32,000 nucleotides of DNA from Flavobacteriaceae bacterium (GTDB lineage Bacteria; Bacteroidota; Bacteroidia; Flavobacteriales; Flavobacteriaceae), in the NCBI GenBank assembly GCA_965224465.1, contig OZ245049.1, forward strand, positions 990,001 to 1,022,000, written 5' to 3'. The notes beneath the pieces were generated by a model. It worked only from the letters and a program-made list of their open reading frames with translations. It ran no database searches and was not told where the DNA came from. A program made the translations under genes and the position numbers. Position 1 is the first letter of the stretch. Every line of letters begins with the position of its first letter. Below are positions 1-32,000 of the stretch, one piece after another.

Positions 1-1
1 T

Positions 2-619
2 GTAACTTTTGATTTAGTTTTTAATTTATCTTCTTTAATAGAAAGTTCAAAACTTCAAAACATAGCTGTTCAACAGTTAGAAAAAAACATAAAAATAGCA
101 GCTCTAAATATTAAAATAAACACGGCCACATCTGTACCTAGTCTTCATTTTAACAGCAGTTATAAATGGAACAAAACAGCCAATGACCCTACATATACAT
201 TTGCCAACCAAACGGTAAAAGGGATCAATGCAGGAGTAAACCTCCGTTGGAATATTTTTGATGGTGGACGCACAAAAACACGTGTTGCAAATAGCAAAAT
301 ACTTGCTGAAAATCTTAAACTCAAAGAATCGTTATTGGCGAATGAAATAGAATTATTTGTTAGAAATGTGTTTACACAATATCAAAATGCTCTTATTATT
401 ATAGACGCAGAAAAAAAGAACGTAGAAACCAACAATCACAATTTTAATCGCACAAACGAGCAATATAAACTCGGGCAAATCACCTCTATCGTATTTAGGC
501 AAGCACAAGTAAATCTAATCAATGCACAAACAAACCTAAATAAAGCCACCTATGCCGCTAAAATAGCAGCCTTAAATTTATTGCAATTATCTGGAGCATT
601 ATTAGAAAGTAGTTTTTAA
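2..619 (+). CDS. TolC-family outer-membrane efflux protein, C-terminal part (5' end outside the window)
   Basis: Hand translation shows frame 2 is open from base 2 to the stop at 617-619. The ORF track only starts at the internal TTG at 335. The sequence contains NIFDGGRTKTRV and heptad-like helical segments (QYKLGQITSIVFRQAQVNLINAQTNL) typical of TolC/OprM outer membrane factors. Confidence 0.7.
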   Translation, partial: VTFDLVFNLSSLIESSKLQNIAVQQLEKNIKIAALNIKINTATSVPSLHFNSSYKWNKTANDPTYTFANQTVKGINAGVNLRWNIFDGGRTKTRVANSKILAENLKLKESLLANEIELFVRNVFTQYQNALIIIDAEKKNVETNNHNFNRTNEQYKLGQITSIVFRQAQVNLINAQTNLNKATYAAKIAALNLLQLSGALLESSF

Positions 620-628
620 CAACAAATT

Positions 629-745
629 CAATTCCAAATAACGGGTAAAAATCAACTATTCTCTGTTTTTTAACAACGCTAGCACGTAAAACAAACTTTT
701 TATATCGATCATTTTGAATTGTAGGTTGGTATAAGTTGGTATAAG
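629..745 (+). repeat. MITE-like dispersed intergenic repeat, copy A (short 5' module)
   Basis: Shares the core AACAACGCTAGCACGTAAAACAAAC.TTTATATCG.TCATTTTG.ATTGTAGGTTGGTATAAG with the copies at 5999, 10362, 13661 (reverse complement) and 23811. It starts about 10 nt after the TolC stop. Confidence 0.6.
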
Positions 746-920
746 AATATCCATCTACTATCCCCCTAGATACAGAAAAGAACAACCTATATATAAACAT
801 TCTTTTGATAAATCCATTTCAAAACAATGATTACATCCATATTTTCCTTGATCAGTTTCTAAAATTAGGTCAATTTCAAAAAGTGAGGATTTTTTTAAAA
901 CAATCCAATCAAAATAGCCT

Positions 921-928
921 TATCTTTG
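921..928 (+). promoter_or_regulatory. Candidate Bacteroidota -7 promoter box (TATCTTTG)
   Basis: Matches the TAnnTTTG consensus of Bacteroidota sigma-A promoters and lies 24 nt upstream of the helicase ATG. I saw no clear -33 TTG. Confidence 0.35.
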
Positions 929-951
929 CATATCTGTAAAAAAATCAGACT

Positions 952-2187
952 ATGTCATTTAAAAAACTACAGCTTATAAAGCCTATTTATAGAGCGATTG
1001 CTGAAAAAAATTATACAAGCCCTACACCTATTCAAGAAGCAACAATTCCTGTTGTAATTGAAGGTAGAGATTTAATAGCCTCTGCGCAAACAGGAACGGG
1101 AAAAACTGCAGCCTTTGCGTTGCCAATATTACAACGTTTATTTCATAAGCAAGAAACTCCCAAGAAAGGAAAGAAAATTAGAGCTCTAATTGTCAGTCCA
1201 ACACGAGAACTTGCCGTACAAATAGAAGAGAACTTTAGAAGTTACAGTACTTATACAACCTTAACAAGTACCGTTATTTTTGGAGGAACATCCATAGATC
1301 CACAAAAGGAAATATTAAGAAAAGGAATTGATATTCTGATTGCCACTCCCGGTCGTTTGTTAGATTTACACAAGCAAGATTTAGTAAACTTAGACTTTAT
1401 AGAAACATTGGTTCTAGACGAAGCGGACTTAATGTTAGATATGGGATTTATAGATGATGTTCTAAAAATTGATCGTTTGTGTCCAAAAAACAAACAGCTA
1501 TTATTATTTTCTGCAACTATGCCTGCCAAAGTAATAGAATTAGCCAATTCCATTTTAAAAGATCCCGTTCGCATTCAAATTTCAAACACATCATCCGCAG
1601 CTAAGAACATAAATCAAGCACTTTTTTATGTCCCTAAACAATCTAAGATAGAATTGTGTCTGCATCTTTTAAAAAATCAATATACAGGAAGTATCCTTAT
1701 ATTTAGACGTACAAAACACGGTGTTGATAAATTAGAAAATACCTTACTTAAAAACGGTTTTAATGTTGTGAGTCTTCATGGTGATAAAACACAGAGTGAA
1801 CGCCAAAATGCATTGAATCAATTTAAAAACAACGAGGTATCTATCTTAATTGCTACGGATGTTGCAGCAAGAGGGATTGATATTAAAAATTTGGATACTG
1901 TTATTAATTTCGACATTCCAAATATTCCTGAAACCTATGTCCATAGAATTGGTCGTACAGGAAGGGCAGGAGAAAATGGGAGTTCGATCTCTTTTTGCGC
2001 AGCTGAAGAAAAGCGATATATAGCAACCATACAAAAATTACTTCAAAAAGCAATTCCTGTTGTTATGGAGCACCCTTATCAATTAGACCCGAACGCAGAA
2101 CCCGAAATTCACAGAAAAAAAGGGAGTAAGTATCGAAAAGGAAGAAAATCAGAAGGTTCGAAAAAAAATAAAAAACGTTGGTATTAA
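952..2187 (+). CDS. DEAD-box ATP-dependent RNA helicase (RhlE-like, with basic C-terminal tail)
   Basis: Q-motif region (TPIQEATIP), motif I AQTGTGKT, motif Ia PTRELA, motif II VLDEADLML, motif III SAT and motif VI HRIGRTGRAG. Lys/Arg-rich tail HRKKGSKYRKGRKSEGSKKNKKRWY. Confidence 0.93.
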   Translation: MSFKKLQLIKPIYRAIAEKNYTSPTPIQEATIPVVIEGRDLIASAQTGTGKTAAFALPILQRLFHKQETPKKGKKIRALIVSPTRELAVQIEENFRSYSTYTTLTSTVIFGGTSIDPQKEILRKGIDILIATPGRLLDLHKQDLVNLDFIETLVLDEADLMLDMGFIDDVLKIDRLCPKNKQLLLFSATMPAKVIELANSILKDPVRIQISNTSSAAKNINQALFYVPKQSKIELCLHLLKNQYTGSILIFRRTKHGVDKLENTLLKNGFNVVSLHGDKTQSERQNALNQFKNNEVSILIATDVAARGIDIKNLDTVINFDIPNIPETYVHRIGRTGRAGENGSSISFCAAEEKRYIATIQKLLQKAIPVVMEHPYQLDPNAEPEIHRKKGSKYRKGRKSEGSKKNKKRWY

Positions 2188-2208
2188 ATTACGAGCGAAA
2201 AGAAAAAA

Positions 2209-2250
2209 AATATACATAAAAAAAACGATTGTTTTTTTTATGTATATTTC
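2209..2250 (+). terminator. AT-rich hairpin terminator candidate after the helicase gene
   Basis: AATATACATAAAAAAAA (2209-2225), loop CGATTG, then TTTTTTTTATGTATATT (2232-2248). This is a perfect 17-bp inverted repeat 22 nt after the stop codon. Confidence 0.5.
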
Positions 2251-2289
2251 CAAGTCAATACTCACATTACAAGAGACAATACCCAAAAA

Positions 2290-2868
2290 ATGATATTAGA
2301 AGAATTAAAAAAAAGAAGTGGATCTAGCTGTGAATTATGCGGGTCAAAAGATCATTTATCAGCGTATCAAATTCCACCAGCATTAAACTTAACGGTGGAC
2401 GAGAGTATATTGGCATGCGACACCTGTTTAGACCAGATTAACAATCCAGAAAAAACAGAAGTCAATCACTGGAGGTGTTTAAACGACAGCATGTGGAACG
2501 AGAACCTACCTGTCCAAATAGTTGCTTGGCGTATGTTAAGCCGCTTAAGAGCTGAAGGATGGCCTCAAGACCTTAAAGACATGATGTATTTTGAAGAAAA
2601 AACATTGGTTTGGGCACAAGCAACAGGAGAACATTTAGACGATTCAGAAAAAATCATACACAGAGACAGTAATGGTGTCATCTTAGAAAATGGAGACACC
2701 GTAGTTTTGGTAAAAGACTTAGTAGTTAAAGGTGGCGGATTTACTGCAAAAAGAGGAACAGCGGTACGCAATATTTCGTTGGTTCACGACAACCAAAATC
2801 ATATAGAAGGACGTGTAGGTCCACAACAAATTGTAATTCTTACACAATACGTTAAAAAGAATAATTAA
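2290..2868 (+). CDS. phnA: PhnA/YjdM-family zinc-ribbon protein
   Basis: N-terminal CxxC...CxxC zinc ribbon (CELCGS...CDTC). The C-terminal segment DSNGVILENGDTVVLVKDLVVKGGGFTAKRGTAVRNISLV..HIEGRV..QQIVILTQYVKK is characteristic of PhnA. Confidence 0.85.
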   Translation: MILEELKKRSGSSCELCGSKDHLSAYQIPPALNLTVDESILACDTCLDQINNPEKTEVNHWRCLNDSMWNENLPVQIVAWRMLSRLRAEGWPQDLKDMMYFEEKTLVWAQATGEHLDDSEKIIHRDSNGVILENGDTVVLVKDLVVKGGGFTAKRGTAVRNISLVHDNQNHIEGRVGPQQIVILTQYVKKNN

Positions 2869-2978
2869 TCATATCAAAAAAACAATTGACTCATTTACAG
2901 TAATATATAGAGCAACTATTTCGTTTTCGCAGTACAGCGTAACCCCTTAACTATCAGCTTAACATAGCGAAAAAATAG

Positions 2979-2986
2979 TAAATTTG
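2979..2986 (+). promoter_or_regulatory. Candidate -7 promoter box (TAAATTTG) for ppdK
   Basis: Exact TAnnTTTG match about 90-125 nt upstream of the two possible ppdK starts. Confidence 0.35.
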
Positions 2987-3074
2987 TCATGATATTTATC
3001 AGTATTTATACATTCCTAAGATAGTACATTTGGTCTGTTTTAAAAGCATACAATAATATATTAAACAAATACAT

Positions 3075-5825
3075 ATGGAGACACTTAATGAAGTGGAAAC
3101 ACAAACTGAGATGACAACAAAAAAAGTATATACTTTTGGTGACGGAAAAGCCGAAGGAAAAGCTGAAATGAAAAATTTACTTGGCGGAAAAGGTGCTAAC
3201 CTTGCTGAGATGAATTTAATCGGAGTACCGGTACCTGCAGGGTTTACAATTACTACTGAGGTATGTACAGAGTACAACACCAAAGGAAAAGATGCAGTAG
3301 TTGCTGCAATGAAAGAAGAAGTAGAAGAAGCAGTACGTGCTACAGAAATAGCAATGAACGCAAAATTTGATTCTACAGACGGTTCTTTCCCTTTATTACT
3401 ATCTGTTCGTTCAGGAGCTCGTGTATCTATGCCAGGTATGATGAATACTGTATTGAACTTAGGTATGAATGATGACACCGTAAAAATAATTGCTGAGTCC
3501 TCTGGAAATCCAGAATTCGCATACGATTCTTACCGTCGTTTTATTCAAATGTATGGTAATGTAGTAATGGGAGTTGAAGCAGAAGATGGTGAACACTGTC
3601 CTTTCGAGATTGTTTTAGACAAAATGAAAGCGGCAAAAGGATATGCTTCTGATAACGAAATGAACTTAGAAGACCTTAAAACAGTAATTGAAGAATTTAA
3701 AGTAGTAGTTCGCAAGGCTGCTGGTGAAGACTTCCCTACAAACCCATGGGATCAATTATGGGGATCTGTATGTGCTGTATTCGATTCTTGGAATACAGAA
3801 AGAGCTATCTTGTACCGTCGTATGGAAAACATTCCTGGAGAATGGGGAACTGCGGTTAACGTTCAAGCAATGGTATATGGTAACATGGGTGAGACTTCTG
3901 CAACTGGAGTTTGTTTCTCTCGTGACGCTGCCACTGGTGAAGACCAATTTAATGGTGAGTATTTAGTGAATGCACAAGGTGAAGACGTTGTTGCAGGTGT
4001 TCGTACTCCATTAGAAATTACTTTAATCGGATCTAAACGTTGGGCTGTAAGAGGTGGAACTTCTGAAGAAGTTCGTGCAAAAGACTTCCCTTCTTTAGAA
4101 GAGGTTATGCCTAAATTGTACGCAGAATTAGATGCTGTACAACAAAAATTAGAAGATCACTACGGTGACATGCAAGACATGGAGTTCACCATTCAAGATG
4201 GTAAACTTTGGATGCTACAAACTCGTAGTGGAAAACGTACTGGTGCTGCTATGGTAAAAATGGCTGTAGATATGTTAGCGCAAGGTATGATTGATGAAAA
4301 GACTGCCATCTTACGTCAAGAGCCAAATAAATTAGACGAATTATTACACCCTGTATTTGATTTAGCTGCTTTGGATGCTGCAAAAGAACTTTCTAAAGGT
4401 CTTCCTGCTTCTCCAGGTGCTGCCACTGGTCAAATCGTATTTTCTGCAGACGCTGCTGAAAAATGGGCTGCTGATGGTAAAAAAGTAATCTTAGTACGTC
4501 GTGAAACTTCTCCGGAAGATTTAAAAGGAATGTACGCTGCTGAAGGTATTTTAACAGAACGTGGAGGAATGACTTCTCACGCGGCTGTTGTTGCTCGTGG
4601 TATGGGAAAATGTTGTATTTCTTCTGCTGCTGGTATTGTTGTAGGTTCTAAATCTATGACCGTAAGCGGTGTTGAATATAAAGAAGGTGACTTTATCTCA
4701 TTAAACGGTACTACTGGTATTGTATATGAAGGAAAAGTTGGAACCATTACTCCTACTTTAGATGGAGACTTTGGAAAATTAATGGACTTAGCTAAAAAGA
4801 ACACACGTATGTATGTTCGTACAAATGCTGACTCTCCTGCAGATGCTAAAACAGCTGCTGAATTTGGAGCAGAAGGTATTGGACTTTGTCGTACTGAGCA
4901 CATGTTCTTCGAAGGAGACCGTATCTGGGCTATTCGTGAAATGATCTTAGCAGATGATTTAGCTGGTCGTAAAGATGCATTGGCAAAATTATTACCTATC
5001 CAACGTGAAGATTTCTACGGAATCTTAAAAGCAATGGATGGATTTGGTGTTACGGTTCGTTTATTGGATCCACCACTTCATGAATTCACTCCAAACGATG
5101 AAGCTTCTCAAAAAGAAATGGCTGAGCGTTTAGGAATTGCATTTGATGTAGTAAAAGCAAAAGTTGATTCATTACATGAATTCAATCCAATGTTAGGACA
5201 TAGAGGTTGTCGTTTAGGAAACACCTACCCAGAAATTACTGAAATGCAAGCGAGAGCAATTATCGAAGCTGCATGTGAATTGAAAGCTGAAGGATTTGAT
5301 CCTAAACCAGAAATCATGGTACCATTAATCGGAACTATGGAAGAATTTGTAATGCAAGAAGCTATCATCCGTGAGGTTGCTGCTACTGTATTCGAAGAAA
5401 AAGGTATCAAAGTTGATTTCTTAGTTGGAACAATGATTGAAATCCCTCGTGCTTGTTTAACTGCAGAAAGTATTGCAAAACATGCTGAATTCTTCTCTTT
5501 CGGAACAAACGATTTAACCCAAATGGGATTCGGATATTCTAGAGATGATGCTGGTAAATTCTTACCTATCTATATTGAAAAAGGAATCTTAAAACACGAT
5601 CCTTTCCAAGTATTAGATCAAGAAGGAATTGGTCAATTAGTTGAAATGGGATGTACTAGAGGTAAACTTGGTCGTCCTGATATCAAATTAGGAATCTGTG
5701 GTGAACACGGTGGTGATCCTACTTCTGTTGAATTCTGTCACAGAGTTGGTATGGACTACGTTTCTTGTTCTCCTTTCCGTGTGCCAATTGCACGTTTGGC
5801 TGCTGCACAAGCAAACTTAAGATAG
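3075..5825 (+). CDS. ppdK: Pyruvate, phosphate dikinase
   Basis: Has GGKGANLAEM, the phosphohistidine loop GGMTSHAAVVARGMGK, the PEP-utilising TIM-barrel motifs GLCRTEHMF and FSFGTNDLTQ, and CGEHGGDP. The true start may be the ATG at 3111 (MTTKKVYTFGDG), which resembles the usual PPDK N-terminus. Codon usage is strongly biased (cgt/ggt/gct/tct), consistent with high expression. Confidence 0.97.
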   Translation: METLNEVETQTEMTTKKVYTFGDGKAEGKAEMKNLLGGKGANLAEMNLIGVPVPAGFTITTEVCTEYNTKGKDAVVAAMKEEVEEAVRATEIAMNAKFDSTDGSFPLLLSVRSGARVSMPGMMNTVLNLGMNDDTVKIIAESSGNPEFAYDSYRRFIQMYGNVVMGVEAEDGEHCPFEIVLDKMKAAKGYASDNEMNLEDLKTVIEEFKVVVRKAAGEDFPTNPWDQLWGSVCAVFDSWNTERAILYRRMENIPGEWGTAVNVQAMVYGNMGETSATGVCFSRDAATGEDQFNGEYLVNAQGEDVVAGVRTPLEITLIGSKRWAVRGGTSEEVRAKDFPSLEEVMPKLYAELDAVQQKLEDHYGDMQDMEFTIQDGKLWMLQTRSGKRTGAAMVKMAVDMLAQGMIDEKTAILRQEPNKLDELLHPVFDLAALDAAKELSKGLPASPGAATGQIVFSADAAEKWAADGKKVILVRRETSPEDLKGMYAAEGILTERGGMTSHAAVVARGMGKCCISSAAGIVVGSKSMTVSGVEYKEGDFISLNGTTGIVYEGKVGTITPTLDGDFGKLMDLAKKNTRMYVRTNADSPADAKTAAEFGAEGIGLCRTEHMFFEGDRIWAIREMILADDLAGRKDALAKLLPIQREDFYGILKAMDGFGVTVRLLDPPLHEFTPNDEASQKEMAERLGIAFDVVKAKVDSLHEFNPMLGHRGCRLGNTYPEITEMQARAIIEAACELKAEGFDPKPEIMVPLIGTMEEFVMQEAIIREVAATVFEEKGIKVDFLVGTMIEIPRACLTAESIAKHAEFFSFGTNDLTQMGFGYSRDDAGKFLPIYIEKGILKHDPFQVLDQEGIGQLVEMGCTRGKLGRPDIKLGICGEHGGDPTSVEFCHRVGMDYVSCSPFRVPIARLAAAQANLR

Positions 5826-5850
5826 TATTTTAATACTCAATATTTTTAAA

Positions 5851-5884
5851 AGTAGCGATGATCTAATCATCGCTACTTTTTTTT
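5851..5884 (+). terminator. Rho-independent terminator of ppdK
   Basis: AGTAGCGATGAT-CTA-ATCATCGCTACT is a perfect 12-bp stem followed by TTTTTTTT, 26 nt after the stop. Confidence 0.85.
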
Positions 5885-5998
5885 GTCTAATACTCTAGGA
5901 AAAGGATTCAAAAATCATTTAAAAAAAGCCTCCTTTTCTATTCTATAAAACAAAAAACAACCACCACTCAACACGGTTGAATATCTATTTTTAAACAG

Positions 5999-6169
5999 TA
6001 ATACCAAATACATTTCCAAGTGACGGTTTAAAAATGGAATTATTTTTTGTTTTAGCTAGGCGATAAATCTAAGGATAGCCATAGTTATCGTTCTATTTTT
6101 CAACAACACTAAAACGTAAAACAAACTATTTATATCGGTCATTTCGGATTGTAGGTTGGTATAAGTTGG
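5999..6169 (+). repeat. MITE-like dispersed intergenic repeat, copy B (full length)
   Basis: Starts TAATACCAAATACATTTCCAAGTGACGG and ends CGGATTGTAGGTTGGTATAAGTTGG. The two ends are imperfect inverted repeats (ATACCAA..ACA..TCC). Near-identical in long stretches to copy C. Confidence 0.7.
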
Positions 6170-6200
6170 AAATGGATTTGGTATTATGTAACTTTACCCC

Positions 6201-6953
6201 ATGATAAACGTGGTACTTTTAGGCGCTGGAAACGTAGCGTCACATTTAACAACAGTCTTTTTAAACACACAAGGAATCAACTTGATTCAAGTGTACAATA
6301 GAAGTATCAATAACATAACACATTTAGCTAAAAAAACAGCTATTACTAGCCAGACATCTCAGTTAAAAGATGCCGATATTTATATCATCGCCATTCCTGA
6401 CAATTACATCACCGAACTAGAAGACCAACTATTTTTAAAAGATAAATTAGTGGTACACACCTCTGGTTCTGTGGATATAAAAGAATTAAAAAAAAATACG
6501 AATACAGGTGTATTTTACCCTTTACAATCTTTTTCGAAAAACAAAAAAGTTGATTTTTCTAGCATTCCTATTTGCATAGAAAGCAGCCATAAAACATCCC
6601 TCCTTTTACTCGAAAAATTAGCCTATTTAATAGCTAACAATGTCTATCACATTAATTCAGAGCAACGTAAAAAATTACATTTAGCAGCTGTATTTGTAAA
6701 CAATTTTGTCAACCACATCTATCATATTGGAGACATGATTTGTACTCAAAACAACATTCCATTTGAGATATTACAACCACTAATTAAAGATACAGCTCAA
6801 AAAATAACAACGCTCTCCCCTTTAGAAGCACAAACAGGCCCTGCAAAAAGAAATGATACAAATACTATAAATAAACATGTAGCAATGTTAGCAACAGAAG
6901 AAGCTGAAATTTACGCATTGCTCACTAAAAATATATACAAAACACATGGATAA
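6201..6953 (+). CDS. Rossmann-fold / DUF2520 domain protein (putative NAD(P)-binding oxidoreductase-like)
   Basis: N-terminal dinucleotide-binding motif VVLLGAGNVASHL. The C-terminal QTGPAKRNDTNTINKH resembles the conserved TGPxxRxD motif of DUF2520 proteins. It lies upstream of a KdsC-type gene, as I recall being common in Flavobacteriia. Confidence 0.65.
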   Translation: MINVVLLGAGNVASHLTTVFLNTQGINLIQVYNRSINNITHLAKKTAITSQTSQLKDADIYIIAIPDNYITELEDQLFLKDKLVVHTSGSVDIKELKKNTNTGVFYPLQSFSKNKKVDFSSIPICIESSHKTSLLLLEKLAYLIANNVYHINSEQRKKLHLAAVFVNNFVNHIYHIGDMICTQNNIPFEILQPLIKDTAQKITTLSPLEAQTGPAKRNDTNTINKHVAMLATEEAEIYALLTKNIYKTHG

Positions 6954-7473
6954 AAGTTATAAAGAAATAATGCCAAACATCACAACATTTATTTTTGATG
7001 TAGACGGCGTATTAACCGATGGAATAGTAACAATCACCACCACAGGTGAAATGATTAGAAATATGCACACCAAAGACGGATATGCTTTAAAAACAGCAGT
7101 AGACGCAGGATACAACGTATGTATTATTTCTGGAGGAACTAACGAAGGCGTTCGAAAACGCTTAGAAGGACTTGGGATTACACAGATTTATTTAGGTGCT
7201 CATCAAAAATTAGAACAATTTTATGAGTACTGTGACGGGCATGAAATAAACCCTGAAAATATTTTATACATGGGCGATGATATCCCAGATTACCCTGTGA
7301 TGAAAAAAGTAGGATTGCCTTGCTGTCCACTTGATGCAGTTCAAGAAATACAAGAAATCTCATCTTATGTTTCTCAAAAAAATGGAGGAAAAGGATGCGT
7401 GAGAGATGTGATTGAACAAGTACTTAAAGTACAAGGAAAATGGAATGGAAAATTTGATGCGAAGTATGATTAG
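6946..7473 (+). CDS. kdsC: KdsC-family HAD phosphatase (3-deoxy-D-manno-octulosonate 8-phosphate phosphatase-like)
   Basis: HAD motif I FIFDVDGVLTDG, then KDGYALK, ISGG and motif IV MGDDIPD. The size (175 aa) is typical of KdsC. The start overlaps the upstream stop (ATGGATAA), which suggests translational coupling. Confidence 0.8.
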   Translation: MDKSYKEIMPNITTFIFDVDGVLTDGIVTITTTGEMIRNMHTKDGYALKTAVDAGYNVCIISGGTNEGVRKRLEGLGITQIYLGAHQKLEQFYEYCDGHEINPENILYMGDDIPDYPVMKKVGLPCCPLDAVQEIQEISSYVSQKNGGKGCVRDVIEQVLKVQGKWNGKFDAKYD

Positions 7474-7530
7474 TGATCACGAACTAAATGCACAAAAAAG
7501 CATCACGTGTCAAGACCAAAACTAAAAAAA

Positions 7531-7567
7531 GTCCCGAATGTAACCTGTTACATTCGGGACTTTTTTT
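7531..7567. terminator. Bidirectional rho-independent terminator between the convergent kdsC-like and pcm genes
   Basis: GTCCCGAATGTAAC-CTG-TTACATTCGGGAC is a 14-bp stem (one G-T wobble) flanked by an A-run on the left and a T-run on the right. Confidence 0.85.
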
Positions 7568-7593
7568 ATATTCTTTTCTCTAATTCATTGTCC

Positions 7594-8235
7594 TTAATTC
7601 TTATCCTTCAATAAAGGCACGAATTTAAAATCACCAAACTCATGTTTTTCAAAAGTTGAAGTTCCAGTTCTAATAATCAAAGTCATTATTTGAGTAGTCT
7701 CTCCAACAGGAATCACCAACCTTCCTCCTATTTTTAATTGACTCATTAATGGTTTTGGAATAAACGGGGCACCAGCAGTCACAATAATCCCATCATAAGG
7801 AGCATACTCTTTCAATCCAACATATCCATCACCAAACCCCATATGTCGAGGTCTATATCTTAATTTAGACAATAAAATAGAGGTCTTTTTAAACAGTTCT
7901 TTTTGACGTTCTATAGTATATACTCTAGCTTTCAACTCCAATAAAACAGCTGTTTGGTAGCCAGAACCAGTTCCTATTTCAAGTATTTGATCTCCTTTTT
8001 TAATTTCAAGTAATTCACTTTGAAAAGCAACAGTATACGGTTGGGAAATGGTTTGTTCTGCACCAATAGGAAAGGCTTTATCTTGATACGCAAAATTCTC
8101 AAAACTAGAATCCATAAAATAATGACGGGGAATTTTACGAATGGCATCCAATACCAACGTATCGTTTACACCTTGTAATTTTATAATATCCACTAATTGA
8201 TTCCTAAGCCCTTGATGTTTTAACGTATCTATCAC
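7594..8235 (-). CDS. pcm: Protein-L-isoaspartate O-methyltransferase
   Basis: Has IPRHYFMD, AFPIGAEQTISQPYTVA, the SAM-binding motif ILEIGTGSGYQTAVL, and DGIIVTAGAP...QLKIGGRLVIPVG. The start codon is apparently GTG. Confidence 0.92.
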   Translation of the reverse strand: MIDTLKHQGLRNQLVDIIKLQGVNDTLVLDAIRKIPRHYFMDSSFENFAYQDKAFPIGAEQTISQPYTVAFQSELLEIKKGDQILEIGTGSGYQTAVLLELKARVYTIERQKELFKKTSILLSKLRYRPRHMGFGDGYVGLKEYAPYDGIIVTAGAPFIPKPLMSQLKIGGRLVIPVGETTQIMTLIIRTGTSTFEKHEFGDFKFVPLLKDKN

Positions 8236-8258
8236 TATATTTATTAAATTTGAAAGCT

Positions 8259-8266
8259 CAAAATTA
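8259..8266 (-). promoter_or_regulatory. Candidate -7 box (TAATTTTG on the minus strand) for pcm
   Basis: TAnnTTTG match 24 nt upstream of the pcm start, in the divergent spacer shared with the oxidoreductase gene. Confidence 0.35.
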
Positions 8267-8288
8267 AGGATAAATCAATAACAATCCC

Positions 8289-8296
8289 TATTTTTG
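8289..8296 (+). promoter_or_regulatory. Candidate -7 box (TATTTTTG) for the Gfo/Idh/MocA gene
   Basis: TAnnTTTG match 28 nt upstream of the ATG at 8324. A second match (TAAATTTG, 8245-8252) also exists, so the assignment is ambiguous. Confidence 0.35.
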
Positions 8297-8323
8297 TAAT
8301 TATAAAAAAATAAACTTATTACT

Positions 8324-9283
8324 ATGCTTAAAGTAGGTGTTTTAGGTGCTGGTCACCTTGGGAAAATTCATTTAAAATTATTAAAACAATCCGAAAAATA
8401 CGAACTAGTAGGTTTTTTTGATCCAATACCCGAAAATGCTGCATCCGTAGCAAAAGAATTTGGTTATAAAACATTCGATTCCGTAAGCGAACTGATACAA
8501 GCCGTAGATGTTATAGACATTGTTACCCCAACCTTAAACCATTTTGAATGTGCTAAAGAAGCCATTGAAAACGGAAAACATATATTTGTAGAAAAACCAA
8601 TTACAAAATCAGTTGCAGAAGCAGAAACCTTAATTGCTTTGGCGAAGAAACACAATGTAAAAGGCCAAGTAGGACATGTAGAGCGATTCAACCCTGCATT
8701 TAGTGCTGTGAAAGATTCCATTAAAAATCCGATGTTTATAGAATCACATCGTTTGGCAGAATTCAATCCTAGAGGAACAGATGTCCCCGTAGTTTTGGAC
8801 TTAATGATTCACGATATTGATATTATTTTAAGTGTTGTAAAATCTAAAGTAAAAAACATTAGCGCTAGTGGCATCTCTGTAATTAGTGAGACTCCAGATA
8901 TTGCCAATGCACGCATCGAATTTGAAAATGGCTGTGTGGCAAATTTAACTTCGAGTAGGATTTCTTTGAAGAACATGCGTAAAACACGTTTTTTTCAAAA
9001 AGATGCTTACATCGCAGTTGACTTTTTTGAAAAAGCAACAGAGGTGGTAAAAATGAAAGACGCACCCAAAATCCCAGGAGATTTTGATATGATATTACAA
9101 AATGCTGAAGGAATAAAAAAGCAAATTTATTTTGAAAACCCAACAGTAGAAGCAAATAATGCCATTTTAGATGAATTAAACACATTCGCAGATGCCATAG
9201 AAAACAACACCACTCCAATTGTAACTTTAGAACAAGGAACAGAAGCATTGAGAGTTGCTTACCAAATTATCGATAATTTTTAG
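8324..9283 (+). CDS. Gfo/Idh/MocA-family NAD(P)-dependent oxidoreductase
   Basis: N-terminal Rossmann motif KVGVLGAGHLGKIH and the EKP motif (HIFVEKPI). Length and C-terminal alpha/beta domain are typical of the family. Confidence 0.85.
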   Translation: MLKVGVLGAGHLGKIHLKLLKQSEKYELVGFFDPIPENAASVAKEFGYKTFDSVSELIQAVDVIDIVTPTLNHFECAKEAIENGKHIFVEKPITKSVAEAETLIALAKKHNVKGQVGHVERFNPAFSAVKDSIKNPMFIESHRLAEFNPRGTDVPVVLDLMIHDIDIILSVVKSKVKNISASGISVISETPDIANARIEFENGCVANLTSSRISLKNMRKTRFFQKDAYIAVDFFEKATEVVKMKDAPKIPGDFDMILQNAEGIKKQIYFENPTVEANNAILDELNTFADAIENNTTPIVTLEQGTEALRVAYQIIDNF

Positions 9284-9312
9284 TAATTAAAGATCATATT
9301 GAGTATTGAGCA

Positions 9313-9360
9313 AAAATCTAAATTAGGAAAAACCTTTTGTTTTTTTTAATTTAGATTTTT
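9313..9360 (+). terminator. Long inverted repeat / terminator candidate after the oxidoreductase gene
   Basis: AAAATCTAAATTA (9313-9325) pairs with TAATTTAGATTTT (9347-9359). The loop is T-rich and a T-run follows. Confidence 0.45.
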
Positions 9361-9434
9361 ATTAACAATAGTTTCCCTCCTAAACACAGGAAACAACCAT
9401 CCCCGTAAAAACGGGAACACACACGCTCAATACT

Positions 9435-10322
9435 ATGAAAAACATTGCAGTAATAGGTGCAGGAACAATGGGCAACGGTATAGCCCATGTATTTGCACAA
9501 GCTAATTTTAATGTACATTTAATTGATATCTCTGACCAAGCCATTGCAAAAGGTGTACAAACTATAGAGAAAAACCTCAATAGGTTATTAGCCAAAGAAC
9601 GGATTTCTGAATCTGAAAAAACAAGCACTCTTGCTAATATAGCAACATTTACTTCCCTAGAAAATGGTTTAAAAAACATGGATTTAGTAATTGAGGCTGC
9701 CACAGAAAACAGCGCGTTAAAACTTAAAATATTCAAGCAACTAGATGAAGTTTGTGACGAAAAAACAATCTTAGCTTCGAACACCTCCTCTATTTCCATT
9801 ACTAAAATAGCCGCTGCTACCAAAAGACCAGAAAAAGTAATTGGAATGCACTTTATGAATCCCGTTCCTGTCATGAAATTGGTAGAGATTATTAGAGGTT
9901 ACTCTACTTCAGACAAAGTCACTGAAACAATTATGAACCTATCAAAAAAACTTGGAAAAACACCTACAGAGGTAAATGATTATCCCGGTTTTGTAGCAAA
10001 TAGGATTTTAATACCAATGATTAACGAATCTATAGAAACACTTTACACAGGTGTTGCTGGCGTATCTGAAATAGATACCGTTATGAAATTAGGAATGGCA
10101 CATCCGATGGGTCCCTTACAATTGGCCGATTTTATTGGACTCGATGTCTGTCTCTCTATTTTGAACGAGCTGTTTGACGGCTTTAAAAATCCAAAATACG
10201 CACCATGTCCTTTATTAGTAAATATGGTAATGGCGGGGAAACTTGGCGTAAAATCTGGTGAAGGTTTTTATGACTATTCTCAAAGCAGAAAAGCTGAAAC
10301 TGTTGCCAATCAATTTTCTTAA
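9435..10322 (+). CDS. hbd: 3-hydroxybutyryl-CoA (3-hydroxyacyl-CoA) dehydrogenase
   Basis: NAD-binding motif IAVIGAGTMGNGIA, then SNTSS, GMHFMNPVPVMKLVEII and PGFVANRIL. The C-terminal domain contains MGPLQLADFIGLD. Confidence 0.9.
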   Translation: MKNIAVIGAGTMGNGIAHVFAQANFNVHLIDISDQAIAKGVQTIEKNLNRLLAKERISESEKTSTLANIATFTSLENGLKNMDLVIEAATENSALKLKIFKQLDEVCDEKTILASNTSSISITKIAAATKRPEKVIGMHFMNPVPVMKLVEIIRGYSTSDKVTETIMNLSKKLGKTPTEVNDYPGFVANRILIPMINESIETLYTGVAGVSEIDTVMKLGMAHPMGPLQLADFIGLDVCLSILNELFDGFKNPKYAPCPLLVNMVMAGKLGVKSGEGFYDYSQSRKAETVANQFS

Positions 10323-10361
10323 CATTTTTAATTGATTAGATTAGCACGTCACACCTTATTG

Positions 10362-10537
10362 TAATACCAAATACATTTCCAAGTGACAGTTTAGAAATGG
10401 AATTATTTTTTGTTTTAGCTAGACAAAAAATGGATGGATAGCATTGCTATCTTTCTATTTTTCAACAACGCCAGCACGTAAAACAACTTATTTATATCCG
10501 TCATTTTGGATTTTAATTAGCATAACTGGTATAACCT
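10362..10537 (+). repeat. MITE-like dispersed intergenic repeat, copy C (full length)
   Basis: TAATACCAAATACATTTCCAAGTGACAG...GATAGCATTGCTATC (internal hairpin)...TTCAACAACGCCAGCACGTAAAACAACTTATTTATATCCGTCATTTTGGATTTTAATTAGCATAACTGGTATAA. It is collinear with copy B. Confidence 0.7.
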
Positions 10538-10587
10538 CCGTGAGGTGAACCTACAATATACATTTCTTGTAATGAACAAATTAAGCA

Positions 10588-10620
10588 CAAAAAAAAAGCT
10601 GTATCGAATTCGATACAGCT
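10588..10620 (-). terminator. Rho-independent terminator of rpsA
   Basis: On the minus strand, AGCTGTATCGAATTCGATACAGCT is a perfect 24-nt palindrome followed by a run of nine T, 26 nt after the rpsA stop. Confidence 0.85.
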
Positions 10621-10645
10621 TTTTAAATTATAAGGGATTAGAAAA

Positions 10646-12496
10646 CTAGTTGTTTCCTTCTTCCATTTTCTTTTTAAGGGCCGCAAGACCAGAGATATCT
10701 CCAAGTGTAGTTTTTTCTGCACTTTCAGCTTTCTTTTGTGCTGCTTTGATATTTCTTTCTTCCTGAGCTTTAAATAATGAAGTGTGAGAAGCAACGATTC
10801 TTCTAAATTCTTTATTGAATTCGATAATCTTTACATCTACAGTTTCACCTTTTGTTAATTTAGAACCATCTTCCTTTTCAGTAAAACGACCTGGTACAAA
10901 AGCTTCAACTTCATCATTAAAAGTTACAACCGCTCCTTTATCAGACTTCTCTTTAACTACACAAGAGTGTACAGAGTCGATTGAATAAGTAGCTTCGTGA
11001 CCATCCCAAGGATTTTCAGTTGTTTGTTTGTGACCTAAGTTTAATTTACGTCCTTCAACATCCAATTCTAATACTTGTACTTCTAATTTATCACCTACGG
11101 CAACAAAATCAGATGGGTGTTTGATTTTCTTAGTCCAAGATAAGTCAGAAATGTAAACCAATCCGTCAATACCTTCTTCTAATTCAACAAATACTCCAAA
11201 GTTAGTATAGTTACGAACAGTACCTGTGTGAGTTGATCCCACTGGGTATTTAGACGTAATATCTGCCCATGGATCTGGGTGTAATTGTTTGATACCTAAA
11301 GACATTTTGCGTTCTTCACGATCTAAAGTTAAGATTTGAGCTTCAATCTCATCTCCAACTTTTACGAAATCTTGAGCAGAACGTAAATGAGTAGACCAAG
11401 ACATTTCAGAAACGTGAATCAATCCTTCAACACCTTTTTCAACTTCGATAAATGCACCGTAATCAGCGATTACAACAACTTTACCTTTTACATTGTCTCC
11501 AATAGCCAACTCAGTACTTAGAGCTTCCCATGGATGCGCATGTAATTGTTTTAATCCTAATTGAATTCTTGTTTTCTCATCATCGAAATCAAGGATTACA
11601 ACATTTAATTTTTGATCTAATTCAACCACTTCACTTGGGTGATTAATACGAGACCATGATAAATCTGTAATGTGAACTAATCCATCAACACCACCTAAAT
11701 CAACAAATACACCGTAAGAAGTAATGTTCTTCACAATACCTTCTAATACTTGTCCTTTTTCTAATTTACCAATAATTTCACGTTTTTGGATTTCGATATC
11801 AGCTTCAATAAGAGCTTTATGTGATACAACAACGTTTTTAAATTCGTGGTTTACTTTTACAACCTTGAATTCCATTGTTTTCTCTACATACTGATCGTAA
11901 TCTCTAATAGGTTTCACGTCAATTTGAGAACCTGGTAAGAATGCTTCAATACCAAATACGTCAACGATCATACCACCACGAGTTCTACATTTAACGAAAC
12001 CGTTTACTACTTCACCAGTTTCTGATGCAGAAATTACGCGATCCCATGCTTTGATTACACGTGCTTTTTTGTGAGACAATACTAATTGTCCAGTGCTATC
12101 TTCACGTTTATCAACCAATACCTCTACTACATCACCAACAGCTAATCCTGGGTTGTAACGGAATTCGTTTAATGAAATAACACCTTCTGATTTTGAGTTG
12201 ATATCAATGATAGCTTCACGATCAGACATTCTGATTACTGTTCCATCAATTACTTCACGCTCATTTACAAGCCCTAAAGTACCTTCTAAAGCTTTTTCAA
12301 ATGCATCTAATTTGTCTTGATCAACTGCCTCAATACCTTCTTCGTATTTGTGCCAGTCAAATGTACCCAAATCTGGATTTGCATTCTCAATTACTTTTTT
12401 AGTAATTTCTTTTGTTTCAGTAACTTCTTTTGTTACTTCGGTTGCTTGTACCTCTGGAGCTACTTGCTCCTCAGTTTTTTTTGTTTCTTCAGACAT
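10646..12496 (-). CDS. rpsA: 30S ribosomal protein S1
   Basis: Six tandem S1/OB repeats with recurring G..V.G.V..I..YGAFVD/E..G..GL.H.S..SW motifs. The 616-aa length and Lys/Glu-rich C-terminal tail fit what I recall of Bacteroidota S1. Confidence 0.97.
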   Translation of the reverse strand: MSEETKKTEEQVAPEVQATEVTKEVTETKEITKKVIENANPDLGTFDWHKYEEGIEAVDQDKLDAFEKALEGTLGLVNEREVIDGTVIRMSDREAIIDINSKSEGVISLNEFRYNPGLAVGDVVEVLVDKREDSTGQLVLSHKKARVIKAWDRVISASETGEVVNGFVKCRTRGGMIVDVFGIEAFLPGSQIDVKPIRDYDQYVEKTMEFKVVKVNHEFKNVVVSHKALIEADIEIQKREIIGKLEKGQVLEGIVKNITSYGVFVDLGGVDGLVHITDLSWSRINHPSEVVELDQKLNVVILDFDDEKTRIQLGLKQLHAHPWEALSTELAIGDNVKGKVVVIADYGAFIEVEKGVEGLIHVSEMSWSTHLRSAQDFVKVGDEIEAQILTLDREERKMSLGIKQLHPDPWADITSKYPVGSTHTGTVRNYTNFGVFVELEEGIDGLVYISDLSWTKKIKHPSDFVAVGDKLEVQVLELDVEGRKLNLGHKQTTENPWDGHEATYSIDSVHSCVVKEKSDKGAVVTFNDEVEAFVPGRFTEKEDGSKLTKGETVDVKIIEFNKEFRRIVASHTSLFKAQEERNIKAAQKKAESAEKTTLGDISGLAALKKKMEEGNN

Positions 12497-12618
12497 CTTG
12501 CTGAGTTACTATTTGTATCCTACCTTGTATTAAGTTATTAGACGGAAACGATGGTAAGAGTTGTTTATATAAAAAATATGTAATCCCTTTTTATAACTTT
12601 TATCCGTAAAAAGGTCTG

Positions 12619-12626
12619 CAAATTTA
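12619..12626 (-). promoter_or_regulatory. Candidate -7 box (TAAATTTG on the minus strand) for rpsA
   Basis: TAnnTTTG match about 120 nt upstream of the rpsA ATG, which implies a long leader. Confidence 0.4.
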
Positions 12627-12862
12627 CGATATTATTTTTAATCTAACAAATTGGTTATAGAGGTATTAGAATTTATTATGGAGAACTTAGTATTGCGTTC
12701 TCTATAGACAAGAAAACATAGGACATCAGAAACCTTCATATACGTTATAAGCTCAAAGTCTCCTATTCTATTTGCTCTTTGACAGGAATTGGTTGGCAAA
12801 AATTGAATGTAAGAAAACAGGCTCATTTTAAATCAGTTCCATTCACATTCACCTCCTTACAA

Positions 12863-13612
12863 CTAACTATCCAACCAACTCTTAAAATCACGAACACGTT
12901 CCCTACTTACAATAATACTTTCTTCTGAATAGGAATTTAATTTTAATTGCAAACGACTGTTTGTATAGGATATAATATCATGTATATAATTAATATTCAC
13001 AAAATAGGTCCTGTTCACACGGTAAAACAATTTGGGGTTCAACAAATCCGTCAGTTGCTCCAGAGACATGTCTAGCAAATAACTCCGTTTATCATTGGTA
13101 TACATATAAGTACTCTTGTTTTCGGAATAAAAACATTCAATACTTTGCACAGGAATCAATTTAATACGCTGTCCTATTTTTACAGAGAATCGTGTTTTAT
13201 AAGACGCAATGGCAGGCTGTAATAACGCTTTTAATTCGTTGATCTGCACCGATGCGTGTTGCTTTTGTAGCGTTGTATATTTTTGAATAGCCATTGCTAG
13301 CTCTTGATCATCAATAGGTTTTAATAAATAGTCAATACTATTTAACTTAAACGCTTTTAAGGCATACTCATCATAAGCGGTGGTAAAAATAATGGCGCTC
13401 TGGATATCAACTTCTTCAAAAATTTCGAAAGACAAACCATCCGACAATTGAATATCTAAAAATATAATATCGGGGTGCACATTTGCATCAAACCAATCAA
13501 TGGCTGTTTCTACAGAATGTAACATGGTAATCACATTTATTTCTAGCTTCGTAAGCATCCGTTCTAAACGTCTTGCAGCTGGTTTTTCGTCTTCTACTAT
13601 TACTACATTCAT
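12863..13612 (-). CDS. LytTR/AlgR-family two-component response regulator
   Basis: Receiver domain (VVIVEDEKPAARRL, phospho-acceptor context IIFLDIQLSDG, TTAYDEYALKAF) followed by a C-terminal LytTR DNA-binding domain (FYRVNRTYFVNINYI). Confidence 0.92.
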   Translation of the reverse strand: MNVVIVEDEKPAARRLERMLTKLEINVITMLHSVETAIDWFDANVHPDIIFLDIQLSDGLSFEIFEEVDIQSAIIFTTAYDEYALKAFKLNSIDYLLKPIDDQELAMAIQKYTTLQKQHASVQINELKALLQPAIASYKTRFSVKIGQRIKLIPVQSIECFYSENKSTYMYTNDKRSYLLDMSLEQLTDLLNPKLFYRVNRTYFVNINYIHDIISYTNSRLQLKLNSYSEESIIVSRERVRDFKSWLDS

Positions 13613-13660
13613 TTTAAATGATCGGTTTGTTTATTATTTAATTTGTTTTTATCCAGTCCT

Positions 13661-13801
13661 TATACCAATTACAATCCTATCTATTATACCAATTACAATC
13701 CAAAATGACCGATATAAATAGTTTATTTTGCGTGCTAGCGTTGTTAAAAACAGAAAATAATTCCATTTCTAAACCTTCATTTGGAAATGTATTTGGTATT
13801 A
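13661..13801 (-). repeat. MITE-like dispersed intergenic repeat, copy D (reverse orientation, lacks the internal hairpin module)
   Basis: The reverse complement reads TAATACCAAATACATTTCCAAATGAAGG...AACAACGCTAGCACGCAAAATAAACTATTTATATCGGTCATTTTGGATTGTAATTGGTATAATAGATAGGATTGTAATTGGTATAAG. The roughly 50-bp AGCTAG...CTATTTT module of copies B and C is missing and the 3' TIR is duplicated. Confidence 0.7.
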
Positions 13802-14116
13802 CTCCCAATATTCCGTTTTATCTCGATTCATAATTTCTTTTATTTTATGATCCTCCCACTGTTTCCCCAAAATAACATCCATTCCAAAAACTCCAAACCC
13901 ATGAAAAAACACACCTATTCCCCAGAAAAACCATGTCCCATAAGAACCCAATTCCCAAAGAAAGCTAAAACCTCCATCTGACACAAATTTTGATATAAAT
14001 ATAAAAATATTTACGCCAAGATAGATCAAAAAATGAATGTAAAAACCTTTGATCTCTTTCACTTTCTTTTTTGCTCGTATATATTTTTCTTCCTCTGTAA
14101 ATTCTATTTTCTCCAT
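13799..14116 (-). CDS. 2TM-domain small membrane protein
   Basis: KKVKEIKGFYIHFLIYLGVNIFIFI, then a second hydrophobic segment WFFWGIGVFFHGFGVF, then the WEDHKIKEIM tail. The same architecture is fused to the C-terminus of the adjacent kinase. Confidence 0.8.
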   Translation of the reverse strand: MEKIEFTEEEKYIRAKKKVKEIKGFYIHFLIYLGVNIFIFISKFVSDGGFSFLWELGSYGTWFFWGIGVFFHGFGVFGMDVILGKQWEDHKIKEIMNRDKTEYWE

Positions 14117-14127
14117 AATTTTACTTT

Positions 14128-14470
14128 TTAATGATTTGACTTTTTCATGTACTCCTTAATTTTTTTATCTTCCCATTCTTTTCCATTTAGAAGTATCGTA
14201 TAAAGGCATCTTCCCTAAAAAACGGCACCAGTCCCCTATAGTATCTCATCGAGAAAACAACTCCATAAAAACCTTGAAACACATTCAAATATACTAGGAA
14301 TCAACAATCTCAACCCAAGGGCACGAGCTATACTTCCGAAAGACTGTTTTTATATTTCGGGGCTAGAGCTCGTGGAATTAACCCCACAATAAGGAATTAC
14401 ACAACTACAAATAATACAATGCGCATAAAACTCATTTAAATCACCCTTCTTATCCCCCTTAAAAACACTC
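14128..14470 (-). pseudogene. Decayed 2TM-domain gene relic
   Basis: Hand translation of the minus strand gives ..KGDKKGDLNEFYAHCIICSCVIPYCGVN..stop at the 5' side and ..ILLNGKEWEDKKIKEYMKKSNH-stop (TAA at 14128-14130) at the 3' side, in different frames and with in-frame stops between them. There is no ORF of 60 aa or more here. Confidence 0.5.
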
Positions 14471-14478
14471 CTCTTCTA

Positions 14479-15813
14479 TTATTCCCACATTTGGGCATCT
14501 TCTTTGTCCATAAATTCTTTGATCTTTTTTTCTTCCCAATCTCCACCAAATAATGGATGGTAACTAAAAGCTTTAAATCCTTGAAAGATCAATCCTATCC
14601 CCCATCCTATCCCCGCAAACCAAAACCACTGAAAGGTATGAGGTGTATATCTATAATAAATAAACACCAAAAACGGAATAACTAAAACATATGCGAATAA
14701 ACTACTATAAAAGCCTTTGATTTTATTGACCCGCTCCACTGCTTTTAAATATCTTTGATTGTTTGATTCAATAATTTTAACTTTTTTTGATTTTTTGGTC
14801 AGTAATGGTAAGCTCACAATAAACTGAGCATTACTTTTTGAAATTGTCACCTTCTTTTGTGTAATCAACTTATAACGATCTATAATATTTTTAAGTCCCA
14901 CTTTTGTTCCTTTTTCTAAACTTGCTTTTGGATTGTAATTATTACTCACAACCAAATAGCCATTGTGCTCCACAATTTCAATACTTAGTGGTGTATGTTC
15001 CGATACACTATTGTGTTTTACTGCATTTTCTAATAACAATTGCAACGAAAGTGGTAAGATCTTTAAAGCTGGATTGCTCACTTTTTCTGGAACAGCATAG
15101 ATTACAGCATCCTCAAACCGCATTTTCAACAAGTCCATATATACTCTGGCAAAATCCAATTCTTCTTCCAAGGGCACCAAATCCTTGTTTTTTTGCTCCA
15201 ACACATACCTATAAACTTTAGATAATTTGGTTGTGAATTTTTCTGCCTGTTCAGGGTTTTCTCCTATTAAAGCCGTTAATACATTTAAACTATTGAATAA
15301 AAAATGTGGATCTATCTGACTTTTTAAAGATTCGTATTTAGCAGTTTCTGTTTTAGCTACTATTTGATGTTCTTTTACTTTTTTCTCGTTTAACTCTTTA
15401 TAAAAATAGATTAAATGAAAAACTAAAAGAATCAACACAGAAATAATCAACCCAAAAACATAAGAAGCAGGATGCTGTTTATTTATAAATTTTTCTACAG
15501 TGTTTCCAAAAATTAATACTGAAGTCACAAAATTAAGTAGCCCTAAACAAATCAAAGTAAGGACTATCGAATACACAAAATTTAGAATCAAATTTTTCTT
15601 AGGAGCTTCTTCCCATGAACTCTTCTTTTTCAAATAAGCAAACAATGCCATATTAGAAAAACCAATTACAAACGAATACATTTGATAAATAAAAAACAAT
15701 TTTAATAGTTTCTCTAAGTTTTCAAAAACATCTCCAAACATAAGTGTAGACAAAATCTGAATCCCTATTCCTATAAAAAAGCAAAGTAAAATTTTCTTAA
15801 ACCATGAATTCAT
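14479..15813 (-). CDS. LytS/YehU-type sensor histidine kinase with a C-terminal fused 2TM domain
   Basis: N-terminal multi-TM sensor region. His_kinase H-box QIDPHFLFNSLNVLTALI and an ATPase-like region (LLENAVKHN...VGLKNI). A C-terminal 2TM module follows (KIKGFYSSLFAYVLVIPFLVF...WGIGLIFQGFKAF...WEEKKIKEFM). Confidence 0.88.
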   Translation of the reverse strand: MNSWFKKILLCFFIGIGIQILSTLMFGDVFENLEKLLKLFFIYQMYSFVIGFSNMALFAYLKKKSSWEEAPKKNLILNFVYSIVLTLICLGLLNFVTSVLIFGNTVEKFINKQHPASYVFGLIISVLILLVFHLIYFYKELNEKKVKEHQIVAKTETAKYESLKSQIDPHFLFNSLNVLTALIGENPEQAEKFTTKLSKVYRYVLEQKNKDLVPLEEELDFARVYMDLLKMRFEDAVIYAVPEKVSNPALKILPLSLQLLLENAVKHNSVSEHTPLSIEIVEHNGYLVVSNNYNPKASLEKGTKVGLKNIIDRYKLITQKKVTISKSNAQFIVSLPLLTKKSKKVKIIESNNQRYLKAVERVNKIKGFYSSLFAYVLVIPFLVFIYYRYTPHTFQWFWFAGIGWGIGLIFQGFKAFSYHPLFGGDWEEKKIKEFMDKEDAQMWE

Positions 15814-16117
15814 AAAAATTTATTTTAATTTTAGTTGATGCAAGTTATAGTAAATCACCTACAATACTATCATCTATTTAAAACCTTCTGTTTTGTTCTA
15901 AATCTATGCTAGAAAGTTCAAACTTTAAAAACTTGTAGGATTGAGCCTAGATACATTATGCTGGATATCTATAAATTATAGAATAATAATGATAATGATC
16001 CATGTAATCATAATTGGTGTTTATTACTGGTGCAAACATAGAGCTCGTTAAGCCTATTTTAAATATAAAGCTACCGAATTGTCAATTTTAAATGATGAAC
16101 TGTACGTCCATTAACCC

Positions 16118-17296
16118 CTAAGCCAATTGGTGTAAGTTTCTCTTAAATAATGGAATCGAAACCAGTAACATCACTCCTCCAATCCCTAACAAAACAAGCA
16201 TTCGGGGAAGAATTTCTATAAAAGACAAATCTCTCCAAAAGATATCATAAAAACCTTGAATCGCCCAATAATTTAAACTTACCACCGCTATTTTCTGCAT
16301 AAATACAGGCATTATAAATAATGGAATCATACTTCCTCCCAAAGCAGACATCGTCATAATAATTAGGGTAGAAATACCATTTAACTGCTGTCTAGTTTTT
16401 ACGATGGATGCTAAAAAAACACCAAAACTAGAAACTGCGAATGCCGTACAAAATAGCATTGCCAATAGAGAAGTCACCGATTTAAAAATATGTAAATCAA
16501 AAGCAATCCATGCAAACAAAAACATTACAAAAAGCTGAAAAACAGACACACATACCGACATTAATAATTTACCGAACAACAAATCCAGGGGTTTTATAGG
16601 CGCTACAATTAAACGCTTAAAGGTGCCATTTTCTTTTTCGTCTAACAAGCCTCCCCCTATTGCCACAATACTAAAAAGCAACATCATAATGGCTGTACCT
16701 ACCACGGCTTGTATCAATCCTAAGCGATCCTTATCTTCTACATTTTTACGTATCGAAATCAGTTTCAATTCTGATGACAGAAAAGTTTCGCTCACCTCCT
16801 TTTTTATCTTTTCTTTTAATTTAACAGGCTTTCCTACAAGTTTTTCTTCAAAAAAACCAATCATTTTACGCTGCATTATATGCTGTTGTAAAATCCCCTC
16901 TAAAAAACCAATTTGTATCATTTTTGAAGCATCTATATACAATTTGTAGTTCCACCCCTTCTTTCCTTTTACAGAAACACTATCCAAACGCACTACTAAT
17001 TGAGCTACATAACTTCCTTTCCTAACCAAACGCTGTCCTTCTTGCAGCGGTTTCTCTATCAATATTAAGTGAGAAACCGTCCTTAAACCATCTAAGAAAT
17101 TAGTGATTTCAATGCTACTATTCTCGGAAGTAACAATCAATTTAATAGGCGCCATTTTAGCGTTTGACTTTCCTATTCCTCCAAATGCAAATGCAAATAA
17201 AGTAATGAGTATAATTGGTAATAAAAAAGTAAGTAACACCCCTTTTTTATCCTTTAAAAATAATTTAATATCCTTGGCTGCTATAATTCGTATCAT
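16118..17296 (-). CDS. ABC-2-type transporter permease
   Basis: N-terminal TM helix, a large extracytoplasmic loop, then five to six C-terminal TM helices. Lies 2 nt downstream of the ABC ATPase gene. Confidence 0.85.
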   Translation of the reverse strand: MIRIIAAKDIKLFLKDKKGVLLTFLLPIILITLFAFAFGGIGKSNAKMAPIKLIVTSENSSIEITNFLDGLRTVSHLILIEKPLQEGQRLVRKGSYVAQLVVRLDSVSVKGKKGWNYKLYIDASKMIQIGFLEGILQQHIMQRKMIGFFEEKLVGKPVKLKEKIKKEVSETFLSSELKLISIRKNVEDKDRLGLIQAVVGTAIMMLLFSIVAIGGGLLDEKENGTFKRLIVAPIKPLDLLFGKLLMSVCVSVFQLFVMFLFAWIAFDLHIFKSVTSLLAMLFCTAFAVSSFGVFLASIVKTRQQLNGISTLIIMTMSALGGSMIPLFIMPVFMQKIAVVSLNYWAIQGFYDIFWRDLSFIEILPRMLVLLGIGGVMLLVSIPLFKRNLHQLA

Positions 17297-17298
17297 CT

Positions 17299-18210
17299 TT
17301 AGTCTCTTAAGTTAGTACCTGTTAATTCCATAAATAATTGTTCCAGATTTGGCTGTAAAAATTCGATATTTAAAATTTTAAGCCCTGCTATATTCAATAG
17401 ATGTAATACATTTGTGAGCGCTTCATCTTTAGAACAATGAAGCAACAATGTTCCATCTTTCAATTCGTATTTAACAGGTAATTCTACATTAAAATCAACC
17501 AGTAATTCTTGAAACGAAATAATAATTCCCCCTGTATTTGAAGTTGTCTTTAACAATTCATCTAAGGTACCCTGTACTAAGATTTTCCCTTTATCAATAA
17601 TAGCAATCTGAGAACATAACCGCTCTACTTCTTCCATATAATGGGTAGAATATACTATGGTAGTGCCGCTTTCTTTCAACTTTTCAATAATTTCAAATAT
17701 TCGAATTCTACTTTGTGGATCAATCCCTACGGTTGGTTCATCCATTAAAACCACCGCAGGTTTATGTAACAACGCAACAGCAATATTTACACGTCGTTTC
17801 ATCCCTCCTGAATAGGTTTTTACTAAATCATTTTTACGAGATTCCAAACCTACCAACACCAATAATTCGGTGATACGTTCCTCCAGTAACCTACCTTTTA
17901 ACTTATATAAACTTCCAAAAAACCGTAAATTTTCAACCGCAGAAAAGGCTTCGTATAAAGCAATTTCTTGAGGAACAAATCCCAAGTTTTGTTGTGTATG
18001 TAATTTGTTTTTTAAAATATCTTTTTCATTTAAAAACACCTTACCTGAAGAAGCCTGCAAAAAACCACTTAACAAATGCATAAGGGAAGATTTCCCTGCT
18101 CCATTAGGTCCTAACAACCCAAAAACTGCTCCTTTAGGAATTGTCATATTCAACCCTTTAAATACTTGATGCGTGCCGTAACACATGGAAACATCTTGAA
18201 ATTGTATCAT
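17299..18210 (-). CDS. ABC transporter ATP-binding protein (ABC-2 exporter type with C-terminal extension)
   Basis: Walker A GLLGPNGAGKSS, Q-loop, signature YSGGMKRRVNIAVAL, Walker B VVLMDEPTVGIDP and H-loop STHYMEE. Confidence 0.95.
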   Translation of the reverse strand: MIQFQDVSMCYGTHQVFKGLNMTIPKGAVFGLLGPNGAGKSSLMHLLSGFLQASSGKVFLNEKDILKNKLHTQQNLGFVPQEIALYEAFSAVENLRFFGSLYKLKGRLLEERITELLVLVGLESRKNDLVKTYSGGMKRRVNIAVALLHKPAVVLMDEPTVGIDPQSRIRIFEIIEKLKESGTTIVYSTHYMEEVERLCSQIAIIDKGKILVQGTLDELLKTTSNTGGIIISFQELLVDFNVELPVKYELKDGTLLLHCSKDEALTNVLHLLNIAGLKILNIEFLQPNLEQLFMELTGTNLRD

Positions 18211-18492
18211 TTTTCTCGAATTTTAGTTCCACAAATATCCTTAAGTAATTCCCTGAGTACAATTAATCAATACCGAGTTGTAGTTTTGAATTGTTGAACT
18301 GTAAAAAAAAGCACAACAAGATTCCCAAACAGTATCAAACGTCTATAAAACACTTCAAGAATACGGGGGTTTACTGAAAAATAATACTTGTTTCCTTCAA
18401 AAATCCCCCTTTAGAAACACGGAGACTTCTATAAAAAAAGTAATAAAACACCTAGAGATGACTTCCTAGATAAGGATCAAACCTTTTTTAAA

Positions 18493-18546
18493 CAAAAAAA
18501 CTTGATTTAAAGTTCCTTTTCACTAAAAAAAGAACCTTAAATCAAG
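18493..18546 (-). terminator. Rho-independent terminator after the 508-aa gene
   Basis: Minus strand reads CTTGATTTAAGGTTC-(16-nt loop)-GAACTTTAAATCAAG, with 14 of 15 positions paired, followed by TTTTTTTGTTT. Confidence 0.75.
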
Positions 18547-18576
18547 CAGGTAAAAAACTAGCTAGAATGGAATTAA

Positions 18577-20103
18577 TTATTCACACTTACTAACTGCTTT
18601 ACAAAATTCGATCAAACTTTCTTTCGTACTTGAAAATTCGCTATTTTCTATGCGCGTTAATACACTTGGACATGCTGCGGAGAATTTAATCAAAGCTTTA
18701 TTAAATCCGAATGCAAAATCAGCAGACATTAAAGAAGTCCCCAATTGGTTTTTAGGAAGTTTTAATACAAGTTCTTTATTTTGGAATTCATACAAGGATA
18801 TTTTAGAAGAACTGAATAATTCTTTTACCAATTTTAAACCTCCTTTACTTGTGGCGGCATCTTTAAACTTAATGGCTTTAAATGTTCCAACACTAGGAAT
18901 AGCCAATGTTTTACACTCCTCTGATTTGTAATATTTAGGTTTGTTATTCACAAATAATTCAATCCCATAGCCAATTAAAGCTTCGTCAAAATTTCTAGCG
19001 ACAGCTTTAATAGTATCTTGAGATTGTGTAATTAAATACACCAATTCTTTTGATGATTTTTTTGATTTATCACTCTGACCAACAGAATTGTTATCAGACA
19101 CACCACCCAAATCTTCGGTTACAATCTCCATGTGACGAGACGAAGTTTTGTTTGTTACTAATTTTTTATCTAAAGCATTCGCAATTCTTAAAAAATACTT
19201 CCCATCACTTTTGTCATAATTATTTTCGATCAATTTGGTAGCGTATTCTTTACATTTATGAACATTGTCTAAATAATAATATAGTTGTGCTATATTATAA
19301 TAACTGGCATATCTTATTTTTCTAGCTTTTCGTTTTTTTCCTTCATATCGTTGGGTAACACCTATAAAATAATCAATACTTGCTTGGACATCTTTTGCAA
19401 TTTTATCAGTAGGCTCATTATACCTCATCGTTGCAAATAGCCCCTTTAACGTTTCAAAGGCTTCATGATGTTTTTGATATTCGGGGTGTTTTTTAGATCC
19501 CAAAATCCAAAAGTGAGCAGATTTTGTTCTAAATATAGTGTAGCCATAAAGCCTATTAAGATGGGAGTTTATTTTTGACCTTATGGCATTTCTATGTGCA
19601 TTTTGATACTTAGATTTTAATTCAAATCTATTATTATTATAATAGCCTTGTGCTTTCTTATAAGATCTAAAGCTATTACTTACCCATGATTTACTTTCTC
19701 TAAAAGAATTATTCCAAGATTTGGAGCTTAAGTTATCAACGGTATACAAAATGGCTTTAGACGTATACCTGGCACTTGCTGTATATGTATATGATACAGA
19801 AAGAACCTTTCCTGACTTGTCTTTCTTCTCATATTTATGCGTATTAATTTCAACATTACTCACGGTTGTTCCTCCAAAATTAAAATTAACAACAATTGAA
19901 GCGTTTGAATCAACTTTAGAAAACCCTTGAATCACAACCCCTTGATTATCGGTACTGTAAGTTCTAAGTTCGTTATCAATAATAGGTAATGTAGGAAGAT
20001 TAACATACGTAGCACTAAAATATTCGCGGTCTAAGTCCGTGCTTTGGCAATACGCCAATTGACACATTAACAATGTTAAAACAGAAATAAATATTTTTTT
20101 CAT
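18577..20103 (-). CDS. Hypothetical secreted protein (signal peptide, no recognisable domain)
   Basis: N-terminal signal peptide MKKIFISVLTLLMCQLAYCQ. Lys/Asn/Ser/Tyr-rich, with one TPR-like helical stretch (YYNIAQLYYYLDNVHKCKEYATKLIEN). I recognise no catalytic motif. Confidence 0.6.
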   Translation of the reverse strand: MKKIFISVLTLLMCQLAYCQSTDLDREYFSATYVNLPTLPIIDNELRTYSTDNQGVVIQGFSKVDSNASIVVNFNFGGTTVSNVEINTHKYEKKDKSGKVLSVSYTYTASARYTSKAILYTVDNLSSKSWNNSFRESKSWVSNSFRSYKKAQGYYNNNRFELKSKYQNAHRNAIRSKINSHLNRLYGYTIFRTKSAHFWILGSKKHPEYQKHHEAFETLKGLFATMRYNEPTDKIAKDVQASIDYFIGVTQRYEGKKRKARKIRYASYYNIAQLYYYLDNVHKCKEYATKLIENNYDKSDGKYFLRIANALDKKLVTNKTSSRHMEIVTEDLGGVSDNNSVGQSDKSKKSSKELVYLITQSQDTIKAVARNFDEALIGYGIELFVNNKPKYYKSEECKTLAIPSVGTFKAIKFKDAATSKGGLKLVKELFSSSKISLYEFQNKELVLKLPKNQLGTSLMSADFAFGFNKALIKFSAACPSVLTRIENSEFSSTKESLIEFCKAVSKCE

Positions 20104-20204
20104 AATTAAAAAAGGGGGTTAGTTTGTAAGCGTACGGAGAACTACATCTTGTAAGAAGTTAAAAATAATCTAATTTTTGCATCTAAACAAAAACGAAAAT
20201 ATAA

Positions 20205-20558
20205 ATGTTAGGATTAGGTACAGAACACACGTATTATTATCACTTATCTGCAGTTGATATGCGAAAAGGATTTAATGGATTAAGTGGATTAGTTAGTGAG
20301 CACATGGAACAAGAGCGAGATAGAAATAGTGTTTATGCATTTATCAATAAGCAAAAAAATAAACTAAAACTTCTTCATTGGCGACCTGGAGGATTTGTAC
20401 TGTATTATAAACGATTGGAACGAGGTATTTTTGAGCTTCCAAAATACGACATTGAAGATGGATTAGTAGTTTTGAGTTATACCCAAATGGTTATGGTTTT
20501 AGACGGAATTAGTATTATAAATACTCAGAAAAACGAACGTTATTTAGAGGCTAAATAA
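20205..20558 (+). CDS. tnpB: IS66-family accessory protein TnpB (IS66 Orf2)
   Basis: DMRKGFNGLSGLV and LKLLHWRPGGFVLYYKRLERGIFELP are hallmark IS66 Orf2 motifs. 117 aa. Confidence 0.9.
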   Translation: MLGLGTEHTYYYHLSAVDMRKGFNGLSGLVSEHMEQERDRNSVYAFINKQKNKLKLLHWRPGGFVLYYKRLERGIFELPKYDIEDGLVVLSYTQMVMVLDGISIINTQKNERYLEAK

Positions 20559-20601
20559 TTCAATAAAACTGTAGGTTTTACCTGCTATTTAGTCTTGTTT
20601 T

Positions 20602-22104
20602 TTGTATATTTATAGTGTGGAAAACAATACAATAGACATACAAAAAGAGCTGGTAATTTTAAAGATTGAACTTGAAAAAACAGCTCAAGAACTAGCTGAA
20701 ATTAAGCAGCAATACGAGCAGCTTAAAAGAATGGTTTTCGGGTCTAAAAGCGAACGTTTTATCCCTGTTGACACAAATCAATTGTCGCTTTTCGGAAAAA
20801 TAATAGCTGAGAAAGAAGAGGCATACAAAAAACATATTGTAATCTACGAAAGAAAACAAAAGAAGAAAGGAAAGAAAAAACCTGTTCGCTCTTCTATACC
20901 TGCGCATTTTCCGCGAGTAGAAGAGATTATAGAGCCTAAGCACATAGAAGAAGGAGCTGTAAAAATAGGAGAAGAAGTTACAGAACTTTTAGAAATAACG
21001 CCTCTTTCCGTTTTTGTAAGACGAATTGTAAGACCTAAATATGCACTTCCGGAAGAAAAAGGCGTTGTTATAGCAGAATTACCAAGCTTACCGATACCTA
21101 AAGGAAATGCATCAGCAAGTTTATTGGCCTTTATACTTATTTCAAAATTTGTAGACCATTTACCACTTTACAGATTAATTCAAATTTTTAAACGACAAGA
21201 TTTAAAAGTAAGTAAATCAACAATTGGAGGATGGGTATCTAAAAGTTCGGAGCTTATCGCTCCTTTATACGATACATTTAAGGCTCAGTTTTTAGAAAAT
21301 GCCAATTATATTCAAGCAGACGAATCTCCTATAAAGGTTTTAGATAAAGACAAGAAAAAATCAACACACAGAGGGTATATGTGGGTGTATCGAAATCCTG
21401 TTAAAAATTTAGTTCTTTTTGAATACAATAAAGGGAGAGGAAAAGTTGTTCCAGAAGAGTTTTTTAAAGATTTCAATGGGACACTACAGTCCGATGGGTA
21501 TGCTGCATACCAAAACTTAACAACAAAAGGAGAAATTACTCTTTTAGGTTGCATGGCTCATGCTAGGCGGTATTTTGAGAAGGCGCTGGATAATGATCCT
21601 AAAAGAGCGGATGTTGTTTTGTTGGAAATTCAAAAGCTATACAAGATAGAACGTAAAATAAAAGAACAAGAATTAACTATTGAGCAAACTAAAGCATATA
21701 GAGAAAAACATGCATCACCTGTTTTAGACGGAATAGAAATTTATCTTACAAAAGAGCGAAAAAACGTACTGCCTAAAAGTGCCATAGGAAAAGCAATTGC
21801 TTATACTCTTAAAATATGGCAAAACCTAAAACTATACATCGATGATGGCAGGTTTGAAATAGACAACAATAATATAGAAAATGCCATAAGACCTTTAGCT
21901 ATTGGCAGAAAAAATTATCTCTTTGCTGGCAGTCATGAGTCCGCACAAAACATAGCTCTATTTTATAGCTTTTTTGCTACTTGCAAAAAGAATAACGTAA
22001 ACCCACATACGTGGCTATGTGATGTCCTTAATAGATTACCAGAACATAAGGCTAATAAACTTTCGGAGTTACTGCCTCAAAATTGGAAGCCTGTTGATAA
22101 ATAA
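20602..22104 (+). CDS. IS66-family DDE transposase (TnpC)
   Basis: N-terminal coiled coil (ELAEIKQQYEQLKRMVFG.KSERF), then ADESPIKVLD, RGYMWVY, LQSDGYAAY, GCMAHARRYF and DNNNIENAIRPLAIGRKNYLFAGS. The start is uncertain: TTG at 20602 or GTG at 20617, with no early in-frame ATG. Confidence 0.92.
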   Translation: MYIYSVENNTIDIQKELVILKIELEKTAQELAEIKQQYEQLKRMVFGSKSERFIPVDTNQLSLFGKIIAEKEEAYKKHIVIYERKQKKKGKKKPVRSSIPAHFPRVEEIIEPKHIEEGAVKIGEEVTELLEITPLSVFVRRIVRPKYALPEEKGVVIAELPSLPIPKGNASASLLAFILISKFVDHLPLYRLIQIFKRQDLKVSKSTIGGWVSKSSELIAPLYDTFKAQFLENANYIQADESPIKVLDKDKKKSTHRGYMWVYRNPVKNLVLFEYNKGRGKVVPEEFFKDFNGTLQSDGYAAYQNLTTKGEITLLGCMAHARRYFEKALDNDPKRADVVLLEIQKLYKIERKIKEQELTIEQTKAYREKHASPVLDGIEIYLTKERKNVLPKSAIGKAIAYTLKIWQNLKLYIDDGRFEIDNNNIENAIRPLAIGRKNYLFAGSHESAQNIALFYSFFATCKKNNVNPHTWLCDVLNRLPEHKANKLSELLPQNWKPVDK

Positions 22105-23004
22105 TCAAGGGTGTACTTTACCGTACGCTTACGTTAGTTTAAAACATTGAAATTAACAATTTCCATTGAAAAACTATTAAAAAAAAGAAAAAAAAACACC
22201 TTTTTTATTCCCTTCGCTTTCTATCGACTATAACATCAATAAATAACAGATGTAAACCGTGTCTATTTCGTTCTTTCGTTCTTAAAAAACAGAAACATAA
22301 CTAAGCCATTCTTCCATTTTTTTGTCTTGAAACTCGTATTTATCAACAGCCATTTGAAAATTAATTCGGTATATCTGGAGGCAGATACAGGTAAAGTAGT
22401 TTTCTAAATATATTTAGAAAAGCAGTAAAAAAAATCAAATGTTAGCCAGTACTCAACAACACATAGCATAAAGTACTCATCATACTTAATTATATCATTA
22501 ACCAGATAGACATGCGCGATGCACAAAACATGTTAGATCGTGCCTCTGCATAGACAATAGAGGTTTCTAATAAGAGCATAAAATATAGAATCTCTTGAAA
22601 ATTTGTTATGAATTAGTTTTTCTACCTTTGGAGAGAAAAACTGGAGGGTCTATATTTGTTGTGACGGCTCTATATTGTATCAACAAAACAATTAATAATC
22701 AAAAGCTAAAACTGCATACGTTTTTACATACGATACGTAAAGCTAGCAAGAGGAGAGCCCCGTAAAATGGTTGAGAATTCGGTCAACTTTGGGTTCTTTT
22801 CTGCCTGAGACGGACGCTGGTTCTTGCCGAAATTTAGAATTAATTTCTAATCTGGTTTTTATGAAGGTTAATATGGATACTACTTGCTGGTGTTTAATTG
22901 GACGAGAAGTTTATCCTGAGCGGAGTCGAACGGAGAACAGTTCCCGCTACTAAGTGGTAAAAAGAGAATCTAATTTGAGTTTTTTTTGTTTGTTAGATTC
23001 TTTT

Positions 23005-23095
23005 ATGGAAGATGACTTTGTAAGCTACGTTTTGTATTCTGAAAAATTTGATGAGACTTACTTCAAATCTTATTAGAGAAAGTTGTAATTAATCA
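23005..23095 (+). pseudogene. GIY-YIG (COG2827-like) nuclease gene relic, truncated and frameshifted
   Basis: ATG at 23005 gives MEDDFVSYVLYSEKFDETYFKSY-stop. The +1 frame continues LTSNLIRE, resembling the (Y)VLYS...YIG.T.NL..R N-terminus of small GIY-YIG proteins. Nothing beyond about 30 codons survives. Confidence 0.4.
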
Positions 23096-23258
23096 ATGAT
23101 TATTAGATAACGGAACGGTTCTGTCTCGTCTGTTAAAAAACAGGACTGACTTAAGACAATAATTAGGAGTCATAAAGACTGTCATTAACTGAATATTTTT
23201 GAGTGTCAGTAAATTCATGTAAATATTTACAGATGTGACAGAACCAGTTTAGTTACTG

Positions 23259-23363
23259 TTACTCTTTTTTAGATTTTTTTAATCTCTTTGCTGCTTTTTT
23301 TTCTTTTGGAGTTTTAGCCGCTTCTTTTTTTACGTTTTTCTTAGAGTCTTTACTTTTTGCCAT
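23259..23363 (-). CDS. Possible small lysine-rich protein (34 aa)
   Basis: Hand-translated minus-strand ORF MAKSKDSKKNVKKEAAKTPKEKKAAKRLKKSKKE-stop, below the ORF-track size cut-off. It could also be a chance ORF in an A/T-rich tract. Confidence 0.25.
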   Translation of the reverse strand: MAKSKDSKKNVKKEAAKTPKEKKAAKRLKKSKKE

Positions 23364-23810
23364 GATATTATCTATTAGTTTTTTTGTTTTTAATTTATTT
23401 TAATTGCTGAAAATATTTTTAGTCAAACTTTTAATTTCGCAATAGTACTTAACATCGTACAGATTTGGTTGTTGTTTTTTTTGATATTAAATCCAACAAC
23501 GGCTCTGTCGCATCGGCTAAAGATAAAATAAAAGTTTAGTTTAATCCTGTTTTAAGCGATTAATGATCTTTTTGTTGATTTTTAGGGGGCAACGTTCCAA
23601 CTCCTTTACACGTTCTAAAAGAACTTGAACAGTAGTTAATAACTCTAAATATATGACTTGTTTTGGTAGCATAAAAACACCTCTCACACCACTCCAGAAT
23701 CAAGTTCGGGGTAGGCAAAATCATACGAGAGCTTCACTCGTATAAAAACACTTCTAAATTTCATATACCTATACGACGGTTCAAAAAATTAAAGTTTATG
23801 TATTATTACA

Positions 23811-23870
23811 GGTTTCTATCAAGGGTAAAACAAATTATTTATATCGGTAATTTTGGATTGTAATTGGTTC
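23811..23870 (+). repeat. MITE-like dispersed repeat, copy E (3' half only)
   Basis: GTAAAACAAATTATTTATATCGGTAATTTTGGATTGTAATTGGT matches the 3' module of copies A-D. The 5' module is absent. Confidence 0.55.
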
Positions 23871-23894
23871 TAAATAGCACTAATCAGAAAGAAA

Positions 23895-24410
23895 TTAAGG
23901 AAATAAGACTAAACCACCATCAATCTTATATAGGTGTTTATGTGTGCTACTAGAGTTTCCATAATTTGTTGTTGTTAGTTCTGTCATATAGGATTCTTTA
24001 AGTTCTCCATCAACAAAAATTTCCATTTTATACTCAAAATTACTAACCGATCCCGTTGGATATGACACCTTTAATAATAACGCTAAAAGTGCTCCCCTCT
24101 TACCAGAAGTAATAGTATGCTTACGTACTCCTTTTTCTATTTGTGACACTCTAATATATCCCTCTTTAACAACCTCTCCTGTATTTTCATAGGTTATCTT
24201 ATAGTCTGTATTTTCCGTTTGTGTTGTGGTAGTTTTTCCAATAAAACCAATATTCCAATTCTTATAATCTCCCATTAAAGTTAGTTCAAAAGATATTTCT
24301 CCTAGTCCTTCAATTTTTTCTTCAACGTTATCATCCTCGTCTTTAGAACAGGATACAAAACTAAGTGTCGTAATTAATAGAAATAATACATATTTAAGTG
24401 AGGGTTTCAT
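23895..24410 (-). CDS. Hypothetical lipoprotein
   Basis: The likely start is the internal Met (MKPSLKYVLFLLITTLSFVSCSKDEDD), which gives a signal peptide plus lipobox Cys. The ORF track extends it to 24458. No recognisable domain. Confidence 0.65.
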   Translation of the reverse strand: MKPSLKYVLFLLITTLSFVSCSKDEDDNVEEKIEGLGEISFELTLMGDYKNWNIGFIGKTTTTQTENTDYKITYENTGEVVKEGYIRVSQIEKGVRKHTITSGKRGALLALLLKVSYPTGSVSNFEYKMEIFVDGELKESYMTELTTTNYGNSSSTHKHLYKIDGGLVLFP

Positions 24411-24475
24411 AAAGGCTTTTTTAAAATGATTTAGGTTTGTTTTAAACTTAGGTTCCAAATACTAACGCCAAAACG

Positions 24476-25015
24476 GCTATTATGGTCGAACCATGCCACT
24501 GATTATGGTCAAACAGTGCCACTCTAAAAGATATGCAATTATAAGAAAAATATTCTTAATTTCAGTTTTATGTTTTTAAAGATTCACCTTGAAGGATTCT
24601 TCTGTGAGGTGAGTTTACGATGCTGCCCCAAATAGCAGCTGTAATAGCTCCTCTCCGATATGATCGTACCGTCTAGAAACAGGTATTTATGATGCAAGAT
24701 GTATTGCTGTGTCGTACGCCATTACTACTTCCCTAGCATGGTTACCAAAAGCCCGTAATCCGAAGTCGTCCAGTATTAATAAGTCTATTTTTATGAGTTT
24801 ATTAAGTTCTTTAAAACAGATTCCATCGACCTTTGCTAGCTTTCGTTTTTTAAATAAACGTGCTGTGTATAATCACCTTAAAACAAAAAGGATTTATCCA
24901 TGTTGTTTTTTAGGCAATAATTTAGTTGAACTTGATCTTTTAAAGTGGCACAAATTGACCATAATCACTGGTGATAACCGATCGTAATCGGTGGCACAAA
25001 TAGAGCCGTGATAGC
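24476..25015 (-). mobile_element. Internally deleted IS21-family element (about 540 bp) retaining both multi-repeat ends
   Basis: Left end (24476-24523) reads GCTATTATGGTCGAACCATGCCACTGATTATGGTCAAACAGTGCCACT. Right end (24944-25015) reads AGTGGCACAAATTGACCATAATCACTGGTGATAACCGATCGTAATCGGTGGCACAAATAGAGCCGTGATAGC. The two ends are imperfect inverted copies built from reiterated units of about 22 bp of the form GTGGCA...GACCATAAT. The interior holds only an IstB C-terminal relic. Confidence 0.7.
24568..24880 (-). pseudogene. istB: IS21 istB (helper ATPase) C-terminal fragment, frameshifted
   Basis: Minus-strand hand translation gives ..LAKVDGICFKELNKLIKIDLLILDDFGLRAFGNHAREV.. (Walker B DLLILDDFG). 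In shifted frames it gives ..RYDHIGEE.. and ..SIVNSPHRRILQGESLKT-stop. These match the IstB pattern LLILDDFG....W...IGE...ADAILDR.V..AHRI.L.GES.R. The N-terminal two-thirds of istB and all of istA are missing. Confidence 0.65.
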
Positions 25016-25047
25016 TACCTACGTAATTTTAATTGCTAGGTGTAAGA

Positions 25048-25611
25048 TTAAAATCGGTATCCTATTCTCAAATGTAAATTCGCAGTTACTTCACTTTCAT
25101 TTTCAAGAAATCCAGCTTGTTTAGCAAAAGTGTATCTATATCCAATACCGATTCCAGTTTCATAGGTGAAATGTGTTCCTATATTTCGTCTAATTCCCCA
25201 AGTTGGTATTATTGATATGTCGCTAATTATGCTAACATTATCAGTGTTTGAAATAACAAACCAATCTGGATGATAACTTGTTTTTATTGAAATAAAATTC
25301 CCGCTATTTCCATCAATTCTACGTGATTTCTTTACTCTTTTATTTAGGTTATAATAAAGTCTTGGTTCAAGCGTAATTACAGGTGTCATTAAAAACCCTG
25401 TTCCATCATAAAAATTACCTCCCCAAATTCCGCTATCAAGTCCAATTTCAGACCGCAATGCAATTGAATTTGATAACTTTGTTTCATTATGTGCCCAGAT
25501 CCCTAAAAAACCAATTTGTATTCCATAAGTTGATTGTGCTACACTTGCGTTTTGTGATTTTGCAATTAAAGTAAGTCCGCAGAAAATCAAGGTCAGTATA
25601 ATTCTTTTCAT
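25048..25611 (-). CDS. Small outer-membrane beta-barrel protein
   Basis: Signal peptide MKRIILTLIFCGLTLIAKSQ. Alternating hydrophobic/aromatic beta-strand pattern rich in Gly/Tyr, with a C-terminal aromatic residue (..LHLRIGYRF). Confidence 0.7.
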   Translation of the reverse strand: MKRIILTLIFCGLTLIAKSQNASVAQSTYGIQIGFLGIWAHNETKLSNSIALRSEIGLDSGIWGGNFYDGTGFLMTPVITLEPRLYYNLNKRVKKSRRIDGNSGNFISIKTSYHPDWFVISNTDNVSIISDISIIPTWGIRRNIGTHFTYETGIGIGYRYTFAKQAGFLENESEVTANLHLRIGYRF

Positions 25612-25690
25612 TTAGTTTTTTTAGGATTAAAATATTGCTGAAATTCATCAAGAATTATGCCGATTTGTAAATATTACACAACGTCTAGAT

Positions 25691-26104
25691 ATCGAAGAGG
25701 TTAAGGGAATCCCCCCCTAAAACTTCAAAGAACCGTGCTTGACAGTCTCCCGTCACACGGCTCTTGTTATACAAAACTTTCACTAACTATAGATAAATCC
25801 AAATTGCCAATAACAAAACAAATATCGATATTGTTCTTGTACTCGTTGCAACCATTTACTTGCTCGATATATACTGTTTTTATAACGTTCATACCTTTTT
25901 CTGCCCCATCTTATTAATCGCAGATTTAGTAGTTGGAGTACTTTGTGCAGCATTGAAAGACTAAACCTTCCATAGTAATTTATCCAAGCTCGTCTCATAG
26001 AATTCAACCGTTGAGCTATTCCTACGATGCTTTTATAGGACATCTTTTCTGCTTTTAGCGCTCCTAATTTATCAGCGATCACCTTAGGTGAACGTATACT
26101 TATA
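25691..26104 (-). mobile_element. 5'-truncated group II intron fragment (maturase C-terminus, domain V, domain VI)
   Basis: Collinear with 28035-28455 of the complete intron; by eye roughly four-fifths of positions are identical. Contains domain V (25730-25763) and the same terminal ..CGAT 3' end (25691). Similarity stops at about 26104, 6 nt after the stop of the upstream gene. Confidence 0.8.
25730..25763 (-). ncRNA. Group II intron domain V (truncated copy)
   Basis: The minus strand reads GAGCCGUGUGACGGGAGACUGUCAAGCACGGUUC, a 34-nt hairpin with AGC triad, AA bulge and GAGA (GNRA) tetraloop. Confidence 0.8.
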
Positions 26105-26110
26105 CATATT

Positions 26111-26725
26111 TTAATTTTTAAATACCGTCTTAAGCTTATCGGAGTTAAACATTGATGCAGGAGAAATCACCAATTCATCTTTCGGAATATTATCTCCGTA
26201 TCTTTCCGTAAGTTTTTGTTTGACGGCATTATCAGTCAGGTTAAAATCAGCTAACTTTTCAAGTTCTCCAATTTCAATTCCAACCGCCTCTTTGTAAATT
26301 TTCCAAACCAATTCTGAACAATAAATCCTTGAATCAGACCATTCAAAATACAAATCATAATCCTTTCCAGCATACTTTTCTCCAATCTGTTTCATTTTTA
26401 CTAAAGTCTCGGGTGTCAATAATTTATCTGATTTTTTAATCCGCTTAACAACATAATGTCCGTTTTCTCCTCTTTTAATCCACTCGCTTAAAGGTGTTAA
26501 TTTCACAGGCTGGACAGCTTCATAAACAAAAAAATCAGTCCCTTGCTTATAAATTATCCCCATATGACTATATTTTGAACCCGTTGCAATCTGAATCGCT
26601 TTACTTTGTCTAGAAGTCGAAGTCTGAAAAATAACATCTCCGTTTTGAAACCCTGTAGTGTCGGTTTTCGATTGACAAGAAATCACAAAAATCAAGCCTA
26701 ATATTATGTATAGTAATTTACTCAT
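26111..26725 (-). CDS. YiiX/YaeF-family permuted papain-like (NlpC/P60-related) lipoprotein
   Basis: The likely start MSKLLYIILGLIFVISCQSK gives a signal peptide plus lipobox (the ORF track extends to 26785). SKAIQIATGSKYSHMGIIY...VYEA and the later YCSELVWKIY give the permuted His...Cys arrangement of the YiiX family. Confidence 0.7.
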   Translation of the reverse strand: MSKLLYIILGLIFVISCQSKTDTTGFQNGDVIFQTSTSRQSKAIQIATGSKYSHMGIIYKQGTDFFVYEAVQPVKLTPLSEWIKRGENGHYVVKRIKKSDKLLTPETLVKMKQIGEKYAGKDYDLYFEWSDSRIYCSELVWKIYKEAVGIEIGELEKLADFNLTDNAVKQKLTERYGDNIPKDELVISPASMFNSDKLKTVFKN

Positions 26726-26879
26726 GGTAAAGAATCGGATATGGTTAGTACAGGCTTTCGAAGGACTAAACTTTCGATCTTGCACTTAGTAAAATTTTTA
26801 TTTTTTTTTAATAGACACGCAAAATTGAAAACTTTACGGACTCTGTTAAATGCACTTCATTTTTGGTTAAGCACTAAAG

Positions 26880-26923
26880 CCCGTATTAACTATTAGCAAT
26901 TGTTGCTCTCTGTTAATACTGGG
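26880..26923 (-). other. Long nested hairpin in the spacer downstream of the 325-aa lipoprotein gene
   Basis: Plus-strand CCCGTATTAAC (26880-26890) pairs with GTTAATACTGGG (26912-26923, one bulge). It encloses a second stem, AGCAA-TTG-TTGCT. No U-tract follows, so it is not a canonical terminator. Confidence 0.35.
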
Positions 26924-27005
26924 CGCTACGCACCGTACGAACACTTAATTATTTCTGCTGGATTTTATTTTCTGAAATCAACTAGTTTCGGATTTAAAAG
27001 CATCA

Positions 27006-27983
27006 TTATTCTTTAGCGTATAAGTCTATTTTGTATTTGAGGTGTCCACTTTTATCATACTTATATAACCAAATCCCAGATGTTCCATCCTTTTCATTAA
27101 CCATATCGTATTTGATTTTTAACCCTTTTTTATTATAGGTAGTTTTGTAGGAGTAAACAAGTTTTTTCTTCTTAATTTTTTGGTGTAACACTTCTTGCCC
27201 TTGGTTGTTATACCTGTATTTATTTATTACTTTTTCATTTTTCTCATAAACATTTTCCTCAATATCTAACAATCCCCTTTTGTAATTTTTAGTGCTTTGA
27301 TTCCTTCTTGATTTATAAGTACATTTTAATATTTGCGTATTTAAATATTCATAGTTAGTTTCAACAGTATCTCTATATCTTTTATCAATTGATAGTTTCT
27401 TTATAATATTTCCACTTTTATTATAAAAATAATTAGTTACGAGAAATTTTCTTGTACGTTTTTTCCCTTTATAGGTTCTCTTTGTAACCTCTGACCGTTT
27501 TATGATTTTACCTGAGGTATTTCTACTTGTACGAAAAAAAGTACTATCTACCTGATTATCCCCTATGGTTTGTATAGTGATTTTAACACTGTCAGAGGGA
27601 TATAAATAGCTATACTCTATCAATTGTGGATGTTTGTAAGAAGGGATTTCAGAATATTGGTATTGAGAAATAAGAGTATCATTGCTCTGATAATAATATC
27701 CTGATTCATATTCAAAAACTAGTTTTCCATCTTTATTCTCATAGGTAGTTTCTTTGTATGAATTATAAGGTGATAAATAGGTGTAAAATGTTACTTGCCC
27801 CAAACGATGCTTATTTGATTCTAATCTAAAGATTTTTTTTATTGTATTCTTACGAAGTTTTTGATAATTAATAAAGGGTTGGTGTTTGCTATTATTAGCC
27901 TCTTTTTTTGATGTCGATTTACCAGTTCCACAACTAGCAAATAAAAAAGACAGTAATAATATGGTGATAGTAATTTTTCTCAT
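27006..27983 (-). CDS. Lipoprotein with degenerate YD/RHS-like repeats
   Basis: Signal peptide plus lipobox MRKITITILLLSFLFASCG. Reiterated Y-x-Y-[DN]-x-x-G-x-[LIV] units: YENKDGKLVFEY, YFYNKSGNIIKK, YRYNNQGQEVLH, TTYNKKGLKIKY and YKYDKSGHLKYK. Confidence 0.65.
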   Translation of the reverse strand: MRKITITILLLSFLFASCGTGKSTSKKEANNSKHQPFINYQKLRKNTIKKIFRLESNKHRLGQVTFYTYLSPYNSYKETTYENKDGKLVFEYESGYYYQSNDTLISQYQYSEIPSYKHPQLIEYSYLYPSDSVKITIQTIGDNQVDSTFFRTSRNTSGKIIKRSEVTKRTYKGKKRTRKFLVTNYFYNKSGNIIKKLSIDKRYRDTVETNYEYLNTQILKCTYKSRRNQSTKNYKRGLLDIEENVYEKNEKVINKYRYNNQGQEVLHQKIKKKKLVYSYKTTYNKKGLKIKYDMVNEKDGTSGIWLYKYDKSGHLKYKIDLYAKE

Positions 27984-28074
27984 TTATAGTTCACTTTAAT
28001 GTGCGGATTTTTTGCTTGCAGGTAACGGCATGAAATCGAGTAGGCAAAGGGAGTTTCACCCTAAGCCTCTCACA

Positions 28075-28108
28075 GAACCGTGCTTGAAAGTCTCCCCTCA
28101 CACGGCTC
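28075..28108 (-). ncRNA. Group II intron domain V (complete copy)
   Basis: The minus strand reads GAGCCGUGUGAGGGGAGACUUUCAAGCACGGUUC. It has a 9-bp lower stem with the AGC triad, a 2-nt AA bulge, a 5-bp upper stem and a GAGA tetraloop. Confidence 0.85.
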
Positions 28109-28127
28109 TTGTTGTACAAATCTAGTT

Positions 28128-29390
28128 CTAACTGTAGATAAATCCAAATTGCCAATGGTAAAACAAGTATCGATATTGTTCTTGTACTCGTTGCAACCAT
28201 TTACACGCTCGATTTATACTCGTTTTGTAACGTTTATACCGTTTTCTGCCCCATCTTATCAATCGCTGATTAAGTAATCGGAAAACTTTGTGTAGCATCG
28301 AAATCCTATACTTGCCATAGTAATTTATCCAACCTCGAATCAGCGGATTCAATTCTTGGGCAATCCCTACGATGCTTTTATAGGTCATCTTCTCTACTTT
28401 CAATTCTCCTAACTTATCGGCTATTGCCTTGCGTGAACGTATACTTATAGCACAATCGTAGCCTAAAAACATGCCTTTTCGTTTCTTCGAAACGGTGGTG
28501 CGTGGTTGGAAAGAATATCCCAAGAAATCAAACTTTACTTCTCGGTATTTTTCCCGCCTGCGATAGTCTCGACAGTAAATGATTTTCGTTTTTATTGGAT
28601 GTAACTCCAAGTCAACTTCTTTCATTCGCTCTCTGATTGCTTTTAGCATCTGTTCTGCATGGTATTGACTTCTACAATGTACAATTACATCATCAGCATA
28701 TCTGCTGTATTTGATTGTAGTATCTGACTTTTCTATCCATTTATCAAAGGCATAATGTAGAAACAAGTTTGCAAGTAAAGGACTTATTACTCCTCCTTGC
28801 GGCGTTCCTTTGCCTTCTTTTTGGATGATTTTTCCAGATTTTGTTTCGACAGAACATACTAGCCATCGATGGATGTACAACTTTATCCAATTTTCAGAAA
28901 CATGTTGTTCTACGGCTAACATCAGTTTTTCATGACTTATATTATCGAAAAACCCTTTAATATCCATATCGATTACCCAATCAGTTTTCCAACAGTTTGT
29001 CCGTACTGATTCCAATGCCTGATGGGCATTCTTACACGGACGATACCCGTAAGAATTCGAACTGAATATACGCTCTAATCTAGGCTCGATGTAGTCTTTT
29101 ATTGCCATTTGACCTATTCGGTCAGCTATTGTCGGGATACCCAATGTTCTGACATTTCCATCTTTCTTAGGTATCTCAACTTCCTTAACCGATGGAGGAA
29201 AATAGCTCCCTGATGCCATCCGATTCCATAGTTTGTACAGATGTTTACTCCGGTTGGTATCGAAATCGTCCATACACACCCCATCTACTCCTGCACTCCC
29301 TTTGTTGGCTCGTACTTTCTTATAAGCTTCCCATATCATGGATCTGCTTATTGGTATTGATTTTGTCTCATTCCACAAATTCATCCTCAA
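28128..29390 (-). CDS. ltrA: Group II intron-encoded reverse transcriptase/maturase (no endonuclease domain)
   Basis: RT motifs RTLGIPTIADRIGQMAIK, IDMDIKGFFDNISH, GTPQGGVISPLLANLFL and YADDVIVH (YADD at 28689-28700), plus FLGY. The X/maturase region is RGWINYYGK. The ORF ends about 20 nt before domain V and has no HNH motif. Confidence 0.95.
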   Translation of the reverse strand: MRMNLWNETKSIPISRSMIWEAYKKVRANKGSAGVDGVCMDDFDTNRSKHLYKLWNRMASGSYFPPSVKEVEIPKKDGNVRTLGIPTIADRIGQMAIKDYIEPRLERIFSSNSYGYRPCKNAHQALESVRTNCWKTDWVIDMDIKGFFDNISHEKLMLAVEQHVSENWIKLYIHRWLVCSVETKSGKIIQKEGKGTPQGGVISPLLANLFLHYAFDKWIEKSDTTIKYSRYADDVIVHCRSQYHAEQMLKAIRERMKEVDLELHPIKTKIIYCRDYRRREKYREVKFDFLGYSFQPRTTVSKKRKGMFLGYDCAISIRSRKAIADKLGELKVEKMTYKSIVGIAQELNPLIRGWINYYGKYRISMLHKVFRLLNQRLIRWGRKRYKRYKTSINRACKWLQRVQEQYRYLFYHWQFGFIYS

Positions 29391-30005
29391 TATTTTTTTT
29401 TCTGAGTTGGTTCATTAAATAAAACGGTATAACTTACCTCCTTTGCTCCAGCTCCATTACAGAACCTTCATCACTACTACGAGGTAATCTGCCACTGTAT
29501 ATAACATTGGTGTTCTGCCTCTAAATTGATTTTATCGTACATTTCCCTTCGCATTTATATACAGCTTCCCAAGTTCCATAATTAAGCCTAAATAAAGTTC
29601 TTGCCATCTGAATGACGTTAGCCTTACAGTAAATAAATAGGTTATTTCTGTAATCATTCCCATTTATAGAAATGCTTTTCACTCCGTATCCGCCAACGCG
29701 CCATCTGGCTCTTTCACTAAATATGTCCTCTGGACATATTATGTACGTTCTGCCCTGTAGCTTTTGACTAAATGTACCCACTTCTCGACACCTCTTCAAT
29801 GGTTCACTTACGTTCAACTCCTTTATTCATACCTGCCAACCTCTTGGGTTGGATTCTCCTAAACGCTCAGTACCATAACTATTAATTACAGCACCTTTAG
29901 GTGGTTTAGAGCCATCGCCTATACAACGACTCTGATGGACCTACCATCATCTTAATTACAGCATTCAGTCAGTTTATTGCCGTGACTGATTCTTGGCACA
30001 CTAAG

Positions 30006-30101
30006 AATAGTAGCGGATTTCAAGGTACGAACCTTTCAATTTATCACTAAACTTTATTCAAAGATACTCACTTTTAATTTAGCAAAAAAACCGCTATTAT
30101 T
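30006..30101 (-). other. Long-range stem closing the RT gene 3' UTR, immediately 5' of the intron insertion site
   Basis: On the minus-strand RNA, AAUAAUAGCGG (30101-30091) pairs with CCGCUACUAUU (30016-30006) at 10 of 11 positions. The stem encloses 74 nt containing smaller hairpins (CUAAA/UUUAG, AAGGU-UCGU-ACCUU). The intron 5' splice site lies 5 nt after the 3' arm. Confidence 0.35.
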
Positions 30102-30112
30102 TTTATACATTG

Positions 30113-31918
30113 TTAGTCATTCGCCTTATTTTTATTCCGTTCTAATACTTGATAATAGTAACTAAAAGGTTTGTCATAAAATATGATTTGTTTTTTTCTT
30201 TCTATGTCGTCTTCATCATCATCTTCCTTTTCTTTTTCAAGATTTTTGACAGACTTTAACAAGTCGTAATATAATTTACTACGATTCCTATCTAACTGTT
30301 TAATTTGTAATATTGAATCTTTATTTAGACTTAATTCCTTAAAACCATTTTTCCAACACATATCTGTTGAAACTTCTTCAAAATTGTTTAACCCAATTCT
30401 TCCAACTGACATTCCAATTAATCTATTTATTGCAGATTCAATAACATATCCTTTGAATTTTCTTTGTCCAAGTTCGATTGCTTTTTCAATTTCATTTACT
30501 ATCTTTTTCTGCTTTTTAAGTTCTTTTTCTAATGAATTTTTTCTAACACGAATGTTTCCTTTATGATGAATTTCATATCCAACAAAACTAATCCAAGGAA
30601 AGCCATTATTATGGATTGAATCCCATTTATATGCTCCTTTTGATTTAGTGTGCCAAAATGGTTTAATTGTAAATTCGGTTTTACTTATCTTCTCTGTTAA
30701 TTCATATACAAACTTATGTGGAACTAATTTCAACTCTTTTAAACAGTTTTTGTAAATGTTTTTTGCTTTTTCACATATTTTTTTATCCTTATGTATTATT
30801 AGCATATCATCACAAAATCGAATATAAAAGACTTCTGTTTTTAACAATTCTTTATCAGCCTCATTTAGTACAATGTTTGCAATTAATCCCGATAAAGCAC
30901 CACCTTGTGGCACTCCAATTCTTTCTTCCTCAATGTTTGAATAGTATTTTAATTCTATTAATCGATTCTTAATCCAACCAAACTCGCCATTTGGTATTTT
31001 ATAACTATCCCAATATTTAGTATTATTTGATAATGGAATATTTATATTAAAAGCATAACAGTTTAAATATTCATTAAAAATATGTTTCACAATTTTGAAA
31101 TCAAAATCTGGATTATCTTCTTTTGATTTATCTATTAAATTGTTAAATAGTTTTTTTACGATTTTATGATTAACTGAATCGTAAAATTTTTCCATATCAC
31201 ATTCAACAACAAACAATGGTTCATAGTTGTTTTTCTTTTGTAATTCAATAACGTTTTTTATACAATCGTGATGTGAAATCGTAGATGTTCCTTCCTTATT
31301 TTTTTTTGAACGAAAAGCGTATGAAGAATCTTGAAAATATCCATCAAATAAATTAGTTAGAAATTTATTTGATATACTTAAAATAATTCTTTCTTTCAAT
31401 GAAAACATTGAAATAGGGCGACATTTATTAGTTTCAGTTTTAGAAATTAATTCCTCCTTTAGTTTTGGGAAAACAAGAGGCCTTTTTATATTAAAATCAT
31501 CATTTTCAATTGCTGATTGAATATTTTTTACAAACTTATCAAGTTCTATAAGCCAATTTACTTTAGGGTCTTTTTTTCGATAAAGTTTTATTGTTTTTAA
31601 TATTGAATAAAAATTTTTATCATTTGAAGTTAATTTTTCAGTTCCATCTCTATTCATTCTTGATTTGCAACCAAGTTTTACCCATTTTTTTCGTGGTGGA
31701 AGAATTTTACTTAATTGATTGTTTAACTCAAATTGATATTTTGAAAATTCATTTTCATCAACTATTTTTTGTTCTTTGAGATGGTAATTATATTTATCAG
31801 AATCAGTTAAAAGATGAATTAGGTGTTTTTTATTTCGAGTTTTAGCAATTTTAACACGTAATTTACAAATGTGAGTTACAATTGCTCTTTCTGTAAAATA
31901 TGTAGAAAATTCTTTCAT
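30113..31918 (-). CDS. Stand-alone (non-intron) reverse transcriptase of about 601 aa with a long N-terminal extension; family unassigned
   Basis: RT motifs RPISMFSLKERIILS (1), FVVECDMEKFYDSVNH (A), IGVPQGGALSGLIANIVLNEADKEL (B), YIRFCDDMLIIH (C; FCDD codons at 30806-30817), LKLVPHK (D) and FVGYEI (E). About 170 aa precede motif 1 and about 85 aa are inserted between A and B. The C-terminal region of about 150 aa has an acidic tail, EKEKEDDDEDD. I chose the start at MKEFSTYF (ATG 31916-31918). The reading frame stays open to the window edge (31999), so the start could lie further upstream. Confidence 0.85.
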   Translation of the reverse strand: MKEFSTYFTERAIVTHICKLRVKIAKTRNKKHLIHLLTDSDKYNYHLKEQKIVDENEFSKYQFELNNQLSKILPPRKKWVKLGCKSRMNRDGTEKLTSNDKNFYSILKTIKLYRKKDPKVNWLIELDKFVKNIQSAIENDDFNIKRPLVFPKLKEELISKTETNKCRPISMFSLKERIILSISNKFLTNLFDGYFQDSSYAFRSKKNKEGTSTISHHDCIKNVIELQKKNNYEPLFVVECDMEKFYDSVNHKIVKKLFNNLIDKSKEDNPDFDFKIVKHIFNEYLNCYAFNINIPLSNNTKYWDSYKIPNGEFGWIKNRLIELKYYSNIEEERIGVPQGGALSGLIANIVLNEADKELLKTEVFYIRFCDDMLIIHKDKKICEKAKNIYKNCLKELKLVPHKFVYELTEKISKTEFTIKPFWHTKSKGAYKWDSIHNNGFPWISFVGYEIHHKGNIRVRKNSLEKELKKQKKIVNEIEKAIELGQRKFKGYVIESAINRLIGMSVGRIGLNNFEEVSTDMCWKNGFKELSLNKDSILQIKQLDRNRSKLYYDLLKSVKNLEKEKEDDDEDDIERKKQIIFYDKPFSYYYQVLERNKNKAND

Positions 31919-32000
31919 AATATAAAATAAGAAAAAGGGTTCCTGTAAAGTGCTTACGCACATATTGACAAAGATACTGACATATAAATGTCGAGCCATT

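What the first reader, a model, noticed from the sequence alone, without database searches (positions are those of the whole stretch)
30113..32000. Orphan reverse transcriptase of about 600 aa outside any ribozyme context; candidate stand-alone defence-type or novel RT
**What the sequence shows.** All catalytic RT motifs are intact (motif A D in CDMEKFYDS, motif B PQGGALSG, motif C FCDD).

**Why it does not fit the RT classes I can recognise.**
- It is not the RT of the adjacent group II intron, which encodes its own, very different YADD-type RT/maturase.
- There are only 111 nt between its stop and that separate intron, which is too short for any domain V/VI of its own.
- It is roughly twice the size of a retron RT.
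- Motif B is QGxxLSG-type, not the DGR signature.
- Unlike AbiK/AbiA-type proteins, as I recall their architecture, the RT core is preceded by about 170 aa of unrecognisable sequence rather than sitting at the N-terminus.
- It also carries an insert of about 85 aa between motifs A and B, and a thumb-like C-terminal region ending in an acidic tail.

**Context.** It sits at the edge of an island packed with IS66, IS21 and group II intron material, which is the kind of neighbourhood where defence genes accumulate.

**Limit.** Only about 80 nt upstream of the likely start are visible. A partner ncRNA or upstream effector gene, as in retrons and several UG/DRT systems, would be outside the window.
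Basis: partly seen in the sequence, partly recalled or inferred. Interest (0 to 1): 0.72.

Follow-up and report, generated by a model that had tools for sequence, protein, structure and literature searches.

The report
UG39 defence-type reverse transcriptase, cut at window edge
The gene is an intact reverse transcriptase of the already catalogued but never tested UG39 group, and it is not an orphan: relatives almost always have a primase-like partner gene and a conserved structured RNA just upstream, and the window edge cuts through that RNA.

Summary
**Observation.** The ORF and its RT motifs are real. The true CDS is 30113..31918 (-), 601 aa. The 27 extra N-terminal codons of the listed 628-aa ORF are non-coding.

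**Classification.** It is not a new RT class. It matches PADLOC's RT_UG39 profile end to end (E 4.6e-201). UG39 is a Class 2 UG/Abi group defined in 2022. That study left its defence role as 'inconclusive', and no experiment on it exists in the searchable literature.

**It is not an orphan.**
- In 64 of 65 evaluable related loci, a 340-370 aa archaeo-eukaryotic-type (AEP) primase-like gene (BT4734-like_N + PriCT-2, catalytic motifs invariant) lies next to the RT. In 60 it is directly upstream on the same strand.
- The same genome appears to encode such a partner (P0125). Adjacency is not shown.
- Between the two genes I found a roughly 150-nt structured RNA, present in 55 loci. 24 of 26 base pairs show compensatory changes. 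It has no Rfam family and is not mentioned in the 2022 paper. Its 3' 68 nt are window 31933..32000.

**Closest structure and likely mechanism.** The closest solved structure is DRT9. Inferred, not shown: the RNA serves as scaffold and template for cDNA synthesis, probably primed from the conserved C-terminal SYYY tail, and the primase-like partner acts on the product. An antiviral role is plausible but unproven.

**Verdict.** A new member of a known kind, of moderate interest.

The parts
30113..31918 (-). Reverse transcriptase gene, UG39 group (Class 2 UG/Abi), 601 aa, intact
   Evidence: ORF. The start is fixed by the homologue alignment. PADLOC RT_UG39 E 4.6e-201 over the full length; Pfam finds only RVT_1. 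There are 775 homologues with E<=1e-10, and the best 120 are all 53-89% identical and near full length. It carries every invariant residue of a 63-sequence alignment.
31933..32000 (-). 3' 68 nt of a conserved structured non-coding RNA of about 150 nt. The 5' half lies beyond base 32000.
   Evidence: Covariance model R2 hits here at 62.6 bits, E 2e-10, model positions 78-145, flagged as cut at the 5' end. The same model hits once per locus, always just upstream of the RT on the RT strand, in 55 related loci, and nowhere else in 1.25 Mb searched on both strands.
31994..32000 (-). AAUGGCU: the 3' strand of a probable pseudoknot with the loop of helix P3, which is outside the window
   Evidence: In the closest relatives this segment pairs with the P3 loop: AGCCAUUU/AAAUGGCU in L029 and UUUGGUCAUUU/AAAUGACUAGA in L002. 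Other clades have different but complementary pairs at the same two places (UUCACUU/AAGUGAA, UUUACUU/AAGUAAA, AUCACUU/AGGUGAU, UUAUCC/GGAUAA). The pairing is not evident in every clade.
31966..31982 (-). Unpaired, near-invariant core UGUCAGUAUCUUUGUCA (UCAGUAU at 31974-31980). The two UGUCA copies are 12 nt apart. Candidate template region.
   Evidence: These are the most conserved columns of the RNA. They lie between the pseudoknot/P3 and hairpin P4. The A-B-A' reading is my inference from the Class 2 DRT template logic. The 3' UGUCA copy varies in some clades.
31950..31961 (-). Hairpin P4 of the RNA (GUGC-GUAA-GCAC)
   Evidence: All 4 pairs show compensatory double changes across loci, and 97.6% of cells are paired.
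31937..31945 (-). 3' strand of the closing helix P1 (CAGGAACCC). Its partner strand GGGUUCUG lies outside the window, inside the 3' end of the partner gene.
   Evidence: All 8 P1 pairs covary (for example GGGGUCGG/CCGACCCC in L020 and L038, and GUUAGUUCC/GGAACUAAC in L030). P0125 ends in KKKGSEAG, which is compatible with GGGTTCTGAGGCGG as in L001.
30806..30817 (-). RT motif C, FCDD (catalytic aspartates D370 and D371)
   Evidence: Read from the sequence. R367-F-C-D-D-M372 is invariant in 63 sequences.
30887..30910 (-). RT motif B, PQGGALSG
   Evidence: Read from the sequence; invariant in 63 sequences.
31196..31198 (-). RT motif A aspartate (D241 in ECDMEKFYD)
   Evidence: Read from the sequence. 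E239, C240 and D241 are invariant.
30203..30238 (-). Acidic, poorly conserved linker (residues 561-572), predicted disordered
   Evidence: Length and sequence vary in the alignment. pLDDT is below 50 for residues 563-577.
30149..30172 (-). Conserved C-terminal tail KPFSYYYQ (residues 583-590). Candidate protein-priming Ser/Tyr residues.
   Evidence: K583, P584, S586, Y587 and Q590 are invariant; F585 and Y589 are at least 90% conserved. DRT9 primes from two tyrosines in its C-terminal tail, and DRT10 from a C-terminal Ser or Tyr. The priming role here is an inference.

Best explanation
**What it is.** The gene is the reverse transcriptase of a UG39 system, a three-part cassette found mainly in Bacteroidota. 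The cassette reads, in order: an AEP-type primase-polymerase-like gene (BT4734-like_N + PriCT-2, about 340 aa), a structured non-coding RNA of about 150 nt, and the RT (about 600 aa). The window holds the RT and the last 68 nt of the RNA. The rest of the RNA and the partner gene lie beyond base 32000.

**Shown here**
- Family membership of the RT.
- Near-obligate linkage to the partner gene in relatives.
- Intact catalytic motifs in both proteins.
- The RNA, with covariation in its helices.
- DRT9 as the closest solved fold.

**Inferred, by analogy with the characterised Class 2 relatives DRT9, DRT10, DRT2 and DRT3a**
- The RT binds the RNA as both scaffold and template.
- It copies the near-invariant unpaired stretch framed by the pseudoknot/P3 and hairpin P4, possibly repeatedly: UGUCA-GUAUCUU-UGUCA would give a 12-nt repeat.
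- It probably starts from a Ser or Tyr of its own flexible C-terminal tail (SYYY).
- The primase-like partner then acts on the single-stranded cDNA, most simply by priming or making the second strand. Less likely, it supplies the primer.
- The DNA product is likely to serve phage defence.
For: **Membership**
- PADLOC RT_UG39 at 667 bits. The next best profiles are UG17 at 91, Drt9 at 82 and Drt2 at 72 bits.
- The group and its partner are described in PMC9226505.

**Partner gene**
- tblastn finds it in all of loci L001-L064 except L024, which sits at a contig edge.
- It lies on the same strand in 61 of those loci. In 60 it ends about 70-250 nt before the RT (110-170 nt in most). It is head-to-head in 3 loci.
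- Pfam finds BT4734-like_N + PriCT_2.
- PADLOC gives RTasVirE-PriCT2 at E 4.5e-128 and PrimPol at E 4.7e-29 for P0125.
- DxD, His and hD motifs are invariant in 53 homologues of 28-56% identity. These correspond to AEP motifs I-III.
- The top fold matches are all AEP PrimPols, though weak.

**Same genome**
- P0257 equals the window ORF. P0257 and P0125 are each recorded on a 5,241,564-bp contig.

**The RNA**
- 56 model hits, all at the same place.
- 95.1% of cells are paired, against 40-55% when partners are slid.
- 24 of 26 pairs show double changes: 209 double-change cells against 7-22 when slid.
- An independent minimum-free-energy fold of L001 recovers P1, P2 and P3.
- There is no Rfam match.

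**Fold of the RT**
- The AlphaFold2 model has pLDDT 84.5. The best PDB matches are the DRT9 chains (9vma_A at E 5e-16, 9nlv_A), aligned over nearly the full length.

**Mechanistic precedent**
-.

**Context**
- The cassette sits in different flanks in different genomes. Homology to L001 stops 24 nt after the stop codon.
- Neighbours include restriction-modification, Abi-type and AbiE genes.
- It is essentially absent from phage, plasmid and viral-contig collections.
Against: - There are no expression, cDNA or phenotype data of any kind.
- The 2022 survey could not show defence-island enrichment for UG39.
- My neighbour scan is only suggestive. Some 'defence' hits (AriA, AbiLi, mad3) are generic ABC-type ATPase matches: the window's own ABC transporter ATPase also gives them.
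- No recognised defence gene lies in the 30 kb of window downstream of the RT.
- The template is not identified. The 3' UGUCA copy is not conserved in all clades, and the pseudoknot is not evident in all clades.
- The covariation counts were made on an alignment fitted to the model's structure.
- Adjacency of P0125 to this RT is inferred from equal contig length, not seen.
- The RT fold match to DRT9 is only moderate (TM 0.44-0.57), and the partner's fold match is weak (E 6.5e-3).
Confidence: 0.62

Rival explanations
1. The cassette is not an immune system. It is a DNA-synthesis module of a mobile element or a repair/maintenance function: RT plus primase-polymerase acting as a small replicon or retro-element replication unit, or in damage tolerance.
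For: - AEP primases with PriCT-2 are almost exclusively found on mobile elements and usually serve their replication.
- The cassette sits in different genomic contexts.
- A few neighbours are integrases.
- The window region is rich in IS66 and group II intron copies.
- The 2022 survey left defence 'inconclusive'.
- A PrimPol-RT fusion protein of E. coli has been linked to an oxidative DNA damage response as well as to defence (abstract listed).
Against: - The partner has no helicase domain and there is no recognisable origin.
- No consistent integrase or mobility gene accompanies the cassette (2 of 138 neighbours).
- There are no hits in 50,697 phage records, one in 72,556 plasmids and one in 2.9 million viral contigs.
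- Every experimentally tested member of the Class 2 UG lineage is antiviral.
Confidence: 0.2
2. The conserved RNA is a cis-acting leader that controls translation or transcription of the RT mRNA, not a template. The RT would then make DNA without a template, or from some other template.
For: - The element sits directly in front of the RT start codon.
- It ends in a U-rich run (31919-31936).
- Class 1 UG RTs work without a template.
Against: - No terminator-like hairpin is found in the region.
- The element is a multi-helix fold with a pseudoknot and long, invariant unpaired stretches. That is typical of a protein-bound RNA.
- In every characterised Class 2 relative, the RNA next to the RT is the bound scaffold and template.
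Confidence: 0.1
3. It works like a retron. The upstream RNA, closed by a long-range helix like a retron's a1/a2 repeats, is copied into a branched RNA-DNA molecule primed from a 2'-OH. The partner would be the effector.
For: - The gene order, RNA then RT with an accessory gene, resembles a retron.
- So does the closing helix joining the RNA's two ends.
Against: - The retron RT profile scores 41 bits against a cut-off of 235.
- The RT is twice retron size, and it belongs by profile to UG39 and by fold to DRT9.
- The conserved C-terminal Ser/Tyr tail points to protein priming.
- The partner is a polymerase-type enzyme, not a typical retron effector.
Confidence: 0.04
4. One reading: a stand-alone RT of a class not yet described.
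For: - General libraries (Pfam, NCBIfam) recognise only a generic RT domain.
- Sequence search of solved structures matches only the palm motifs.
Against: - It gives a full-length match to the existing RT_UG39 profile.
- The group was published in 2022.
- The partner gene and RNA are conserved in relatives.
- The same genome appears to encode the partner.
Confidence: 0.02

Closest known systems
UG39 group of Class 2 UG/Abi reverse transcriptases (Mestre et al. 2022, PMC9226505; formerly 'UG28b'; PADLOC models RT_UG39 and RTasVirE-PriCT2)
   Same: Full-length profile match. Same size, with no extra known domain. Same partner protein family (VirE_N/BT4734-like_N + PriCT-2).
   Different: Nothing differs at the protein level. 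The 2022 description does not list a non-coding RNA for this group and reports no experiment. The RNA found here would be an addition to the known picture.
DRT9 (UG28): RT plus upstream ncRNA, protein-primed poly-dA synthesis (PMC12483538; PDB 9NLV, 9VMA)
   Same: - It is the closest solved fold, aligned over nearly the whole protein.
- A structured RNA lies immediately upstream of the RT.
- The RNA has highly conserved sequence as well as structure.
- A conserved tyrosine-bearing C-terminal tail follows a flexible linker.
   Different: - Only 16% sequence identity; the Drt9 profile scores 82 bits against 667 for UG39.
- About 100 aa longer.
- The RNA is unrelated in sequence and has no conserved poly-U tract.
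- An obligatory AEP primase-like partner is present, which DRT9 lacks.
DRT10 (UG17): RT + ncRNA + SLATT, telomerase-like tandem-repeat cDNA (bioRxiv 10.1101/2025.10.16.682844 and 10.64898/2026.06.29.735271)
   Same: - It is the second-best RT profile (91 bits).
- It is a three-part system with an RNA between or next to the genes.
- The template window is framed by two stem-loops.
- An A-B-A'-like direct repeat is present in the main UG39 clade.
   Different: - The partner is a primase-polymerase-like enzyme, not a SLATT membrane protein.
- The UG39 unpaired core is nearly invariant, whereas DRT10 template loops are poorly conserved.
DRT7 (UG10) and DRT3: systems that couple an RT with a second polymerase activity (bioRxiv 10.64898/2026.04.18.719102; 10.64898/2026.05.04.722794)
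   Same: An RT is paired with a second DNA-synthesising activity (a primase-polymerase domain in DRT7, a second RT in DRT3). Together they yield duplex-like DNA.
   Different: - DRT7 is a Class 1 RT that synthesises DNA without a nucleic-acid template (the protein itself dictates the sequence), and its PrimPol domain is fused.
- Here the RT is Class 2 with an RNA, and the AEP is a separate protein of the BT4734-like family.
- The UG10 profile scores only 39 bits.
Group II intron RT/maturase and group II-like (G2L) RTs
   Same: Palm and finger motifs are most similar by plain sequence search. They are also second in fold search (GsI-IIC, G2L4).
   Different: TIGR04416 scores 102 bits against a cut-off of 300. 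There is no maturase (GIIM) domain and no flanking ribozyme. The neighbouring intron has its own, different RT.

Membership tests
UG39 (Class 2 UG/Abi RT) | RT sequence matches the group's profile over its full length and better than any other RT group | tested here: met
   PADLOC RT_UG39 at E 4.6e-201, 667 bits, residues 3-593 against profile positions 2-540 of 541. The next best is UG17 at 91 bits.
UG39 (Class 2 UG/Abi RT) | Association with a VirE_N (BT4734-like_N) + PriCT-2 protein ('cluster 64') | tested here: inconclusive
   For this locus the partner position is outside the window. A matching protein, P0125 (PADLOC RTasVirE-PriCT2, E 4.5e-128), is recorded on a contig of the same length as the one carrying this RT. 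Adjacency is not seen. In relatives the feature is met: the partner is found in 64 of 65 evaluable loci, 61 on the same strand as the RT (60 of them directly upstream).
UG39 (Class 2 UG/Abi RT) | No additional known domain fused to the RT (the Class 2 criterion) | tested here: met
   Pfam reports only RVT_1.
DRT9 (UG28) | RT belongs to the UG28/Drt9 profile | tested here: not met
   Drt9 profile 82 bits against 667 for UG39. The 2022 paper separates UG39 from UG28 on phylogeny and partner gene.
DRT9 (UG28) | Upstream ncRNA with a universally conserved poly-uridine template tract | tested here: not met
   An upstream structured RNA exists. Its conserved unpaired core is UCAGUAUCUUUG, not a U tract.
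DRT9 (UG28) | Priming tyrosines in the C-terminal tail | not testable with these tools
   A conserved S586-Y587-Y588-Y589 tail follows a disordered linker. Its function needs biochemistry.
DRT10 (UG17) | RT of the UG17 profile with a co-evolving SLATT partner | tested here: not met
   UG17 profile 91 bits only. The conserved neighbour is an AEP primase-like protein, not SLATT.
DRT2 (UG2) | NCBIfam Drt2 equivalog score above the cut-off | tested here: not met
   75 bits against a cut-off of 390.
Group II intron RT/maturase | Profile score above the cut-off, a maturase domain, and location inside an intron ribozyme | tested here: not met
   TIGR04416 at 102 bits against 300. No GIIM domain. Rfam finds ribozyme domains only in the separate intron at 28035-30001.
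Retron RT | Retron RT profile score above the cut-off | tested here: not met
   NF038233 at 41 bits against a cut-off of 235.
AEP primase-polymerase, BT4734-like family (the partner protein) | Motifs I (hhhDhD), II (His) and III (hD) conserved; AEP fold | tested here: met
   IVIDID, H149 and ELD169 (L001 numbering) are invariant in 53 homologues. The motifs are defined in PMC5862659. Pfam PF08800 at E 1e-25 to 1e-29. PADLOC PrimPol at E 4.7e-29. Fold search top hits are NrS-1, ASFV and pRN1 PrimPols, but they are weak, E 6.5e-3.

The most novel reading that the evidence does not exclude
UG39 would be a two-polymerase immune system of a kind not yet described.
- A Class 2 RT would copy a short, nearly invariant stretch of its own RNA into protein-linked tandem-repeat single-stranded DNA.
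- A dedicated, helicase-less AEP primase-polymerase would recognise that specific repeat and convert it into double-stranded DNA, or extend it.
- The RNA-templated first strand and the primase-dependent second strand would thus be made by two separate, co-evolving proteins.

The conserved RNA described here, with its pseudoknot and UCAGUAU core, would be the first RNA component reported for this group.
Probability: 0.3. Interest if true: 0.7.

Novelty: new member of a known kind. Interest (0 to 1): 0.4.

Why it matters
For this window the finding mostly tidies up. The 'mystery RT' has a name. Its deposited gene model is 27 codons too long. Its functional unit is cut by the window edge.

Beyond the window, UG39 is one of the Class 2 UG groups that nobody has tested. 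Every tested Class 2 group (DRT2, DRT3a, DRT9, DRT10) has turned out to make an unusual repetitive DNA from a small RNA.

UG39 is now seen to be large: 775 protein clusters with E<=1e-10 and 64 genome loci with the partner gene. A covariation-supported RNA with an almost invariant unpaired core, and an obligatory primase-polymerase partner, give a concrete and cheap experiment: sequence the RT-dependent DNA and look for repeats complementary to UCAGUAUCUUUG. The system is also a candidate for a natural pairing of first-strand and second-strand synthesis.

Tried and rejected
- **Exact-sequence look-ups to extend the contig.** I tried the 600-, 601- and 628-aa forms of the RT and P0125. None is on record. 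The sequence beyond base 32000 could not be fetched. Only the cluster listing links P0257 and P0125 to a 5.24-Mb contig.
- **RNAalifold on a plain MAFFT alignment.** This gave only 15 pairs because the hairpin interiors were misaligned. I replaced it with a hand-annotated two-sequence seed and two rounds of covariance-model search.
- **Rfam.** Nothing was found at gathering thresholds in the window apart from the introns. Only noise appeared at E up to 10 on a full-length copy of the RNA.
- **Sequence and profile searches of PDB with the partner.** No meaningful hit. Only the fold search pointed, weakly, to AEP PrimPols.
- **A link between the J2/3 motif AAGUAUCA and the core CAGUAUC as a long-range template repeat.** Both change to AGUAUU in the Pedobacter clade. 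The Cytophagia-type clade, however, has AGUUUC against AGUAUC. I rejected it as inconsistent.
- **The second AGTATCTTTG, 45 nt after the stop codon (30059-30068).** It is not conserved in any related locus, so I treat it as chance.
- **The A-B-A' reading.** It holds in the main clade. The 3' copy varies (UGCCA, UGCA, UUACA), so I keep it only as a hypothesis.
- **PADLOC hits among neighbours as proof of a defence island.** I down-weighted these, because generic ABC ATPases also give AriA, AbiLi and mad3 hits.
Full report

Yes. The minus strand carries an open frame from 31999 to the stop at 30113. The three catalytic RT motifs are present exactly as quoted: ECDMEKFYDS, PQGGALSG and FCDD.

The coding sequence is shorter than the listed ORF. 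In an alignment with 15 homologues of 53-85% identity, all start at a methionine equivalent to ATG 31918-31916 (MK.F...). That gives 601 aa. The 27 codons upstream are not conserved as protein. They are, however, conserved as nucleotides, as described in section 4.

The neighbouring group II intron is real and separate:
- Rfam finds D1-D4 at 29831-29948 and D5/6 at 28035-28110.
- Its own RVT_1 + GIIM protein is at 28128-29390.
- Its 5' GUGUG is at 30001, which is 111 nt after the RT stop.

**2. What the protein is**

General libraries see only a generic RT domain (Pfam RVT_1, E 1e-20). NCBIfam scores all fall far below their cut-offs: group II 102 bits against 300, Drt2 75 against 390, retron 41 against 235.

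The defence-specific PADLOC library gives an end-to-end match to RT_UG39: E 4.6e-201, 667 bits, residues 3-593 on profile positions 2-540 of 541. The next profiles are far behind: UG17 at 91, Drt9 at 82 and Drt2 at 72 bits.

UG39 was defined by Mestre et al. 2022 (PMC9226505). According to that paper:
- It is a Class 2 UG/Abi group split off from UG28 ('UG28b').
- Its defence prediction was 'inconclusive'.

In the searchable library, UG39 appears in no other relevant paper. The later DRT numbers go to other groups: DRT10 is UG17 and DRT11 is UG5.

The family is large and well conserved. There are 775 protein clusters with E<=1e-10, and the best 120 are all 53-89% identical and near full length. 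In a 63-sequence alignment there are about 150 invariant positions spread over the whole length.

**3. It is not an orphan**

I fetched 73 related genome loci, mostly Bacteroidota with some Ignavibacteria and spirochaetes. I clustered their flanking ORFs. One family stands out: a 340-370 aa protein directly upstream on the same strand.

tblastn finds it in every one of loci L001-L064 except one at a contig edge:
- on the same strand in 61 loci; in 60 of these it ends about 70-250 nt before the RT (110-170 nt in most);
- head-to-head in 3 loci;
- two tandem systems in one locus, L062.

The seven loci without it are the most distant RTs (26-32% identity, other phyla) and are probably other groups.

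The protein has Pfam BT4734-like_N (formerly VirE_N) and PriCT_2. The BT4734-like family is one of the recognised archaeo-eukaryotic primase (AEP) families. AEP catalysis needs motifs I (hhhDhD), II (His) and III (hD) (PMC5862659). All three are invariant in 53 partner proteins that are only 28-56% identical to the reference: IVIDID, H149 and ELD169.

A confident structure model of the partner (pLDDT 86.9) has AEP primase-polymerases as its best PDB matches: NrS-1, ASFV and pRN1. These matches are statistically weak, with a best E of 6.5e-3. There is no helicase domain.

For the window's own genome:
- The cluster listing shows that the deposited 628-aa product (P0257) is identical to the window ORF. 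It is recorded on a 5,241,564-bp contig.
- A partner protein, P0125, is recorded on a contig of that same length. P0125 is 342 aa and 85% identical to the partner in the closest locus. It matches PADLOC RTasVirE-PriCT2 at E 4.5e-128.
- I could not fetch the DNA, so adjacency is inferred, not shown.

**4. A conserved structured RNA between the two genes**

The roughly 150 nt before the RT start are far better conserved at the nucleotide level than expected for proteins of 55-60% identity. They also show obvious compensatory changes.

I annotated four helices on a two-sequence seed, built a covariance model, searched all loci, rebuilt the model and searched again. The second model gives 56 hits in 1.25 Mb searched on both strands. 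Every hit lies immediately upstream of an RT on the RT's strand, one per locus. One of them is the window at 31933-32000 (62.6 bits, E 2e-10, model positions 78-145, marked as cut at its 5' end).

On the resulting alignment:

| Measure | Observed | Partners slid by 1-3 columns |
|---|---|---|
| Cells forming a standard pair | 95.1% | 40-55% |
| Cells with changes on both sides | 209 | 7-22 |

In addition, 24 of 26 pairs have changes on both sides. These counts lean towards the model, because the alignment was fitted to it. Two things are independent of the model: the raw sequences show the same swaps, and a single-sequence energy fold of the closest relative recovers P1, P2 and P3.

The architecture, 5' to 3', is:
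1. Closing helix P1.
2. Conserved GAAG.
3. Hairpin P2.
4. Conserved AAGUAUCA.
5. Helix P3 with an inner 3-bp stem and a loop.
6. Conserved CUUAAAA.
7. A segment complementary to the P3 loop.
8. About 30 unpaired nt holding the almost invariant AUGUCAGUAUCUUUG.
9. Hairpin P4.
10. UUUACA.
11. The P1 3' strand.
12. A U-rich run and the start codon.

The loop-to-downstream pairing is a pseudoknot. It is supported by different complementary sequences in different clades: UUCACUU/AAGUGAA, UUUACUU/AAGUAAA, AUCACUU/AGGUGAU, AGCCAUUU/AAAUGGCU, UUAUCC/GGAUAA and UAACACUG/CGGUGUUG. It is short or unclear in some clades.

The 5' end of the RNA overlaps the last codons of the partner gene. The stop codon falls at different places inside the RNA in different loci. 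The constraint is therefore on the RNA, not on the protein tail.

Rfam has no family for it. The 2022 paper reports RNAs for UG2, UG3+UG8, UG28 and UG27, but not for UG39.

**5. Structure of the RT**

The AlphaFold2 model is confident: pLDDT 84.5, pTM 0.84. Its best PDB matches are the six DRT9 chains (9vma_A at E 4.9e-16; 9nlv_A at TM 0.48/0.57), aligned over nearly the whole protein. Next come group II intron RTs, G2L4 and DRT2.

The acidic run (residues 561-571) is a variable linker of low confidence. The segment KPFSYYYQVLER that follows is nearly invariant.

In DRT9, DNA synthesis is primed by two tyrosines in just such a C-terminal tail. In DRT10 the primer is a C-terminal serine or tyrosine.

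**6. Context**

Nucleotide homology between the window and the closest locus (L001, 86.6% identical) runs from the window edge to 30089. That is 24 nt past the stop codon. Nothing downstream is shared. The cassette therefore sits in different surroundings in different genomes.

Among 138 nearest-neighbour proteins from 35 loci, the commonest families are:
- type I and IIG restriction-modification subunits;
- AAA_21/AAA_15 ATPases;
- AIPR;
- RNase_T;
- a few integrases.

About ten Pedobacter and Sphingobacterium loci have AbiEi/AbiEii directly upstream. This is suggestive of defence islands but not decisive. The ATPase hits are partly generic.

The window itself shows no recognised defence gene downstream. 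It has an intron, a lipoprotein, a C92 peptidase, an intron fragment, IS66, an ABC transporter, a two-component system and then housekeeping genes.

The RT is practically absent from phage, plasmid and viral-contig collections: 0, 1 and 1 hits.

**7. How it most likely works**

*Shown:* an intact UG39 RT; a near-obligatory AEP-type partner with intact catalytic motifs; a structured RNA between them; and a DRT9-like fold with a Ser/Tyr tail.

*Inferred:* in all characterised Class 2 UG systems the adjacent RNA is bound by the RT and serves as both scaffold and template. A short unpaired template is framed by two anchored stem-loops, and the systems studied produce repetitive cDNA. In UG39 the unpaired, invariant core lies between the pseudoknot/P3 and P4, which fits that layout.

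In the main clade, including the window, the core reads UGUCA-GUAUCUU-UGUCA. That is an A-B-A' pattern that would give a 12-nt repeat. Four loci carry (GUAUCA)2-3 there instead. The 3' copy is not strictly conserved, so this remains a hypothesis.

The primase-polymerase partner most simply primes or synthesises the complementary strand on the RT's product. This would resemble the RT/PrimPol hand-off in DRT7 or the two-RT duplex synthesis in DRT3. Alternatively it supplies the primer.

My confidences:
- Family membership: about 0.97.
- The RNA is real: about 0.9.
- RNA-templated synthesis: about 0.6.
- An antiviral role: about 0.55.

**8. Verdict**

The 'orphan, possibly novel RT' reading does not hold. 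This is a further member of a catalogued, untested group, and the window cuts its functional unit.

The added value is the RNA, which I could not find described, and the clear primase-polymerase character of the partner. Interest is moderate.

Noticed in passing
window 31919-31999 (-): The deposited gene model for this RT (P0257, 628 aa) starts at ATG 31999 and translates the non-coding RNA as MARHLYVSIFVNMCVSTLQEPFFLFYI. Several homologue clusters of 622 aa seem to carry the same kind of spurious N-terminal extension.
   Followed up: yes
window 28035-30001 (-): A complete group II intron: D1-D4 and D5/6 Rfam hits, and a 420-aa RVT_1 + GIIM protein at 28128-29390. It is inserted 111 nt downstream of the UG39 RT stop, just outside the region shared with the closest relative.
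   Followed up: partly
window 25665-26082 (-): A 3' fragment of a second copy of the same intron. It has a D5/6 hit at 25665-25765 and an ORF holding only the last 99 aa of the intron protein, closely similar to the C-terminus of the full copy.
   Followed up: partly
window 20205-22104 (+): IS66-family element: TnpB-like Orf2 at 20205-20558 and the transposase at 20602-22104. It is followed by about 1.8 kb (22100-23900) without ORFs over 60 aa.
   Followed up: partly
window 30059-30068 (-): A second exact copy of AGTATCTTTG, the core of the RNA's invariant stretch, lies 45 nt after the RT stop. One of 100 shuffles gave two or more matches. It is not conserved in any of the 73 related loci, so it is probably chance.
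   Followed up: yes
L015 9829-9987, L016 9835-9988, L019 192-343, L058 9836-9988: In these Flavobacterium loci the RNA's core is replaced by two or three tandem copies of GUAUCA (for example AUGUAUCAGUAUCAGUAUCAAUAGUCA). This looks like a literal repeat expansion at the candidate template.
   Followed up: partly
L062 4642-11629: A Sphaerochaeta chromosome carries two partner + RT systems in tandem.
   Followed up: no
L061, L063, L072 (about 7500-10000): In three divergent loci (31-35% RT identity) the primase-like partner is on the opposite strand, head-to-head with the RT. The RNA model scores only weakly there.
   Followed up: no
L041 6979-8782 and about nine other Pedobacter/Sphingobacterium loci: An AbiEi/AbiEii toxin-antitoxin pair sits directly upstream of the partner gene on the same strand.
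   Followed up: partly
window 30344-30412 (-), RT residues 503-525: The segment MSVGRIGLNNFEEVSTDMCWKNGF is almost invariant across the family, yet it is predicted with pLDDT below 50. It may be a loop that becomes ordered only on binding RNA or DNA.
   Followed up: no
window 17299-18210 (-): An ordinary ABC-transporter ATPase gives PADLOC hits to mad3 (E 2e-29) and AriA (E 5e-14). This is a reminder that such hits among neighbours are not by themselves evidence of defence genes.
   Followed up: yes
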